Source: an uncultured Atribacterota bacterium
GTDB taxonomy: Bacteria > Atribacterota > Phoenicimicrobiia > Phoenicimicrobiales > Stramentimicrobiaceae
NCBI GenBank assembly: GCA_964433635.1
Contig: CAYSSG010000007.1
Coordinates: 1,609 to 65,608 of the forward strand
Direction: 5' to 3'
DNA length: 64,000 bases
This document shows, piece after piece, positions 1 through 64,000 of this stretch. Position 1 is the first letter of the stretch. Every line of letters begins with the position of its first letter. The notes beneath the pieces are model-generated. The model was not told where the DNA came from. It worked only from the letters and a program-made list of their open reading frames with translations, and ran no database searches. Made by a program: the position numbers and the translations under genes.

Positions 1-1188
1 GGTATCAAAAAAGCAGGAACCAATAATCCTGTGTTTATACTAGATGAGGTGGATAAACTATTAGCCTCTAATATGGGAGACCCGGCTAGTGCATTACTGG
101 AAGTGCTGGATCCTGAACAAAATAATTCGTTTTCAGACCATTACCTGGAAGTACCCTATGACTTATCTGATGTATTTTTTATTGGGACAGCAAATTCCCT
201 GAGGGAAATTCCGGAAGCGCTTAGAGATAGAATGGAAATCATTCAGATTCACAGCTATACGACGACCGAGAAATTTCATATCGCAAAAGGACATCTGATT
301 GATGAAGTTTTAGAAAATCATGGCCTTACACCTGAGCAATTCAAAATAGAAGATAATGCCATAAAGGCGATTATAGATAAATATACCCGGGAAGCGGGAG
401 TTAGAGGGATTAAAAAGCAATTATCAGCGATCGCCAGGCATGCAACAGAAAAGATTATCGTTGATGAGGTGAAAATTCCTTATACCGTCAAGGAAGAAAT
501 GCTATTTGATATTTTAGGACCCGAAATATCCACTTATGATAAAGTTAAGAAATCAAATCCGCCAGGGGTCGTTACCGGATTAGCCTGGACACCTGTTGGT
601 GGTGATATTTTATTTATCGAAAGTGCTTTTATGCCGGGAAAAGGAGAGTTAATGCTGACAGGGCAATTAGGTGATGTGATGAAAGAATCAGCTAAAATAT
701 CCCAGAGCTTGATCAGGTCCAGATTGTTTTTGAGTTTGGAGGATAATCATTTTGAAAAACATGACCTTCATATTCATATACCACAGGGCTCGATACCCAA
801 GGATGGTCCGTCTGCCGGAGTGACTCTATTTATATCAATAGCCTCTCTGTTTACCGGAATTCCGGTAGATGCCAAAACTGCCATGACCGGCGAGATATCT
901 TTAAGGGGAGCAGTGCTTCCTGTTGGAGGCATTAAAGAAAAAGCCATAGCGGCACATCGTTCCGGTATTAAAAAAATTCTTCTTCCTGCGGAAAATAAAA
1001 AAGACCTTTGTGAGGTTCCGGAGGAAATAAAGAAAGATGTTCAGTTTATTTTTATCGAAACCATAGAGGAATTATTACAAGAGACCTTAGGAATTAAATT
1101 GCCAAGGGTTAGCGAATTTCACTTTTACATTCCGGATAAAAATGTGGTGAGGACTGATAAAGGATTTGTGAAAGTTATAGATAATTAG
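1..1188 (+). CDS. lon: ATP-dependent Lon protease, C-terminal part (5'-truncated by the window edge)
   Basis: The translation carries the Lon S16 proteolytic domain motifs ([20 protein letters not shown]...DGPSAGVT...[38 protein letters not shown]) and an upstream AAA+ lid segment. The ORF runs from the window start in frame 1. Confidence 0.9.
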
Positions 1189-1271
1189 ATAAGAGGAAAG
1201 GGGATGTTTAAATTTTCCAAACCCATCTATCCCCCGGTGGTTGATGGTATAGAGAGGCTTAGAAATTTCTA

Positions 1272-1300
1272 TTGACGAAACAAGGGAAGAGATTTATAAT
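1272..1300 (+). promoter_or_regulatory. Sigma-70-like promoter: TTGACG, 17-nt spacer, TATAAT
   Basis: TTGACG lies at 1272-1277, a 17-nt spacer follows, and TATAAT lies at 1295-1300. This is about 20 nt upstream of the riboswitch aptamer. Confidence 0.5.
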
Positions 1301-1317
1301 AAAATCACAAAAATTGA

Positions 1318-1436
1318 ATAGGTGAGTCATTAAGTTGATAAAGGCAAACTATCCGAAAGGATAGGGCGCAAAGTCATGGGTCTAAGGCTATAAAAAAATG
1401 CTAGGACTGCCAGATTGCCAGCTTTTTTTATTTTTG
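1318..1436 (+). ncRNA. c-di-GMP-I (GEMM) riboswitch with a downstream U-tract expression platform
   Basis: The sequence AAAGGCAAACTATCCGAAAGGATAGGGCGCAAAGTCATGGGTCTAAGGC matches the conserved GEMM-I core: GGCAAAC, a P2 hairpin with a GAAA tetraloop (CTATCC-GAAA-GGATAG), the GGGxGCAAAG junction, and GGGTCTAAGG (P3 tetraloop-receptor region). A T-run follows at 1423-1435. The element lies in the leader of the 1794..4472 gene. Confidence 0.7.
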
Positions 1437-1793
1437 AAAACTGAAAATTATGAGGCTTTACAAACTTACTATTTGAGGAGGATACTCCCATGGATAAGGT
1501 AAGTAAAGTCTTTAAATAACGAATTCAATATTGGATTTCTTAAATCCTTGCTCTTTTTAGTTTCAATCATTTGCAGTAAGAACATTCCCGTAAATGTTTC
1601 ATTCCAATCCTACCAAGAATCATTCAATATTCATTCCACGTTTATCCTTTCTGTTCAAGTTCCTTTAATGTTATGGAAGTAAAGAAGTCTTAAACAATTT
1701 TCATTGCCATTTAAAAGGAAGTGATTCTGTATGAAGCATCTATCGTCATGAATCTGCCTGATCAACCAAATAAATCAATAGGAGGATAGAAAA

Positions 1794-4472
1794 ATGGTTG
1801 ATAAAGAGAAAAGATTATTCATTTTCGGCAATATAAAGGGTAAAGAGGGTGAAAAAGCCCTTGCTGGCTTAACGGTGGAAGCTCTGGATCAAAATCTTTT
1901 GGTAGACAAGCGTTTACGCAGCACAACAACGGGGCAGGATGGCAGTTTTGAAATTTTCTTTACAGGAAAAAAGGTCGAAGAAATCTTTCTTGATCAGAAG
2001 CCTGATATCTATCTAAGAATAAAAAACCAGATGGGAGAAGTAATCCATGTTACTGAAAATAAGGTTCGGTATGAACCTGCAGGAGGAAAAGCGTGTCAAA
2101 TTCGCATTCCGGAAGATCTACTTGAGAAGGCAGCAGTAGAGGTCGAACGATCACAGTTCAAACGATTTCTTTCCATCAATCCGAATTACTTTGGAAATGT
2201 GATAGATGAAAAGATGAAGGCCATTCATCCAGCCATTTATCCTATTTCGAAAAAGACCAAATACGAAGAATTATGCTGTGTGGGATTGTATCCTGAAGAT
2301 AATCTGCTGGAAGCGGTGCTGGAAGTCAAACTGCCTTTTGGTTACAATGGTTCGCTCTGCACAGCGGGAAGCAAAGAGTATGTCTCCTTTTATATCGATT
2401 ATAACGACGGTAGCGGTTACACAAGTACCGGGGCAGCTGTTGCGGTGAATGTCCATAACTTCTCTTCTGTAAGCGGAGGACATCTTTTTTATGCAGTTCG
2501 AAAACCATTTACTCCCAAAGCATATCTGAAGTGCGATCAACCACAACTCGTTAAAGTGAGGGCTATTCTTTCCTGGGAAAAACTGCCTCTTGGTCCTGAC
2601 TTTATCCCGGTGTGGGGTAATGTTCTTGATTCCTGGGTTCAGATCAAACCAAAAAAAACCTGGCCTTTTGTCATGCCTATTCCTGCCTATGAATTCAAAC
2701 CTTTGGAAAAAATGGAAGACCTTCAGACATCCACAAACATAGTGCCTGAGGCTGTTGAAGCCATGATTCCATATGCTGAAAAATTGATGATGATCGGTGG
2801 TCAGGATGAAATGAAGGATCTGTTAGAAAAATCAATGAAGGCCGAAAAGAGGGTAAAAGAAGAAGGAAAGGTAGAAAAAGAGAGGTTTGATTTTAAACAG
2901 TGCATCAGCAAAAATCCCAATTATTTTGGCGCGATCAGTGAATCAAAAGATAAAGACAAGGTAATGAAAGCATTATATGATTTGCCACCAAAGACGATCC
3001 AGGATTTGCTTCCCAAAATAGCAATTGATCCTGAATGGCTCGTCCCGGTAAAACCATTGTTAGTCAATACCAAATATGAAGCATTGCGCTGTGTCGGCTT
3101 TCATCCCGAGGATGATCTGCTGGAAGCAATCATCGAGATTAAACAGCCCTACGGTTTTAATGGAGACCTGTGTACCTTAGGCAGCAAGGAGTATGTCGTC
3201 TTTTATATTGATTGGGGAGACGGTTCTGGTTTTCAGCATGTTGCCACGGCAACAGTAGGCGTTCACGACATCCCTGCAATCAACAGTCAACATCTGTTTT
3301 ATGCTGTGAAAGCGAATATAACCTCCAAACCGAAGGAATGCACAATTGAGAATATCGTCAGGGTAAGGGCAATACTTTCCTGGAACCAGGATCCCACACC
3401 TTTTGGTCCAAACTATAACCCGGCATGGGGAAACATGCTGGAAAGAGATATTCAAATAAGACCAAAAGACGGGGCAAGCGTCCAATGCGAGATTGAAATT
3501 GTCAATGAAGTTCATGCAGATGACATCAGTTCATTCGGCAGCAGTAAAGGACTTGCCGTGAAAATTGATTCTTCGAATCATGCTGTTGCAGGAACTTTTG
3601 ACAGGCCATTTGGAGGCATTATTGGGTGCTGGGGAAAAATCAATGTTCCAGGTGCCCACTATTATCGATTCCGCTACAGTGATGATAGTGGCCTATCCTG
3701 GAAAAATATTACCGATAAAAGGATAGCAAGAAATCCCCTTCCCTGGATTTCAACCATCGAACGATACCCGGATTTAGAAGGATGGTTCAGTATCAGTGAC
3801 TATCAGGTTGATGTGGCAAATTATTCGTTGAGCGCATTGGTACATTGGGATAGTTCCGGGAATAATGGAGATTACCTACTGCGACTTGAACTGGGCGATG
3901 CAGGAAAGAATTTACTACCCGGGCAAAGCGCGGAAGCCCCTGTTCGTTTAGACAACAAAGGGATTGACCTCTTTGAGTTTGGAGGCACCCCCACACCTCT
4001 GCCTGCAGAAGGAGTCGTGGTTAAGGATAGCGCCAATCATTACCGGAAATGCGACACATTTAATGGGGATGAAGCGATTAATATTTTCGGCAACTTCAAG
4101 GATGATTATTTCAGAAACTTCGTTCTGACAGTGTTTGGAGGAAATATTGCGGTTTCCGGAGTTGCATTTGGTTCCGGAAGATATGATTCGGGGATTTTTG
4201 ATAAAGATGGTAATCCGCTTCCAGCCCTGAGTGGACATATCAATGATAAAGGCATAACCTTCGCAGCCGATGGTGGAATGGGGCAGGAAATAGGGACCCT
4301 GAATTTATGTACCATTTCTCAGTCTCCCGGTCAAGTAAAATGTGCCTACGGGATCAAACTGACGGTTTGGGATAGGGCAATTGTCGGCTATATCAGAGGG
4401 TATGAATTTGACACTACGTGTCATGGAAGACATGCTTATGTCACCTTTGACTGGGATCCAGTCGGTTGTTAG
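1794..4472 (+). CDS. Large hypothetical protein (892 aa) with an N-terminal transthyretin/carboxypeptidase-regulatory-like segment and an internal tandem duplication of ~246 aa, no signal peptide
   Basis: Long ORF with a GGAGG RBS at 1781-1785. The two repeat copies (~aa 120-365 and ~366-610) share NPNYFG...KYE(E/A)L.CVG..PED.LLEA..E.K.P.G.NG.LCT.GSKEYV.FYID..DGSG...HLFYAV...VRAILSW. The N-terminus (FIFGNIKGKEGEKALAGLTVEALD...TTGQDGSFEIFF) resembles a CarbopepD_reg/transthyretin fold. Confidence 0.8.
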   Translation: MVDKEKRLFIFGNIKGKEGEKALAGLTVEALDQNLLVDKRLRSTTTGQDGSFEIFFTGKKVEEIFLDQKPDIYLRIKNQMGEVIHVTENKVRYEPAGGKACQIRIPEDLLEKAAVEVERSQFKRFLSINPNYFGNVIDEKMKAIHPAIYPISKKTKYEELCCVGLYPEDNLLEAVLEVKLPFGYNGSLCTAGSKEYVSFYIDYNDGSGYTSTGAAVAVNVHNFSSVSGGHLFYAVRKPFTPKAYLKCDQPQLVKVRAILSWEKLPLGPDFIPVWGNVLDSWVQIKPKKTWPFVMPIPAYEFKPLEKMEDLQTSTNIVPEAVEAMIPYAEKLMMIGGQDEMKDLLEKSMKAEKRVKEEGKVEKERFDFKQCISKNPNYFGAISESKDKDKVMKALYDLPPKTIQDLLPKIAIDPEWLVPVKPLLVNTKYEALRCVGFHPEDDLLEAIIEIKQPYGFNGDLCTLGSKEYVVFYIDWGDGSGFQHVATATVGVHDIPAINSQHLFYAVKANITSKPKECTIENIVRVRAILSWNQDPTPFGPNYNPAWGNMLERDIQIRPKDGASVQCEIEIVNEVHADDISSFGSSKGLAVKIDSSNHAVAGTFDRPFGGIIGCWGKINVPGAHYYRFRYSDDSGLSWKNITDKRIARNPLPWISTIERYPDLEGWFSISDYQVDVANYSLSALVHWDSSGNNGDYLLRLELGDAGKNLLPGQSAEAPVRLDNKGIDLFEFGGTPTPLPAEGVVVKDSANHYRKCDTFNGDEAINIFGNFKDDYFRNFVLTVFGGNIAVSGVAFGSGRYDSGIFDKDGNPLPALSGHINDKGITFAADGGMGQEIGTLNLCTISQSPGQVKCAYGIKLTVWDRAIVGYIRGYEFDTTCHGRHAYVTFDWDPVGC

Positions 4473-4525
4473 TTTTTTTAATCGGTATTACGGACAGATT
4501 TCATTACATCGGAAAGGAGATCATA

Positions 4526-4770
4526 TGGGAAAGGAAGAGATGAAATTACCGGATTTAAGTCAAGTGGAGTTTTTGTCTAAATCCTATTTACCAAGGGAAT
4601 GGGTGATGGACCCCCCTCCATTTGTGTGGTGGAAAATTAGAGATGAGGTGTTGGTCAATGTTCTTCAAACCAAAGTGAAATATCTTGCCAAACTTTCGAA
4701 GCTTGAAGCGCAGGCAAAGGAGATCGAAGGACAGATGTACGAAGAAATTGCCCAACAGATGGGAAAATAA
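4526..4770 (+). CDS. Small hypothetical protein (~81 aa)
   Basis: An ATG at 4526 follows a GGAAAGGAG RBS. The six-frame ORF starts further upstream at 4381 but that portion overlaps the 3' end of the preceding gene. No recognisable domain. Confidence 0.4.
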
Positions 4771-4871
4771 AAGTAAATTGATGATTCGTAACAGCTAAGT
4801 CAGAATCAGAATATGCATTCTAAAAATAACGATGTTGAGTCTGTCCGTAATACTCAATCTGGAGACTTTTT

Positions 4872-6440
4872 ATGAAAGAAAAACCTGTTATCTTTGTTGC
4901 TTTTCAAGAACAGGACAATCTGGGGATCGGCTATCTCTCATCAATGCTGATCCAGGCCGGGTTTCCAATTAAAATCATTGATTTTCGTGACGGTAAAGAA
5001 GAGATACTAACCAATATTCATCTGCATCAACCCATAGTAGTCGGTTTTTCAATTATATTCCAGTATCACATTCATGATTTCAAAGATTTACTACAATATT
5101 TGAGAGACCAGGGGGTCGATTGTCATTTCAGTGCAGGAGGACATTATCCCAGTTTAAGGTATCAAGACCTGTTAACAACGATTCCTCAGCTTGATTCGGT
5201 TGTATTATTTGAAGGGGAATATACCTTTCTTGCATTGGTAAAATCGATCTATGCCGGTAAGGAATGGAAACATATTCCAGGAATTGCCTATGGAGAGAAC
5301 GGTTTTCATATTGCCAATCCCCTGCGGCCATTGGAAGAAAATCTTGATAAGTTCCCCGTTCCGGTCCGCCGTCCCTTGCGGGAATATGTTCTTGGAAAAA
5401 AGTATGCCACAATTTTGGCGGGACGTGGGTGTTTCTATCATTGTTCATTCTGTAGTATAAGAGAGTTTTATTCCCGTCCTACCGGTCCAATAAAACGGTT
5501 GAGAAATCCTGAAATGGTGGTGCGGGAAATGGAGTTGTTGCTTAAGCAGATGGATGCTTCTATCTTTATGTTTCAGGATGATGATTTTCCGGTTGCCGGA
5601 AAGATCGGGATTGAGTGGAGTAAGAGATTTTGTGAAGAATTAAACAAAAGAGGATTACGTGAAAAAATATTATGGAAGATCAATTGCAGACCGGATGAAG
5701 TGGAACTGGATACATTTAAACGCATGAAAGATACAGGTTTATTCTTAGTTTATCTGGGCATTGAATCCGGGACCGATGAGGGTTTGCGTCTTATGAATAA
5801 AAAGATGAAAGCTGAAACCAGCCTGAAGACAGTTTATCTGCTTAAAGAGCTCGGTATTCATTATGACTTCGGTTTTATGCTCTTTGATCCGTCCAGCACT
5901 TATCAATCCATTTCGGATAATCTTGATTTTTTAGAGGAATTATGTGGTGATGGTTCTTCCCCTATAACGTTTTGTAAGATGCTTCCCTATGCGGAAACGC
6001 AGATTGAATATCAATTAAGAAAAGAAGGGAGATTAAAAGAGAAGGCCGGGTATATGGATTATGAATTTTATGATCTTTCACTCAATCATTTTTACGATTT
6101 CATCAAGGATTGTTTTCGGGAGTGGATTACAGACCATGAGGGATTGCTCAATATCGCCAGATGGGCAAGATATCATGCACTGGTCTATCAAAAATATTTT
6201 CCGAATTCCCCACAATTTGACGATTTACAAAAAACAATCACTGCCGTTATTGCCGAAAGCAATCTATTCTTTATCCATACATGCAGGAAAGTGATTAATC
6301 CGTTTAATGTCCCTGATGCGGGAAATTGTGATTATAAGAGTTTAGTAAAAGTAAAAGCGGAAGTAGATCAAAAGCACCTGGAATATCAATTGAAACTGCG
6401 TCATTTGATAAAGAATTTAGAAACGTTTGGGAGCTGCTGA
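4872..6440 (+). CDS. B12-binding domain radical SAM protein (class B radical SAM)
   Basis: N-terminal cobalamin-binding-like Rossmann segment (VIFVAFQEQDNLGIGYLSSMLIQAGFPIKIIDF) followed by the CxxxCxxC radical SAM motif (GRGCFYHCSFCSI). 522 aa. Confidence 0.85.
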   Translation: MKEKPVIFVAFQEQDNLGIGYLSSMLIQAGFPIKIIDFRDGKEEILTNIHLHQPIVVGFSIIFQYHIHDFKDLLQYLRDQGVDCHFSAGGHYPSLRYQDLLTTIPQLDSVVLFEGEYTFLALVKSIYAGKEWKHIPGIAYGENGFHIANPLRPLEENLDKFPVPVRRPLREYVLGKKYATILAGRGCFYHCSFCSIREFYSRPTGPIKRLRNPEMVVREMELLLKQMDASIFMFQDDDFPVAGKIGIEWSKRFCEELNKRGLREKILWKINCRPDEVELDTFKRMKDTGLFLVYLGIESGTDEGLRLMNKKMKAETSLKTVYLLKELGIHYDFGFMLFDPSSTYQSISDNLDFLEELCGDGSSPITFCKMLPYAETQIEYQLRKEGRLKEKAGYMDYEFYDLSLNHFYDFIKDCFREWITDHEGLLNIARWARYHALVYQKYFPNSPQFDDLQKTITAVIAESNLFFIHTCRKVINPFNVPDAGNCDYKSLVKVKAEVDQKHLEYQLKLRHLIKNLETFGSC

Positions 6441-6616
6441 CCTGTCGGGAGAGTGTCTGTTACACCTGCAAAGTCAATTTATTTCTACATTTCAGGACAA
6501 GAACCTATGACTTGTACTTGGAATAAGATCATTCGCTGCTCATTCATCGTTAATCCCTGTATTTTATGATCACTAAGCAAAAGAGCAAATAAAGTGAAGA
6601 ATAGAAATGTTAGGAT

Positions 6617-6645
6617 TTGACATATCAATCTTAACAATATATAAT
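6617..6645 (+). promoter_or_regulatory. Consensus sigma-70 promoter: TTGACA, 17-nt spacer, TATAAT
   Basis: TTGACA lies at 6617-6622, a 17-nt spacer follows, and TATAAT lies at 6640-6645. This is 30 nt upstream of the GGAGGA RBS of the DGQHR gene. Confidence 0.55.
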
Positions 6646-6674
6646 TGGAATACAAAATTTGGAGGACTAAGAAA

Positions 6675-8021
6675 ATGGGCTTGAGAGTTACGGGTGTAAG
6701 ATTTAATCAGCATGATATCGAATTTTTAATTGGTTTTGCCAAGGCTGGAGACCTCTTAAGACAAAGCAGGACCGATGAGTGGAGTCCTACCAATTCCAAA
6801 GGTTACCAGCGAGAGATTATCGAAAGAAGGGCAAAAGAATTTGGCAATTTTGTTGCTAAAAACGGGATATCTCCCAATGCCGTTTTATTAAATATCAGGG
6901 ATGCGGATATGAATAGCATCAAGAGAATTACGGAAAATGTATTCGAGGTTCCCGCAGATATACCACTGTGGATTGTCGACGGGCAGCACCGGTTAAAAGG
7001 CTTAGCGTATGCCGGGGAAAACCATCCTGAACTTCTGGATATTAATATCCCCATTGTGCTGATGAACTTAAAATCCCGCGATCCGGATTTGGCCAGAAAC
7101 CAGGAAGCTACCCAGTTCCTTATTATTAATAAAACCCAGAAAGGAGTACGTTCTGATTTAGCCGAACGTATTCTGGCTCAAGCCGAAGAAATAAATAAAC
7201 AGTATGAAGATCTGGACATACCAACCTTTTTAAGAAGAGGCAGATCAGATATGAATCAAAAACAGATAGCATCCAAGATAGAAGAAACCAGGAAAGAGAA
7301 TATTCCCCAATATAACAGAGAGAGTTTCAAAAAGAAAGATGCAATAGAATACAGTAATGAAGCCTATGTGGATTATCAAGAATATAATCATTCGACTACA
7401 CGCGATGATACCAGACAGAATATCCTTCCCAGTAACCTAAAGAGGGAATTGCGCTGGAAACCCCGGGCAGTCCGCATTTCTGATGCCTTGAATAACCGCC
7501 CGGATTCTCCGCTGCAGGGTAGAATGAAATTACCCAACGCTCGTCCCCGGGGTACCACCTTCAGCCAGGTCTCCATGGTCAGTTCGCTGAAAAATGTCTT
7601 AAGTGCAGCTCCTTTTTCTCGTTTAAGCGATGATGAACTGGCTTCCGTTCTGATCAATTTTTGGAAGGCATTTAAAGCGCTTTGTCCGGAACCCTTCCAG
7701 GAAGTGGAAAGAAAACAGAGGGCTGATGATTATGTGCTGCTGAAAACCACAGGAATATTTGTCATACCCAAACTATTAGTGGGAATTGATCCCTATCTTC
7801 CACGGAAACAAGGGATGGCTATCTATACTGTTGAGATCTTCAAGCAATTCTTGTCCCTTGCTGGTGAGCTGATGAAATCCAGCTTCTGGCGTTCAGCAGG
7901 CCTGGGGACTGCCGGTGCCTTTGGGACTGGCCAGAAGAGTTTTTCCCATATCGCCCGGATGATGATCAAACAAATGATCACGAAGGGAGATGATCAGGGA
8001 AAGCAAAAGGTGATTCTATAA
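6675..8021 (+). CDS. DGQHR domain protein (DndB-like)
   Basis: The literal motif DGQHRLKGL sits in ...IPLWIVDGQHRLKGLAYAG... The start at 6675 has RBS GGAGGA 8 nt upstream. The in-frame ATG at 6645 sits inside the -10 box and is rejected. Confidence 0.8.
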   Translation: MGLRVTGVRFNQHDIEFLIGFAKAGDLLRQSRTDEWSPTNSKGYQREIIERRAKEFGNFVAKNGISPNAVLLNIRDADMNSIKRITENVFEVPADIPLWIVDGQHRLKGLAYAGENHPELLDINIPIVLMNLKSRDPDLARNQEATQFLIINKTQKGVRSDLAERILAQAEEINKQYEDLDIPTFLRRGRSDMNQKQIASKIEETRKENIPQYNRESFKKKDAIEYSNEAYVDYQEYNHSTTRDDTRQNILPSNLKRELRWKPRAVRISDALNNRPDSPLQGRMKLPNARPRGTTFSQVSMVSSLKNVLSAAPFSRLSDDELASVLINFWKAFKALCPEPFQEVERKQRADDYVLLKTTGIFVIPKLLVGIDPYLPRKQGMAIYTVEIFKQFLSLAGELMKSSFWRSAGLGTAGAFGTGQKSFSHIARMMIKQMITKGDDQGKQKVIL

Positions 8022-8045
8022 TCTATTATGAGGAAGTGAAAAGTG

Positions 8046-9035
8046 ATGGAAACGATAATCAGCAATTTTATTGCACAGATCCGCTTTGGAGAGGTAGTAA
8101 GTTTTCAGAATATGCAGGTCATTCCTCTTTTTTCGGGTCAAAAAGAAGATCTGGTGTACTTAACTTTAAAAGAGGCCCTGGAAAAAAGGTATTTATTGAT
8201 ACAGGAGGTCAGTAAGGGAGGTTCGGTGCCGGATCTGAAGGTGACTAATCAGGCAGATATTCCAGTACTGCTCCTGGATGGAGAGGAGTTAGCGGGAGCC
8301 AAACAGAACCGGGTATTAAATACCACCATCCTGGTACAGGCAAAGTCAGAAATGATCATCCCGGTCAGCTGTACCGAGCAGGGCAGATGGTCTTATAAGA
8401 CCAATCATTTCTATGATTCTGAAATTGTTTCTCCTGTTTTCCTGCGAGCCAGGAAAGCCTCTTCTATAAATGCTTCCTTAAAGCAGAACAAGACATTTTG
8501 CTCTGACCAAGGTGCTGTCTGGGATAGTGTGGCTTTCTTAAGAAATAAAGCGAAAGTTGAGTCAGCGACCGGGGCGATGAAGGATGTCTTTGAACAGAAA
8601 AAGGAGACTCTGGAGGACTATATCAAGGCCTTCAGGCTCGTGCCTTCCCAGAGGGGAATCCTGGTCTTTGTGGATGGTGAGGTTGCAGGATGGGATATTC
8701 TCTCTCGCGGGGAATCTTTTCAGGTACTGTTTCCCAAGCTGATTAAGAGTTATGCCATGGATGCCTTAATCAAAGATCAGAAAAAGATTATCCTTTCCCG
8801 GAATCCTGAAGAGGAAGCCAGGCTTTTTTTGGAGGGAATAAAAGATTGCCGGGAAGAGAAATATCCTTCTACCGGGTTGGGAGAAGATTTTCGCTTTGAG
8901 GGTTCGGACAAGGTCGGCTCGGCACTGGTAGTTGAGAAGCAGGTCATTCACATGGCCTTTTTCAGGATGAATAAGGAAGAACAGACCGGCCGGATGTCCG
9001 GGTATGAAAGAAGAAGAGGATACCGTATCTACTAG
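8046..9035 (+). CDS. Conserved hypothetical protein, partner of the DGQHR gene
   Basis: It starts 24 nt after the DGQHR stop, with GAGGAAG upstream. 329 aa with no recognisable catalytic motif. Same strand and orientation as the DGQHR gene, implying co-transcription. Confidence 0.65.
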   Translation: METIISNFIAQIRFGEVVSFQNMQVIPLFSGQKEDLVYLTLKEALEKRYLLIQEVSKGGSVPDLKVTNQADIPVLLLDGEELAGAKQNRVLNTTILVQAKSEMIIPVSCTEQGRWSYKTNHFYDSEIVSPVFLRARKASSINASLKQNKTFCSDQGAVWDSVAFLRNKAKVESATGAMKDVFEQKKETLEDYIKAFRLVPSQRGILVFVDGEVAGWDILSRGESFQVLFPKLIKSYAMDALIKDQKKIILSRNPEEEARLFLEGIKDCREEKYPSTGLGEDFRFEGSDKVGSALVVEKQVIHMAFFRMNKEEQTGRMSGYERRRGYRIY

Positions 9036-9196
9036 CGTCCCATATAAAATATTTAATCCGGGCTATTTAATTGATTGTTACCGTTATCATTTTGGTTTTT
9101 ATTTTCAATAGGATTCCATAGAAGATAGGGCAATAGAAGATGTAAAATGGTGCAGGGATTCTGTTAACACAATAACTAGAAAGAAGGGTAGAACAG

Positions 9197-10390
9197 ATGA
9201 ACAAATATAATTTTGATCAGATTATCTCACGAAAGGGTACGTACAGTGCTAAGTGGCAGGGATATGAGAGGAAGTTCCCCGGCTATGATGTGGAAGGTGC
9301 CTTGTGCATGTGGGTAGCAGACATGGATTTTCTCTGTCCCGAAGAGGTCATTTCAGCTGTCGTCAACAGAGCAAAGCATGGTATCTATGGTTACACCTCA
9401 GAAGATGCCGTTGATGCATTTAAAGAGGCAGCTTCCGGCTGGTTTGCCAGGCATTATGGGCTGAAAACAAATGTTGAGTGGATGCTATTTATAAGCGGAG
9501 TTGTCCCATCGATCAATGCGGCTATTCAGGAATTTACTGAACCGGAAGATGGTGTGATCATACAGCAGCCTGTTTATTATCCTTTTAACGAAGCGATCAG
9601 AGATTGCGGCAGGACGATCAGGGTGAATCAGCTTATTGAGAAAGATGGCTATTATGAAATGGATTTTGAAAACCTGGAGAAATTGGTAAAGGAAGAGAGA
9701 ACCAAACTGATCATTTTATGCAGCCCTCATAATCCGGTTGGGCGGGTTTGGACAAAAGATGAGCTCATTCGCCTGGGCAGGATTTGCTGTGAAAATGGTG
9801 TTTTAATCTATTCTGATGAGATTCATGCCGATTTTATCATGAAAGGGAGTAAATTTGTTTCTGCAGGAACCCTGTCTGCTGATACCACTGATAACCTCAT
9901 TTTATCCTTTGCTCCCAGCAAAACATTTAACATAGCCGGCCTGTGTACCTCTGTTATTGTTATTCCGAATAAGAAGATCAGAGAGCGAATGAAAAAGAGA
10001 ATAACAATGAACAGCTACCCTGACGCTAATGTATTTGGCCCCATTGCAGGAGAAGCTGCCTACCGCTATGGTGATGACTATATAAAGGAATTAAAAGAGT
10101 ATATCGAATCAAATTTTGATTACGCAGCAGCATATAGTAAAGAATATCTGCAGGGAATAAGAATAACAAAGCCCGAAGGAACTTATCTGGCCTGGGTGGA
10201 TTTTAGAGATACCGGGATGAGCAACAAAGAGATTAATTCCTTTGTATTGGAAAAAGCAAAGATAGCAGTAGACCCCGGAGAGTGGTTTGGTGCCGGAGGG
10301 GAAGGATTTATCAGAATGAATTTTGCCTGTCCCGAGTCCATGGTAGACGAAGCCATGGAAAGATTAAAAAAAGCACAGAACTATGTCTGA
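9197..10390 (+). CDS. PLP-dependent C-S lyase / aminotransferase class I-II (PatB/MalY family, cystathionine beta-lyase-like)
   Basis: Aminotransferase fold motifs, a PLP-lysine context (SFAPSKTFNIAGL) and a PatB/MalY-like N-terminus (KWQGYERKFPGYDVEGALCMWVADMDF). Confidence 0.85.
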   Translation: MNKYNFDQIISRKGTYSAKWQGYERKFPGYDVEGALCMWVADMDFLCPEEVISAVVNRAKHGIYGYTSEDAVDAFKEAASGWFARHYGLKTNVEWMLFISGVVPSINAAIQEFTEPEDGVIIQQPVYYPFNEAIRDCGRTIRVNQLIEKDGYYEMDFENLEKLVKEERTKLIILCSPHNPVGRVWTKDELIRLGRICCENGVLIYSDEIHADFIMKGSKFVSAGTLSADTTDNLILSFAPSKTFNIAGLCTSVIVIPNKKIRERMKKRITMNSYPDANVFGPIAGEAAYRYGDDYIKELKEYIESNFDYAAAYSKEYLQGIRITKPEGTYLAWVDFRDTGMSNKEINSFVLEKAKIAVDPGEWFGAGGEGFIRMNFACPESMVDEAMERLKKAQNYV

Positions 10391-10520
10391 AGCATAGCTT
10401 GATAAATATAATTTTTAAAAACTCATTTGGATAGGGAGTAGGTATAAGCCTGGGTAGAACAGCACCATACCAGATAGGTGGAATTACCCAGATTGTAGGT
10501 AGCGCTAATTCCAAAAACAC

Positions 10521-13286
10521 CTAGAATTTAATTTTATTCAATAGTATGGGTAATAATAGTAAAGTGTACACTACACTTATCAGCATGACACTGGAAATAA
10601 GTTTTCCAAAGATTGAAATCATTTCAATTTTTGAAAGGGATAAAACAATTAATCCTGCAGCTACAGATACAGAGTTGAAAACAATGGCACGACCGGTTCC
10701 AGTCATCGTATTTTTCATCGCATCAATTCTATTATGTTTTCTTAATTCAAATTTGTATCGATTTATAAAATGAATGGTATAATCAATGCCGGCTCCAATA
10801 GCCACACTGGCCACCATCATGGTACCGATATTCAGAGAGATTTTTACTATCCCCATAACACCAAAGGAAGTGAGTATGGTGAGTATAATTGGTACCATTG
10901 CGATAAATCCAATCCAGATAGATCCAAACTGTAAAGCTAATAATATAAATACCGCAACAAAAGCAGTCAACATACTTTTGATTTGTCCCTGATAAACACT
11001 ATCATTGACACGATTGGTGATGACCGGCATGCCTGTCAAACTAAAAGAAGAAGAAATTTCGCCATCTGAATCAGGAACATAAACATAATCATCAGTTAGA
11101 TACCAGAGATAGTCGGCATCATCTTGACTCAGTTTTAAATGAGATAGATTGACTATCTGCTCCTGGGCATACTGTATTTTCTCTCGTTCACCGGCAATAG
11201 CAATAGAACTATCAATGACATCTTGCAGGTACTCAGCATCATATCCTGAAATTCCCATCTGTTCAATCACATCTTCTATAAAGAGCGAATCATCAAGATT
11301 GGATTGAAGATAATGAGAAATAACAGGTTGTATTTCAGCAGATGTTATATCAAAATCCTCTAATTCTAATGAGGATAATTTGATTATTTCTTCTATGAAT
11401 TTCTCATCTGACTGGACGAATTCTATATCAGCAAGTCCGGCAATTCGGATAAGCTCTCTTTTTAATCCTTCTGCCTGTGTCTGGTTAAATTCCATTCCAT
11501 TTGCCTGCCAGGAACTAATCATCTCCTCTGCAATATAGGGATAATACTGCTCTTTTTCCTCAGAGGATAATTGGCTCATGTCAATTTCTTTGACTGTTTT
11601 TGGTATCTGCTGGATAAATTTTTCGACTTCCTGGATGGATTGCTCAACAACCAAAGAAGTCATCTCTCTTGAACGTACTTGCAGGACAGTGCTTTGGTCA
11701 TCATCTTTTATCATAGAATCAACAAATTCATTTCCTTCGGCAAAAAACCAGAGATTATCTATTTTACCTGGGTTGGCGGGAATAATCTTCTTATTTTCCA
11801 TTACTTCATTAAGTTGTGTCAGGAAGATGCTGATCGAAGTCGGCTGAGAAAGAGAGGGCAATCTTTTGGCAAAATTTTGAATTTTATCAATGCTTCTTAA
11901 TATATAAGGATGTTTGACATTTTCTGCCTCGGTATAGACATATAGAAAATCAACGCCTCCGAATTTTTCTTTAAAGTAATCCATACTTTTTGTAATTGGA
12001 TTATTCAAGCCCAACCGAGCTTCGATAGATGAGTCAGGTTTTACTTGAGTCACATAAAATCCTGAAATAATAACAATAACGATAATAATACTAATAATCA
12101 AAGCCTTTTTCCGGACAATTGAATTTCCTAAAAAATTAAGAAAACGGGTTATCAGGTCTTCCGAAAGATGAGAAAAATTTTCCGGCACCTTCTTTGGTGC
12201 AAAGACATTAAAAATTGCCCCAAGTAAAAAAATAACCAGGAGGAATGCTACAAAAATTCCGATCGTGGCAAAAATCCCGAATTCGGTCATCGGTATAATG
12301 ATAGCAGTAACCAGGGAAGCAAAACCAGCCATCGTAGTTAAAGCACTCATCATAATAGGAACAACGGAATATTCTATTGCTTTTTCAATAGCCTTTTCGG
12401 GAGCAAAGTTTTGTCTTTCTTCATAGTATCGGCTGATAAAATGAATGCCATATGCTGTTACCAGGGAGAGCATAACTACCGGAATCACTGATATAATGAT
12501 TGTTACCGTTTTGCCGGAGGCAGCAATTGCTCCCAACAGTAAGAGAGAAGAAAGAATTGCAACCAGCGCGGGAAAGATTGTTCCCTGAATAGTTCGAAAA
12601 CTATAATATAGAAGAGCAAGAATAACAATAGCTGCAATGATTACCAAAGACATATTATCAGTAGCCATTTCAGTTATTTGCGCATCCATAATTGGATAAC
12701 CATGGTATTCAACTTTAAGTGCATTTTCTACATTTTCATTTACAATTCTCTCAATTTCATTTTTCAGTAAGGTTCCATTCATATCTGGAACTGATTCAGC
12801 CATTAAAAGAGCTGCCTGGCTATCTGGTGATAGATATGAACCCCGGATTAATTCGTCTTCAAACGCATCTTTTTCCAGTTGTCGAGCTTCCCGTTCTGTT
12901 TCCGGGAAAACCTCTACAAATTCTCTCACTTCAATGCCAAAATCGGTGGCGATAATCTTTGGCATGTTTAAGAAGGAATTTACCGAAGTGATATAATCAG
13001 ATTTTTCCAGTTGTTCGGAAATATATTTAAAGTTTTGTAAGTTTTCTAATTTAAATAAGTCATCGTATTCTATGGCAATTAGCGTTATATTCTTATCATC
13101 TCTACCAAACTTTTCTGAAATTTCCTCATAGAATTCTATTTCCGGATCACCTTCAGCGAGGTATTCAGTGATATCATCATCTACTACCAGGTTTTTAATT
13201 TGGGAGATACTTAATACACTTAATATGATTGTAACAATCATGATTAATTTAGAATGTTTTCTAATAAAATGTGCCAGTTTGTTCAT
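10521..13286 (-). CDS. MMPL/RND-superfamily transporter (two TM bundles with large extracytoplasmic loops)
   Basis: 921 aa. It has an N-terminal TM helix, a large soluble domain, a TM cluster (...GIHFISRYYEE...), a second soluble domain and a second TM cluster (...GIDYTIHFINRY...), matching MMPL/RND architecture. The RBS GGAG lies upstream on the minus strand. Confidence 0.85.
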   Translation of the reverse strand: MNKLAHFIRKHSKLIMIVTIILSVLSISQIKNLVVDDDITEYLAEGDPEIEFYEEISEKFGRDDKNITLIAIEYDDLFKLENLQNFKYISEQLEKSDYITSVNSFLNMPKIIATDFGIEVREFVEVFPETEREARQLEKDAFEDELIRGSYLSPDSQAALLMAESVPDMNGTLLKNEIERIVNENVENALKVEYHGYPIMDAQITEMATDNMSLVIIAAIVILALLYYSFRTIQGTIFPALVAILSSLLLLGAIAASGKTVTIIISVIPVVMLSLVTAYGIHFISRYYEERQNFAPEKAIEKAIEYSVVPIMMSALTTMAGFASLVTAIIIPMTEFGIFATIGIFVAFLLVIFLLGAIFNVFAPKKVPENFSHLSEDLITRFLNFLGNSIVRKKALIISIIIVIVIISGFYVTQVKPDSSIEARLGLNNPITKSMDYFKEKFGGVDFLYVYTEAENVKHPYILRSIDKIQNFAKRLPSLSQPTSISIFLTQLNEVMENKKIIPANPGKIDNLWFFAEGNEFVDSMIKDDDQSTVLQVRSREMTSLVVEQSIQEVEKFIQQIPKTVKEIDMSQLSSEEKEQYYPYIAEEMISSWQANGMEFNQTQAEGLKRELIRIAGLADIEFVQSDEKFIEEIIKLSSLELEDFDITSAEIQPVISHYLQSNLDDSLFIEDVIEQMGISGYDAEYLQDVIDSSIAIAGEREKIQYAQEQIVNLSHLKLSQDDADYLWYLTDDYVYVPDSDGEISSSFSLTGMPVITNRVNDSVYQGQIKSMLTAFVAVFILLALQFGSIWIGFIAMVPIILTILTSFGVMGIVKISLNIGTMMVASVAIGAGIDYTIHFINRYKFELRKHNRIDAMKNTMTGTGRAIVFNSVSVAAGLIVLSLSKIEMISIFGKLISSVMLISVVYTLLLLPILLNKIKF

Positions 13287-13315
13287 GTAGTCTACTCCAG
13301 TTTTGTGAATAAGAA

Positions 13316-13918
13316 TTAAGGAATATTATTTTTTGATTTTATAATTCCAGAGATGATAAATTTGGACAACATGTCAATAACTTCCTCAGTTGAACAGGGA
13401 AGCCTGGATATTATCTCAGGATTTACAACAGATTGAATTGTATTTATGATTAATAAAATAATAATTTCAACATCGATATCGTCACGGATAATATCTTCTT
13501 TTTTTGCTTGATTAAGGAGTTCTCTCAGCTGATTATTAAACATTTTTTCTCGAAGATTGCTGATCTTTTGCCAGGCCTCTGGATTATTTTTTCTAATATC
13601 TTCAAAGGCGTGAATGCTGCATTTTGTAAGTTGCACTTGTATTAAAGATATCATTTGCTCTAATGAAGCAAGCCCCTTTATATTTTTACTGTTGATAATT
13701 TTGTTTATATTATCCTGAAATTCCTGAAAAAAATCATAGATCACGGCTTCTAATAAAATGTTTTTACTTTTATACAGCTGATAGAGCGTTCTCTTGCTCA
13801 TACTAATCTCAGAAGCCAATTCATCCATGGTTACTTTGGAATAACCAAAGCTAAAGAATAGTTTTCTTGCACCTGAAAGTACTTTTTTTCTCATAAAATT
13901 TTGTTGATCTTTTGACAT
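13316..13918 (-). CDS. TetR/AcrR family transcriptional regulator
   Basis: N-terminal HTH (KVLSGARKLFFSFGYSKVTMDELASEISMSKRTLYQLYKSK). It lies 29 nt upstream of the MMPL gene on the same strand, so the two likely form an operon. Confidence 0.85.
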   Translation of the reverse strand: MSKDQQNFMRKKVLSGARKLFFSFGYSKVTMDELASEISMSKRTLYQLYKSKNILLEAVIYDFFQEFQDNINKIINSKNIKGLASLEQMISLIQVQLTKCSIHAFEDIRKNNPEAWQKISNLREKMFNNQLRELLNQAKKEDIIRDDIDVEIIILLIINTIQSVVNPEIISRLPCSTEEVIDMLSKFIISGIIKSKNNIP

Positions 13919-14009
13919 TTTAACCTTAAGATATTGCTAAAACTTATATCGTTTTTTTAGTTTACTTCTTATTTTAATCATATTCCATGCTCCATGTCAA
14001 ATTTTTCGT

Positions 14010-14024
14010 TCAATTTTGAATTGA
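14010..14024. promoter_or_regulatory. Inverted repeat TCAATT-TTG-AATTGA, candidate TetR operator
   Basis: A perfect 6-3-6 palindrome in the divergent intergenic region between the tetR start (13918, minus) and the hydrolase gene (14196, plus). Confidence 0.25.
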
Positions 14025-14195
14025 TAAAGTCGTGGATCTATAACTGAAAGAAAACATCTTGTCTGATCAAGTTAAGTTTACCCTGATAGATAAGACAGTA
14101 GGAATGGTTATCTTGCCAAGCATTCTTCCAGAATCTATAATGAAAGAAAGAATGAACACAGCAAAATATTTTAAAATAAAGAGGGAGAAAAGAGC

Positions 14196-15626
14196 ATGAA
14201 AGAGATATGTATCATTCTGTTATTAAGTATTTTTACTATTGTTGCCCTGGGTAATCCGAGCAGTGCCTCTGAGTTGATGGGGATAGAAGGAATCTGGGAG
14301 GGTAGGCTGCAGGTTCCCGGAACTGAGCTCAGCATTGTTTTTAGGATACAGGCAACGTCTGAGGGCAGCTTCACAGCTACCATAGATAGTCCGGACCAGG
14401 GAATAACCGGAATTCCGGTTGATGAAATTACCCTGAAAGATGATACTTTACGGCTGGAAGTAAGATCTATCGGAGGAATTTTTGAGGGGGAGGTCAGCAA
14501 AGATTTCTCAGGGATCAAAGGAGAATGGAGACAGTCCGGAGCATCTTTTCCTCTTTCGCTTCAGAGGATCGAAAAGGCAATAGAAATCATAAGACCCCAG
14601 GAACCGGAAAGGCCTTATCCTTATCTCGAGGAAGAGGTTAAGTATAAAAATTCAAAGGCCGGGCTTACCCTGGCAGGAACATTGACCTTACCCAACGAAA
14701 AAGGCTCTTTCCCTGCAGTTTTGCTCATTACCGGTTCCGGCCCGCAGGATCGGAATGAAACTGTTGCCGGTCACCGGCCGTTTTTGGTACTGGCAGATTA
14801 CCTGACTCGGCAGGGAATTGCCGTGCTGAGAGTGGATGACCGGGGAGTCGGCGAATCTACTGGAGATTTTTCCCAGGCCACCAGCGAAGATTTTGCATCT
14901 GATGTACTGGCTGGCATTGAGTACCTCAAGACACGAGAGGAGATAAATTCCAAGCAGATCGGATTGATTGGTCACAGTGAAGGCGGCCTCATTGCTCCCA
15001 TGGTTGCAGTCCAATCCCCGGATGTAGCTTTCATTATTTTAATGGCCGGACCCGGATTGCCAGGAGAGGAAATTTTGTATCTGCAGAATGAATTAATTTC
15101 CAGAGCCATGGGCATCAGCGAAGAGGAGATTGCCATGAATCATCTTTATAACAGAAGGATCTATTCCCTGGTAAAAGAAGAGAAAAATATAGACATTCTG
15201 AAGGAAAAGCTTATTCAGGTGTTTGAAGAATACTTTGCCGGGCTTAGCGAGGAAGAAAAAGTCAGAATCGGTGACCCGGAACTATTTATGAATGCCCAGA
15301 TAGAAAGCTCATTATCTCCCTGGTTTAAATATTTTCTTACTTATGACCCTAAACCGACTTTAAGCAAGGTAAGCTGTCCGGTTCTTGCCATCAACGGAGA
15401 AAAGGATCTGCAGGTTCCCCCGCAAGAAAACCTCAAGGCGATTGAAGAAGCATTCATTGCAGGAGGCAACAAAGATTTTATGATAAAGGAATTACCAGGC
15501 CTGAACCATATTTTCCAGAATGCTCAAACCGGATCCCCTGATGAATATGTCCGGATTGAAGAGACGATATCACCGGTAGCTTTGAAGCTGATAGGTGATT
15601 GGATTTTAGAGCAGGTAAAAATGTGA
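14196..15626 (+). CDS. Secreted alpha/beta hydrolase (S9/S15-like, GHSEGG nucleophile elbow)
   Basis: N-terminal signal peptide (MKEICIILLLSIFTIVALGNPSSASE) and the GxSxG motif (IGHSEGGLIAP), with hydrolase-fold spacing of the downstream D and H residues. Confidence 0.8.
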   Translation: MKEICIILLLSIFTIVALGNPSSASELMGIEGIWEGRLQVPGTELSIVFRIQATSEGSFTATIDSPDQGITGIPVDEITLKDDTLRLEVRSIGGIFEGEVSKDFSGIKGEWRQSGASFPLSLQRIEKAIEIIRPQEPERPYPYLEEEVKYKNSKAGLTLAGTLTLPNEKGSFPAVLLITGSGPQDRNETVAGHRPFLVLADYLTRQGIAVLRVDDRGVGESTGDFSQATSEDFASDVLAGIEYLKTREEINSKQIGLIGHSEGGLIAPMVAVQSPDVAFIILMAGPGLPGEEILYLQNELISRAMGISEEEIAMNHLYNRRIYSLVKEEKNIDILKEKLIQVFEEYFAGLSEEEKVRIGDPELFMNAQIESSLSPWFKYFLTYDPKPTLSKVSCPVLAINGEKDLQVPPQENLKAIEEAFIAGGNKDFMIKELPGLNHIFQNAQTGSPDEYVRIEETISPVALKLIGDWILEQVKM

Positions 15627-15674
15627 AATCTGCCAGGAAACGATCCTTGAATGCCTAAAGAGAGGAGAATCATC

Positions 15675-16100
15675 ATGAGTCATGAGGAGAAATTTGAAGA
15701 ATATAAGAAAAAATTAATTCAGGAGAATGAGGAGAAATATGGGCAGAAAATAAGGCAGTTGTATGGGAAAGAAGCAGTCAAAAAATCCAATGAAAAGGTC
15801 AAGAATATGAATAAAGAAGAACATGAACATATGACGAAGATTGAAGATGCATTAATGGAGACCCTGCAGGCAGCCATGCAGACAGGTGAGCCTGCCGGTG
15901 AATTGGGACAAAAAGCAGCAGACTTGCATCGGCAATGGCTTTCCTTTTATTGGGGAAGTTACGATAAAGAGGCTCATGCCGGACTTGTCCGGATGTATGT
16001 GGCTGATAAGCGATTTACCGAATATTATGATAAAAAACAACCGGGAACTGCAAAATTTTTAAGAGATGCGGTATTAGTCTATACTGGAATGAACAAATAA
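15675..16100 (+). CDS. TipAS antibiotic-recognition-domain-like protein
   Basis: C-terminal region (...WGSYDKEAHAGLVRMYVADKRFTEYYDK...AKFLRDAV) is typical of TipAS/Mta-C domains. Start chosen at the ATG at 15675, which has an AGGAGA RBS. The longer ORF from 15651 lacks an RBS. Confidence 0.55.
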   Translation: MSHEEKFEEYKKKLIQENEEKYGQKIRQLYGKEAVKKSNEKVKNMNKEEHEHMTKIEDALMETLQAAMQTGEPAGELGQKAADLHRQWLSFYWGSYDKEAHAGLVRMYVADKRFTEYYDKKQPGTAKFLRDAVLVYTGMNK

Positions 16101-16224
16101 AGAAATATTTTTGTTAATATCTCATTCACGAGAGGCTTCCCGGGCTCTTTCTATATAGTAATGAAAGAAATCAGCCATATTAAAAGGTTTGATTTTGACC
16201 AGTGGCTTTCCTCTGCTTTCTGGA

Positions 16225-16253
16225 TTGACAGGATAAAATTTGTAATGTATATT
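16225..16253 (+). promoter_or_regulatory. Sigma-70-like promoter: TTGACA, 17-nt spacer, TATATT, upstream of perR-katG
   Basis: TTGACA at 16225-16230, a 17-nt spacer, and TATATT at 16248-16253. Confidence 0.5.
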
Positions 16254-16256
16254 ATA

Positions 16257-16271
16257 TAATAATGATTACAA
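16257..16271 (+). promoter_or_regulatory. Per-box-like operator (TAATAATGATTACAA)
   Basis: 13 of 15 positions match the Bacillus PerR box TTATAATNATTATAA, including the TAAT-N-ATTA core. It lies immediately downstream of the -10 element, across the predicted transcription start. Confidence 0.4.
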
Positions 16272-16341
16272 ATATAGAATAATTATCAATATATGAGAAG
16301 GATTAAATACAATCTATTTATTTAAAGAATTATCAGACATA

Positions 16342-18959
<2,618 letters not shown>

Positions 18960-19229
18960 TCAAAGTGACCGCAAAATGACTTTGCGAAGCAAGGATTTAT
19001 AATAAATGAGGAAAACACAAAGACCGCAATGGCAAGGTGGGATCTATCATCTTATTGCTAAAAGACCTGGAATAAAAACAGAGATCATTCTCATTCAGGT
19101 GTTTATCTATAGCACTAAGACTGTGCCTTAATGGCTATAGTAATATCTTTCATAGTATAGTAGAATAGTAAAACATCATGGATGGTCTGTAATAGCATGA
19201 TGGAATTTAAAGAATAAGAAGCAGTTTAT

Positions 19230-19305
19230 GGGGATATAGCTCAGTTGGGAGAGCGCTGCGTTCGCATCGCAGAGGCCAGGGGTTCGAATCCCCTTATCTC
19301 CACCA
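19230..19305 (+). tRNA. tRNA-Ala (anticodon CGC), CCA encoded
   Basis: The cloverleaf was read by hand. Acceptor GGGGATA/TATCTCC with the G3:U70 Ala identity pair; D-arm GCTC-AGTTGGGA-GAGC; anticodon stem CTGCG/CGCAG with loop TTCGCAT; T-arm AGGGG-TTCGAAT-CCCCT; discriminator A followed by CCA. Confidence 0.9.
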
Positions 19306-19707
19306 GAAATATAATAGGGTTAGATTCTCAACCTTAAATAATTTGAGATGAGGTCTGGCCCTTTCTCTTTTTTGTGTCAGGGGACAGGTACGTGACACAC
19401 GTGACACACAAGGGCACAGGCTTTTGTAAGGATCATTCTTCCGGTTTTAGTATCATATATTATAGTGACCGTGATTATGTCTTTATAATCTTCCGGAATA
19501 AATACGTTTATACAGTCATGTTGTCAATAAAGCTGATCAAATAATACCTATTGCCTGAAAAAATTTGATTGGTCAACTATGTGTTAAATGCTGGATGTTA
19601 ACAGCTGGCTGGATTATAATGATGATACCGTTGGGTATCAGGTTCTTCTTTATCCAAAAAAGTTTAATGGAAGATCTTGCCGCAGGTACAGTAAAGGGAA
19701 AATAAGA

Positions 19708-20853
19708 ATGATTGAAAGAATGACATCAAGAGAACGTGTGTTAAAAGCGTTGAATCATCAAGTCACTGACCGTATCCCGATTGATTTTGGTGGTACGGCC
19801 AATACCAGTATTGTAAAAGAAGGTTATGACAGGCTAACAAAATATATTGGACTGGAACAAGGTAACATTGAATTCATTGACACAATGATGAGATCTGTCA
19901 GGGTAGCCGAAGAAGTGCAAGAATACTTTGAAACAGATTTCAGAGGTGTTTTCCCGCCGAGATCTTTACCGATTAAATGGTTAAACAGTAATACTTATAC
20001 TGACCAATGGGGTATTGAGTGGACAAAAAAGGAAGATATATTTTATTATGAACAGGCAAATTATCCACTAGCCGGTGACATAACGGCGCAGGATGTATTG
20101 ACATATCATTGGCCAAATCCGCATGAAATTGACATCAGTGATGATCTGCATAAAAGAGTAAAAAAAATGAGGGAAGAAACAGATAAAGCACTCATATTGG
20201 ATTTACCTGCACCCATGATTCATACAACACAGTATTTACGCGGATTTGAAAATTGGTATATGGATTGTGCAAGTAATGTCAAACTGCTTGAGATCTTATT
20301 TGATACAGTCCTGGAGATCAACATCTTTATTGCTGAAAAAATTCTGAAACAGGCTGCCCAAGATGCTGATATCATTAAAATGGCCGATGATATCGGCATG
20401 CAGAATGGTTTGCAGGTATCACCTGATTTTTTCCGGAAATACATCAAGCCCAGATTTAAGAGATATACTGATTTAATTCGAAGATTTGCACCTGATACGA
20501 TCATACATTTGCATAGCTGTGGAAGTATCGAAATGATTTTAAAAGACCTGATTGAGATTGGCATCAATGCCATTAATCCTGTACAGGTTTCTGCTAAGAA
20601 TATGGATCCTAAAACTCTGAAGTCAAAGTACGGCAAAGATTTGAGTTTTTGGGGTGCGATTGATACCCAGAATGTATTGAATAGAATGAACGATGACGAA
20701 GTTCGAGAAGAGGTAAGGAAAACAATCGATATTCTTGGTGCAAATGGCGGATATGTCTTAAGTGCCGTGCATAACATTCAGCCGGATGTTCCACCGGAAA
20801 ATATTGTAGCGATGTTAGAAGAGGGCAAGAATTATAAAGGCTTCAGGGATTGA
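19708..20853 (+). CDS. Uroporphyrinogen decarboxylase (URO-D) family protein, MtaA/CmuA-like methylcobamide methyltransferase type
   Basis: URO-D-like N-terminus (MTSRERVLKALNHQVTDRIPIDFGG) and a family-typical C-terminus (SFWGAIDTQNVL...GGYVLSAVHNIQPDVPPENIVAM). Start taken at the ATG at 19708, which has a modest RBS. Confidence 0.75.
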   Translation: MIERMTSRERVLKALNHQVTDRIPIDFGGTANTSIVKEGYDRLTKYIGLEQGNIEFIDTMMRSVRVAEEVQEYFETDFRGVFPPRSLPIKWLNSNTYTDQWGIEWTKKEDIFYYEQANYPLAGDITAQDVLTYHWPNPHEIDISDDLHKRVKKMREETDKALILDLPAPMIHTTQYLRGFENWYMDCASNVKLLEILFDTVLEINIFIAEKILKQAAQDADIIKMADDIGMQNGLQVSPDFFRKYIKPRFKRYTDLIRRFAPDTIIHLHSCGSIEMILKDLIEIGINAINPVQVSAKNMDPKTLKSKYGKDLSFWGAIDTQNVLNRMNDDEVREEVRKTIDILGANGGYVLSAVHNIQPDVPPENIVAMLEEGKNYKGFRD

Positions 20854-20917
20854 TGATATGCCTGAAAATGATGAAAAATGAATTAGAAATTCTAGAAGTT
20901 AGGGCAGGTTCACCTGA

Positions 20918-21946
20918 ATGATAATTAGAGATGCCACAGTAAATGATAACCTGAAAATGCTTGATATCCAAAAGCATGCTGCACAGATTGGAGAATTTGA
21001 AATAACGCTCATAAAAACCGATTTCAGGAGCAAATCGAATTTTTTCAGTGACGGTTTTTTCCTGGTAGCTGAAGATGAAAATACATCTGACATCATCGGT
21101 TTTCTGGGAGTGGGAGTAGACCATTTCAAAGTCAAGGATAAAGCATACAAAGGGGCTTACCTTTACGATTTGAGAACGAATCCAAAATATATGGGAAGCG
21201 TGGCAAAGTGGTTAAAAAGTATCACCGAAGAGACAGCAAGCAGGTTGAGAAAAATGGCCATCGATTTTTGTTTTGCCTCTGTAAAAGCAGATAACCAACC
21301 ATCTATGAAATTGCTGAAGCATTTCAACCTCACCCCGATATACAGCTATATAACTTATGCGGTTCCTGTTTTTAATAAGAAAATTGCTGAAGAGACAAAA
21401 ATAGAAGTTGATTTTGATATGGTAGAATTGGAAGGTTTCTACAGTGAGATGAATCATGAAATTGATTTTTTACCAATTGGTTTAGAAAATAGTTTTTTAA
21501 AAATAATGGGAAATGAGCATAGATTAGTCAAATTCAGTTATAAGTCTGCCCAAATTATTGGCTGGGATACAAGGGATATAGCGGATATCGGCGTAACCAA
21601 CCTGTCAGCAAAGTATAAAATTCTTATCAAAACATTATATGTTACCTCAAAAATCATTCCCTTTCTCAAAGCTCCCGTACTCCACAAAACAATGAAAAGT
21701 TTTCGCATACTGAAATTTGATTATGAAGAAGAAGATGACTTCAAGATATTGCTAAAGACATTAAATGGTTATTGTTATCAGAACAACTTCTTTCTGGTCA
21801 TTTTCTTTATTCCGAAAAATCAATCTTTCAATGAAAAATTATTAGGAAAAATAACATTCAAAACCGATTTAATCGTCGCTGCAAACGCAGTTACAAACGT
21901 TGATTTTTCCAACCTTAAAAATTTTTTAGCGCTTCCCAGACTATAA
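20918..21946 (+). CDS. Hypothetical protein with N-terminal GNAT-like acetyltransferase fold and an unknown C-terminal domain
   Basis: N-terminal ~150 aa show a GNAT-like pattern (FFLVAEDENTSDIIGFLGV...AYLYDLRTNPKYMGSGVAKWL...ADNQPSMKLLKHFNF). The C-terminal ~180 aa have no recognisable motif. Confidence 0.5.
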   Translation: MIIRDATVNDNLKMLDIQKHAAQIGEFEITLIKTDFRSKSNFFSDGFFLVAEDENTSDIIGFLGVGVDHFKVKDKAYKGAYLYDLRTNPKYMGSVAKWLKSITEETASRLRKMAIDFCFASVKADNQPSMKLLKHFNLTPIYSYITYAVPVFNKKIAEETKIEVDFDMVELEGFYSEMNHEIDFLPIGLENSFLKIMGNEHRLVKFSYKSAQIIGWDTRDIADIGVTNLSAKYKILIKTLYVTSKIIPFLKAPVLHKTMKSFRILKFDYEEEDDFKILLKTLNGYCYQNNFFLVIFFIPKNQSFNEKLLGKITFKTDLIVAANAVTNVDFSNLKNFLALPRL

Positions 21947-22071
21947 AGACGGGTTAAAAAAAACTGATCGGCTTGTGGAGAAGGAAGAGAATGCAAACTT
22001 GAAGACATTAGAAAATGATTAACTGATTCTTGAAGAAATTTACATAAAATATTGATTGCAAGGATTTATCG

Positions 22072-23136
22072 ATGAAGAATAATGTTTATGAAATTGATAA
22101 GAAGATTTATGGTAGATTTGATCAGAAAAATAGTATGTTTTTCCGTTATCTTTGGGATAAAAAGCTGAGAAGTTATCAGAATAATTTTGCAGAAGGTATG
22201 ATTAAGAATATTAAATTAGATAAGGAAGGGTATACCCATTTCGATTATGCTTTTAGTAAAGCCTCCTGGACATTAGATAGCCGTTTCCCTTTTGCTTTTT
22301 CCTGGATAGGGGATACTTCTTCTGAAGAAGATTGGTATGGATATCGATTGAGAAAGATAAAGTATAAAATCAATGACCTTGTGGAATTTACTGCTAAAGT
22401 AAAAAAGGTAGCAAAAATATATGGCGCTTCTCTAGTTGGAATCACTGAGGTTAATCATCATTGGATTTATAAAACTTCGGCGAAGAGATTGAATGGTCAG
22501 TATTTGGATTCTACTCCTCTCGATTTACCTCAGGGGATACACCGAGTGATAATGATGGCTATTGAGATGGATCCGTTAGGCTTATCGACCACACCTGCTT
22601 TAGCTGCAGCAGCTATAACAGGATTAGGTTATTCGAAAATGGCGTTTGTCATTTCCTGTTTGGGTGAATTTATTAGGAATTTGGGATACAAAGCTCTTCA
22701 ATGTGCAAATGATACTGCACTCAGTGTTCCCATTGCGATCGATGCCGGACTGGGAGCGCTGGGGAGAAATGGTTTACTAATAACACCGGAATATGGTTCG
22801 AGAGTCAGGCTATGCAAAGTATTTACCGACTTACCCTTGAATATCGATGAGCCAAATTTTTCTTTTATTGAAAAGGTAAATTTTATTTGCCGAAATTGTT
22901 ATAAATGTGCAGAAGCATGCGAGACTGATGCAATTTCTTTCCGTCAGAAACCAACATTGGTCGGGGATACAATCTCGAATAATTCAGGTATCAGAAAATA
23001 TTATATAAATCCGGAAAAATGTTTTGATTTTTGGGTAGAGAATAATAGCGATTGTTCCAAGTGTATTACGGTATGTCCTTTTTCAAATATTAAAAATCAT
23101 TTATCTCCTTCCGAATTTTGGAAAAGATCGGATTAG
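22072..23136 (+). CDS. Reductive dehalogenase / epoxyqueuosine reductase (RdhA/QueG) superfamily protein, cytoplasmic (no TAT signal)
   Basis: Two C-terminal Fe-S motifs with RdhA/QueG-type spacing: CRNCYKCAEAC (Cx2Cx2Cx3C) and CFDFWVENNSDCSKCITVCP (Cx10Cx2Cx3CP). No twin-arginine leader. Confidence 0.55.
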   Translation: MKNNVYEIDKKIYGRFDQKNSMFFRYLWDKKLRSYQNNFAEGMIKNIKLDKEGYTHFDYAFSKASWTLDSRFPFAFSWIGDTSSEEDWYGYRLRKIKYKINDLVEFTAKVKKVAKIYGASLVGITEVNHHWIYKTSAKRLNGQYLDSTPLDLPQGIHRVIMMAIEMDPLGLSTTPALAAAAITGLGYSKMAFVISCLGEFIRNLGYKALQCANDTALSVPIAIDAGLGALGRNGLLITPEYGSRVRLCKVFTDLPLNIDEPNFSFIEKVNFICRNCYKCAEACETDAISFRQKPTLVGDTISNNSGIRKYYINPEKCFDFWVENNSDCSKCITVCPFSNIKNHLSPSEFWKRSD

Positions 23137-23334
23137 ATCATTACATTTTATATAAGATACTTTAAAAATATCAAATACCCCTTAAAATGATTTTATTCAG
23201 TATATTTCTACCTCTTTAATAATCAGTTGTTCAATAGTATCAATCCATTTTTTCCAAACAGATTTTATTTTAATGACATGATAGATCATTCTTGTAAATA
23301 ACGGGAAAAAGAAAAAAATATAGTAGAAATTGTA

Positions 23335-23362
23335 TTGACATTTATATTATTTATTATAAAAT
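23335..23362 (+). promoter_or_regulatory. Candidate promoter: TTGACA, 16-nt spacer, TAAAAT, upstream of the yheO-like gene
   Basis: TTGACA at 23335-23340 inside an AT-rich 290-nt intergenic region. The -10 assignment is approximate. Confidence 0.3.
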
Positions 23363-23423
23363 AATTGTAAGTATTAAAATTTTTTTGTAACTAAAAAATA
23401 TTAATATATAAAGGTAAATTGTA

Positions 23424-24101
23424 ATGCCATCAAAAAAGGGGAAAATACACCCTATCATAAAAGGTCTTATTCCAATCGTAAAAACCATTGCTAAAATGTT
23501 TGGGAAAAATTGTGAAGTGGTGCTACATGATTTTAGTGGGCCTCAGAACTCTATTATCGCTATTGAGAATGGTCATGTCACCGGGAGAAAAATTGGCGAT
23601 CCCATAACTGATTTAGCATTGTCCTCCTGGCGGCAAGGTGGATTCGGGAATACAAGAGAAGATATGGTTATCAATTATAAAACCAGAACAAAAGATGGAA
23701 GAATCTTGAAATCTTCCAGTGTATTTATAAAAGACCAAAATAATAAAATAGTTGGATGTTTATGTATCAATTATGACCTGACAGGGCATATGATGTTCGA
23801 GAAGACTATGGATGAGTTTTGCGCTATAAATGAATTAAATGAAGAAAAAGAAGAAACCTTTATTAAAGATGTTGATGAAATACTCGATAGTATCATCAAT
23901 AAGGCAATTGAAGAAATGCATAAGCCGGTCTCATTAATGCAAAAAGAAGATAATATGAAAGTAGTAGAAATCGTAGATGAGAAGGGTGGATTTATGATTA
24001 AAGGAGCTATTGATCAGCTTGCCCATAGATTAAATGTTTCTCGCTTTACGATTTATAATTATCTGGATGAAATCAAGATTAAAAAGAAAAATCAAAAGTA
24101 A
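23424..24101 (+). CDS. YheO-like PAS-domain transcriptional regulator with a C-terminal HTH
   Basis: N-terminal YheO-type segment (LIPIVKTIAKMFGKNCEVVLHDFSGPQNSIIAIENGHVTGRKIGDPITD) and a C-terminal HTH (LAHRLNVSRFTIYNYLDEIK). Confidence 0.7.
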   Translation: MPSKKGKIHPIIKGLIPIVKTIAKMFGKNCEVVLHDFSGPQNSIIAIENGHVTGRKIGDPITDLALSSWRQGGFGNTREDMVINYKTRTKDGRILKSSSVFIKDQNNKIVGCLCINYDLTGHMMFEKTMDEFCAINELNEEKEETFIKDVDEILDSIINKAIEEMHKPVSLMQKEDNMKVVEIVDEKGGFMIKGAIDQLAHRLNVSRFTIYNYLDEIKIKKKNQK

Positions 24102-24169
24102 AATTCCTTATTAAAAAGACAATCTGATTTCTAGTTTGAGAAAATAACAAAATTTAAGGAGTTATAAAA

Positions 24170-24550
24170 ATGCACAAAGAAATTTTGATTAATCAGGACA
24201 GTCCAAAAACCATTGGACCCTATTCTTCTGCTGTTAAAGTTGATCGATTGGTATTCCTTTCGGGTCAATTACCTATTGTTGCTCAAACAGGAGAAATTAT
24301 TCAAGGTGGAATAATAGAGCAAGCAAAACAGTCGTTAAAGAATTTATTAGCTGCTTTAACACCTTATCAATTAGACGTAGAAAATGTGGTTAAGGTAACC
24401 ATATTTTTGAAAGATCTGAAGCATTTTAATAGTGTAAATCAGATTTATGCAGACTATTTTAAGAGTGATTTTCCAGCACGTAGCTGTGTCCAAGTGGCAA
24501 AACTACCCAAAGATGCGGAAATTGAAATCGAAGCGATAGCCTATCAATAA
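24170..24550 (+). CDS. ridA: RidA (YjgF/Rid) family reactive-intermediate deaminase
   Basis: 126 aa with the Rid family pattern (SPKTIGPYSSAVKVDRLVFLSGQLPI...VKVTIFLKDLKHFNSVNQIYADYF...EIEAIAY). Confidence 0.85.
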   Translation: MHKEILINQDSPKTIGPYSSAVKVDRLVFLSGQLPIVAQTGEIIQGGIIEQAKQSLKNLLAALTPYQLDVENVVKVTIFLKDLKHFNSVNQIYADYFKSDFPARSCVQVAKLPKDAEIEIEAIAYQ

Positions 24551-24595
24551 ATTTTGACAATGAAGTCAAAAAAAATTCAAAAAGGAGAGAATATA

Positions 24596-25984
24596 ATGAA
24601 AAAAGTTATGCCACCTTACCGAATTAAAGTCGTAGAGCCTATTAAGTGGAATACTCGAGAAGAAAGGGAAAAAATCATAAAAGAGGCTGATTATTGCACC
24701 GGATTTTTAAAAGCAGAAGATATTCCTATCAACTTAGAGACAGACAGTGGTACTTCAGCAATGAGCCAAGATCAATGGGCAGGAATGATGCAGGGAGATG
24801 AATCCTATTTCTGCTGTAAAAATTGGTATCATCTGGAAAAGGCAGTCCAAGATTTTACTGGTTATAAATATGTGTTAGCCGCACATCAGGGAAGAGCAGC
24901 AGAGAACATCGTATGTTCATGCTTAATTAACGAACCAGGTGGATATACACCTGCAAATGCACATTTTGGTACAACCGAAGTACATGCCAGAAGATTGGGT
25001 ATAGAGCCAATTAATCTATATCCGGAAGAAGCTCTTGATACCCAAATCAATAGACCATTTAAAGGGAATATCGATTTAGATAAACTAGAAGATATGATTA
25101 AGAAAAGAGGAGCTAAGAATATCCCTTTCTTGAACATGGTTCTTACAAATAATTTCACCGGTGGTCAACCTGTTTCGATGGCTAATTTAAAAGAAGCTAG
25201 CAAAATAGCACGGAAGAATGGTATCAAGGTTGTCATTGATTCGGCCAGAGTAGCAGAAAATGCCTACTTTATTAAACATAGAGAGACCGGATATGAGAAT
25301 AAATCGATTCGGGAGATTTGTCGTGAAATTTATACTTATGGGGATATCATGCACATGAGCTCTAAAAAAGGTGCCCTTGTTAACATGGGTGGACTCATAG
25401 CAACAAACGATAAAGATCTCTATGAAAGAATGAGTGCCATGTTAATCCAATTTGAAGGTTACATTACTTACGGGGGATTATCCGGAAGGGACTTAGAAGC
25501 TTTAGCTATTGGATTGAATGAAGGTTTGGAATATGATTATTTACATCACCGTATTTCACAAGTAAAACTGTTTGGTGATCTACTTAGAGAAAAGGGAGTA
25601 CCTTTTTACGAGCCAGCTGGTGGACATGGCATTTATGTTGACGGATTAAAAACTTACCCCCATATTCCTAAAGAAGAATTTGCAGCCCAAGCACTATCTG
25701 TTCAGACTTATATTGAATCAGGAGTAATGGGTATAGAAAATCCTTCCAGCCTTGGATGGAGCAGAACGGATCCTGAAACAGGCAAGTTAACCTCTCCACC
25801 CTTTGAATTAGTTCGATACGCTGTTCCTCGAAGAGTCTATACGGATAGCCAGATAGAATATGCAGCAGAGGGAATCAAAGAAGCCATGGATTTAGGAGAA
25901 AAAGTGAAAGGGTTTAGAATCAAATGGGTACCAAAGAATGAATTCTTGAGGATATTCCAATATCGGTTAGAACGTCTAAGCTAA
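24596..25984 (+). CDS. Tryptophanase / tyrosine phenol-lyase family beta-eliminating lyase (paralogue 1)
   Basis: Closely resembles the TnaA/TPL consensus (PYRIKVVEPI...DSGTSAMSQDQWAGMMQGDESY...AAHQGRAAENI...FKGNIDLDKLE...NNFTGGQPVSMANL...RVAENAYFIK) with the PLP-lysine context MSSKKGALVNMGG. Start at the ATG at 24596, which has an AAAGGAGAG RBS. Confidence 0.85.
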   Translation: MKKVMPPYRIKVVEPIKWNTREEREKIIKEADYCTGFLKAEDIPINLETDSGTSAMSQDQWAGMMQGDESYFCCKNWYHLEKAVQDFTGYKYVLAAHQGRAAENIVCSCLINEPGGYTPANAHFGTTEVHARRLGIEPINLYPEEALDTQINRPFKGNIDLDKLEDMIKKRGAKNIPFLNMVLTNNFTGGQPVSMANLKEASKIARKNGIKVVIDSARVAENAYFIKHRETGYENKSIREICREIYTYGDIMHMSSKKGALVNMGGLIATNDKDLYERMSAMLIQFEGYITYGGLSGRDLEALAIGLNEGLEYDYLHHRISQVKLFGDLLREKGVPFYEPAGGHGIYVDGLKTYPHIPKEEFAAQALSVQTYIESGVMGIENPSSLGWSRTDPETGKLTSPPFELVRYAVPRRVYTDSQIEYAAEGIKEAMDLGEKVKGFRIKWVPKNEFLRIFQYRLERLS

Positions 25985-26094
25985 AAATAAGAATCAGCTT
26001 GTTAATTTTTTTCTATCTAAATCTAAATTAAAAAGGAGGTAAATTTTTTCTAAAGAACTTAGAAATGATTATTTTAAAAAGGAGGAAAAATATA

Positions 26095-27093
26095 ATGAGT
26101 GGAAAATTGATTAAAACAGGTTCAGTAATTTTAATTCTAGTATTACTTTTATCTCTTTCAGCTTTTGCCCAACAAAAGTGGAGAATCGGTACCCTTGTTC
26201 CTGATTTTGTACCTCTTGGTGCAGGAATGGTTGAATTTGCCAGATTAGTTGAGGAAAGAACAGATGGTCAAATCACAATGGATTGCTATCCTGTTCAACA
26301 ACTGGGTTTCTGGATGGATGAATTTGATAATATCAGCAAGGGTTCACAGGAAATGGGATTTTTACCACCCAGTCCAAGGTATAATCAATTCTCAGCAATC
26401 TATATGGACTTTGTAGTGACCAACTGGGAAGACTTTGAAGAATTCTATGGGCGAGATGGATTCTTGTTTAAGTATATTGAAAAAGGTTGCGAACAATTAG
26501 GTGTAAAACTACTTGGGTTTATGAATATTGGCTTTGAAGGTTATTCTGGAATGAAAGGCCCTGTAGTCTATCCCGAAGACATTACTAAACTTAAGATTAA
26601 GACCCGTGTTGGTTATCCTACCAGTGTTGTGTATTATGAAAGCCTGGGACCGGTTGTTTCCATCGATATGGGTGAAGTATTCACTGCATTACAATTAGGT
26701 ACTATTGATTGCCAGGCGAACCAGGCTGTAGAAACAGTTTATACCCAGTTTCATGATGTAACAAAATACTTTACCGATACTAATTCCATGCCAGCTTTTG
26801 CTGCGATACTCATAAACCAGCGTTTGTTCAATAAGCTTTCACCTGAAATCCAGGAAGTCATTCAAAAAACTGCAGACGAGATTGTGGAAAAGGTGAATAG
26901 AGAATCCAAAGAAAAAGAAGAAGAGTATTATCAAAAATTTGAAGAAGAGGGTGTTGTTGTCACCAGGTTAACTTCTGAACAAAGAGAAGCATGGATCGAA
27001 TTGGCTAAAAAACCGGGTGGTATGTGGGATAAAGCGAGGGAGACCCTTGGTGATGAACCTATAGATTTTCTATTAGAAAATTTAGGAAATTAA
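26095..27093 (+). CDS. dctP: TRAP transporter substrate-binding protein (DctP family)
   Basis: Signal peptide followed by DctP-like motifs (WRIGTLVPDF...LKIKTRVGYPT...ALQLGTIDCQANQAVE). Start at the ATG at 26095 with an AAGGAGG RBS. Confidence 0.8.
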   Translation: MSGKLIKTGSVILILVLLLSLSAFAQQKWRIGTLVPDFVPLGAGMVEFARLVEERTDGQITMDCYPVQQLGFWMDEFDNISKGSQEMGFLPPSPRYNQFSAIYMDFVVTNWEDFEEFYGRDGFLFKYIEKGCEQLGVKLLGFMNIGFEGYSGMKGPVVYPEDITKLKIKTRVGYPTSVVYYESLGPVVSIDMGEVFTALQLGTIDCQANQAVETVYTQFHDVTKYFTDTNSMPAFAAILINQRLFNKLSPEIQEVIQKTADEIVEKVNRESKEKEEEYYQKFEEEGVVVTRLTSEQREAWIELAKKPGGMWDKARETLGDEPIDFLLENLGN

Positions 27094-27124
27094 GATAATA
27101 AAAAAAACCTGCGTGGAGGTTAGG

Positions 27125-27664
27125 ATGATAAGAAGTAATTCTAATAAGAGCCAATCCGGGATCCAGCTACTACTAAAGGTAATTCAAGTAATTGAAGATT
27201 ATGGTTCTTTTTTAGCCTTTATGGTCATGATTGTTCTAGTGAACCTTGCTATTTTTTTAAGAATAACGGTTAATTTTGAAAGTTCATCATGGGAAGAAAT
27301 TGCTCGGTTTTCTTCTATCTGGATGTATATGCTGGCAATTGCTGTTGCCTCTCAAGAAGATTCCCACCTCCGCGCCGGTTTTTTAGACAATTACATTCAT
27401 TCTGAAAAGAATAAATATTTATTAGAAGTAATTTTTAAAGTTATCATGGCCATTTGTATTTTCATTTTTATCTGGTGGTCTTATGAACAGATTAACTGGA
27501 TTTTTGGAACAAAACAAAAGTCTTTGGTGTTAATGATTGACATGTGGGTAGTGTACCTTTCCTTTGTAGTGGGGGGTATTTTTGCCCTGATTCACACGAT
27601 TTATTATCTGTATTATTATATGCAGAAATATCGGCAATCTCTGAAGGGGTTACAAGATGAATAG
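27125..27664 (+). CDS. dctQ: TRAP transporter small permease (DctQ family)
   Basis: ~180 aa with four predicted TM helices. It lies between the dctP and dctM genes. ATG at 27125 follows GGAGG. Confidence 0.7.
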   Translation: MIRSNSNKSQSGIQLLLKVIQVIEDYGSFLAFMVMIVLVNLAIFLRITVNFESSSWEEIARFSSIWMYMLAIAVASQEDSHLRAGFLDNYIHSEKNKYLLEVIFKVIMAICIFIFIWWSYEQINWIFGTKQKSLVLMIDMWVVYLSFVVGGIFALIHTIYYLYYYMQKYRQSLKGLQDE

Positions 27665-28955
27665 TTTAATGATCATGGGTTTTTTCATAGTATTACTGAT
27701 ATTCCTTATCTTTATCGGTTTACCGCTGTTCGCCTGTTTTGCTATTACCTGTTTTGGGATGATTTATGCATTTAATTTAGGTACCAGCTTTACTATTCCT
27801 GCTATCTTTGTGAATTTAAATTCCTTTACCCTGATGGCGATTCCATTCTTTGTTATTTCTGGAGGCTTGATGGCTGAGAGTGGTATGTCAAAAATGATTG
27901 TAAACTTTATGAATTCCATGATCGGAAAAATAAAAGGTGGACTTGGATTTGTCCTGATTATATCATGCGGTTTTTTCGGGGCAATCACGGGCTCTTCGGG
28001 TGCAGCAATAAGTGCTATTGGAACAGCAATCTTACCGGAAATGGACCAATATGGATATCCTAGAAATTATTCAACTGCCTTGCTTGCCTGTTCAGGTTTA
28101 TTGGGACAATTGATACCACCCAGTATTCCTCTTATTTTATTTGGAATGATTACCGGAACTTCTGTTGCTGCATGCTGGTTAAGTACGGTAATTCCAGGGA
28201 TCATGCTCATCATTATCTACGGTATCATCAATTATGTGCAATGTAAAAATCATTTTCAGATAAAGGATATAGAGGGTTTTTCATTTGGTAAACTAATGGT
28301 CTCTGTCAAGAAAGGCGGATTTTCTTTGTTATTCCCTGTTATTGTGTTAGGTGGAATATATAGTGGATTATTTACACCTACGGAAGGAGGGGCAGTAGGA
28401 GTTGCCTATGCGATACTCGTAGGATTTATCATCTACCGATCATTAAATCTGAAGAAATTTTTCTCTGTTGTCAAAGATACCATCAGTATCACAGGCTGTA
28501 TCTATTTTATTATTATGTTCATTTTGATTATCAGTCGTATTTTTACCTTAGAGAGATTACCTATGATGTTGGCTGAAGCAATCATGAGATTATCTTCAAA
28601 CAGGGTTATTATATTACTTCTAATTAACATCATGTTATTAATTATTGGAATGCTGATGGACGATATCAGTTCTATGTTAATCTGTGCTCCTCTGTTATTT
28701 CCTTTGTTTCAACAACTAGGAGTTACTCCAATACAGATGGCTGCAATCTTAGCTATCAATCAAGGGACTGGAATGCTAACACCACCAGTTGCAACAAATT
28801 TATTTATGGCTTCCAGAGTGGGAAAGGTCCCGGTGGCAAGTTTTATTAGATACACAATGATTTATCTGATATTCGGGAATATACCCGTACTTCTATTGGT
28901 AACATTTATCCCCCAGCTATCAATCTGGTTGCCAAAAGTAATTTTGTATAGATAG
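27657..28955 (+). CDS. dctM: TRAP transporter large permease (DctM family)
   Basis: 432 aa polytopic membrane protein with DctM-type motifs (GGLMAESGMSKMIVNF...GFFGAITGSSGAAISAIGTAILPEM...). The start overlaps the dctQ stop. Confidence 0.85.
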   Translation: MNSLMIMGFFIVLLIFLIFIGLPLFACFAITCFGMIYAFNLGTSFTIPAIFVNLNSFTLMAIPFFVISGGLMAESGMSKMIVNFMNSMIGKIKGGLGFVLIISCGFFGAITGSSGAAISAIGTAILPEMDQYGYPRNYSTALLACSGLLGQLIPPSIPLILFGMITGTSVAACWLSTVIPGIMLIIIYGIINYVQCKNHFQIKDIEGFSFGKLMVSVKKGGFSLLFPVIVLGGIYSGLFTPTEGGAVGVAYAILVGFIIYRSLNLKKFFSVVKDTISITGCIYFIIMFILIISRIFTLERLPMMLAEAIMRLSSNRVIILLLINIMLLIIGMLMDDISSMLICAPLLFPLFQQLGVTPIQMAAILAINQGTGMLTPPVATNLFMASRVGKVPVASFIRYTMIYLIFGNIPVLLLVTFIPQLSIWLPKVILYR

Positions 28956-29014
28956 TTTTTAATCTAATTATTTTTAATATACTAATTCGTTGTAGAGATT
29001 CGGTGTAAAGAACA

Positions 29015-29824
29015 ATGGCTAAATTCAGGCAAATATGGAATGCCCAAAAGGGTCATCCTGTTTTAAAAGAGATAAAGAATAATGAAGATTGGGGTTTTGA
29101 CTTTGGAGAAGCTATTGGCATGCTCGCTTTTGGTCAATGGTTTCCCGCCATTCGATATGGACATCCCTGTTATGTTGGAACCTTTAATTTTCCCATACGT
29201 TTAAAGTTCATTCAGAACCCTCTGCCTTCCAAAAGTTCAACATTTGATGAGATAAGGAGTTCAAAAGGATGGAATTTAAAAGAATGGGTAAGATCTGCCC
29301 GGGAATTAGAAAATGAAGGAGTCAAAGCGATTGTTACAGGATGTGGAATCACAGGGACCATGCAAAGAGATCTGGCAGAAGCAGTCAACATTCCTGTCTT
29401 CAGCTCAACGATACAATTTATCCCCCAGCTTCATTGTTCGTTGAAAAGAGATCAAAAAATTGGCATTTTAACAGCTAGCTCAAAATTACTTACTCGATGG
29501 GATAATATGTTATTTCAGGCCTGTGATGTTGATCCTGCTATTCCTGTTGTTATCGAAGGAATGACGGAAAGCGATTATTGTGATATTTGGTGGTCACAAT
29601 TAGAGAAAGATTACAGTCCTTCGAAAGTTGAAAAGGCATTATTAATGGTTACTGAAAAATTGTTGAAAAATAATCCGGATATAGGAGCAATTATCTATGA
29701 ATGTACTGAAATGCCTTTATATACCGGGATCATTAGAGAGAAAATTGGAATTCCTCTTTTTGATGCCAATAATATGATAGAGTTTGTACATCAATTTGTA
29801 TCAACGAAAAAATTCGATCTATAA
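29015..29824 (+). CDS. Asp/Glu/hydantoin racemase superfamily-like protein (tentative)
   Basis: Two-half architecture with a candidate catalytic Cys in each half (VKAIVTGCGITG and IGAIIYECTEMP), as in Asp/Glu racemase, maleate isomerase and arylmalonate decarboxylase folds. The assignment is weak. Confidence 0.4.
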   Translation: MAKFRQIWNAQKGHPVLKEIKNNEDWGFDFGEAIGMLAFGQWFPAIRYGHPCYVGTFNFPIRLKFIQNPLPSKSSTFDEIRSSKGWNLKEWVRSARELENEGVKAIVTGCGITGTMQRDLAEAVNIPVFSSTIQFIPQLHCSLKRDQKIGILTASSKLLTRWDNMLFQACDVDPAIPVVIEGMTESDYCDIWWSQLEKDYSPSKVEKALLMVTEKLLKNNPDIGAIIYECTEMPLYTGIIREKIGIPLFDANNMIEFVHQFVSTKKFDL

Positions 29825-29847
29825 AAATATATTCAGGAGGATTAAAA

Positions 29848-31202
29848 TGAGTAAAGAAAGAGTCATAGCAGAGCCTTATAGAATTAAAACAGTGGAACCA
29901 ATCAAACTCATTCCAAGGGATGAGCGAGAAAAAAGGATCAAAGAAGCTCATTATAATATTTTTAATTTGAAGGCTGAAGACGTTTATATTGATCTTTTAA
30001 CGGATAGTGGTACTTCAGCAATGAGTCATCGTCAGTGGGGTGCCATTATGATGGGAGATGAATCGTATGCCGGAGCAAGAAGCTATTTTAATTTTGTGAA
30101 TGCAGTTAAAGATATCATGGGTTTTGAATATGTTATACCTACTCATCAGGGAAGGCCAGCGGAAAGTTTTCTTTTTAGAACATTAATCAAAAAAGGTGAT
30201 GTTATTCCCTTTAATATGCCCTTCGATTCAACCGGAGCCCATGTACTCGATAAAGGTGGTTCTTTTGTTGAATGTGTTGAAGACATTGCTTATCAACCAA
30301 CTAAAGAAGCCCCCTTTAAGGGTAACATTGATCTCCAAAAGTTAGAGAAAGTGATTAAGCAAGAGGGAAGGGAAAAAATTCCCTTTGTAATGGTAACGAT
30401 TACAAATAATACTGGAGGCGGGCAGCCGGTATCAATGAAAAATATCAGGGAAGTTCGCAAGTTGACCCAGCAATATAATATTCCCGTATTTTTTGATGCG
30501 GCCCGCTGTGTAGAAAATGCTTACTTTATTCAGCAGAGAGAGCCGGGTTATCAACAAAAAACCGTCGCTGAGATTGTAAAAGAACAGTTCAGTTATGCCG
30601 ATGGTTGTACGATGAGTGCAAAGAAAGATCCTCTGGTTAACATGGGTGGATTTATCGGTTTACATCAAAACGATCTGTATTTAAAAATATTACCCCATAT
30701 TATTTTGAATGAAGGGTTTGTGACCTATGGCGGATTATCTGGCCGGGATTTAGAAGCATTAGCCCAGGGTTTACGTGAAATGGTTGATGATGATTATATT
30801 GCCAATCGGGTACGTCAGGTTCAATATCTAGGTGATCAATTACATGAAATTGGGGTCCCCATAGTGAGACCAGTAGGCGGCCATGCTGTTTTCATTGATG
30901 CGAAAGCTTTTTTACCTCATATTCCGATTGATCAATTCCCTTCTGAATCACTGGCAGCTGCAATCTATATTGAAGCAGGTGTTAGAGGAATTGGTCTAGG
31001 AAAGTTGGCCTTTGGTGAAGAATCCCAAATGGAGCTGCTTCGTCTGGCGATTCCACGTAGAGTATATACTGACCGTCATATGGATGTGGTGGTAGAAGGA
31101 TTCAGAAAAATAATAAAGCAAAAAGATAAGGTTAGAGGAATCAAAATTGTTTCTGCGCCAGAAATTTTAAAACATTTTCTTTGCCAGTTAGATTTAATTT
31201 GA
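29848..31202 (+). CDS. Tryptophanase / tyrosine phenol-lyase family beta-eliminating lyase (paralogue 2)
   Basis: Strong TnaA/TPL similarity (PYRIKTVEPIKLIPRDEREK...DLLTDSGTSAMS..QW.A.MMGDESYAG...PTHQGR.AE...MSAKKDPLVNMGGF...GVPIVRPVGGHAVF). Start at the ATG at 29848 with an AGGAGG RBS. Confidence 0.85.
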
Positions 31203-31286
31203 TAAAGTTTGAGCTTCTTGGTTCCAGAGTTATTTAATAAAAATGAACTGAGAATTGTTTCTGACAGTGTAGGTTGTTATAAAAAT

Positions 31287-31327
31287 GGGGACAGCTCCAA
31301 AAATGGGGCTTGTCCCCCTTTTTTTTA
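31287..31327 (+). terminator. Rho-independent terminator
   Basis: Stem GGGGACA (31287-31293) pairs with TGTCCCC (31311-31317) and is followed by CTTTTTTTT. It lies 85 nt after the stop of lyase paralogue 2. Confidence 0.65.
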
Positions 31328-31563
31328 CGAATCAATGGCTAACAGTAAAAGTAGATAAAGTTGCTTCAGTTGCTTTACTCCATCACAATGGTCAAAAAGT
31401 TTTGATTGCGATGCATAGACAATCAAGTGTAGAATACTTATTGTTATAGCAAATTGTTCCCGAGAAAGGAATTATCATAGTCAGATTAAAAATAGAATCA
31501 TCATTTGTATGTTTCAGGGCAACGTACTGATACATAGATTAACTGTCACCAAATAGGAAAAAT

Positions 31564-32067
31564 ATGAAAAAGTTAATTCTATTAAACGGAACAATGGGGG
31601 CTGGAAAAACAGCTATCAGCCAGGAACTTCTTCAATTGCTGCAGCCGGGTGTCTTTTTAGATGGAGACTGGTGCTGGAATATGATCCCGTTTATTGTCAA
31701 TGAGGAAACCAGGCAGATGGTTCTGAAAAACATCTGCTTTATGCTCAACAGTTTCATCAATTGTTCAGAATATAAATACATCCTATTCTGCTGGGTAATG
31801 CATCAGGAAAAGATTATCAGTGAAATCCTTGAACATCTGAATTTAGAAAACACTAACACATACATCTTTACCTTAACGCTGACAGAAGCAGCCTTGACAA
31901 AAAGATTAATGAAGGATGTTGCACGGCATCAAAGGACGCTTGATGTCCTGGAAAGAAGCATCAAGAGAATTGGATTATATAAAAACATGGATACATCGAA
32001 AATCGATGTTAGCGATATTACCCCTTTTCAAGCAGCTAAGAAAATAGCAGAATTAGTTAGCAAATGA
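31564..32067 (+). CDS. P-loop NTPase / small kinase-like protein (AAA_33-like)
   Basis: Walker A motif (LLNGTMGAGKTAIS) in a 167-aa protein, resembling small nucleoside/antibiotic kinase-like ATPases. Confidence 0.5.
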   Translation: MKKLILLNGTMGAGKTAISQELLQLLQPGVFLDGDWCWNMIPFIVNEETRQMVLKNICFMLNSFINCSEYKYILFCWVMHQEKIISEILEHLNLENTNTYIFTLTLTEAALTKRLMKDVARHQRTLDVLERSIKRIGLYKNMDTSKIDVSDITPFQAAKKIAELVSK

Positions 32068-32091
32068 ATTATTTAAAGAGGGAGCCTGCCA

Positions 32092-32892
32092 ATGAATCTT
32101 AAACTGGGAATGATTAGTGATCTGCATGCCAGAAAAAATAAATGGTTTATGCAACGTAAGCTAATTCAACAAATAATGGAATTCTTTATCAGCAGGCAAG
32201 TGGATGCAGTGATAGATTTAGGTGACCGTATAGATGGAACTTCATGTTTAGAAGACGAGGAATTAACAATGATGATTCGTCAAGAACTCGAAAACTTTAA
32301 TATGAAAGTTTTTTATCTTTACGGAAACCATGATCTTTTCTATGTCAATAAAAGCATGTTGAATGGTATTTTAAAAAAGAAGAATTCATATGAAATCGCT
32401 AAATTAAAGGATTTTCTTTTGCTGATTTTGGATTCTAATGATGGTCAATCGGCTTATGTATCCAAAAAACAAATTGACTGGATGTGTAAGATATTGATAG
32501 AAAACCATTCTCCAGTTTTAATTTTTTCACATCACCCTATTTTTGCCATTGACATTTCCGAACATGCCTATTTTTCTCTTCATCCGAATGAGGCCATCGT
32601 AAATAATTTTCATGAAGTACAAAGCTGTATCTTAAGAAATCCTAAGGTTATAGGTGTATTTCAAGGACATATTCATCAATTGATAAAAGAATCTATTTCC
32701 GGCAAAATATTCGGTATAAATCCTCCATTACATGATAGTCAGGATATAAATTTCCCTGAAGGAGGAATAGCAGTTACGGATATTCACTTTCCCGGTACCT
32801 TCAAAGTTTCATATTTTCGAGTTACAGAGAAAAGAGATGTGTACCGTTTTACAGAAATGGAAGACCTGGAATTTCAATTGGAATGTAATTGA
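32092..32892 (+). CDS. Calcineurin-like metallophosphoesterase
   Basis: Metallophosphatase motifs D-x-H, GDRIDG, GNHD and a downstream H-x-H-like motif (ISDLHA...LGDRIDG...YGNHD...FSHHP...GHIH). Confidence 0.7.
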   Translation: MNLKLGMISDLHARKNKWFMQRKLIQQIMEFFISRQVDAVIDLGDRIDGTSCLEDEELTMMIRQELENFNMKVFYLYGNHDLFYVNKSMLNGILKKKNSYEIAKLKDFLLLILDSNDGQSAYVSKKQIDWMCKILIENHSPVLIFSHHPIFAIDISEHAYFSLHPNEAIVNNFHEVQSCILRNPKVIGVFQGHIHQLIKESISGKIFGINPPLHDSQDINFPEGGIAVTDIHFPGTFKVSYFRVTEKRDVYRFTEMEDLEFQLECN

Positions 32893-33215
32893 TAATTATA
32901 TTTACATGCTAATTATTTTTTTATGCTATAATTTTAATGAAATTAGATGTAATTAATCGTACAGTCGCAATTGAAACATCTATTTTGCCAAAAAATATTT
33001 TAGCAACAGGTGTCGCATATCAAGACCAATATCTTTTTTCTAAAAGGATGAATTCTGCTGTTCCGGGGGATTCTTAATTTACTTGCTGAAAGGTTTTTTA
33101 TAAACCAATTTATTCCATATGAGAAAAGATATGAGAAAAGAAGGGAGTGGTAAGAGAAAAATATAATAAAAGGAATAGAAATTAAGAATTTATTAAAATG
33201 GATGGAGGTTATGAT

Positions 33216-34271
33216 ATGAAGAAATACTTTTTTGTTATTCTGTTAATAGGTATGTTTATTTGCCTGTTTAATATTTCGATTTTTGCAGCTGACAAAGTAT
33301 TAGTGTATGCTGCTCTGGATTCTCCGACACTGGAAGCTATTGCCAGTGAATTTAAAAATGAAACTGGTATTGATGTGGAATGGATCCTTGGTGGCGCTGG
33401 TGAAATGGCTGTCAGAGTCAGGGCAGAAAAGGATCGTCCTCAAGCGGATGTATTTATCGGGGGTTCGGTAGATGTCCATGGAGATTTAGCAAAAGATGGA
33501 TTGTTGGCTAAGATTTCTCCTGAGAATGCTAAAGCTATACCATCTCAATTCATCGATCCTGAAGGCCAATATTTTGGCTGGTATCTGGGATTATTAGGAT
33601 TGGTATTAAACACTGAAATGCTGGAACAAGAAATGCCGGGTACTTTGCCTCCCAAAACATGGGATGACCTACTGGCTCCTGAATGGAAAGGAAATGTCGT
33701 CTCTTCCAGTCCAGCCAGCAGCGGTGGTGCTTATATCTTTATTGCGAACATGATTTTCAGATTTACTGAGCTTGCGCATTATTTTGGATTTGAAGGAGAT
33801 GCGGCTATAGAAGCAGGTGAAAAAGCTGCCTGGAATTGGTTCCGCGAATTTGACCAGAATGTAGATCTATATATGGCCAAGGCAACTGAACCGATTACAG
33901 TTACATCACAGGGAGAATATGTTGTTGGCATGTCCTGGGCTCATGATATTTTAGTTTCTGTTGAACAGGGTTTACCAGTTGAATTAATCATTCCTCCCTA
34001 TACCGGATTTGAAATAGGCGGAGTGAGTGCCATCAAGGGTGGCCCAAATCCTGATTCAGCATTAAAATTTGTTAATTTTGTATTATCTGAAAAATCCCAG
34101 GAAATTAATGCGACAGTAGGTGCAAAAAGATATCCAACGAGACCAGGTGTTGTATCGCCGCCCAATTCTCCTGATATCAGTGGAGTTGTTTTAACAAAGT
34201 ATAATCGGGATTGGGCAATTGCAAACAGGGAACGTTTACTGGAATTATGGGAAGATCTTACGAATAAATAA
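33216..34271 (+). CDS. ABC transporter substrate-binding protein, Fbp/iron(III)- or thiamine-type family 1 SBP
   Basis: Signal peptide (KYFFVILLIGMFICLFNISIFAADK) and family-1 SBP features (VYAALDSP...GGAGEMAVRVRAEKDRPQADVFIGGS). Genomic context with a fused two-domain permease and a PotA/FbpC-like ATPase. Start at the ATG at 33216 after GGAGG. Confidence 0.8.
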   Translation: MKKYFFVILLIGMFICLFNISIFAADKVLVYAALDSPTLEAIASEFKNETGIDVEWILGGAGEMAVRVRAEKDRPQADVFIGGSVDVHGDLAKDGLLAKISPENAKAIPSQFIDPEGQYFGWYLGLLGLVLNTEMLEQEMPGTLPPKTWDDLLAPEWKGNVVSSSPASSGGAYIFIANMIFRFTELAHYFGFEGDAAIEAGEKAAWNWFREFDQNVDLYMAKATEPITVTSQGEYVVGMSWAHDILVSVEQGLPVELIIPPYTGFEIGGVSAIKGGPNPDSALKFVNFVLSEKSQEINATVGAKRYPTRPGVVSPPNSPDISGVVLTKYNRDWAIANRERLLELWEDLTNK

Positions 34272-34287
34272 TTGAATAAACAAAAAT

Positions 34288-34325
34288 AATTTGGCGGCAT
34301 GAAGTGATGCCGCCAAATTATTTTG
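34288..34325 (+). terminator. Rho-independent terminator / intra-operon attenuator between the SBP and permease genes
   Basis: Perfect 13-bp stem AATTTGGCGGCAT-(GAAGTG)-ATGCCGCCAAATT followed by ATTTTG. It is flanked by an A-run upstream and a T-run downstream, so it could function bidirectionally. Confidence 0.6.
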
Positions 34326-34340
34326 AAATTTCTTGGAAAA

Positions 34341-35978
34341 ATGAAAATAAAAGAACAGTTAGCCAAAATAAATACGATTCATCTTATTATCCTATTGCTT
34401 GGTTTAATACTATTTGTATTCGTCGTTTGGCCGGTTTTCAAGGTTTTTGTTTATCCTACAATTGAGGATTATATTACTATCTTAAGTCGGGCCAGATCGA
34501 TAAGGGCTATCAAGAATAGCCTTTTTATTGCAGTACTTTCCACGATTACTGCAACAGTTATTGGGTTTTTGTATGCCTATACCCTGGAGTATTCTGATAT
34601 ACCAGGGAAAAGAGTTTTTCGTTTTATTCCTATCCTGCCATTGTTATCACCACCCTTTGTTGTTGCTTTGGCCTGGATTCTATTATTTGGAAGAAGAGGC
34701 TTGATTACCTATGAGTTATTTAATCTCACATGGAGCATATACGGGTGGCAGGGATTATGGTTAGTCCAGAGCATCTCATTTTTCCCATACTCTTACATGA
34801 TCATCGATAGTGTTTTGAAGGAAATTGATCCTTCAATTGAATTTGCTGCCAAAAATGCTGGTGGTGATGGATATCATGTGTTTAAAACTATTACCTTTCC
34901 ACTTGCCTTGCCGGGAGTATTAAATTCAGCAATCCTGGTAGGAATCTATGTTCTGGCAGATTTTGGTAATCCGATTGTGATAGCAGGTAACTGGCCGGTA
35001 TTGCCAACTGAGATTTTTGGAAGAATAAGCGGTCATTATGATTTAGTAGGGGCAACAGGCCTATCTGCTGTTTTATTGATTCCCACATTCTTACTATTTA
35101 TGATCAACCGTAAAATACTCAGCGGTAAATCCTTTGTAACAGTCACCGGGAAGGGCAGTGGGCTGGAAAAACCTTTGGTAGGAAGTAGTACCAAGTGGGT
35201 ACTCTTTTCTTTAAGTTCCTTTATCGTATTTATCATTATTCTGGTTTATGGCGTATTGCTTGTAGGGTCTTTCACAAGAACATGGGGTATTGACTGGGCT
35301 TTTTCATTACAGCATTGGAATATATTGTTAGGTACAAAAATCAGCAGTCTTTACAATAGTATACGGTATGCTCTGTTTGCCGGTGGGGGTGCTGCTATTT
35401 TTTCTTTATTTGCCAGTTATTTTATTTTTGGCAAAAGTTTTTTTGGAAAGAAAGTCTTGGATTTCATGGTCATTTTACCGGCATCGATTCCGGGCATATT
35501 TCTGGGAGTAGGATTTCTGTTAGCCTTTAATAGCCCGCCTTTGCTTCTCACTGGTACATCACTCATTATTATTCTCGGATTGATGGTCTGGAATATTCCT
35601 TTGGGGTATCAAGCCTGTACTGCAAGCTTAACCCAGATTGGGGTTGAGATTGAAGAAGGAGCTATTAACTTAGGAGCTCATCCCTTGCAAGTATTTAAGG
35701 ACATTATTTTTCCTTTACTTAAGATTCCTTTTTTGTCAGGATTTATCATGGGCTTTTTACGTTCCATTACCAATTTAAGTATTGTGATATTTTTAATTTC
35801 ACCGGGAAACAATACTGCTACAGCAGAGATATTAAGCCTGATACAGTATGCCGAATTAGGACCAGCCATTGCGCTGTGTGTCGCTCTTTTTGGGATTGCA
35901 TTGATGGTTATTTTCTTCACACAGTTATTTTTAGGAAAAGGAATCAATCTTTTTTCTCAGGGTCAAAGAGGAGTTTAA
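34341..35978 (+). CDS. ABC transporter permease, fused two-domain Fbp-type
   Basis: ~545 aa with two tandem TMD units, each carrying the EAA-like loop region (...ALPGVLNSAILVGIYVLADFGNP... and ...LLKIPFLSGFIMGFLRSITNLS...). ATG at 34341; the upstream TTG at 34323 lies inside the terminator. Confidence 0.8.
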   Translation: MKIKEQLAKINTIHLIILLLGLILFVFVVWPVFKVFVYPTIEDYITILSRARSIRAIKNSLFIAVLSTITATVIGFLYAYTLEYSDIPGKRVFRFIPILPLLSPPFVVALAWILLFGRRGLITYELFNLTWSIYGWQGLWLVQSISFFPYSYMIIDSVLKEIDPSIEFAAKNAGGDGYHVFKTITFPLALPGVLNSAILVGIYVLADFGNPIVIAGNWPVLPTEIFGRISGHYDLVGATGLSAVLLIPTFLLFMINRKILSGKSFVTVTGKGSGLEKPLVGSSTKWVLFSLSSFIVFIIILVYGVLLVGSFTRTWGIDWAFSLQHWNILLGTKISSLYNSIRYALFAGGGAAIFSLFASYFIFGKSFFGKKVLDFMVILPASIPGIFLGVGFLLAFNSPPLLLTGTSLIIILGLMVWNIPLGYQACTASLTQIGVEIEEGAINLGAHPLQVFKDIIFPLLKIPFLSGFIMGFLRSITNLSIVIFLISPGNNTATAEILSLIQYAELGPAIALCVALFGIALMVIFFTQLFLGKGINLFSQGQRGV

Positions 35979-37058
35979 ATGGAAAAAATACATATTAGAA
36001 TTCAGGAATTAAACAAGAAATATGGCAATATATATGCTGTTAAAGACTTGAATTTAAACATAGAAAGAGGAAGTTTTACCACCCTATTAGGACCTTCGGG
36101 GTGTGGAAAAACGACCACCCTCAGAATTATTGCCGGATTTGTGAAAGAAGATAGTGGCAAAGTATTTTTAAATAACCAGCTGATTAATAACACCCCTCCT
36201 CATAAAAGGAGAGTAGGCATGGTGTTTCAGTCCTATGCATTATTCCCTCATATGAATGTATTTCATAACCTGGCCTATGGTTTGCATATCAGAAAACTAC
36301 CTAAAAGCGAAATCGAAGATAAGGTAAAAAACACCTTAAGATTTATTGGTTTGGAAGGAAAAGAAAACCAGATGATTTCTCAATTAAGCGGGGGACAACA
36401 GCAACGAGTGGCTCTTGGCCGAACGGTTATTTTGGAGCCTGAGGTTTTATTAATGGATGAGCCTCTGTCTAACCTGGATGCTAAGCTGAGAATCAGTGTC
36501 CGAAATGAAATTAAACAGATTCAGAATAAGCTTGGGATTACTACCATCTATGTTACACACGATCAGGAAGAAGCCCTCTCTATGTCAGATACTATAGTGG
36601 TTATGAATTCGGGAAAAATTCAGCAAATTGGAGGCCCCTGGGATATTTATAATTATCCCAAAAATCAATTTGTGGCAGATTTTATTGGAACGAAGAATTT
36701 TTTAGAGGCAACAGTGAAAAAAATAGAATCTGAAAAGGTTTTCCTGGATTGCAATGGACAACAGTTATCCATGAATAAGATAAAGGGCAGTGACTTTTCA
36801 GTTGATGAAAAAGTATTAATAAGTATCAGACCTGAAGATATTAAAATTTATAAAGAAAAACCTGATCTTCATATCATGAATATATGGAAGGGAATTATTT
36901 CTGAGAGCAATTATTTGGGTAAAATAATCCGATACTGGATTCGAGCTGAAAACGGTCATGAGTTAATCGTAGAGGATTATGCTCCCAAGAAATATATTGA
37001 GGGAGAAGTCTATTTAGGTATGGATGAAAGCGGTATTCAGTTTATTCAAAAAGAATAA
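35979..37058 (+). CDS. ABC transporter ATP-binding protein (PotA/FbpC-like importer ATPase with C-terminal TOBE domain)
   Basis: Walker A (GPSGCGKTT), Q-loop, signature (LSGGQQQRVALGR), Walker B (LLMDEPLSNLD) and H-loop (VTHD). Confidence 0.9.
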   Translation: MEKIHIRIQELNKKYGNIYAVKDLNLNIERGSFTTLLGPSGCGKTTTLRIIAGFVKEDSGKVFLNNQLINNTPPHKRRVGMVFQSYALFPHMNVFHNLAYGLHIRKLPKSEIEDKVKNTLRFIGLEGKENQMISQLSGGQQQRVALGRTVILEPEVLLMDEPLSNLDAKLRISVRNEIKQIQNKLGITTIYVTHDQEEALSMSDTIVVMNSGKIQQIGGPWDIYNYPKNQFVADFIGTKNFLEATVKKIESEKVFLDCNGQQLSMNKIKGSDFSVDEKVLISIRPEDIKIYKEKPDLHIMNIWKGIISESNYLGKIIRYWIRAENGHELIVEDYAPKKYIEGEVYLGMDESGIQFIQKE

Positions 37059-37406
37059 ACAAATTTTTCCATAGTATAGTTTGAGATTTGTCATAGAAAA
37101 AATAACTTCCTACGATTAAATAATTTGATCCATCAGAGTAGTTAAATAACCTACTTTAAGGTCATAAATCCAGGTAATATAATTCCCTTACCCTTGACAA
37201 TTAATCATATGGAATCAAATCCTTAGATATACTCTCATAGTCTCCTGTATCATCTTGCTTTTCAATACCGTTTCATCAACAGAATGTTAGATGAATGATT
37301 CCATGCTATAAAATATCTAAAATCAGTATTGACTTAAGGGTTAAGATTATGGTTTAAAATAGGATAATTATTAAAAGATAAAAAATGAAACCTGAAAGGA
37401 GATAAA

Positions 37407-37949
37407 ATGAGTGGAAAAAAGGTGTTAATTCTATCCTCAAGCCCCAGAAAGAAGGGAAACTCTGAGATTCTTTGTGAACAGTTTATGAAAGGATCCGTTG
37501 AATCAGGGAATATGGTGGAAAAAATATCCCTCCGGGATAAGGAAATTAACTATTGTGACGGTTGCGGTGCTTGTTTGGAAAGGGGAGAAAATTGCCCTCA
37601 ACAAGATGATATGGCCGATGTACTGGAAAAAATGGTCAATGCCGATGTGATTGTCATGGCAACACCAGTGTATTTTTACACCATGGCAGCCCAAATGAAG
37701 ACATTGATTGACAGGACCTGTTCAAGATATACCGAGATAAAGGGGAAAGAGTTCTATTTCATTATTACAGCTGCTGATAAGAATGTTGAATTGATGAATA
37801 GAACCCTGGAAGGATTCAGAGCCTTTACCTACTGTTTGGAAGGTGTAATGGAAAAAGGAGTTGTCCTGGGTACAGGGGCATTTCGTATTGGCGATATCAA
37901 TCAGAGTAAAATGATGCATCTTGCTTATGAGATGGGAAAAGAGGTTTGA
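37407..37949 (+). CDS. Iron-sulfur flavoprotein (Isf) / NADPH-dependent FMN reductase-like
   Basis: Flavodoxin-like fold (KVLILSSSPRKKGNSE) with the compact Isf cysteine cluster (NYCDGCGACL). Confidence 0.7.
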   Translation: MSGKKVLILSSSPRKKGNSEILCEQFMKGSVESGNMVEKISLRDKEINYCDGCGACLERGENCPQQDDMADVLEKMVNADVIVMATPVYFYTMAAQMKTLIDRTCSRYTEIKGKEFYFIITAADKNVELMNRTLEGFRAFTYCLEGVMEKGVVLGTGAFRIGDINQSKMMHLAYEMGKEV

Positions 37950-38039
37950 GGAAAACAGGTTGTTTTTTTGTGTTATAATTTAATCAAATCATTAGAAAGT
38001 CTTCCTTCTATTAGCAAATAATGATGAAAGGAGAAAAAA

Positions 38040-38537
38040 ATGGATGCCGAAACCAATGAATGTTGTCCTGAATTTCATCCGGGAAAATGGGATAAAAAAA
38101 CATTTAATTGGAACGATAAGCAATTTATTAAAGAGACGATTCCTACACTTTTCCATACCCCATTTCCTCCCATGATTGGCAAGAAAATAACCAAAATGAT
38201 GGCTCTAGCCACAAGTGCGAACAAGATAGATGCAAAAAAAGATGAGGTTCTGGTTTTGTTTCAGGATCCGACCGCATTTAGATCAAACATCTATATTTCC
38301 GTAACCGGAGATGTCCCTGGTGCAAATAATGTTAAAATTCCCGGAACTTTCATGGCCAAAGTGTATGATGGACCATATAATGCCATCCCCAAATTCGTCA
38401 AAGATATGAATATGGTTTTGGAAAAAGAAGGGAAAAAAGTCCCGACAGATGATGAATACTATATCCATTATGCCTATTGTCCGAAATGTGAGAAGAAATA
38501 CGGACATCAGTATATGATTCTATTTGCCAGGATCTAG
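38040..38537 (+). CDS. Hypothetical protein (165 aa)
   Basis: ORF with an AAAGGAG RBS. Cys pairs sit at both ends (CCPEFHP ... CPKCEKK). No confident family assignment. Confidence 0.45.
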   Translation: MDAETNECCPEFHPGKWDKKTFNWNDKQFIKETIPTLFHTPFPPMIGKKITKMMALATSANKIDAKKDEVLVLFQDPTAFRSNIYISVTGDVPGANNVKIPGTFMAKVYDGPYNAIPKFVKDMNMVLEKEGKKVPTDDEYYIHYAYCPKCEKKYGHQYMILFARI

Positions 38538-38550
38538 GGGGTTTTTATTT

Positions 38551-38946
38551 ATGACAAAGAGTATCCCGCTGGAATTAATTGCTCCCTGCGGCATGAATTG
38601 CAATTTATGTTCTGCTTTTCTCAGGGAAGAAAAATATATTGTAAAGTGTCCGGGATGTAGAGCAGATGATCACTATAAACCCAGATCTTGTGCCAAATGC
38701 ATTATTAATCATTGTGAAATATTGAAGCAGAATCAATGGCAGTATTGCTCCAGTCAGTGTCCGCAGTTTCCCTGTAACAGATTGAAAAATATTGATAGAA
38801 GATATCGGACAAAATATGGGATGAGCATGATTGATAATTTGAATGATATTGAAAAAAGAGGAATCAGGGCATTTATCGCGCAAGAGGAAAAGAAATGGAT
38901 TAAAGGTGATCAAATATTTTGCGTGCATAAAAAGGTCTATTTTTAA
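38551..38946 (+). CDS. Cysteine-rich DUF3795-like protein
   Basis: Multiple CxxC-type motifs (CGMNCNLCSAF...CPGCRADDHY...CAKCIINHC...CSSQCPQFPCNRL). ATG at 38551 follows AGGGGG. Confidence 0.5.
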   Translation: MTKSIPLELIAPCGMNCNLCSAFLREEKYIVKCPGCRADDHYKPRSCAKCIINHCEILKQNQWQYCSSQCPQFPCNRLKNIDRRYRTKYGMSMIDNLNDIEKRGIRAFIAQEEKKWIKGDQIFCVHKKVYF

Positions 38947-39172
38947 CCGGGGTGACTGAACTTAACAAAATTATCCGATCAAATGATCTATAAGGATTCA
39001 AGGGTATTCGATTATCTTTTCCAGGCACAGATTAAAAAAGATATTTTCACCACATATCAATCAAGGAGGTGTTTTGAGAAAGTTGATGAAATAAAATAAT
39101 ATTTTCAGATTATGACAATAATATTGATTAAATGAATGCTGAGAAAAAATATTTTATGGAGGTGATTATGAA

Positions 39173-40147
39173 ATGAAAAAAATTTTATTATTAACGGGAA
39201 TTGCACTGATTGTATGTTTGCTGTTCATCGTTACAGTTTCTGCCCAGAAAGTTTCCTTTTATGCCAACATCACCGCGATTGAACCTATCATGGAATCCTT
39301 TGAAGCGCAAACAGGTATTAAAGGTGAGTATACCCGCATTTCCACTGATAAGTTTCTGGCAACAGTTCTCACTGAATTCGAAGCAGGAAAACTGCAAGCT
39401 GATGTAATACAAGCTCCTATCACTGTTTTAGAGATACTAAAAGATAGAGGAGTTCTCTCCACATATAGCTCTCCGGTTGCACAGGATTATCCTGAATGGG
39501 CTAAAAAAGATGGCATTCAGCTTTTCGGTATCGAATATGTAGGGCTAATTTACAACAAGGAAATGGTTAATCCGGAAGATGTTCCCAAGAAATATGAAGA
39601 TCTGACTGATCCAAAATGGAAAGACAGGATTGTTATGGCAAATCCGTCTATCCATCCTACCACCATATCCTGGCTGGTGGGGTTAAAGGAAAATGTGTTT
39701 GATACAGAGGAAGCCTGGATGGATTTCCTCAAAGGATTAGCTGCTAATAATCCCATGTTTGTGGCATCCTTTGGTCCTACCCCTGCACCGATAGAAAGTG
39801 GCGAAAAACACATTGGTATTTCCATGCCTAAATATATTATTACCAAAGCGCCAGCACCTTTAGATTGGGCTCGATTAGAGCAGCCGCTTTTGGGAACTCC
39901 GAGGGCTATTGCTGTGACATCGTCAGCACCAAATCCTGAAGGAGCTAAAACTTTCGTAGATTACTGGCTCTCAGAAGAGGCTATGTCTATACTGGCTAAT
40001 GATGTTGGTGAATATGTTCTGGCACCAGGGGTCTTTCCACCTATAGAAGACATGGATAAGGCAGAAGTTATAGCTATTCGGGAACTCTCAGATGAGGAAA
40101 CTCAGAAATGGGGAGACGAGTTTAAGGAAATATTTAACGTCTATTAA
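39173..40147 (+). CDS. ABC transporter substrate-binding protein, Fbp-type (second paralogous system)
   Basis: Signal peptide (MKKILLLTGIALIVCLLFIVTVSA). Genomic context with an ATPase and fused permease of the same type as the 33.2-37.1 kb system. Confidence 0.8.
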   Translation: MKKILLLTGIALIVCLLFIVTVSAQKVSFYANITAIEPIMESFEAQTGIKGEYTRISTDKFLATVLTEFEAGKLQADVIQAPITVLEILKDRGVLSTYSSPVAQDYPEWAKKDGIQLFGIEYVGLIYNKEMVNPEDVPKKYEDLTDPKWKDRIVMANPSIHPTTISWLVGLKENVFDTEEAWMDFLKGLAANNPMFVASFGPTPAPIESGEKHIGISMPKYIITKAPAPLDWARLEQPLLGTPRAIAVTSSAPNPEGAKTFVDYWLSEEAMSILANDVGEYVLAPGVFPPIEDMDKAEVIAIRELSDEETQKWGDEFKEIFNVY

Positions 40148-40183
40148 TCTTGTTATTTCGGCTGGAAGCATAGGAGGATAACT

Positions 40184-41269
40184 GTGGAAATCCGAATTAA
40201 TAATGTCAGCAAACATTATTTTTCTGAGGGCAAAACGATAAAAGCATTGGATCAAGTCAGTCTTACAATTCCCGGTAAACAGATATTTACTTTGCTGGGG
40301 CCCAGCGGTTGCGGCAAGACTACCCTTCTTCGGTGCATCGTTGGACTGGAAACCCCGGATACCGGAGAGATTATGATAGGCGATGAGTTGGTCTGGTCCA
40401 GCAAAGATGGTATTAATGTCCCAGTTGAAAAACGGGGGTTGGCGATGGTATTCCAGACTTATGCTATCTGGCCGCATATGGATGTCTATAACAATGTTGC
40501 TTATCCGCTTCAAATCCAGAAACTGCCCAAGGAAGAAATCCGTACGAGGGTTGAAAAAACTTTGCGATTTGTAAAATTAGAAGGTTTTGAACATCGACCG
40601 GCAACAAATATCTCCGGCGGTCAACAACAGCGTGTAGCACTTGCCCGGGCTTTAATTGCGGAACCAAAGGTTATTCTCTTTGATGAACCTTTAAGTAATT
40701 TAGATGCAAAACTCAGAGAAGAGACTAGAAAAGAGTTAAGGACTTTTCTCAGTAAACTGAAAATTACTGCGGTTTATGTAACCCATGATCAGATTGAGGC
40801 ACTTGCACTTTCTGATATTATTGCGGTTATGCAATCCGGAAAAATCATTGAGATTGGCTCTCCAAGAAAGATATACTTCGAGGCGTCCCACCGTTTCGTT
40901 GCCGACTTTATTGGCAGAGCCAATCTTCTCACGGCTAAAGTAAAATCTCATCAGGACAATATCACGATTGTGGATACTGAGATGGGTACTTTCAGTTGCC
41001 AGAAACGTGAATTCCCGGTAAATAGTGATGTTATTTTATGTATTCGACCTGAATTTATTTTTCTGACTGAAGATGAGGCGGTTGACGGACAGAATCATCT
41101 CAGTGGCCGGATTGAAAACCTGGTCTTTATCGGTGAAGCGTATGAGGGTGAAATAAAGGTCGGTAAAGAACTTCTGATGGTAAAAATACAGCCGGAGACA
41201 TTGCTTAAAAAAGGTGATATGGTTCATTTTAGTGTGAATCCGGAACACTGTCTTCTTGTTTCAATATAA
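40184..41269 (+). CDS. ABC transporter ATP-binding protein (PotA/FbpC-like), GTG start
   Basis: Walker A (GPSGCGKTT), signature (ISGGQQQRVALAR), Walker B (ILFDEPLSNLD). A GTG start at 40184 follows TAGGAGGA. Confidence 0.9.
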   Translation: MEIRINNVSKHYFSEGKTIKALDQVSLTIPGKQIFTLLGPSGCGKTTLLRCIVGLETPDTGEIMIGDELVWSSKDGINVPVEKRGLAMVFQTYAIWPHMDVYNNVAYPLQIQKLPKEEIRTRVEKTLRFVKLEGFEHRPATNISGGQQQRVALARALIAEPKVILFDEPLSNLDAKLREETRKELRTFLSKLKITAVYVTHDQIEALALSDIIAVMQSGKIIEIGSPRKIYFEASHRFVADFIGRANLLTAKVKSHQDNITIVDTEMGTFSCQKREFPVNSDVILCIRPEFIFLTEDEAVDGQNHLSGRIENLVFIGEAYEGEIKVGKELLMVKIQPETLLKKGDMVHFSVNPEHCLLVSI

Positions 41270-41283
41270 ATGGAGCATTGGTG

Positions 41284-42951
41284 ATGAAAAGCAGTTCCAG
41301 GTTAACTCCTTTGCTGATTCTAATCGTAGGTTTCCTGACAGTATGTCCGGTTGTTATGCTGGTTTTTGGCAGTTTTTCAGAAGGCCTAAGCACATTCGGA
41401 ACATTTACTCTCAATAAATATATTTCGGCATATACAGATTCAGATTTTGCGAAAATTATCACCACTACAATCATCTTTGTAGTCGGAGCTTCAATCGTTG
41501 CTACATTACTGGCTTTGTTTTTGGCCTACCTGAACAACAGAACGGATATACCATTTAAATTTTTATTCAGAATCATTTCCATTACCCCCATGATGATTCC
41601 CCATATCCTGTTTTCGGTAAGCTGGGTTTTGTTATTAAATCCTTCTAATGGCATTTTGAATCTGATGCTAAAACAACTATTTTCCCTGGAAAGTTCGCCT
41701 TTAAATATCTATTCCGTCTGGGGAATGATCCTGGTTGAAGGGTTGTTAGATATGCCAATTGCCTACCTCATTATAGCACCGGCTATGGCATCCTTTGATG
41801 TCAATCTGGAAGAGTCTTCCCGCGTATTTGGAGCAAATTCCGGGCAAACTTTATTCCGGATTACGCTACCGGTTCTCAGGCCGGCTATCCTGGCTGCTTT
41901 TATTCTTTGTATTGTTCGCTGCATGGCTTCCTTTGCTGTTCCTTCGGTGATTGGTATGCCAGGCAGGATTTATGTTTTAGCAACTCATATTTATCAGACG
42001 ATATCGGTGGGATTTTCGGTAGATTATGGTAAAGCTGCAGCCATAGGAATGAGCGTACTGGTGACATCAGTGTCACTTATCTATATATACAGGTATTTAA
42101 CTTCTGAAAGCGAAAAATATGTTACTATTTCCAGTCGTGGTTACCGCCCGACTGTCATTGAGCTGAAAAAAGCTAAAATACCTTTATTTGTTATCCTGGC
42201 TCTTTTAATGTTTATTCTTGTTGTGCTTCCAGTATTAGTATTGATTTACACCTCATTAGTGCCTTATTCAATGGTTCCCAGTGCCAGAGCTTTTTCCATG
42301 ATGAGTTTGCGTCATTGGAATGCAGTGTTAAAAGATCCGATATCCCTGGTATCATTAAAAAATAGCTTGTTTCTGGGGGTTTTCGGAGCCACTCTTGGTG
42401 TAATTCTATCAATCTTTGTAGCCTATACCATTGTAAAGATAAGGACAAGGGCCTCAGGTTTCCTTGAATCATTAAGCTTTTTGTCTTTTTCCTTCCCCGG
42501 TATCGTTATTGGCATAGGGTTCATGTGGTTTTTTGTCCGAACCCCGATATATGCTACTATATGGGCTTTACTTGTTGGTTATATTGCTACCTATCTGCCT
42601 TATGGTATTCGTCCCCTGAGCAGTGCTTTCGTGCAAATACATAAACATCTTGAGGAATCATCCATGGTTTGCGGAGCAAAACCACTGATAACATTGTGGA
42701 GAATTATTATTCCTTTACTGGTTCCGGGTATTGTTTCCGGATGGATTCTTATGGCCACCATGTTTTTGCGTGAATTATCCCTTTCGGTGGTTCTTTCTCG
42801 GCCGGGAACCGAGGTTTTAGCGGTACAGATTCTTCGTTTTGCTGGAGACGGTCTATGGGGAAGACTTTCAGCATTAGGTATTATTATGATTGCTATATCC
42901 ACCATCCTTGTTACCCTGGTTAATTATATTGGTACGAAATTAAAATCCTGA
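41284..42951 (+). CDS. ABC transporter permease, fused two-domain Fbp-type (second system)
   Basis: Two tandem TMD units. ATG at 41284 follows GGAG. Confidence 0.8.
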   Translation: MKSSSRLTPLLILIVGFLTVCPVVMLVFGSFSEGLSTFGTFTLNKYISAYTDSDFAKIITTTIIFVVGASIVATLLALFLAYLNNRTDIPFKFLFRIISITPMMIPHILFSVSWVLLLNPSNGILNLMLKQLFSLESSPLNIYSVWGMILVEGLLDMPIAYLIIAPAMASFDVNLEESSRVFGANSGQTLFRITLPVLRPAILAAFILCIVRCMASFAVPSVIGMPGRIYVLATHIYQTISVGFSVDYGKAAAIGMSVLVTSVSLIYIYRYLTSESEKYVTISSRGYRPTVIELKKAKIPLFVILALLMFILVVLPVLVLIYTSLVPYSMVPSARAFSMMSLRHWNAVLKDPISLVSLKNSLFLGVFGATLGVILSIFVAYTIVKIRTRASGFLESLSFLSFSFPGIVIGIGFMWFFVRTPIYATIWALLVGYIATYLPYGIRPLSSAFVQIHKHLEESSMVCGAKPLITLWRIIIPLLVPGIVSGWILMATMFLRELSLSVVLSRPGTEVLAVQILRFAGDGLWGRLSALGIIMIAISTILVTLVNYIGTKLKS

Positions 42952-43242
42952 GGAAATCACTGGGATTATTTCTTGATATAGAAGCTTCTTAGTTTATCTC
43001 ATAAAGTATCTTTTCACCCATTACCTGTGACTTATATAATATAAAAACAGAAAGATGATTATACTTATTCAATAAACGCTAAAAGAATAAACTGACAGGA
43101 TTGAGAAATTTCTCTTAAGAGGAAGTTAAAAGGGAATCCCGGGAATTGGTTTAAGTGATAAATTGACTTATAAATGCCTCGGATGAAGTTGAACATTGAA
43201 ACAGGTAGTTAAGAAGATATTTTTAAATAAGGAAGAGGTTTT

Positions 43243-44250
43243 ATGGATTTATCTCAAGTAAGAAATCAGAAAGTGATTATTGCGGGTAAAAGTTTCCCTG
43301 CTATTTATCATTATTTAAAAGAAAAACTACCGGAAGTTGACCTGAAAGCAGTTGAGCAAAAAGAACTGAGTCAGGAAGCTGAAGATGCGCATGTCATTAT
43401 TCCAACCATGTCAAAAATTGATTCAGATTTAATAGAGAGATCCTCTCATCTGATGCTTATTCAGCAATGGGGAGCAGGATTGGAAGGAGTAGCGATCGAG
43501 CAAGCCACCAAACAGAACATACCTGTTGCCAACGTGCCTTCTTTGGGTTCAGGAAATGCTGAGTCGGTAGCAGAATGGTATGTTATGGCTGTTTTAAATT
43601 TATGTCGGAAAGAATATGAAACACGTTTTTACGGAGAAAAAAATTTTGTGTGGGGTGCACCCATTGGGAAGGCACTCGTTGGTCGAACTGCCGGATTAAT
43701 CGGATTTGGTGGCGTTGGAAAAGAATTAGCCAGGCGGCTAAAAGGATTTCAGGTGAAGATCATTGCGATTCAGCGTCATCCTGATCAGGCGGCTGCAGAG
43801 GAGTATGGTTTAGAATGGATTGGTTCTGAACAGGACTTACCGAAACTTCTGCATCAGACGGACTTTTTATTTTTATGTCTTCCCTTAAACAAACACTCTT
43901 TTCATCTATTAAATCAAGAAACGATTGCCATGCTTCCCAAAGATGCCTGTATTCTGAATGCAGCCAGAGGCGCTATTATTGAAAAGGAAGCACTAATGAA
44001 AGCATTACAAAAAGGGAATTTAGGCGGTGTAGCCATGGATGTTTTCTGGGAGGAACCGCTCAATCCCAATGATCCGATTAAAGATTTCCCCAATGTATTT
44101 TTAACACCTCATATTGCCGGGATAACTGATTATTCCTATCAGGGTATTTCAGTACAGGTAGCAGGAAATATTTCACGGGTATTTAGAGGCCATCTTCCCC
44201 TTCATTGCGTCAATCCGGAAGTGAAACCAGAATGGTTAAAAAAACAATAA
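43243..44250 (+). CDS. D-isomer-specific 2-hydroxyacid dehydrogenase (NAD-binding)
   Basis: NAD-binding GxGxxG motif (GLIGFGGVGKELARRL) and the catalytic-domain pattern (...NAARGAIIEKEAL...GGVAMDVFWEEP...FLTPHIAGIT). Confidence 0.85.
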   Translation: MDLSQVRNQKVIIAGKSFPAIYHYLKEKLPEVDLKAVEQKELSQEAEDAHVIIPTMSKIDSDLIERSSHLMLIQQWGAGLEGVAIEQATKQNIPVANVPSLGSGNAESVAEWYVMAVLNLCRKEYETRFYGEKNFVWGAPIGKALVGRTAGLIGFGGVGKELARRLKGFQVKIIAIQRHPDQAAAEEYGLEWIGSEQDLPKLLHQTDFLFLCLPLNKHSFHLLNQETIAMLPKDACILNAARGAIIEKEALMKALQKGNLGGVAMDVFWEEPLNPNDPIKDFPNVFLTPHIAGITDYSYQGISVQVAGNISRVFRGHLPLHCVNPEVKPEWLKKQ

Positions 44251-44401
44251 ATAAATGAAACTATGATCAAAAATAAAGATATCTCTTTCAGGGAGTGATC
44301 TTCAGTCACAGGATATTTTGCTTGTCACTTAGGAAAAAATGTAATCCTATAGAAAAATCTTAATCATTGCTTGATTAGAAAGAGTAAAGAAGATTAAGAG
44401 A

Positions 44402-44641
44402 ATGGGAATAAATTTGGTTATTCTCCTATTCATCATAGCTTATGGTGCCCTAATATTGATATTCTTAGGCACAATAAAAAAATGTAATGCCTTGAAAACA
44501 GAAAACGATCGACTAAAGGACCTGATTATGAAAGTTCAAACCAGGGGAACAAACAAGGAACAGAAACTCCCGGAGTATCAATCTATTATTGACAAGATAA
44601 AAAACAGATATCAGGATAGCAAGGATGAGAAGAAAAAGTGA
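44402..44641 (+). CDS. Small hypothetical membrane protein (79 aa)
   Basis: One N-terminal TM helix (MGINLVILLFIIAYGALILIFLGTI) and a charged C-terminus. No RBS evident. Confidence 0.3.
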   Translation: MGINLVILLFIIAYGALILIFLGTIKKCNALKTENDRLKDLIMKVQTRGTNKEQKLPEYQSIIDKIKNRYQDSKDEKKK

Positions 44642-44885
44642 AATTCGGAATGATTTTACTTCAGGTTACAGTATCGATTTCCCTGGTTTTCTGGAAATAT
44701 CAAAGACCACCCACAGACTATCTGATTTATTAATCCAAAACACGAAGATTATCATCATAAAGTTGATTGGCTGAAGGAACAACTTTCCAATGGGTTAAGG
44801 ATTAAATTACTCTACGTTGACAAGGAGAAAGCCCTAATGGAATTTATCGAAAAAGAAATAAAGATATGAAACTGGTGATGGTGAA

Positions 44886-45443
44886 TTATGTTCTAAACAC
44901 AATGGGCAGGTCACTGATCAACTTTCTCCAGACCATATGATGGAACCCTGCACCCCAGAAATCCTTCAGCATATAGGCAGGTGCTCCGAACTTCTTTTTC
45001 CATACCTTCTGAGCACGCGGAAATCCGCTATCCAGACAGAACTCTTTAATGTTTCTGTTCAGGAATGTCAGGTAGATCATATTTAAAAGTAATGTTCCTA
45101 TGCCTTGTTTCTGGTAGTCCGGGTGAACGAACACTGTACCTACTTCAATGACACCATTCAATTCCCCATCAGTACACTCTATCACCAGTTGGCTGGTCGG
45201 ACCATATTCAATGGTACCAACAATCTTCTCATTATCTAAAGCTATTAGGAAATAACGTTTTTCTCCATTTGATTCAAAGTCTTCCTGTGCCAGGTTTTCC
45301 TTATCCTGAATCTCTTTCTCCATTTCAGGTACCCGATCTATTAATCCTTCTTTACGATAGGTATCAGTGAGCACTAAAGTAAAGAACTGTTTCATTGCTT
45401 CCCTGTCACCGTTCACTACCCTCCGAATTTTTATGTTTGGCAT
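44886..45443 (-). CDS. GNAT family N-acetyltransferase
   Basis: GNAT motif A region (VFVHPDYQKQGIGTLLLNMI) and a strong RBS AAGGAGGA upstream on the minus strand. Confidence 0.8.
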   Translation of the reverse strand: MPNIKIRRVVNGDREAMKQFFTLVLTDTYRKEGLIDRVPEMEKEIQDKENLAQEDFESNGEKRYFLIALDNEKIVGTIEYGPTSQLVIECTDGELNGVIEVGTVFVHPDYQKQGIGTLLLNMIYLTFLNRNIKEFCLDSGFPRAQKVWKKKFGAPAYMLKDFWGAGFHHMVWRKLISDLPIVFRT

Positions 45444-45720
45444 ACGTTATCCTCCTTATAGTAAGGAATGAAAAGATTTGAGATTCTCCAAATCAATGCT
45501 TATTAATGAATATGTTTTAGAAGGTAACCTGTCTTTCTGTGCCTTCCAGGATGGTTGATTCAAATAGAGATATAATTCAATTATAGATGAGTTCTATCGT
45601 AGAATCAAATGAAAGAATTGGATTCAAGAATTCATTAGGATTTTCTTTCTTGAAAGTGTACGTTAGATTTGATATCCTGAAATTATTGACAGAAAAAATC
45701 TACAGTAGGAGGATGGATTC

Positions 45721-46593
45721 ATGGAATATAGAAAGTTAGGTCGCACGGGACTCAATGTTTCTGTTATCTCATTTGGAGGTGTGGTGGCGATAAATCTACA
45801 GCAGGAGGAAGTTAATAAAGCGGTTTCTTTAGCGATCAATAGAGGAGTAAACTTATTTGATGTTGGTCCGACTTATGGAGATGCTCAAAATAAGCTGGGT
45901 CCCGCGATTGAACAATATCGTAAGCAGATTATTTTAACTTGTAAAACCGAACCTGATAAAGACAAAAGGGAGGCCAGGGCGGATCTTGAGAATTCCCTTC
46001 AACTACTGAAGACCGATTTTTTTGATGTGTATCAACTGCATGAAGTAACCAGTGAAGATGCTTTGACAAAGGCAACCTCTCCGGGAGGGGCCTTAGAAGC
46101 CATCCTGGAAGCTAAAGAAGAAGGCCTGGTTAAATATATTGGATTCTCAGCTCACAGTGAAGATTTTGCCTTGAAACTCATGGAACTTTATGACTTTGAT
46201 ACGGTGATGTTTCCGGTCAACTGGAATTACTGGATGAAGGATCACCAGGGGGACGCGGTCATAAAAAAAGCATGTGAAACAAACAAGGGCATATTGGCTA
46301 TTAAGGCATTAGCCCAGAGGCAGTGGAAAGAAGGGGAGGAAAAATTTGGATATGATACCTGGTATAAACCTCTGTTTGATAATGATGAATTAGCCGAGCT
46401 GGCTTTTAAATTTACTTTATCCAAAGATGTTGATACAGCAGTTTGTCCGGGGGATCAGAGGCTGTTGGTTAAATGCCTTGATTTAGAGGAAGCACTTAAA
46501 GGATCCTATACGCTTTCCGATACTGAAAAAGAAAAGCTGGAAGGATTTGTTCATTCACATGGGGGGAAACTATATCCAATCGTAAAATTTTAA
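45721..46593 (+). CDS. Aldo/keto reductase
   Basis: AKR N-terminal pattern (MEYRKLGRTGLNVSVISFGG) and typical downstream motifs. RBS AGGAGG. Confidence 0.85.
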   Translation: MEYRKLGRTGLNVSVISFGGVVAINLQQEEVNKAVSLAINRGVNLFDVGPTYGDAQNKLGPAIEQYRKQIILTCKTEPDKDKREARADLENSLQLLKTDFFDVYQLHEVTSEDALTKATSPGGALEAILEAKEEGLVKYIGFSAHSEDFALKLMELYDFDTVMFPVNWNYWMKDHQGDAVIKKACETNKGILAIKALAQRQWKEGEEKFGYDTWYKPLFDNDELAELAFKFTLSKDVDTAVCPGDQRLLVKCLDLEEALKGSYTLSDTEKEKLEGFVHSHGGKLYPIVKF

Positions 46594-46817
46594 TCTTTTT
46601 ATTATTAAAGATTCCTTGCTCGGACTTCAGAGGAATAGCAAAGGGTGATAGAACATCCAGATCGAAAATGGCTGAAGACCTCCTTGAGCTTGAAAGAGAC
46701 CGGAAGTAGAGGAAATCAGAAAATTATTAAATTTTTTGACTAGTAAAGATTATTTGTTTGACCCAATTGCAAAGAAAATGCTATAATTTTTAATAATGAT
46801 ACATGATGGAAGCGGTT

Positions 46818-47960
46818 ATGATTAAAGTTGATATGCTTATCAAAGGAGGACGAGTTATTGATCCCAGTCTTGGAATTGATTTTGTTAGCGATATAGTTAT
46901 AGACAACGGTTGTTTTATAGATCCCGGTAGCGAAGTAGTCGAAGCAGAAACAGTAATCGATGCTACTGATCATATCGTAACACCTGGCCTAATTGATTTT
47001 CATCTCCACATTGCTCACCGAACATCCTCAATCTCTATCAATCCGGACATTTTTCTTATGTCCAATGGTATTACCAGTGCCAATGATGCTGGTAGTACGG
47101 GAACAATCTGTACTGAAGGGTTTATTCTTGATATTGCTTACAAAAGCCCACTTACAATCAAGACATGGATTAATGTTCTTCCATTAGGTATTCCCGTACA
47201 TAGTTATCCTCCTGATGAAATAACCTTAAGCGGTCATGAATATCATGAATTAAAGTATCTTCTTGATCGTTATCCTGATAATATTCTAGGTATCAAGCTT
47301 TGGAGTAAACTTGGTGGACGCAGCCTTGAAGAGAGTCTTAAACTCGCAGAACTTCTTGAAACAAAACTTTGTATTCATGCATGTGCCAGTATTCGTGAGT
47401 ATGAAGAAGTCCTTAGTCTAGTTCGAAAAGATGATATAATTTCTCACTTCTATCAGGATCAGGGCAGTAACATTCTTGATGCAAAAGGAAAAGTTAAAAA
47501 GAGTGCATGGGAAGCGAAGGAGCGGGGAGTAGTTTTTGATACTGCCAATGGTAAAGGCAATTATAGCTATGATCTTGCTAAGAAGGCAATTAAACAAGGC
47601 TTCTTTCCAAATATAATTTCTTCTGACTGTACGAACGGCTTAACTGCCTGGACAAAATTCAGCTTTGCACTACCTTATGTAATGACAGGCTACTATGCTC
47701 TCGGTATGCCCTTAAATGAAATAATCCGCGCTGTTACTGAAACACCTGCACGCCTGATGGGTATGGAAGGAAAAATTGGTACTCTAAAGCCCGGGGCATT
47801 TGCTGATGTAACAATTATAAAGATTGATTACACTCCTCACAAGATCTGTGATGCAAGAAATAGCACACCCGTAGAGAGTCGAGGAATGCTTATTCCGCAA
47901 GTTACTATCAAGAATGGCATTATCGCTTACAGGCGTATGGAATTCCTTTTCCTACGTTAA
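46818..47960 (+). CDS. Metal-dependent amidohydrolase (dihydroorotase/DHOase-like fold)
   Basis: N-terminus MIKVDMLIKGGRVIDP plus an HxH metal motif (DFHLHIAH) and further His/Asp ligand contexts. The start is ambiguous: 46803, 46818 or 46833. Confidence 0.7.
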   Translation: MIKVDMLIKGGRVIDPSLGIDFVSDIVIDNGCFIDPGSEVVEAETVIDATDHIVTPGLIDFHLHIAHRTSSISINPDIFLMSNGITSANDAGSTGTICTEGFILDIAYKSPLTIKTWINVLPLGIPVHSYPPDEITLSGHEYHELKYLLDRYPDNILGIKLWSKLGGRSLEESLKLAELLETKLCIHACASIREYEEVLSLVRKDDIISHFYQDQGSNILDAKGKVKKSAWEAKERGVVFDTANGKGNYSYDLAKKAIKQGFFPNIISSDCTNGLTAWTKFSFALPYVMTGYYALGMPLNEIIRAVTETPARLMGMEGKIGTLKPGAFADVTIIKIDYTPHKICDARNSTPVESRGMLIPQVTIKNGIIAYRRMEFLFLR

Positions 47961-48169
47961 TTCAATACTATTTGAATTATATGATAATCTGAAATAATTA
48001 GAAATTTTATTTCATTTGATTTCAAGATCAAATAATTAATTATCTGATTCATTCGATCACAATTCAAAAATAGGAATAGTCTATTTAACAATATGGATTA
48101 TATCTGGATAGTGCAGAGTTTACAGGTAAATATATTTACATTCATAGGAATTCTTGAAAGGGGAAAAAG

Positions 48170-48661
48170 ATGGCATTAATGAAATGGTTGGAAAAGAATA
48201 TGGAAATCACTATTCTAGCAGTGCTACTAGCAATTATAACTATTTTATCGTTCACCAATGTGGTATCCAGATATATATTCCACTCCTCTATTATATGGTC
48301 GGAAGCAGTTTGCAGGTATTCCCTGGTATTATCAGGCTTTTTCAGCATTCCTTGTTGGATACGCGCACGTTCGGGTATCAGAGTAGATGTATTCATACAG
48401 CTCCTTTCTAAAAAACTGCAGCATACAATAGATGTATTTGTACATGCCTTTCTACTTGTATTGTTTAGCTATTTATTTATCAATTCAATAGCAGTATTTA
48501 AATCGATTGGTGCTATGGGACAGATTATGCCTACATTAGGGATACCTATGAACTATATGTATGTATTGGTGGCAATAGCTTTTGCATTTTCAGTGATCAG
48601 GGTTATACAGGTGTTGTATTCCCAAATTAGCCTTTTATTACATGACACGGGGAAGGAATGA
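48170..48661 (+). CDS. dctQ: TRAP transporter small permease (DctQ family), second system
   Basis: 163 aa with four predicted TM helices. It lies immediately upstream of a dctM-like gene. Confidence 0.7.
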   Translation: MALMKWLEKNMEITILAVLLAIITILSFTNVVSRYIFHSSIIWSEAVCRYSLVLSGFFSIPCWIRARSGIRVDVFIQLLSKKLQHTIDVFVHAFLLVLFSYLFINSIAVFKSIGAMGQIMPTLGIPMNYMYVLVAIAFAFSVIRVIQVLYSQISLLLHDTGKE

Positions 48662-48664
48662 ATC

Positions 48665-49969
48665 ATGTCAATTGGTTTGTTCTTTTTATTTTTCTTGGTG
48701 ATGTTGGTTATAGGCATTCCCTTGGCTGCAATTTTCAGCAGTATGGCTTTTTTCCCATCACTTATCAATCCCGCATTTTCCTATAACTGCCAGGCGGCAA
48801 TTAAGAGTATGTTTGGAGGTCTCGATAGCTTTACTTTGCTTGCAGTCCCTCTGTTTATGTTATCTGGTATGATTATGGCCGAAGGTGGTATCTCTGAAAA
48901 ACTATTTAACTTTTTTGCGTACTTTGTTGGAAATAAGCGAGCTGGTTTTCCATGTGCAGTTATAATAACCTGTATGTTTTATGCCGCAATTTCTGGATCT
49001 TCACCTGCTACGGTTTCTGCAGTTGGTGCAATGACCATTCCGTTTTTAGTGAAAATGGGTTATGACAGAGTCTTTGCAGTAGCAATAGTGACAGTAGCTG
49101 GAGGACTAGGCGTTATCATACCACCAAGTATATCGTATATTGTTTTTTCTTCCATAACTAGTGTTTCTCCTTCCAGTCTCTTTATTGGTGGTATTATCCC
49201 AGGAATACTGATTGGTACAATGCTGATGTTATACGCCCAGATATATTGTCGGAAACATGGCGAGGACAGAAAATTACTAATGGCTCATTATCGAACTATA
49301 CGTGCGAAGGGTTTCTCGAAAACACTACAAGAAAGTTTATGGGCATTATTGACACCCATTATTATTCTTGGAAGCATTTATGGAGGTATTGTATCTCCAA
49401 CAGAGGCAGCAGTAATTTCAGTCGTATATTCAATTGCAGTCTGTATTTTTTCCTATCACACACTGACTTGGAAGGATCTTGGAAAGGTATTTCAAAAAGG
49501 TGCGAATACATATGTGGGAATTCTATTTATTATTGCTGCAGCAACCGCATTCTCTCGATGCATAACACTGCTACGTTATCCACAGACGATATCAGCAAGT
49601 ATTCTGGCGGCAGTATCTAATAAATATGCTGTTCTATTAGTAATGAATTTAATCATGTTGGTTTGTGGTACCCTGATTGACAACATCCCTAATATCATGA
49701 TACTTTCACCCATTTTACTGCCGATTTCTACAGCAGTAGGTGTTGATCCCGTACATTTTGGTATTATAATGACTGCAAACCTCGCAATTGGTATGGTCAC
49801 ACCGCCTATGGGAATTAATCTCTTTGTTGCAAGTAGCATGACCGAAATTCCAATATTCAAACTTGCAAAGGCAACAGTTCCATTTCTTATTGCTTTCCTA
49901 TTTGCCCTGATGCTTATTACCTTTATTCCGGGCCTATCATTGTTACTCCCTGCTCTTAGGGGTAACTAA
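48665..49969 (+). CDS. dctM: TRAP transporter large permease (DctM family), second system
   Basis: 434 aa with DctM motifs (SGMIMAEGGISEKLFNF...FYAAISGSSPATVSAVGAMTIPFL). Confidence 0.85.
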   Translation: MSIGLFFLFFLVMLVIGIPLAAIFSSMAFFPSLINPAFSYNCQAAIKSMFGGLDSFTLLAVPLFMLSGMIMAEGGISEKLFNFFAYFVGNKRAGFPCAVIITCMFYAAISGSSPATVSAVGAMTIPFLVKMGYDRVFAVAIVTVAGGLGVIIPPSISYIVFSSITSVSPSSLFIGGIIPGILIGTMLMLYAQIYCRKHGEDRKLLMAHYRTIRAKGFSKTLQESLWALLTPIIILGSIYGGIVSPTEAAVISVVYSIAVCIFSYHTLTWKDLGKVFQKGANTYVGILFIIAAATAFSRCITLLRYPQTISASILAAVSNKYAVLLVMNLIMLVCGTLIDNIPNIMILSPILLPISTAVGVDPVHFGIIMTANLAIGMVTPPMGINLFVASSMTEIPIFKLAKATVPFLIAFLFALMLITFIPGLSLLLPALRGN

Positions 49970-49996
49970 TAAAAAAAAATAAAAGGAGAGAAAACT

Positions 49997-51031
49997 ATGA
50001 AAGAGCTTATGAAATTTCAGAAAGTACTGGTTCTGTATCTTGCATGTACTCTAATAATATTTATGTGGATGGGTACTTGCGCAAGTTCTTCATCTGAGCA
50101 AGAGATGCCTTCCTATACCTGGACAGCAGCACTTAATGTAGCGCCAACCACAATCAATTATATGATTGTGGAAAAATTTGCTAATCTTATTCATGAGCGC
50201 AGCAATGGGAAGATAACAGTCGAGATTTATCCCAGCGGTCAACTCGGTAGTGACAACGAAATGAACCAGGGTGTATATGCCGGCTCTATCGATATTGCAT
50301 CCAGTATGACGACAGGTATCGTGGACTTTGTTCCTGAGATGGCACTCTTTGATCTTCCCAACTTATTTCCCAATGTTGAAGTGATGCGTAAAGTTCTCCA
50401 AAGTGATTTTTTTGATACTCTCAACGAGTATGTCAGAAAAGGTGGTTTCACAATGCTTGGCTACTCAGATGCAGGGTTCAGGCAGCTGAGTGCCAGTAAG
50501 GAAATCCGAACATTTAAAGATATTTCTGGAATAAAGATACGCACCATGCTTAATGAAAACCATATTGCCTATTGGAAATCAATCGGTGCTAACCCACTGG
50601 CAATGGACTTTGGTGAGGTTTTCATGGCTCTTCAACAGGGAACAATTGATGGCCAGGAAAATCCTTACATGAACATTGTCGGTAACAATTTCCATGAAGT
50701 GCAGAAGTACATTATCGAAACAAATCATATCGGTCATATTATTACTTTCTATATGAATAATAGTTTGTATCAGAGCCTTCCTGATAATGTAAAAGAGCTT
50801 GTTGATGAGTGTGCTAAGGAAGCTATCACATATGGTAACAGTAAATCCGATGAGAGCATTGCGGCTTATAAGAAGACTTGCATTGATGCAGGTTGTGAAA
50901 TCGTTACCTTATCTCAAGAGGATCTGCAGTCTATGCAGGATGCTGCTTCTGTAGTCTATGACATGGTTCGAAATAAGCTTGGTGATGAGCTGGTAGATGC
51001 TCTGCTTAATGCTGTTGAAGCTGCCAAATAA
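49997..51031 (+). CDS. dctP: TRAP transporter substrate-binding protein (DctP family), second system
   Basis: Lipoprotein-like signal (LYLACTLIIFMWMGTCASSSS) and DctP motifs (KIRTMLNENHIAYWKSIGANPLAMDFGEVFMALQQGTIDGQENP). RBS AAAGGAGAG. Confidence 0.8.
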   Translation: MKELMKFQKVLVLYLACTLIIFMWMGTCASSSSEQEMPSYTWTAALNVAPTTINYMIVEKFANLIHERSNGKITVEIYPSGQLGSDNEMNQGVYAGSIDIASSMTTGIVDFVPEMALFDLPNLFPNVEVMRKVLQSDFFDTLNEYVRKGGFTMLGYSDAGFRQLSASKEIRTFKDISGIKIRTMLNENHIAYWKSIGANPLAMDFGEVFMALQQGTIDGQENPYMNIVGNNFHEVQKYIIETNHIGHIITFYMNNSLYQSLPDNVKELVDECAKEAITYGNSKSDESIAAYKKTCIDAGCEIVTLSQEDLQSMQDAASVVYDMVRNKLGDELVDALLNAVEAAK

Positions 51032-51535
51032 TTGAGTTGTGAAGATGTTGTACTACTTAGAAGGATTATGAGTTTATTAAGAAAGGGACAATCAGGCTAA
51101 TAGTAGAATCTAAAATAAAAAGCATCGTTTCAGATTGTCCCTAAAGTACTCCTTTGGATTATTCATTTAGAAAATTTAAAAATAAGTTTGTTAAAATACC
51201 TAAAGTATTTTGTAACCATAATAAAACAATATGCTTTCCTTTTTCTCCGACACAGAAGTAGTTTTATAAACTGATTAATTCTTTTTTTGAAAACCCGGGT
51301 TATGCCTAGCTACACATTCAAATTCACTGGATAAGTTGTGATTATTTAAAAATATTATCTCTTTTTGAGGTTAAAGAACGGAAATATATTTATTAATAAT
51401 AATAGCATAATTTTATCTATTAATGGAAAAGTGGTTACCATTCTTTTTTAGAAAATGAATAGAATTTCAAAGAATACTATTTGATTTTATTCTATGCCAG
51501 TTTTCCTTTGAGATAAACAGGGAGAATGCCAGCTG

Positions 51536-52213
51536 ATGGATATTAAAGAGATTATCCGTTCCAGGAGAAAGACTATAGCACTTCAGGTCTGTGATGATGC
51601 CACCTTGATTGTCAGGGCTCCTTTAAGGATGAGTACTGATGTAATCCGGAAAGTTATCCTGAAGCATCATCGATGGCTGGAGAAGAAGAAAGGGGAAATC
51701 TTAGCCAGGAACTCAAGCAATACCTTAAAAGAATACATTGATGGAGAAGCTTTTCTTTATTTGGGAGTCTCATATCGCTTGAAGAGAGTAAAAGCTCATG
51801 AGCTTGAGCTTGATTGTAAATTAGCATTTTTGGGTGGCCATTTTTATCTTAGAGATTCTGTGCTTCATCCCAGAGAAGCCTTCCTCTCCTGGTATAAGCA
51901 TGAAGCTTTTAAGATAATTTCGGAAAGGGTCCATTGGTATGCCCGGCAGAGGGGATTGAAATATAAGCAAATTAAAATTTCTCATGCCCAAAAGCGCTGG
52001 GGTTCCTGTAGTCCTTCAGGCAACCTGAATTTCTCCTGGCGTTTAATCATGGCTCCCTTACCGGTGATTGATTATGTGGTCGTTCATGAACTGGTTCACC
52101 TTCTGGAGAAAAACCACTCCAGATCATTCTGGGACAAAGTCCGTCTCCTTATGCCTGATTATAAGATACACCGATCTTGGCTCAAGAAGAACGGTTATTT
52201 GTTGAGATTATAG
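51536..52213 (+). CDS. YgjP/DUF45-like (M48/WLM family) zinc metallopeptidase
   Basis: HExxH motif in HELVHLLEKNHS. The overall length and layout match the YgjP (UTP pyrophosphatase-like/SprT-like) family. Confidence 0.7.
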   Translation: MDIKEIIRSRRKTIALQVCDDATLIVRAPLRMSTDVIRKVILKHHRWLEKKKGEILARNSSNTLKEYIDGEAFLYLGVSYRLKRVKAHELELDCKLAFLGGHFYLRDSVLHPREAFLSWYKHEAFKIISERVHWYARQRGLKYKQIKISHAQKRWGSCSPSGNLNFSWRLIMAPLPVIDYVVVHELVHLLEKNHSRSFWDKVRLLMPDYKIHRSWLKKNGYLLRL

Positions 52214-52414
52214 GCAAAACTGGAACTGAGAGCCATCTTAAAATTAAATTGCATTTACTCTTCTTATAGATTGGATAAAATGATTATACATATGAAAAAA
52301 AGAGAGATTATTTCTGATTTGAGATTTTAAAAAGTTAAGCAGGGCAACAAAGATCATAATAAACCTGCATTTATTCTTTGCCCATCAAACCAGAAGTTAA
52401 AGAACAGGTAAACT

Positions 52415-53137
52415 ATGAAGGATTTAAAGAAATACCTGCTGAAAGAAGGAGCCTCCCTTGTCGGGTATGCAAACTTATCTGATCTTCCCGGTAAGATTCG
52501 GAAGCATTATGATTTTGGCATTTCCATCGGGGTAAGACTAAGTCCTGCAGCAATAAAGACCATAAAGAATGGTCCTACTGAGTTCTATCAAAGAGAGTAT
52601 ATCCGGGTGAATCGATTACTGGATTTTCTTGGAAACTCAGCAACTGAATATATTAACAAAAAGGGATTTCAGGCTTATGCTTTTTCCTCGACCTTATCGA
52701 CTGGCATCAATGACTTAGTGGATTTGTCTACCCGGTTACCACATAAGACCGTAGCAACCAGAGCAGGGTTGGGTTGGATAGGCAAATCAGCTTTATTAAT
52801 TACAAAGGAATATGGTCCGGCTATCCGGCTAATCACTGTCTTAACCGATATGATACTTATTGCAGGTGACCCGATTGACATTTCAAATTGCGGTGATTGC
52901 CAGAGATGTGTTCAGATATGCCCTGGAAAGGCGATCGTGGGATGTAACTGGAATCGAGGTGTAAAAAGGGAACAAATTTATAATGCTTCTAAATGCCGCA
53001 AAACCATTGAGGAAATGATAGGCCAGGCTAATGTAACAAATCTAATCTGTGGCTTGTGCATTGCTGTCTGCCCCTGGACTCAGAAATACCTTGAAAGGGA
53101 AGAAGAATGGAGGGAAAAGAAATGTCCATTAACCTGA
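52415..53137 (+). CDS. QueG-like protein (DUF1730 + two 4Fe-4S motifs; epoxyqueuosine reductase family, short form)
   Basis: DUF1730-like core (ATRAGLGWIGKSALLITKEYGPAIRLITVLTDMIL) followed by CGDCQRCVQICP (Cx2Cx2Cx3CP) and C...CGLCIAVCP. At 240 aa it is shorter than canonical QueG (~380 aa). Confidence 0.55.
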   Translation: MKDLKKYLLKEGASLVGYANLSDLPGKIRKHYDFGISIGVRLSPAAIKTIKNGPTEFYQREYIRVNRLLDFLGNSATEYINKKGFQAYAFSSTLSTGINDLVDLSTRLPHKTVATRAGLGWIGKSALLITKEYGPAIRLITVLTDMILIAGDPIDISNCGDCQRCVQICPGKAIVGCNWNRGVKREQIYNASKCRKTIEEMIGQANVTNLICGLCIAVCPWTQKYLEREEEWREKKCPLT

Positions 53138-53469
53138 AACGTGTTTATAAACCGGCTGAATCTGGTGACGGTTACCGTATTCTGGTTGATCGATTGTGGC
53201 CGCGAGGCATCTCTAAAGACCGGCTGAAGATAGATGAATGGCTGAAGGAAATTGCCCCTTCCAACCGGCTTCGAACATCTTATCATACCGGTGATTTGAG
53301 CTGGGAAGAATTTCAGAAAGAATATCTATCAGAGCTGGACAGGCATAAAGAAAAGCTGAGGAGTTTGGCTGACCTTTCCCGACAGGAGCAGGTTACGCTG
53401 GTTTTCAGTTCCAAGAATGAAGACCGTAACAATGCAGTCGTTTTAAAGCAGTTTCTGGAAATGCTGTGA
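53122..53469 (+). CDS. DUF488 family protein
   Basis: Family pattern (RVYKPAESGDGYRILVDRLWPRGISKDRLKIDEWLKEIAPSNRLR). The start overlaps the preceding gene's end by 16 nt. RBS GGAGGG. Confidence 0.6.
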   Translation: MSINLKRVYKPAESGDGYRILVDRLWPRGISKDRLKIDEWLKEIAPSNRLRTSYHTGDLSWEEFQKEYLSELDRHKEKLRSLADLSRQEQVTLVFSSKNEDRNNAVVLKQFLEML

Positions 53470-54094
53470 TCCGGATAATCAGTGGTGGCTGTAACAGATA
53501 GGATAATGAACTTCTGTTATATCAATAAGCATTTCCAGACTATTTTCTAAAAGATAAATTTTTGTATTTAGTTTAGAAAATTTAGGACAAGTTGATAGTA
53601 AAAAACTGTCGATGTTGTATATGAAATGTTTTTGATCAGTCAATCAACATAGGTTGACAATAAAAATTTTGCATGATATATTTAATATTCAAAAAACATA
53701 GTATGATAAATATTGAGTATGAATAAAACAAAATATAACTAAGAAAACTATATCCATATTATTTTAAGCAATCAAAACAATTAATAAAGAATACTGAAGT
53801 TATCCCTCATAATTGTATTTTTTAATTCATATTTGAAAGTATTCATCAGTAACAATTCAGTGGATCTGAAGAGTAAATCTTTGATAAGTCTTTAGGTACT
53901 TGTACATGAACAGACTTCATATTTAAAAAAATTTTAAATTCAAAGAGGAAATATTTTTTATCCATAAATCATTATATAGAGTAGGTCATCCTTTAAATAA
54001 ATAAAAACAGAAGGAGGTATATTTATAAAGTCTAAATTTTTTATGAAGTAGTTAAAAGAATATCAATTTATTAATGATGAGGAGGTATTTATCC

Positions 54095-55375
54095 ATGAAA
54101 AGATGGAATTTTAAAAGGTTCACTGTAATTCTTGTATTGATTTTCTGTTTTGGAGTTTTTGGGGTAACACTTGCTCAAGAGAAAGAGCCACTATTAGTAG
54201 GTTCAATCTGGGATCAGGTTGGATTCGGAGGAACAATTGGACAAATTTGTTTGCGTGGGTCTCAGCTGGCTGTGGACTTGGTTAACGAAGCAGGTGGTAT
54301 TTATGGTCGTCAAGTTGAATACATCAATATAGATGGTCAGAGCGAGTTGGATGTGATAGCAGGTGCAGCAAAACGACTTGCTGAGGAGCGACAAGTGTTA
54401 GCTGCCATTGGAAGTGAAGATGACTCACTTACCTCTGCCTCCGGACCTGTCTTTCAAGCTAACGGTACCGTCTTCTTAACCGGTCCGGCTACTACTCCAA
54501 CCCAACCGGAGATTGGTGAATACATTTTTATGCCGGCTTACGGTGACCATTTCCAGGGAACAGCTGCAGCAAAATTCTGTGCCGAAGAATTAGGCTGGAA
54601 AAAAATAGCGGTCCTTTATGATGCTGCCAGCGCTTATAGTGTCTATCTCTCTAAAGCCTTCCAGGAAGCCTTCAAGTACTTTACAAAGGACCCATCTGCA
54701 ATAGTACAGGTAGAATCCTATATGACCGGTGATATGACCTTCACTGCTCAGCTGACCCGAATCAGGGGTTTGCAAGATCAGATAGATGCCTTTGTGACTT
54801 TTCCACCAGAACCTCAGGATGCACCGGTCTATTCAAAACAGGCACGAAATCTGGGCATTACAGTTCCGATGTTCTTCACTGATGGCGGTGATGATATGAG
54901 TGTAGTTGAAGTTGGAGGAGAAGCGGTGGAAGGCGCTTATATCTCAACTCAATTTGCAGGTGATTCTCCCACAACTGAAAAAGGAAAACAATTCGTATTG
55001 GATTATCAAAGTAAGTATAATGCAGAACCTGGTTGTTTCGAATCAATTGGTTATGATTCCATGAGATTGGTTTTGGAATCAATCGAGGCAGTCATCGGTA
55101 TAGCCGGAGAAGAAGTATGGGATTCAATGACCTTAGCTCAGAAGAGAACAGCAATCCGCAACACGCTCCAATTGTGGCCTGTTTTTCAGACCACCATTGT
55201 TCCCATATCCTATCCGGATCCTGATACAGCTATCTATCCCAGAGTTCCGAATAGGCCGGTTATCTTTAAAGAAATAAAAGACGGACAGCTTCGCTACTAC
55301 ATGCATATGGAACCAGAAGAGATTACTCCTGACCTGCCGGCAGTTCTTGAAGCAATGGGTGCGATTAAAAAATAA
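54095..55375 (+). CDS. ABC transporter substrate-binding protein, type I periplasmic binding fold (LivK / amide-urea-binding type)
   Basis: Signal peptide (MKRWNFKRFTVILVLIFCFGVFGVTLA). Liv-type SBP length and motifs. RBS GAGGAGG 9 nt upstream of the ATG at 54095. Confidence 0.8.
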   Translation: MKRWNFKRFTVILVLIFCFGVFGVTLAQEKEPLLVGSIWDQVGFGGTIGQICLRGSQLAVDLVNEAGGIYGRQVEYINIDGQSELDVIAGAAKRLAEERQVLAAIGSEDDSLTSASGPVFQANGTVFLTGPATTPTQPEIGEYIFMPAYGDHFQGTAAAKFCAEELGWKKIAVLYDAASAYSVYLSKAFQEAFKYFTKDPSAIVQVESYMTGDMTFTAQLTRIRGLQDQIDAFVTFPPEPQDAPVYSKQARNLGITVPMFFTDGGDDMSVVEVGGEAVEGAYISTQFAGDSPTTEKGKQFVLDYQSKYNAEPGCFESIGYDSMRLVLESIEAVIGIAGEEVWDSMTLAQKRTAIRNTLQLWPVFQTTIVPISYPDPDTAIYPRVPNRPVIFKEIKDGQLRYYMHMEPEEITPDLPAVLEAMGAIKK

Positions 55376-55412
55376 CCACAGCATAATCTATTATTTCAAG
55401 TAGTGCAAAAAA

Positions 55413-55454
55413 GACGCGGGAAAGTAGTATTGACTTTCCCGTGTCCTTATTTTT
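55413..55454 (+). terminator. Rho-independent terminator / attenuator after the SBP gene
   Basis: Stem GACGCGGGAAAG-(TAGTATTGA)-CTTTCCCGTGTC followed by CTTATTTTT. Confidence 0.55.
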
Positions 55455-55475
55455 AGAGAACCAGGGGTGTATAAG

Positions 55476-56252
55476 ATGCCAATTGTGATGCAAATCAATA
55501 AATTAACAAAACAATTTGGAGGGCTGAAAGCTGTTTCAGGTCTTGATTTTGAGCTCAATCAGGGAGAGTTGCTTGGGCTTATTGGACCAAATGGGGCAGG
55601 GAAAACGACAGTCTTTAACCTTATTACAGGTCTTCTGAGACCGAATACAGGCCAGATTCTATTTCATGAGGAAAATTTAGCAGAATGGGCACCTCACCGC
55701 ATCTCTGCAGGTGGCATTGCTCGAACCTTCCAAAACATCAGACTTATGCCTGGGATGACAGTCAGGGAAAATATAAGACCTGCATTTCATCAAAAGATTA
55801 CATATTCCTTCTTGAGTTCAATTATAAGAACCCCAGCTTATATTAATACAGAATTAGAAATAGATCAGAAGATTGATGATGTACTGAATATTCTCCAGGT
55901 ATCCGAGTATACTGATCAATATGTTGAGGATCTCCCATATGGAATACAGAGGAGAATAGAGATTGCCAGAGCTCTGTGCCTTGAACCAGAAGTTTTATTG
56001 CTTGATGAGCCAACGGCAGGACTGAACCAGAAAGAAGCAAAAGAGATTGTTGAGGTTATTAATCATCTATTAAACGGCAAAAATATTTCGATGGTAGTAA
56101 TAGAACATAACATGCGGGTTATCATGAGCATATGTAGTCGAATCATTGTTATGAATCAGGGACAGGTTATTGCAACTGGTACTCCGGAGGAAATACAGAA
56201 AAACAAGGAAGTAATTCGGGTTTATTTAGGGGAGAAAAGGATTGCAGGATAG
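55476..56252 (+). CDS. ABC transporter ATP-binding protein (LivG-like)
   Basis: Walker A (GPNGAGKTT), signature (LPYGIQRRIEIARAL), Walker B (LLLDEPTAGL). Confidence 0.85.
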   Translation: MPIVMQINKLTKQFGGLKAVSGLDFELNQGELLGLIGPNGAGKTTVFNLITGLLRPNTGQILFHEENLAEWAPHRISAGGIARTFQNIRLMPGMTVRENIRPAFHQKITYSFLSSIIRTPAYINTELEIDQKIDDVLNILQVSEYTDQYVEDLPYGIQRRIEIARALCLEPEVLLLDEPTAGLNQKEAKEIVEVINHLLNGKNISMVVIEHNMRVIMSICSRIIVMNQGQVIATGTPEEIQKNKEVIRVYLGEKRIAG

Positions 56253-56266
56253 GGGGGATTTTTTCA

Positions 56267-56977
56267 ATGTTGCTGTCGATGGAGAATGTTAGTACTGGTT
56301 ACGGGAAAGCCCAGGTTCTCAAAAATGTTAATATTAACCTTGAAAAGGGTGAAATAGTGGCTTTAATAGGAGCCAATGGTGCTGGGAAAACCACAACTCT
56401 CAGGTGTATAACCGGGGTGATAAAGCCATGGGAAGGGGAGATCAGGTTTAATAATCATAAAATTGACTCTCTCCAACCCTACCAGATAGTATCGCTTGGG
56501 ATTTCATATTGTCCTGAAGGAAGAGACATATTTGGGAATCTTTCCGTCTATGAGAATTTAAAGGTAGGAGGTTACTTGATTAAGGATCGAAATGAGTTGA
56601 AGTCAAATCTTAATTGGATCTACGATCTTTTTCCAGTCTTACAGGAACGTCGTAATCAGATTGCAGGATCTTTAAGTGGCGGAGAACAACAGATGCTGGC
56701 GATTGGTAGAGCTTTAATGTCAAAACCGGTTGTGCTTTTTCTTGATGAGCCCTCTTTAGGTCTGGCTCCAATCATAGTAGAAAATATATTTGAGACAATT
56801 CAGCAGATTAATTCTTCCGGTACCTCAATTCTTCTGGTGGAGCAAAATGTCAGCCTTGCACTGGATCTTGCGGAAAGAGCCTATGTCCTGGAAAAAGGAG
56901 AGATTAGGTTGAGTGGCATGTGTAAAGACCTGAGCAAGAGCGAATATGTTAAAAATTCATATTTAGGAATTACCTGA
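56267..56977 (+). CDS. ABC transporter ATP-binding protein (LivF-like)
   Basis: Walker A (GANGAGKTT), signature (LSGGEQQMLAIGRAL), Walker B (LFLDEPSLGL). Confidence 0.85.
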   Translation: MLLSMENVSTGYGKAQVLKNVNINLEKGEIVALIGANGAGKTTTLRCITGVIKPWEGEIRFNNHKIDSLQPYQIVSLGISYCPEGRDIFGNLSVYENLKVGGYLIKDRNELKSNLNWIYDLFPVLQERRNQIAGSLSGGEQQMLAIGRALMSKPVVLFLDEPSLGLAPIIVENIFETIQQINSSGTSILLVEQNVSLALDLAERAYVLEKGEIRLSGMCKDLSKSEYVKNSYLGIT

Positions 56978-57008
56978 AATATCCAAAGAGTAAGGAGAAT
57001 AAAGAAAG

Positions 57009-57920
57009 ATGTTACTATATCTGCTTCAACAACTGGTGAATGCCCTTTCTTACGGAAGTATACTGGGTTTACTGGCAGTTGGTTATACAATGATCTACGG
57101 AATTTTAGGATTAATCAACTTTGCTCATGGTGAGATCTTTATGATTGGGGCTTTTTCTTGCTATCTTTTTGTCACGATGCTTAAATTACCCTGGTTTACA
57201 GCTGCAATTTTAGCAATTATTGCTTCTATCATTACAGGATTAGCATTAGAAAAAATTGCTTATCGTCCTTGTATTCGCAAAGGAGGCTCCGTTTTAACTA
57301 TATTCATTATTTCATTCGCTGCCTCAATCTTTTTAAGATATCTGTTTATGATGTTTTTTACGGATGAACGCCGTGCATTTCCTATTCCTGCTTTCTTTGA
57401 AAAGATGTATTTTATTGGAGACATTGTCATAGGGCTTCGAGACATACTCATATTTATCACCACCGTGGTCATCATGCTGGTTATCAGTTACTTTATAAAA
57501 TATTCCAAACTTGGAATAGCAATGAGGGCTGTCTCATATGATAAGAGAACTGCAAATTTTATGGGAATTAACAGCACTGGAATTATTAAAATTGCCTTTA
57601 TTATTGGTTCGATACTGGCAGGCATTTCCGGGCTGGAATATGGATTGAGTTTTGGGATTGTGAATCCTAGTATGGGTTTTAATCCCGGACTGACAGGTTT
57701 TATTGCTGCAGTCCTTGGAGGAGTCGGAAATGTCCCGGGAGCTATGATTGCCGGATTCATTGTAGGGATAGGTGAAATTCTCTTTGTAGCAATGCTTCCG
57801 TCCATTTACTCGCCTCTTCGTCCTTTATTCGTCTGGGTTCTATTGTTTTTCATACTTTTCTTAAAACCAACAGGGCTATTTCGACCCAATGTTAAATTTG
57901 ATGGGGGGTGGGAAGAATGA
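57009..57920 (+). CDS. Branched-chain-type ABC permease (LivH-like)
   Basis: Polytopic membrane protein with LivH motifs (LINFAHGEIFMIGAF...). Confidence 0.8.
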   Translation: MLLYLLQQLVNALSYGSILGLLAVGYTMIYGILGLINFAHGEIFMIGAFSCYLFVTMLKLPWFTAAILAIIASIITGLALEKIAYRPCIRKGGSVLTIFIISFAASIFLRYLFMMFFTDERRAFPIPAFFEKMYFIGDIVIGLRDILIFITTVVIMLVISYFIKYSKLGIAMRAVSYDKRTANFMGINSTGIIKIAFIIGSILAGISGLEYGLSFGIVNPSMGFNPGLTGFIAAVLGGVGNVPGAMIAGFIVGIGEILFVAMLPSIYSPLRPLFVWVLLFFILFLKPTGLFRPNVKFDGGWEE

Positions 57921-58972
57921 AAAAAAACAAAAATACTTTCATGAAGCAATTGTTTTATATCGTATTTTTTGTATCAGCAATTGTCATACTTGCCCTGATT
58001 GAGAAAAATATGAAAGGGTTTTACCTTGGTATTTTTCTATTATTCGGAATTAATGCGATTATTTGTCTTGGTGTTACCATCACCAATGGCTATGCAAATA
58101 TCTTTTCTTTAGGATTTGGGGGGATTATGCTATTTTCAGCTTATGTTTCAAGCTTGTTTACTCTTCCAATCCAGTACAAAGCTTCCTTCTTGCAGCTTCC
58201 CGAATGGTTAGAAGCAGCACAGTTACCATTTATATTTGCCTTGCTTTTGGGTGCGATTGCAGCTGTACTGGCAAGTATTACGCTGGTTTTGCCTGCTTTC
58301 CGCCTTAGAGGGCACTATTTTATTCTTGCCTCGATCGGTATTAATATCGTCATGGCAAATCTGGCTGTAAACCTGCGTTCTTTTACTCATGGACCCTTAG
58401 GAATTCGAAATATGCCCTTTGCAACGAATGTCTGGTGGGTATACGGAATCTTGTTTTTAACAGTTCTTTTTATGTGGAGATTTACCCATTCAAAATTTGG
58501 ACGGGCAGTCATCACGCTGGGAAAGGATCAGACTCTGGCATCTACCATGGGTATTGATGTTGTTCGCTATAAAATCTATGCATTTGCTATCGGTAGTTTT
58601 ATTGTCGGGTTAGCTGGCCCATTATGGGTTCACTACACAGGAGCGATGCACCCGGAAGTATTTGGCCTTGTTTTTGTTTTTCAAATTATTGCTATGCTGG
58701 TCATTGGAGGCTTAGGAACAATTCCGGGCGCTATACTTGGTGCCGGAATTATTACCATGTTTACACATCTTGCCCGGCCTGTTCAGGAGGGATTTCAAAT
58801 CCTTCGGTGGCATGTTCCTCCTCTCATTGGATTGATTCAGGTTTTAATGGCCATCATGATATTTTTAGTGTTAATGTATAAACCAGAGGGATTACTTGGA
58901 AAAAATGAAATTACAGGGCAGAGTTTACATTGTTTATGGTTAAAAGTTAGAAGAAAGGAGAATGAAGTATGA
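57917..58972 (+). CDS. Branched-chain-type ABC permease (LivM-like)
   Basis: Polytopic membrane protein. The start overlaps the livH-like stop and the stop overlaps the formamidase start (ATGA). Confidence 0.8.
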   Translation: MKKNKNTFMKQLFYIVFFVSAIVILALIEKNMKGFYLGIFLLFGINAIICLGVTITNGYANIFSLGFGGIMLFSAYVSSLFTLPIQYKASFLQLPEWLEAAQLPFIFALLLGAIAAVLASITLVLPAFRLRGHYFILASIGINIVMANLAVNLRSFTHGPLGIRNMPFATNVWWVYGILFLTVLFMWRFTHSKFGRAVITLGKDQTLASTMGIDVVRYKIYAFAIGSFIVGLAGPLWVHYTGAMHPEVFGLVFVFQIIAMLVIGGLGTIPGAILGAGIITMFTHLARPVQEGFQILRWHVPPLIGLIQVLMAIMIFLVLMYKPEGLLGKNEITGQSLHCLWLKVRRKENEV

Positions 58973-59853
58973 AAAAGATAACAAGAGATCAGGTAATTTA
59001 CGCTATGGGTAAATCCAGTAAGCCGGTCGAGTATGTAAATCCTGGAGAAACGCTGCAAATTGAAACAGAGGATTGTTTCAGTCACCAACTGGTTAAACCG
59101 ACTGATTCTCTTGAGAAAAATGTGGACTTCTCAAGAGTTAACCCGGCGACAGGGCCAATTTTCATTCATGGTGCCTCACCTCGAGACACATTAAAAGTAT
59201 TCATAAAAAAGATTGAGTTAGACAAACAGGGAGTGACAGTCGCCATGAAAGGCCTGGGAGTCTTGGGGCATAAAGTTAAGGATTCTCAGGTTGAAATAAT
59301 ACCAATCAAAGATAATACGATCCAGTTTGCAGGTAAAGAGATTGCCTGTGAGCCGATGATTGGAGTCATTGGTGTAGCACCCGGAGAGGGCGAAGTACCT
59401 AATAATACTCCCGGAGATCATGGTGGAAACATGGATACATTGGATGTCAGTGCCGGTGCATGTGTTTATCTTCCTGTTTTTGTTGAAGGTGCCTATTTTG
59501 CTGCCGGGGATATCCACGCAACGATGGGAAACGGAGAAGTCTGTGGAACCGGAGTTGAGTGCAGGAGTGTAGTTGAGCTGACTCTGGATATTTGTAAAAA
59601 CTACAATTGGCGAATCCCGGTGATAGAGACGAATGAGTATTTCTATTTTGTGGGAAGTGCCAGTACATTGGATCTTGCAGTTGAAAAAGCAACCGATGAA
59701 GCCGTCATGTTTATCGAACATACAAATCAGATTTCATGGAATACTGCTTACATGCTGGCTAGTCTTGCTGCAGATGTAATGGTTAGCCAGGCTGTTAATC
59801 CGCTAAAGACTGCTCGAGTCCGAATTCCAAAAGATCTTTTGAATATTATGTAG
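58969..59853 (+). CDS. Formamidase/acetamidase (FmdA_AmdA family)
   Basis: Family signature segments (NPATGPIFIHGASPRDTLKV...IGVIGVAPGEG...GGNMD...GDIHATMGNGEVCGTGVE). RBS AAGGAG. Confidence 0.8.
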   Translation: MKKITRDQVIYAMGKSSKPVEYVNPGETLQIETEDCFSHQLVKPTDSLEKNVDFSRVNPATGPIFIHGASPRDTLKVFIKKIELDKQGVTVAMKGLGVLGHKVKDSQVEIIPIKDNTIQFAGKEIACEPMIGVIGVAPGEGEVPNNTPGDHGGNMDTLDVSAGACVYLPVFVEGAYFAAGDIHATMGNGEVCGTGVECRSVVELTLDICKNYNWRIPVIETNEYFYFVGSASTLDLAVEKATDEAVMFIEHTNQISWNTAYMLASLAADVMVSQAVNPLKTARVRIPKDLLNIM

Positions 59854-60165
59854 TTCATTATAAGGATATACTGATATTATCCATTTTCTTAGATTTTTAA
59901 GGTTGGTTTCGTTGGTAACATATGAACCATTTATAAAATAGGTTATAACCCAATAGTAGAACAAATAAGTTTTCAGTGGAACCCTACCTAAGAATTTAAT
60001 TATCGTGAAAAGAAATCTTTAATCAATAAATATCATAGATGTCTTTATGGTATTTCTGCTGGTGATACCCTTGGAACTCCTATAGAATTCTTGAGATTGT
60101 AATGATGATTGTTAGTGTAAAAATATCTTGCCTTAGTAAAATTCAATGAGAAGGAATCCTATAGA

Positions 60166-61416
60166 ATGTCTACAGAAAAAAACAAACAACTTACAAGACA
60201 TTTTAACGAGGTAGAACATAAAAGTCGATGGCGGATGTTAGCTTTATTAGCAGTTTCGCTCATCCTGGCGATGTCGACCTGGTTCTCGGCATCTGCAGTG
60301 ATTCCCCAATTGCGGGAGATATGGAATCTTTCCTCTACTTCTGCCGCCTGGCTGACGATTGCAGTTCAGATTGGCTTCGTTTGTGGTGCGGTTTTTTCCA
60401 GTTTACTGAATTTATCAGATATAGTTTCACCCAGACATATCATTCTTGGCGGAGCTATTAGTGCTGCCGTAGCCAATCTGTTGTTGATTATTGCAGGTAA
60501 GGCTGTTTTTGGTATCTCTTTGCGTTTTGCCACCGGATTCTTCCTGGCAGGCGTTTATCCACCTGCCTTCAAGTTGATGTCTACCTGGTTTCGGGAAGGC
60601 CGAGGATTAGCCTTGGGAATTTTGGTTGCAGCAATTGTCATTGGAAATGGAGCACCTCACCTGGTTAACGGCTTAGGAGGATTAGATTGGGGATTGGTAA
60701 TCTATGCTACTTCTGCCCTGACACTGGCAGGTGGGCTGATTACCGAATTTTTTGTCAGGCAGGGACCGTATGCCTTCCCCAGGGCAACTTTTGATCCGAA
60801 ACAGATAACCCGCGTTTTTACTAATCGGGGTGTCCGCCTGGCTGTTATGGGTTATATCGGTCATATGTGGGAGTTATTTGCCCTGTATGCCTGGTTTTCT
60901 GTCTTCTTCAGGGATATGCTTTTGAATCAGGGTATTTTAGTTGGATCGGCATCGGCCTATGCTACATTTGCGATCTTTGTTTCCGGTGCTCTGGGTTGCT
61001 GGACGGGTGGAATTTTAGCAGATCGATGGGGGAGAACCAATACAACCATGCTTATGATGGCTATCTCCGGCAGTTGTGCTATCCTCATTGGCCTACTCTT
61101 TCACACATCCCCGTGGATGGTCCTTTTGCTAAGCCTGGTATGGGGCTTTACGGTAGTCGCTGATTCGGCGCAGTTTTCGACGATGGTGACGGAGTTAGCT
61201 GATCAGGCATATGTGGGTACAGCATTAACACTTCAACTGGCAGCAGGTTACACTATTACCGTAGTAACCATTTGGTTGATTCCGTTTTTGCAAGACATTT
61301 TTGGCTGGAGATGGGCATTTGCTTTCCTGGCTCTGGGGCCTGTCTTTGGTGTATGGTCTATTCTCCGGCTGAAATCTTTACCTGAAGCATCCCACATCGC
61401 CGGTGGTAAGGGTTGA
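60166..61416 (+). CDS. MFS transporter
   Basis: 12-TM topology with MFS motif regions. 416 aa. Confidence 0.8.
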   Translation: MSTEKNKQLTRHFNEVEHKSRWRMLALLAVSLILAMSTWFSASAVIPQLREIWNLSSTSAAWLTIAVQIGFVCGAVFSSLLNLSDIVSPRHIILGGAISAAVANLLLIIAGKAVFGISLRFATGFFLAGVYPPAFKLMSTWFREGRGLALGILVAAIVIGNGAPHLVNGLGGLDWGLVIYATSALTLAGGLITEFFVRQGPYAFPRATFDPKQITRVFTNRGVRLAVMGYIGHMWELFALYAWFSVFFRDMLLNQGILVGSASAYATFAIFVSGALGCWTGGILADRWGRTNTTMLMMAISGSCAILIGLLFHTSPWMVLLLSLVWGFTVVADSAQFSTMVTELADQAYVGTALTLQLAAGYTITVVTIWLIPFLQDIFGWRWAFAFLALGPVFGVWSILRLKSLPEASHIAGGKG

Positions 61417-61509
61417 GAATGATAATGAACGAAATTTTAATCTATCTGCTGCCCATTTACAATTTAGATAGACCTGAAGTAGAATATTCAGAGAAGTAGA
61501 AAGGAGCTG

Positions 61510-61719
61510 ATGGAAATGGAGAAGGCCGGATATTTCATTTTAATCATCGTAGCCATTGCCTGGATTGTAGCCTGGATTATTGGCATGTTCCAGAATAGTT
61601 GGATCGGTATGATCGGATTAGCAATGCTCATCGGTTTTGGATTACTTTTCATCAAGGCATTGAATGACCGCATCAAGAGCAGTAAGGATGACCGTTATTC
61701 CAGGGATGTGGACAAATAG
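61510..61719 (+). CDS. Small membrane protein (69 aa)
   Basis: Two predicted TM helices (AGYFILIIVAIAWIVAWIIGMF...IGMIGLAMLIGFGLLFI). RBS AAAGGAG. Immediately upstream of ybjQ. Confidence 0.35.
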   Translation: MEMEKAGYFILIIVAIAWIVAWIIGMFQNSWIGMIGLAMLIGFGLLFIKALNDRIKSSKDDRYSRDVDK

Positions 61720-61730
61720 GGAGGTATTAT

Positions 61731-62051
61731 ATGTTGTTAACGACGCAAGATCAATTTTTTGACTATGAAATTACCCAGACGCTGGGATTAGTCAAGGGGA
61801 ATACCGTGCGCGCCCGCCATCTGGGAAAAGATATCCTGGCCGGTTTCCGAAATGTGATAGGCGGAGAGGTTGATGAATACACCAAATTGCTCGCTGAATC
61901 CCGGGAACAGGCAATTGACCGTATGATTATGATGGCACAGATGATGGGGGCAGACGGCATTGCAAGTATTCGCTTTACGACTTCTTCCATCATGCAGGCG
62001 GCATCGGAGATGTTTGTCTATGGGACTGCTGTTAAACTAAAGAAGAAATAA
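61731..62051 (+). CDS. YbjQ/UPF0145 (DUF74) family protein
   Basis: Family pattern (GLVKGNTVRARHLGKDILAGFRNVIGGEV..YT.LL..SREQAIDRM...A..MGADGI..IRF). RBS GGGAGG. Confidence 0.75.
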   Translation: MLLTTQDQFFDYEITQTLGLVKGNTVRARHLGKDILAGFRNVIGGEVDEYTKLLAESREQAIDRMIMMAQMMGADGIASIRFTTSSIMQAASEMFVYGTAVKLKKK

Positions 62052-62224
62052 ACGTGTTAATCAAAATATAATAGACAAAAGATTTCCTTTATGCCAGAAT
62101 ATACAAGATAGCCAGAGGGACAAGAACAATTTTTAATGCTCAGTACGAAATGAAAAAATCAGTTAACAAAAATTGGAATATGAATCAGAATATAAGATTT
62201 ATAAGCGGCAAGATATAAGATCAT

Positions 62225-63478
62225 ATGAAAAATGAGTCAATGATATTATCAAGGGAAAATAAGAATCATGACAAGGGTTATAATTTAAAAAAAATTCTGA
62301 TTGTCCTGTTTATACCCTATCTGGCCTTAAGTCTAGGACAGACCGGCTTTCTAGGCTTACTTCCCTTCGTCCGCGAAGAGTTTACGCTTACTCGAGTTCA
62401 GGTCGGTTATTATTCTACCTTTATCTTTATCAGCGCTGCCTTGCTGTCTGTTTTTACCGGTAGTATTGTAGATCATCTTGGACCAAAGAAAAGCATGCTG
62501 ATAGGTATCGGATCAATGGGTTTTATCCTGATACTTCATGGATTATCTCCTTCCTATAACTTTCTCCTGTTGATGGCTTTTTTTACAGGCTTGGGTCTCA
62601 GCATTATAACGCCTTCAGCTACAAAAGCTATTATGATGGCAGCTCCCCGGGAAAAGAGAGCATCCTCCATGGGCATTACCCAAACGGGTTATGGTTTTGG
62701 AGGTATCATAGGTGCAAGCCTGTTACCATTCTTAGGAGAAAACCTGGGATGGCGAACTGCTGTTCAGCTGGCTGCAGTCTTTATTCTTTTTACAGGACCT
62801 TTCGTATATCAACTCTATCAGGAACAGAAAGATATCAAAGATGTTATTGATCTGCCTGAAGAACAGAATAATAAACCACAATCATTCAGGGAAAGGCTTT
62901 TAGCCATTTTCAGGCATAAGCCCTTATTCCGGGTATGTTTTCTTGGTATCCTTTTTGGAATTTCAGAGGGTGCAATGCTTGCCCATCTTGTGGTTTTTTT
63001 AACTGAAGATCTGGGTATGAGCAGAGTCATTGCCGGTTTGGGGCTTGCTATCCTGCACTTGGGAGGAATACTTGGGCTGTTAGCCTGGGGTGCTTTTTCA
63101 GATCGATTCTTCAAAGTGGATCGACGATTATGTCTTTTCCTGGTTGGATTTTCTACCGGATTCATGTATCTGCTTTTTGGCCTTTTTTTAAATCATTCCT
63201 CCATCAGTCAAATCATCATTTTCGGCTCAATCTTTCTTTTTGGTTTTTTGGCGCTGGGTTGGAGCGGGGCTTATTTTACAACCGTAGGAGAAGTTGCAAG
63301 CAGAAAACAGGCTGGAATAGCAACTGGATTGTCCCTCGTTTTTATTCGGATTGGGATGCTCATTGCACCGCCCTTATTTGGCTTGATTGCAGATATAAAC
63401 GGTTTTTATAAATTCAGCTGGCTGATATTCGGTTTTGTCATTATCGGTATCTCCACTCTTTTTTTACGAAAAAACTAA
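62225..63478 (+). CDS. MFS transporter
   Basis: 12-TM topology. 417 aa. Confidence 0.8.
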   Translation: MKNESMILSRENKNHDKGYNLKKILIVLFIPYLALSLGQTGFLGLLPFVREEFTLTRVQVGYYSTFIFISAALLSVFTGSIVDHLGPKKSMLIGIGSMGFILILHGLSPSYNFLLLMAFFTGLGLSIITPSATKAIMMAAPREKRASSMGITQTGYGFGGIIGASLLPFLGENLGWRTAVQLAAVFILFTGPFVYQLYQEQKDIKDVIDLPEEQNNKPQSFRERLLAIFRHKPLFRVCFLGILFGISEGAMLAHLVVFLTEDLGMSRVIAGLGLAILHLGGILGLLAWGAFSDRFFKVDRRLCLFLVGFSTGFMYLLFGLFLNHSSISQIIIFGSIFLFGFLALGWSGAYFTTVGEVASRKQAGIATGLSLVFIRIGMLIAPPLFGLIADINGFYKFSWLIFGFVIIGISTLFLRKN

Positions 63479-63587
63479 TGCTTGCCGGAATATAGTTCTC
63501 TGTCCTATACACGGTGTATAAGAAATGATTTCCATCATTGAACATGCTCTGAAGAGGTAATATTATTTTTTTAACGAAGGTAATCTG

Positions 63588-64000
63588 AATGGTGAAGAAA
63601 AAAAGTTTTTATTTTACTTTATTCGTCATCTTATTGCATCTATTTTTCTTACAACTTGATATGGAAATATGTGCTGCAATCTACAGGGTCATCAATCCTC
63701 AGGGAGTCACTGTGCGTGTTTCAACAGAGCCTGTTCTATATCAGGAGGAAGCAGAAGCCGGATGTAAAATTTATCTTCTGAAGCTGGGAAGGAAATTAAC
63801 GGATTTTGGCCTGGATAAAAGATTAAAGGGAATGGTTTTTGGGGACCTTAACGGGAATGGAAGATGGGAAAAAGATGAGCCGGGGATAGCAGGCATCCAG
63901 GTTTCCAATGGATTGGATATTGCTCTGACCGATAACCAAGGATATTTTGAACTTGATAAAGAGGGAATATTTATTTTTTTAACCGTACCAAATGATTATA
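63588..64000 (+). CDS. Secreted protein with N-terminal signal peptide and an SdrD-B/Cna-B-like beta-sandwich domain, likely the N-terminus of a metallophosphoesterase (3'-truncated by the window edge)
   Basis: ATG at 63588. Signal peptide (FYFTLFVILLHLFFLQ) and the motif GMVFGDLNGNGRWEKDEPGIAGIQVSNG...TDNQGYFEL, which typically precedes calcineurin-like phosphoesterase domains. Confidence 0.45.

Follow-up and report, generated by a model that had tools for sequence, protein, structure and literature searches.

Riboswitches of the c-di-GMP-I family (RF01051), such as Vc2 of V. cholerae and Cd1 of C. difficile, have a three-helix aptamer with the ligand triad G20, A47 and C92 (Vc2 numbering), a GAAA tetraloop in P2 and a receptor-like CUAAG/UANGA element in P3, and lie in 5' leaders with a U-tract attenuator. 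[quoted passage not shown] Bc1 of Bacillus thuringiensis combines a class-I aptamer with an unusually long, conserved expression platform, in which two discrete terminator hairpins lie about 220 nt before the start codon and transcriptional and translational control may be mixed (PMC11218506). Two related groups have also been distinguished, the c-AMP-GMP (GEMM-Ib) riboswitch class (PMC7266159) and a variant of identical overall architecture, c-di-GMP-I-GGC (RF03167).

The locus described here lies in a stretch of 64,000 nucleotides (the window). It shares with the RF01051 riboswitches the aptamer fold, the triad, the tetraloop and receptor-like element and the leader position with a U-tract, but differs from them in that the distal P3 stem is degenerate in the window, P1 abuts the U-tract without a separate terminator hairpin, the leader runs on for 370-590 nt, and the host belongs to the phylum Atribacterota (Table 1). 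An earlier note on this DNA had likened the genome to those of Clostridia, a comparison that did not hold: the Lon protease encoded next to the locus shares 93% identity with a protein of an Atribacterota MAG. We consider it probable that a canonical class-I (GEMM-I) c-di-GMP riboswitch with its own promoter controls a three-gene operon (positions 1794-6440) via transcription attenuation.

Table 1. Features of the riboswitch locus (positions in the window) and segments of the 892-aa protein (residues)
Feature	Position	Strand	Remarks
Sigma-70-type promoter TTGACG-17-TATAAT	1272-1300	+	11/12 consensus positions
c-di-GMP-I aptamer including P1	1332-1424	+	Rfam match and pair counts across 5 loci
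P1 helix	1332-1337 with 1419-1424	+	6 bp
Ligand triad	G1343, A1370, C1418	+	equivalents of G20/A47/C92 in Vc2
P2	1344-1369	+	GAAA tetraloop 1355-1358
P3	1372-1416	+	
U7-A-U5 tract	1423-1435	+	read from sequence; abuts P1; putative termination point
Leader block 1	1477-1519	+	conserved; SD-like GGAGG within hairpin GGAG-GAUA-CUCC (1477-1488)
Mini-ORF in leader block 1	1490-1519	+	MDKVSKVFK*
Leader block 2	1715-1751	+	conserved; SD-like AAGGAAGTGAT at 1715-1725
Mini-ORF in leader block 2	1731-1751	+	MKHLSS*
RBS AGGAGG and ATG of gene 1	1780-1796	+	invariant in all leaders
Gene 1	1794-4472	+	892-aa all-beta protein, unnamed family
Gene 2	4525-4770	+	81-aa protein
Gene 3	4872-6440	+	predicted 522-aa B12-binding radical SAM enzyme (class B)
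Promoter TTGACA-17-TATAAT, perfect	6617-6645	+	belongs to next gene (DGQHR/DndB-like); 3' limit of operon
892-aa protein, probable transthyretin-like domain	residues 1-105		
892-aa protein, repeat 1	residues ~115-290		
892-aa protein, disordered segment	residues 289-336		
892-aa protein, helical arm and repeat 2	residues ~337-560		
892-aa protein, two further beta-sandwiches	residues 561-892		end ...WDPVGC

The earlier note had called a GEMM-I riboswitch from its core elements, and all of these were found where it had placed them: GGCAAAC at 1343-1349, CTATCC-GAAA-GGATAG at 1349-1364, GGGCGCAAAG at 1364-1373 and GGGTCTAAGG at 1378-1387. The covariance-model search that it had proposed also gave a positive result, with a match to Rfam on the forward strand (1334-1423, 67.1 bits, E 1.1e-13) that is far beyond chance, and nothing beyond the aptamer was found by Rfam over positions 1200-1900. 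The top-scoring family was RF03167 (gathering score 59; that of RF01051 is 35), and the same bases scored above the gathering score of a second family of clan CL00126. A search for homologues behind GEMM riboswitches, likewise proposed in the note, revealed four independent related loci (L001, L002, L008 and L093) with RF01051 aptamers (79.4-85.4 bits) in the same placement relative to the homologous gene. In the five loci together, a small sample of closely related sequences, 93.7% of the cells of the helices were paired, with three compensatory pairs in P2 and distal P3; P1 was paired in all five, with three one-sided changes.

As RF03167 scores best (67.1 bits; gathering score 59), the aptamer might be a GGC variant sensing a ligand other than c-di-GMP, but several observations make this very improbable. 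The GGC name reportedly denotes G at the site in the junction that corresponds to A47. The base following GACGC, A in RF01051 and G in RF03167, is the sole core difference between the two Rfam consensuses, and the window carries A (A1370) at this position, where the alignment is ungapped and has the top posterior probability, so that its binding site is canonical. The GGC identity was rejected on the strength of A, not G, at the defining position. The spacing between G1343 and A1370 (27 nt) equals that between G11 and A38 of Bc1 and between consensus positions 11 and 38 of RF01051, the Bc1 bases corresponding to G20 and A47 of Vc2 (PMC11218506). In addition, the four closest relatives are called RF01051, and the window differs from them mainly at the distal P3 tip, a variable loop in RF03167. 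In the window, this distal stem has only 3 bp and an 11-nt A-rich loop, a degeneration that shifts the top Rfam label to RF03167 and could weaken folding. The class-I call of the earlier note was therefore upheld by the canonical triad and by the RF01051 relatives, although the best Rfam label is that of the GGC variant model. The c-AMP-GMP class was also rejected: its members are said to have A for G at the G20-equivalent position, and all five sequences, that of the window (G1343) and those of its four relatives, have G there. The aptamer is thus of a known riboswitch class and of the ordinary type, with uncharacterised cargo.

The promoter described in the note was recovered as the top promoter-like site within positions 1100-5000 in a consensus scan, and both of its hexamers are kept in L001, L002 and L008. 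The U-tract following the aptamer is present as well and attenuator-like; its CTTTTTTT stretch is invariant in the five loci, and P1 of the aptamer is the only conserved helix adjoining it. A consensus scan called no compact GC-rich terminator hairpin before the U-tract, and no separate conserved hairpin was found at this site; the local folds of 30-60 nt were weak and not conserved. A second terminator-like hairpin farther downstream, GGAUUUCUUAAAUCC at 1533-1547, was also rejected, with 72% of its cells paired and the structure lost in L008 and L093. Because P1 directly abuts U7AU5, we infer that the aptamer, once ligand-bound, takes on the role of the terminator hairpin. Binding of c-di-GMP would stabilise P1, and transcription would stop near 1430-1435; at low c-di-GMP, P1 would be unstable and polymerase would pass through the 370-nt leader into the operon. 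The switch would then resemble the C. difficile OFF riboswitches in its premature termination. We infer the OFF logic from anatomy only, since terminator stems are not typically formed by a P1 helix that closes a three-way junction.

The same aptamer might operate by another logic, either as an ON switch blocking a terminator hairpin formed from the 3' strands of P3 and P1 or through a translational or Rho-dependent step in the leader, a possibility that we regard as unlikely. A ligand preventing a small terminator hairpin is often described for GEMM RNAs, and in L001, L008 and L093 a 4-bp hairpin, AGCC(N8)GGCU (about -4.9 kcal/mol), lies just before the U-tract and overlaps the 3' strands of P3 and P1; moreover, three to four of the five leaders have a CU-rich stretch capable of pairing with the main SD, and high c-di-GMP would be the more natural inducer of an adhesin-like product. 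However, this hairpin, the only alternative local hairpin, is very weak, and G-to-A substitutions that preserve P1 disrupt it in both the window and L002. A conserved RNA structure in the leader, which is 370-590 nt long, was not supported either: the RNAalifold consensus over 593 columns reached -14.9 kcal/mol, its covariation term was unfavourable, and no convincing conserved fold emerged. Attenuation by the ligand-bound aptamer remains our preferred reading.

The leader, given as about 600 nt in the earlier note, was found to be shorter: the ATG lies about 490 nt past the promoter and 370 nt past the end of the aptamer. The part of the leader past the aptamer is partly conserved across loci. 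The locus thereby resembles Bc1 in having an unusually long, conserved expression platform, in which transcriptional and translational control may be mixed, but in place of the two terminator hairpins of Bc1 it contains one U-tract right after P1 and two blocks each with an SD-like sequence and a mini-ORF. The mini-ORF of block 1 has a start codon in four of the five loci and a varying peptide sequence, and in block 2 the SD and an ATG or GTG start are kept in 11 loci, with mini-ORFs of 3-11 codons. The top-conserved leader block, CTTTA.AAACTTAC.ATTT..AGGAGGATACTCC (1456-1488), overlaps a weak promoter-like site, TTTACA-18-GATACT (9/12, at 1457-1486). These SD-like blocks and the weak site may provide extra or alternative control. 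This overlap, together with the second promoter found in C. difficile prophages (PMC11477304), would also fit a riboswitch mostly uncoupled from the operon, in which transcripts from the promoter at 1272-1300 end at the U-tract as a small RNA of about 125 nt and a second promoter within 1440-1790 drives the genes. We consider such uncoupling quite unlikely, because the candidate -10 hexamers (GATACT, GACACT, GGTACT and GATACC) are poor and variable, and the aptamer occurs only with this gene cassette and accompanies it across different genomic contexts.

The 892-aa ORF was confirmed, but whereas a single controlled gene had been proposed, the gene order points to a conserved three-gene operon as the predicted target, with intergenic gaps of 53 and 102 nt, found as a cassette in every close homologue locus. 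Promoter, aptamer, U-tract, leader blocks and the three genes are conserved together. By contrast with this unit, the genes upstream differ (Lon in the window, Fpg/Nei in L001 and a group II intron region in L008), and those downstream vary between loci. The aptamer was present in all five close loci having at least 600 nt of upstream sequence; Rfam detected none at 24 distant-homologue loci, two of which (L091 and L092) carry one identical gene, and a looser motif search of 94 loci gave only two other matches, judged to be chance. When 719 neighbouring ORFs from the 94 loci were clustered, no neighbours conserved family-wide were found, only generic receiver domains. The pair of genes encoding the 81-aa protein and the radical SAM enzyme is confined to a clade with at least 71% identity. 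Compared with the C. difficile OFF riboswitches, the locus differs in its target, which lacks a signal peptide or anchor, and in the predicted co-transcription of this target with the genes for the B12 radical SAM and 81-aa proteins.

The 892-aa protein had been described as having a transthyretin-like N-terminus followed by a duplicated, unrecognised domain. The N-terminus looks transthyretin-like in the structure model, its Pfam matches being 20.2 bits for TTR-52 (below the cut-off of 24.9) and E 0.13 for CarboxypepD_reg. The duplication was supported by BLASTP (45% identity between the repeats, E 4e-56). The dimensions required correction: the repeat unit spans about 175-200 aa rather than 246, and the C-terminal part about 330 aa rather than 250. 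Searches of Pfam, NCBIfam, PADLOC, PHROGs and a PDB sequence profile gave no match to this protein. The predicted model is a chain of Ig-like beta-sandwiches, and its top structural neighbours include RbmA, Bap, SiiE, PrgB, pilins and S-layer proteins, which share the beads-on-a-string arrangement. In contrast to these proteins, to which TM-scores are below 0.2 and which show no sequence similarity to it, the window copy has no export signal or anchor, and its repeat domain carries its own conserved NPNYFG and Cys pattern.

As the earlier note had found, the protein lacks a signal peptide and TM segment (maximum 19-residue Kyte-Doolittle value 1.56). Its description as cytoplasmic-looking fits the window copy. 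In the family, however, which comprises about 750 sequence clusters spread over bacteria and archaea, a classical Sec signal peptide replaces the N-terminal domain in 24 of 119 close relatives (~20%), which makes an extracytoplasmic-type module the probable identity of the conserved core. An adhesin-like role is at odds with the missing signal peptide in the window copy. The note had further proposed an effector of second-messenger signalling, a proposal that gained no support. A cytoplasmic c-di-GMP-binding effector would be consistent with the missing signal peptide and TM segment and with the predicted c-di-GMP control of the gene, but we consider this highly improbable, as PilZ, GGDEF, EAL and other known c-di-GMP-binding modules were not found in the protein, Ig-like sandwiches strung in a chain make up the fold, a fifth of the relatives are exported by Sec and most relatives have no riboswitch. 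The protein is the regulated target, not the receptor. In the 64-kb window, no c-di-GMP-metabolising gene and no GGDEF, EAL, HD-GYP or PilZ motifs were found. More speculatively, the 892-aa protein may be a non-enzymatic beta-sandwich chain, most likely structural or adhesive rather than a signalling effector.

Gene 3 encodes, by its domains, a class B (B12-binding) radical SAM enzyme, with Pfam matches to B12-binding (E 6.6e-16) and Radical_SAM (E 5e-18) and the cluster motif CFYHCSFC (CxxxCxxC) in its translation. It follows gene 2 in all close loci. Like the class B modifiers MCR glutamine C-methyltransferase, ApyD and the RiPP methylases, it combines an N-terminal B12-binding domain with a CxxxCxxC core and adjoins genes for candidate protein substrates; it differs from them in that all its NCBIfam matches (at most 113 bits) lie far below the cut-offs, with no equivalog-level match. 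The 81-aa protein, which occurs only in this cassette, has an amphipathic helix at its C-terminus and bears the motif W.MDPPPF.WW. It was rejected as a RiPP precursor: unlike such precursors, in which a variable core follows a conserved leader, it is uniformly conserved (mean column identity 84%), and the three-gene operon contains no protease or transporter. PADLOC and PHROG profiles matched neither the 892-aa nor the 81-aa protein, the sole match being a weak, generic radical SAM one (PDC-M51A, 25 bits). Most plausibly, although this is more speculative, the radical SAM enzyme modifies one of the other two products post-translationally.

Tentatively, the cassette might represent an unrecognised c-di-GMP output, in which a dedicated B12 radical SAM enzyme, together with an 81-aa partner, matures a large beta-sandwich scaffold that is deployed without a classical export signal. 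If so, the scaffold could, for example, form part of the cell surface, of a matrix or of an intracellular lattice in Atribacterota, and the riboswitch would offer a first functional clue to the entire family of the 892-aa protein. No Pfam model covers this family, whose members are found across many phyla of bacteria and archaea, with export in some lineages but not in others. Genes of unknown function linked to riboswitches have been a repeated source of new biology, and the compactness of the cassette, with one promoter, one aptamer and three genes, makes heterologous testing easy. For RNA biology the riboswitch holds no novelty; it is valuable as a signpost, linking an uncharacterised, horizontally mobile protein family to c-di-GMP-controlled lifestyle switching in the Atribacterota, a phylum of the subsurface that is uncultivated. 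A new subfamily of B12 radical SAM enzymes and an 81-aa protein exclusive to the cassette are linked to the same process.

We found that the whole window, when searched against all Rfam families, contained a single riboswitch match, at 1334-1423 on the + strand (67.1 bits, E 1.1e-13), and that 1200-1900 held no further Rfam match near significance. Every sequence string quoted in the earlier note, which had proposed a c-di-GMP-I riboswitch of family RF01051, was found in place, and the predicted + strand match was obtained, but with RF03167 (c-di-GMP-I-GGC), not RF01051, as the top family. RF03167 represents a variant class for which an altered ligand specificity has been proposed. In a gathering-threshold search of 1250-1500, another member of the clan likewise exceeded its own cut-off on the aptamer bases.

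In the core, the cmscan consensus sequences of RF01051 and RF03167 differ solely at one position, GACGC-A-AAG versus GACGC-G-AAG, located 27 nt past the unpaired G that precedes helix P2. In the reference class-I riboswitches, G11, A38 and C81 of Bc1 are equivalent to G20, A47 and C92 of Vc2 (PMC11218506), and the 27-nt spacing equates the differing position with A38 (Bc1) and A47 (Vc2). The window carries an A there (A1370, in an ungapped alignment with top posterior probability), where the RF03167 consensus shows G, and identity as a GGC variant was thus rejected. The remaining two contact positions are occupied by G1343 and C1418, so the aptamer's predicted ligand-binding site is canonical. 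The variant-model label is probably explained by the tip of P3 (1386-1402), which in the window, the sole degenerate copy, is reduced to 3 bp capped by an A-rich loop of 11 nt, whereas the four close relatives keep 5 bp and a UUAAA-type loop; since the distal P3 stem is modelled in RF01051 but is a variable loop in RF03167, its degeneration would let RF03167 outrank RF01051.

Features of the cassette, of its large protein and of the aptamers in close relative loci
Feature	Position	Strand	Basis or remarks
Promoter TTGACG-17-TATAAT	1272-1300	+	11/12 consensus positions; best site in 1100-5000
P1 pairs	A1332-U1424, A1333-U1423, G1334-C1422, U1335-G1421, U1336-A1420, G1337-C1419		
GGCAAAC	1343-1349	+	sequence read
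Hairpin CTATCC-GAAA-GGATAG	1349-1364	+	sequence read
GGGCGCAAAG	1364-1373	+	sequence read
GGGTCTAAGG	1378-1387	+	sequence read
U7-A-U5 tract	1423-1435	+	sequence read
Leader block 1	1477-1519	+	GGAGG 1477-1481 in hairpin GGAG-GAUA-CUCC; mini-ORF 1490-1519
Leader block 2	1715-1751	+	AAGGAAGTGAT 1715-1725; mini-ORF 1731-1751
Gene 1, 892-aa protein	1794-4472	+	
Gene 2, 81-aa protein	4525-4770	+	
Gene 3, B12-binding radical SAM enzyme	4872-6440	+	
Next gene's promoter TTGACA-17-TATAAT	6617-6645	+	perfect consensus
Repeat 1	residues about 115-290		AlphaFold2 model
Disordered linker	residues 289-336		AlphaFold2 model
Helical arm	residues 337-416		AlphaFold2 model
Repeat 2	residues about 420-560		AlphaFold2 model
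Two more sandwiches	residues 561-892		AlphaFold2 model
L001 aptamer	1510-1597		81.8 bits; gene start 1997
L002 aptamer	193-280		79.4 bits; gene start 803
L008 aptamer	4275-4362		85.4 bits; gene start 4951
L093 aptamer	72-159		85.4 bits; gene start 683

The expected helices could be folded: in a five-sequence alignment, the explicit structure was paired in 93.7% of cells with three compensatory pairs, as against 32-44% of cells when the 3' partners were shifted by 1-3 columns. P1 was paired in all five loci, three of its pairs varying one-sidedly (U-G to U-A), and the U-tract begins directly at its end. A search for a separate terminator hairpin yielded just a 4-bp AGCC(N8)GGCU (about -4.9 kcal/mol), present in L001, L008 and L093 only and broken in the window and L002 by G-to-A changes that preserve P1 pairing; a consensus scan called no terminator at the U-tract. 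Because P1 abuts the U-tract and no separate hairpin is conserved, we infer that P1 itself, stabilised by ligand, would end transcription near 1430-1435 as the stem of the terminator, an unusual role for a helix that closes a junction. Judging from this anatomy, ligand binding would turn expression off, a logic to which we give somewhat better than an even chance. ON or other switching logic, in one version of which the small hairpin would act as the terminator, is unlikely, this hairpin being broken in the window and L002. Class-I riboswitches of C. difficile, one of which governs an adhesion protein, show OFF behaviour (PMC11477304), in agreement with the OFF logic suggested here.

The leader between the aptamer and the ATG of gene 1 spans 370 nt in the window, against 400-589 nt among relatives, and RNAalifold revealed no convincing conserved fold in it. 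Two Shine-Dalgarno-like elements are conserved instead; a start codon lies at normal spacing behind each and opens a very short ORF. The start codon of block 1 is kept in four of five loci, and the Shine-Dalgarno element and ATG/GTG start of block 2 in all 11 loci covering the site, with ORFs of 3-11 codons; the peptide sequences of both are not conserved. These blocks could be STAB-SD-like ribosome-binding mRNA stabilisers, anti-Rho uORFs or a translational layer of control. Block 1 is overlapped by a weak promoter-like site, TTTACA-18-GATACT (1457-1486), and a second promoter driving the operon would leave the riboswitch largely uncoupled; with a -10 hexamer that is variable and poor in the relatives, this arrangement seems quite improbable.

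For comparison, loci were drawn from genomes and metagenomes, the 892-aa product having 598 detectable homologues. Every close homologue (71-84% identity) with at least 600 nt of upstream contig had a canonical RF01051 aptamer at the same position, so that the search for homologues behind GEMM riboswitches proposed earlier produced four loci, at 79.4-85.4 bits. An Rfam scan of 24 loci of more distant homologues (at most 65% identity; L003-L007, L009-L021, L023-L025, L091 and L092, the last two sharing one identical gene) detected the aptamer in none. A looser core-motif pattern, applied to all 94 loci, matched outside the close clade only in L056 (2950-2978, + strand, some 2 kb ahead of the Methanosarcina sp. 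T3 homologue) and L071 (minus strand, within the gene), both probably by chance. Alignment of the five leaders showed conservation of the -35/-10 hexamers, the aptamer and several leader blocks, with the CTTTTTTT stretch invariant, and the 3' part of the leader was conserved in six further loci as far as the contig ends. What lies upstream varies (Lon in the window, Fpg/Nei in L001, a stretch containing a group II intron in L008), as do the genes downstream; promoter, riboswitch, leader and genes thus behave as one cassette. Group II intron domains occur near the cassette or homologous genes in L008 (1637-1810) and L011 (8798-8872), consistent with a neighbourhood rich in mobile DNA. In the 63-65% identity clade, which has no riboswitch, the large gene adjoins one for a DUF6345 protein (L003 3186-4037, L091 5714-6517, and L092), a different and possibly informative partner set; in L091 it also adjoins a trypsin-ricin lectin protein gene.

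The earlier note had assumed a single controlled gene, whereas the same three-gene order recurred in all close loci whose sequence extends downstream. The intergenic gaps are 53 nt and 102 nt, and identity between loci is 60-91% for the 81-aa protein and 78-90% for the radical SAM enzyme. The next gene, encoding a DGQHR-domain protein (DndB/DpdB-like) and preceded by its own promoter, is not conserved at the other loci; together with a gene for an ARPP-1 domain protein it occupies 6617-9035, a region that does not belong to the cassette at other loci, and the two look like a small defence-type gene pair. The 81-aa family comprised just 28 clusters among 5.8 billion sequences, all at least 60% identical, and the protein is therefore private to the cassette. 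Its conservation is uniform, with a W.MDPPPF.WW motif and a C-terminal amphipathic helix, and it looks unlike a RiPP precursor. Gene 3 encodes B12-binding and radical SAM domains with a CxxxCxxC motif and matched no curated NCBIfam subfamily, the best (BchE, ApyD, HpnJ/R and PhpK) scoring at most 113 bits against cut-offs of 480-750. In L037 (7132-9324), a very distant homologue of the large protein (33% identity, Nitrospinae) is followed after about 600 nt by a B12-type radical SAM gene 31% identical to gene 3; this pairing could be fortuitous or could reflect a more ancient association.

The 892-aa protein had no match in Pfam, NCBIfam, PADLOC, PHROG or PDB sequences, and its duplicated domain proved as unrecognised as first described, the repeats being 45% identical (E 4e-56) with no database match. 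Both open with ER..F......NPNYFG and contain three conserved cysteines. The AlphaFold2 model (mean pLDDT 75; 85-95 in the C-terminal third) is almost all beta. Searched exhaustively with HMMER, repeat 2 matched 752 clusters (50% identity) among 1.84 billion representatives, almost always over two to three stretches of a 700-880-aa protein; the family is coherent, moderately rare and of fixed architecture. Members occur in many bacterial phyla, Methanosarcinales, Bathyarchaeia, Promethearchaeota, Nitrosopumilales and Halobacteria, and identities of 50-60% across domains imply horizontal transfer. Outside the riboswitch clade, the large gene is solitary, without conserved neighbours. Nearly all members end in W-D/N-P-x-G-C, with a conserved terminal cysteine behind which one to four prolines may stand.

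The description of the protein as cytoplasmic-looking holds for this copy, which lacks a signal peptide or TM segment, but not for the family: 24 of the 119 top homologues have a classical Sec signal peptide directly ahead of repeat 1, so that the conserved core is predicted to be exported in one-fifth of relatives. The N-terminal module is interchangeable, being transthyretin-like, a ComEA-type helix-hairpin-helix (PF12836), absent or a Sec signal peptide (variants seen in homologues P0031, P0037, P0047 and P0056), and the same core seems to be used with and without export signals. Export in relatives fits the Ig-like fold and conserved cysteines and weakens the reading as a cytoplasmic effector. 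Very tentatively, we propose that the protein is non-enzymatic and acts structurally or in adhesion, perhaps once modified by the radical SAM enzyme of the operon.

The Clostridia-like frame of the earlier note was wrong, since the Lon fragment (31-1188) is 93% identical to a protein of an Atribacterota MAG, L008, another carrier of the cassette, is likewise binned as Atribacterota, and GC content throughout the clade is 34-41%. A second Lon, 89% identical, is labelled Actinobacteria in one source and Candidatus Atribacteria in another; the next named lineages are at about 70%. Elsewhere, the window encodes a KatG catalase-peroxidase (16764-18959, 1348 bits), an MtaA/CmuA-like methyltransferase (19588-20853) and a tryptophanase (24554-25984), with ABC, TRAP and MFS transporters predominating in the remainder; a tRNA gene (19230-19302, 70.7 bits) is its sole other Rfam match.

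The earlier observation is thus confirmed and its interpretation partly right. Among the top 10 of 788 two-term matches of a non-exhaustive full-text search, no paper linked Atribacterota to c-di-GMP riboswitches. The riboswitch is a further member of a well-known class, and the interest lies in its cargo: three genes forming a compact, mobile cassette, whose products, all uncharacterised, are thereby tied to c-di-GMP signalling.

What the first reader, a model, noticed from the sequence alone, without database searches (positions are those of the whole stretch)
6617..9035. Separately promoted two-gene module: DGQHR (DndB-like) protein plus a conserved hypothetical partner, a candidate undescribed defence-type system
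The first gene carries the literal DGQHR signature (WIVDGQHRLKGL). That domain family is otherwise known from DndB of DNA phosphorothioation clusters and from DpdB-like proteins of 7-deazaguanine DNA-modification clusters. None of the expected partners is present in the window: no dndACDE/dptFGH, no sspBCD, no TGT-like dpdA. Instead the gene is followed after 24 nt by a 329-aa protein with no recognisable motif. The pair has its own perfect sigma-70 consensus promoter (TTGACA-17-TATAAT at 6617-6645). It is inserted between unrelated metabolic genes (a B12-radical SAM enzyme upstream, PatB downstream). A ParB/DndB-fold protein paired with an unknown partner, autonomously transcribed in an accessory context, is the architecture expected for a compact sensor/effector immunity or DNA-modification-surveillance module.
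Basis: partly seen in the sequence, partly recalled or inferred. Interest (0 to 1): 0.75.

Follow-up and report, generated by a model that had tools for sequence, protein, structure and literature searches.

The report
DGQHR regulator plus ARPP enzyme operon
A ParB-like "DGQHR" DNA-binding protein and an uncharacterised predicted enzyme (ARPP/DUF6569) form a small operon that travels with its own consensus promoter and a palindromic control site in a few uncultured bacteria; it looks like an undescribed variant of a predicted, never tested, anti-virus system.

Summary
The sequence observation holds. Gene A (6675-8021, 448 aa) has the DGQHR motif and a ParB/Srx-type N-domain. Gene B (8046-9035, 329 aa) follows after 24 nt. 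The only 12/12 sigma-70 consensus promoter in the 64 kb lies at 6617-6645.

One claim is wrong. Gene B matches Pfam ARPP-1 (PF20208, NCBI "DUF6569") over its full length, E=1e-99. ARPP has been described only computationally, in ARG-centred ADP-ribose conflict systems (PMC9503650).

Gene A is neither a DndB nor a DpdB orthologue. The window holds no Dnd, Dpd, Ssp, ARG or WYL genes.

The pair is conserved in a narrow clade; the named members are Atribacterota. It sits in four unrelated genomic contexts, and the two genes co-diverge (r=0.84). In all four contexts the perfect promoter is overlapped by a 29-bp palindrome (TGTTAGGATT-N9-AATCCTAACA). A shorter form of this palindrome also precedes related DGQHR genes that lack ARPP.

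Close ARPP relatives instead sit beside REase-ARP, AbiEi, WYL or XRE-M78 proteins.

Best reading: a DndB-like, nucleotide-responsive autorepressor controls an ARPP effector. A defence role is inferred, not shown, and the local neighbours are metabolic genes. I rate it a new variant of a known, predicted kind, of moderate interest.

The parts
6608..6636 (+). 29-bp imperfect palindrome TGTTAGGATT-TGACATATC-AATCTTAACA (arms match 9 of 10). It overlaps the -35 box and the spacer. Putative operator.
   Evidence: Read. The same element lies upstream of the DGQHR gene in L001, L196/L087 and L200. The core TAGGAyT-N9-AATCyTA also precedes the DGQHR genes of L173/L174, which have no ARPP, and of L088, whose downstream DNA is missing. 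A degenerate form precedes the solo gene in L193. The core pattern occurs in 13 of 200 fetched loci; in the contexts I inspected it lies just upstream of a DGQHR gene. Binding by gene A's product is inferred.
6617..6645 (+). Sigma-70 consensus promoter TTGACA-17-TATAAT (12/12).
   Evidence: It is the only exact match in the 64 kb; 0.09 are expected. A 12/12 promoter lies at the equivalent place in L001, L196 and L200.
6661..6665 (+). Ribosome-binding site GGAGG for gene A.
   Evidence: Sequence; 9 nt before the ATG at 6675.
6675..8021 (+). Gene A: DGQHR-domain protein, 448 aa. It has a ParB/Srx-fold N-domain (about aa 1-165) and a helical C-domain (about aa 253-440).
6978..6992 (+). DGQHR motif (D102-R106), the predicted nucleotide-binding motif.
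   Evidence: Invariant in 46 aligned family members. The equivalent DGQQR motif of DpdB and SspE is tied to NTPase activity in PMC10164549.
7182..7439 (+). Variable, charged insert of about 85 aa (roughly aa 170-255) between the two domains.
   Evidence: Present in the 423-467 aa ARPP-paired proteins and absent from the 363-388 aa relatives (alignment; lengths). pLDDT below 50 over most of it. Its role is unknown.
8030..8036 (+). Ribosome-binding site GAGGAAG for gene B, inside the 24-nt intergenic gap.
   Evidence: Sequence.
8046..9035 (+). Gene B: ARPP-1 / DUF6569 protein, 329 aa. Predicted enzyme with a fold not seen in the PDB.
8370..8372 (+). Codon of Cys109 in the invariant PVSCTEQGRW motif; candidate catalytic residue.
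   Evidence: Invariant in 42 aligned ARPPs, together with D78-G-E-E81, G84-A-K-Q-N-R89, E111, R114, W115 and H302. PMC9503650 reports an absolutely conserved Cys and Gln for the family.

Best explanation
This is a self-contained two-gene operon. It is a previously unlisted variant of the ARPP-centred predicted conflict systems.

Gene A encodes a DGQHR/ParB-fold protein. Like DndB, it most likely binds as a dimer to the 29-bp palindrome that overlaps the -35 box. That would keep a consensus-strength promoter shut until a nucleotide-dependent signal releases it.

Gene B, co-transcribed 24 nt downstream, encodes ARPP. ARPP is a predicted enzyme with an invariant Cys/Gln-containing site. The only published proposal is that it acts on ribose or ADP-ribose-type sugar moieties. 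Here it would be the effector that is made on derepression.

Shown: the domain identities; the ParB fold; the conserved gene pair, promoter and palindrome; co-divergence of the two genes; the absence of Dnd, Dpd, Ssp, ARG and WYL genes from the window; and the swapping of partners in both families.

Inferred: that gene A's product binds the palindrome and represses; that a nucleotide controls it; that ARPP is an enzyme, and what its substrate is; and that the module defends against phages or other invaders.
For: 1. Pairing. DGQHR and ARPP are adjacent on the same strand with gaps of 24-40 nt. Four different contexts were seen:
- the window: radical SAM | pair | aminotransferase;
- L001: cation ATPase | pair | B3_4;
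- L196/L087: LarA and a 214-aa gene | pair | VWA-like and PEGA;
- L200: MetK and a 197-aa gene | pair | 171-aa gene.
L086 adds another pair.
2. Co-divergence. Pairwise distances of the two proteins over 9 pairs correlate at r=0.84; none of 2000 permutations reached this.
3. Control region. All four contexts have a 12/12 TTGACA-17-TATAAT promoter overlapped by TGTTAGGAyT-N9-AATCCTAACA, while the rest of the intergenic DNA is not conserved.
4. The palindrome follows the DGQHR gene, not ARPP. Its core precedes the solo 386-aa DGQHR gene of L173 and, in degenerate form, that of L193. It also precedes the DGQHR gene of L088, whose downstream is unknown. It is absent upstream of the REase-ARP + ARPP pair of L006.
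5. Family-wide, 8 of 26 upstream regions of DGQHR genes carry an inverted repeat longer than in at least 95% of dinucleotide shuffles.
7. ARPP's usual neighbours. Among 80 other ARPP loci the recurrent neighbours are WYL-WCX transcription factors (17 loci), ADP-ribosylglycohydrolase (10), DUF2779 (6) and HTH-M78 (6). AbiEi_4 is the upstream neighbour in a BrxL/AbiE island. DGQHR therefore occupies a position often held by a regulator.
8. ARPP relatives were not found on viral contigs, as expected for a host-side system.
Against: - No experiment exists for any ARPP protein or for this DGQHR subfamily.
- In all four contexts the neighbours are metabolic or transport genes, not defence islands.
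- The pair is confined to a small clade. The named members are Atribacterota, so vertical inheritance of a lineage-specific housekeeping function is not excluded.
- The position next to ARPP is not always held by a regulator. In L006 it is the nuclease REase-ARP. Published partners include HIRAN.
- The window's own palindrome, taken alone, is not significant against shuffles (p=0.14). Its weight comes from conservation across loci.
- No helix-turn-helix was identified in gene A's C-domain, and that domain has no solved structural match.
- Gene A's best specific profile hit is DpdB, an ATPase helper, rather than DndB.
Confidence: 0.5

Rival explanations
1. DpdB-type helper model. Gene A is a DNA-stimulated ATPase that loads on or opens DNA, as DpdB does for the transglycosylase DpdA. 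ARPP would then act directly on DNA, for example on a deoxyribose, an abasic site or an ADP-ribosylated base. The pair would be a DNA-modification or DNA-lesion-processing machine rather than a regulator plus effector. This model is compatible with gene A also regulating itself.
For: - Gene A's best specific profile matches are DpdB (PADLOC 2.7e-12; NCBIfam NF041060 1.9e-12), ahead of DndB (4e-4; 0.013).
- DpdB is a DNA-stimulated ATPase required for DpdA activity, without forming a stable complex with it (PMC10164549).
- The two genes are tightly coupled and co-diverge.
- The paired DGQHR proteins carry a clade-specific insert that could be a docking element.
- ARPP's other published partner, HIRAN, binds DNA 3' ends. 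The authors compare ARPP's Cys to SRAP, which cross-links to DNA sugars (PMC9503650).
- REase-ARP, a DNA nuclease, replaces DGQHR next to a 72%-identical ARPP.
Against: - The DpdB model scores 46.7 bits against a cut-off of 300.
- There is no dpdA or TGT-like gene; ARPP has no similarity to TGT or to any solved fold.
- Many ARPPs sit beside plain transcription factors.
- The conserved operator is enough to explain a regulatory role.
Confidence: 0.25
2. Lineage-specific housekeeping or stress-response operon of Atribacterota and relatives. It would handle endogenous ADP-ribose or sugar-damage products, or a DNA-damage response. It would be vertically inherited and have no role in conflict with mobile elements.
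For: - All four contexts are made of metabolic and transport genes.
- One variant (P0247) is identical across many samples and always sits at the same locus: it is indexed in 64 blocks of the collection, and the 24 contigs read reduced to near-identical neighbourhoods.
- The pair's GC content is not an outlier.
- Co-divergence fits vertical descent as well as joint transfer.
Against: - Within the same ARPP clade the partner is swapped. L006, an Atribacteria MAG, has REase-ARP + ARPP beside a PLD-SNF2 helicase and an Eco57I-like methylase, and it nests inside the DGQHR-paired clade.
- The sister ARPP clade lies in a BrxL/AbiE island.
- The closest DGQHR relatives without ARPP lie among methylase, HNH, PIN and integrase genes.
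- The flanks differ completely between genomes while the promoter and operator travel with the pair.
Confidence: 0.15
3. Toxin-antitoxin-like or addiction module. ARPP is a toxic enzyme, and the DGQHR protein is both its transcriptional repressor and its neutraliser.
For: - A two-gene operon with a very strong promoter under a putative autorepressor is the usual layout of type II TA modules.
- ARPP relatives sit beside AbiEi_4, an antitoxin-type regulator.
Against: - At 448 and 329 aa, both proteins are large for TA components.
- There is no evidence of toxicity.
- Solo DGQHR genes with the same operator exist without ARPP.
- ARPPs without any neighbour of this kind also exist.
Confidence: 0.07
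4. A stray piece of an ordinary Dnd or Dpd locus whose other genes lie outside the window.
For: The DGQHR motif, and weak hits to the DpdB and DndB profiles.
Against: - The equivalog models are far below cut-off: DndB 14.5 against 328, DpdB 46.7 against 300, DGQHR_dnd_1 42.5 against 450.
- No Dnd, Dpd or Ssp hit among 52 window proteins.
- In the inspected contexts (flanks of 2-10 kb) the called neighbours include no dnd or dpd genes.
Confidence: 0.03

Closest known systems
ARPP-containing, ARG-centred NAD+/ADP-ribose conflict systems (Iyer, Burroughs, Anantharaman & Aravind, Viruses 2022; PMC9503650). These are predictions only.
   Same: Gene B is a full-length member of the same ARPP family, with the conserved Cys and Gln. 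Like those systems, the ARPP gene is tightly coupled to a variable partner, and the partner changes between close relatives.
   Different: The paper lists HIRAN, WYL and an aminosugar deacetylase as the other two-gene partners. It never mentions a DGQHR or ParB partner.
DndB, the regulator of the dndBCDE phosphorothioation operon (He et al. 2015, PMC4507180).
   Same: It has the DGQHR motif and belongs to the ParB superfamily. It is the first gene of its operon, and a palindromic inverted repeat lies in its own promoter. DndB binds TACG-N10-CGTA palindromes and regulates its own operon.
   Different: Only the N-terminal ~160 aa match the Pfam DndB model. The TIGR03233 score is 14.5 against a cut-off of 328. 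There are no dndCDE genes. The palindrome sequence is different, and here it overlaps the -35 of a perfect consensus promoter.
DpdB, the ATPase partner of DpdA in the 7-deazaguanine DNA modification system (Gedara et al., NAR 2023; PMC10164549).
   Same: It is the best specific profile hit for gene A. It has a ParB-fold N-domain with a DGQxR motif and a helical C-domain, and it works with one enzymatic partner encoded next to it.
   Different: Gene A scores 46.7 bits against a cut-off of 300. The partner is ARPP, which is unrelated to the TGT-like DpdA. There are no dpdC-K genes. Neither ATPase activity nor DNA modification is known here.
KorB and other ParB-family transcriptional repressors.
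   Different: There is no sequence-level relationship. No helix-turn-helix was identified. Whether CTP or ATP is the ligand is unknown.
WYL-type (CapW/BrxR-like) repressors of defence operons. This comparison rests on my own knowledge of that literature.
   Same: The architecture is the same: a ligand-responsive repressor encoded next to the genes it controls. WYL-WCX transcription factors are the commonest ARPP neighbours (17 of 80 loci).
   Different: The protein fold is different (ParB/Srx rather than HTH-WYL-WCX). WYL genes are often divergently oriented to ARPP. The DGQHR gene is co-oriented and immediately upstream in every pair seen.

Membership tests
DGQHR domain family (TIGR03187) | Profile score above the curated cut-off, and a literal DGQHR motif. 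| tested here: met
   109.2 bits against a cut-off of 58.85, E=3e-31. D102-G-Q-H-R106 is invariant in 46 aligned relatives.
ParB/Srx superfamily | ParB/Srx fold in the N-terminal domain. | tested here: met
DndB (TIGR03233 / PF14072) | Equivalog-level, full-length match to the profile. | tested here: not met
   TIGR03233 scores 14.5 bits against a cut-off of 328. The Pfam DndB model passes its domain cut-off, but only positions 3-159 of 338 are matched.
DndB (TIGR03233 / PF14072) | Encoded with dndCDE (and dndA). | tested here: not met
   No Dnd hit among 52 window proteins. None in the flanks of the orthologous pairs. The rest of the genome could not be examined.
DndB (TIGR03233 / PF14072) | Binds palindromes in its own promoter and regulates its operon. 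| tested here: inconclusive
   A conserved 29-bp palindrome overlaps the -35 box and travels with the gene. Binding itself cannot be tested with these tools.
DpdB (NF041060) | Equivalog-level match to the profile. | tested here: not met
   46.7 bits against a cut-off of 300.
DpdB (NF041060) | Encoded next to dpdA (TGT-like) within a dpd cluster. | tested here: not met
   No Dpd hit other than gene A itself. The neighbour is ARPP.
DpdB (NF041060) | DNA-stimulated ATPase activity. | not testable with these tools
   Needs purified protein. Only the motif is conserved.
SspE / GmrSD-type DUF262 ParB nucleases | C-terminal nuclease domain with the EHxxP or HNH-type motif. | tested here: not met
ARPP-1 (PF20208 / DUF6569) | Full-length match to the profile above the gathering score. 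| tested here: met
   333.9 bits against 27, covering model positions 1-297 of 297.
ARPP-1 (PF20208 / DUF6569) | Absolutely conserved Cys and Gln (PMC9503650). | tested here: met
   C109, Q87 and other polar residues are invariant in 42 sequences.
ARPP-1 (PF20208 / DUF6569) | Beta-rich fold unrelated to characterised domains (duplicated beta-meander with an inserted barrel). | tested here: inconclusive
ARG-centred conflict system (PMC9503650) | An ADP-ribosylglycohydrolase gene, usually with a phosphatase, next to ARPP. | tested here: not met
   Profiles built from ARG, WYL and DUF2779 neighbour proteins find nothing among the window's 148 ORFs. The Pfam matches of the immediate neighbours show none.
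Known anti-phage defence systems (PADLOC-DB v2.0) | Both genes match the models of one catalogued system. | tested here: not met
   Gene A gives only weak DpdB and DndB hits. Gene B's only hit is Cas7d at E=0.038, which is not significant.

The most novel reading that the evidence does not exclude
The DGQHR protein is more than a repressor. It would be a nucleotide-gated ParB-like DNA clamp that senses foreign or damaged DNA and recruits ARPP. ARPP would then use its invariant cysteine to attack a sugar moiety in DNA (an abasic, ADP-ribosylated or otherwise modified deoxyribose). That would be a new enzymatic mechanism of nucleic-acid immunity or repair, built on a new fold.
Probability: 0.12. 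Interest if true: 0.8.

Novelty: new variant of a known kind. Interest (0 to 1): 0.5.

Why it matters
ARPP/DUF6569 is a large family: 4620 clusters reached E<=0.001 in one search. It has a predicted fold not seen in the PDB and an invariant Cys-containing site. No member has been studied experimentally.

This module is the simplest ARPP setting seen here: one promoter, one putative operator, one putative regulator and one effector. That makes it a convenient handle for finding out what ARPP does.

It would also extend the DndB-type 'ParB-fold autorepressor' beyond phosphorothioation systems. The same DGQHR gene and operator appear to precede different downstream genes (ARPP, or a small YjzC-like ORF followed by a trypsin-like protease), so it may be a portable regulatory cassette.

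The limits are real. Every functional statement is inferred. The clade is small and comes from uncultured organisms. The local gene contexts do not themselves indicate defence.

Tried and rejected
- Ordinary Dnd, Dpd or Ssp locus: rejected. The profile scores are far below cut-off and no partner genes are present.
- Solved structures by sequence: nothing for either protein.
- A general DGQHR-ARPP association: rejected. None of 80 ARPP genome loci and none of 77 more distant DGQHR metagenome loci show the pairing.
- Phage or plasmid origin: no ARPP relative on viral contigs and only distant DGQHR hits. Plasmids hold only distant relatives of either gene.
- Horizontal-transfer signal from base composition: none convincing.
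- Terminators bounding the operon: none found.
- A second operator copy in the window: only a 2-mismatch match at 27119, consistent with chance.
- Organism of the window: look-ups of 11 window proteins returned no names. Comparison with the fetched loci gave no close orthologues. It remains undetermined.
- Literature: no paper mentions DUF6569 or PF20208. ARPP appears only in PMC9503650.
Full report
**1. What is in the sequence**

The region holds two co-oriented genes.

Gene A runs from 6675 to 8021 (448 aa). Its ATG is preceded by GGAGG at 6661-6665. It contains WIVDGQHRLKGL at residues 99-110.

Gene B runs from 8046 to 9035 (329 aa). It starts 24 nt after gene A's stop, behind a GAGGAAG ribosome-binding site.

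TTGACA-17-TATAAT lies at 6617-6645, a 12/12 match. It is the only exact consensus promoter on either strand of the 64 kb; shuffles give 0.09.

The flanking genes are a B12-binding radical SAM protein (4872-6440) and a class I/II aminotransferase (9197-10390). I found no terminator-like hairpin on either side. The 5' end of the transcription unit is therefore well marked, but the 3' end is not.

**2. What the two proteins are**

Gene A is a genuine DGQHR-domain protein: TIGR03187 gives 109 bits against a cut-off of 58.85. It is neither DndB nor DpdB:
- TIGR03233 (DndB) scores 14.5 against 328.
- NF041060 (DpdB) scores 46.7 against 300.
- The Pfam DndB model matches only residues 7-163.

It matches Pfam PF20208 ARPP-1 from end to end (E=1.1e-99). 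NCBI names its relatives DUF6569.

I found only one paper that describes ARPP: Iyer, Burroughs, Anantharaman and Aravind 2022 (PMC9503650). That paper makes these points:
- ARPP is a protein unrelated to characterised domains, with an absolutely conserved Cys and Gln.
- It occurs in ARG-centred systems predicted to counter viral ADP-ribosylation.
- It also occurs in three two-gene neighbourhoods, with HIRAN, with a WYL transcription factor, and with an aminosugar deacetylase.
- It probably acts on ribose moieties, possibly through a covalent Cys adduct as in SRAP.

A DGQHR or ParB partner is not mentioned in that paper. It is also absent from the same group's 2024 Dnd re-analysis (PMC10853773). 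No paper in the library mentions DUF6569 or PF20208.

**3. Is the pair a unit?**

Yes, but only within a narrow clade.

The two genes are adjacent in the same order in four unrelated contexts:
- the window;
- L001-L004: cation ATPase | pair | B3_4;
- L087 and L196-L199: LarA and a 214-aa gene | pair | VWA-like and PEGA;
- L200: S-adenosylmethionine synthetase and a 197-aa gene | pair | 171-aa gene.

L086 adds one more pair. Four further pairs are implied because the two proteins share the same source and contig length. This inference was confirmed in the one case I checked.

Over nine pairs, the pairwise distances of the two proteins correlate at r=0.84. None of 2000 permutations reached that value.

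The named members are from Atribacterota MAGs. They include the adjacent accession numbers MFZ2330251.1 and MFZ2330252.1. I could not determine the organism of the window itself.

Outside this clade the association disappears:
- None of 80 genome loci with ARPP at 43-72% identity has a DGQHR gene within up to 10 kb.
- None of 77 metagenome loci with DGQHR at 45% identity or less has ARPP. Of the three closer loci in that scan, L086 and L087 have the pair, and L088 ends right after the DGQHR gene.

**4. Both genes belong to modular families with swappable partners**

Recurrent neighbours in the other ARPP loci are:
- WYL-WCX transcription factors, 17 loci;
- ADP-ribosylglycohydrolase, 10;
- DUF2779, 6;
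- HTH-peptidase M78, 6;
- metallo-beta-lactamase, 5;
- calcineurin-like phosphoesterase, 4;
- NERD-UvrD, 4.

An ARPP 62% identical to the window's lies behind AbiEi_4 in an island with BrxL, AbiE and REase-ARP.

An ARPP 72% identical, from the Atribacteria MAG UBA4082 (L006), lies behind REase-ARP. It is followed by a PLD-SNF2 helicase and an Eco57I-like methylase. In a neighbour-joining tree it nests inside the DGQHR-paired clade.

On the DGQHR side, the closest relatives are 386 aa long and lack the ~85-residue insert. They have no ARPP. They lie among methylase, HNH, PIN, integrase and radical SAM genes. A 56-aa YjzC-like ORF follows them after 24-34 nt, and in one case a trypsin-like protease follows that. 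Others are truly solitary.

ARPP relatives were not found on viral contigs. Relatives of both genes are rare and distant on plasmids.

**5. The control region is the most informative new observation**

All four contexts carry a 12/12 consensus promoter 30-41 nt upstream of the start codon. The promoter is embedded in a block that is conserved although the proteins are only 56-72% identical and the surrounding intergenic DNA does not align.

The block is a palindrome, TGTTAGGAyT-N9-AATCCTAACA. In the window it spans 6608-6636, and its arms match at 9 of 10 positions. It covers the -35 hexamer and most of the spacer.

Its core, TAGGAyT-N9-AATCyTA, also precedes the solo DGQHR gene of L173/L174 and the DGQHR gene of L088, whose downstream DNA is missing. 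A degenerate, duplicated form precedes the solo gene of L193. It is absent upstream of the REase-ARP + ARPP pair of L006.

The core pattern occurs in 13 of 200 fetched loci. In the contexts I inspected it lies just upstream of a DGQHR gene.

Across the wider family, 8 of 26 upstream regions have an inverted repeat longer than in at least 95% of dinucleotide shuffles.

So the element travels with the DGQHR gene, not with ARPP. That is the pattern expected for the operator of an autoregulator.

There is precedent. DndB binds two TACG-N10-CGTA palindromes in its own promoter and regulates dndBCDE (PMC4507180). That regulation is described as ATP-dependent in PMC10853773. KorB, a ParB-family repressor, is among the structural hits.

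**6. Most likely mechanism (confidence about 0.5)**

Gene A's product most likely binds the palindrome as a dimer and shuts a promoter of maximal strength. A nucleotide-dependent change at the invariant DGQHR site would release it. ARPP would then be made and act as the effector enzyme. ARPP's substrate is unknown; the only published proposal is ribose or ADP-ribose-type moieties.

Which steps are shown and which are inferred is set out in the Best explanation section. In short, identities, fold, conservation, co-divergence and partner swapping are shown. Operator binding, nucleotide control, ARPP's chemistry and a defence role are inferred.

**7. Rivals**

(a) DpdB-like helper model (about 0.25). 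DpdB is the best specific profile hit for gene A. DpdB is a DNA-stimulated ATPase needed by the neighbouring DNA transglycosylase DpdA (PMC10164549). ARPP might therefore work on DNA with gene A's help. Its other partners, HIRAN and REase-ARP, fit a DNA substrate. This model can coexist with autoregulation.

(b) Lineage-specific housekeeping or stress function (about 0.15). The metabolic neighbours, and the stable locus of the widespread P0247 variant, favour this. The partner swapping and the defence-island contexts of both families argue against it.

(c) Toxin-antitoxin-like module (about 0.07).

(d) Fragment of a Dnd or Dpd system (about 0.03). This is contradicted.

**8. Comparison with the known, and verdict**

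The module works most like a DndB-type or WYL-type repressor-controlled operon. Its effector belongs to the ARPP family of predicted ADP-ribose conflict systems.

It is a member of the DGQHR and ARPP-1 families. It is not DndB or DpdB, not an ARG-centred system, and not any PADLOC-catalogued system.

The DGQHR-ARPP pairing and its conserved promoter-operator appear to be undescribed. I class it as a new variant of a known, computationally predicted kind.

Its interpretation is partly supported. The pair is a real, autonomous, conserved module and not a Dnd or Dpd remnant. However, the pairing is narrow, the local contexts are not defence islands, and the defence role is untested.

Interest is moderate (0.5). 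The module offers a clean, minimal entry point to a large uncharacterised enzyme family and to ParB-fold transcriptional control. Nothing here is yet mechanistically demonstrated.

Noticed in passing
window 1334-1423 (+): A c-di-GMP-I-GGC riboswitch aptamer (RF03167, 67.1 bits against a gathering score of 59, E=1e-13). It lies about 370 nt upstream of an 892-aa ORF (1794-4472) that has no Pfam match.
   Followed up: no
L193 5737-8040; L174 6056-7421; L173 7001-8291: The closest DGQHR relatives without ARPP (386 aa) have the same kind of promoter and palindrome. A 56-aa YjzC-like ORF follows 24-34 nt downstream (truncated to 31 aa in L173), and in L193 a trypsin-like protease follows that. The same DGQHR gene and operator may therefore drive different downstream genes.
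   Followed up: partly
L193 about 5655-5710: Upstream of this solo DGQHR gene the operator-like element is duplicated: GGATTT-ATATGTC-AAATCC and GGATTT-GACATAT-AAATCT. Together they form a 22-nt-arm inverted repeat (21 matched pairs) that exceeded all 100 shuffles.
   Followed up: partly
L006 293-9157 (Atribacteria UBA4082): An ARPP 72% identical to the window's is paired with REase-ARP (PF22558) instead of DGQHR. A PLD-SNF2 helicase (1082 aa) and an Eco57I/MmeI-like methyltransferase (1115 aa) follow. This looks like a defence island, and the change of partner looks recent.
   Followed up: partly
L136, L139, L144, L150, L151, L155: Several distant members of this DGQHR family occur as two or three tandem or nearby paralogous DGQHR genes.
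   Followed up: no
L177 about 6925-6970: A 21-nt-arm (20 matched pairs) inverted repeat, ATAGATCCTCAGCGTGGATCT-N7-AGATCCATGCTGAGGATCTAT, lies about 30-80 nt upstream of a solitary 365-aa DGQHR gene. It exceeded all 100 shuffles.
   Followed up: no
window, protein not identified: One of the 52 window proteins matches the PADLOC model PD-T4-2_B at E=4.8e-29. Four match mad3, mad8 or AriA-type ATPase models, probably ABC-transporter ATPases. I did not work out which genes these are.
   Followed up: no
window 19230-19305 (+): A single tRNA-Ala (anticodon CGC).
   Followed up: no
window 27119-27145 (+): A 2-mismatch match to the operator palindrome (GTTAGGATGATAAGAAGTAATTCTAAT), at the start of the ORF 27113-27664. 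It is consistent with chance: 1 of 100 shuffles had two or more matches.
   Followed up: no
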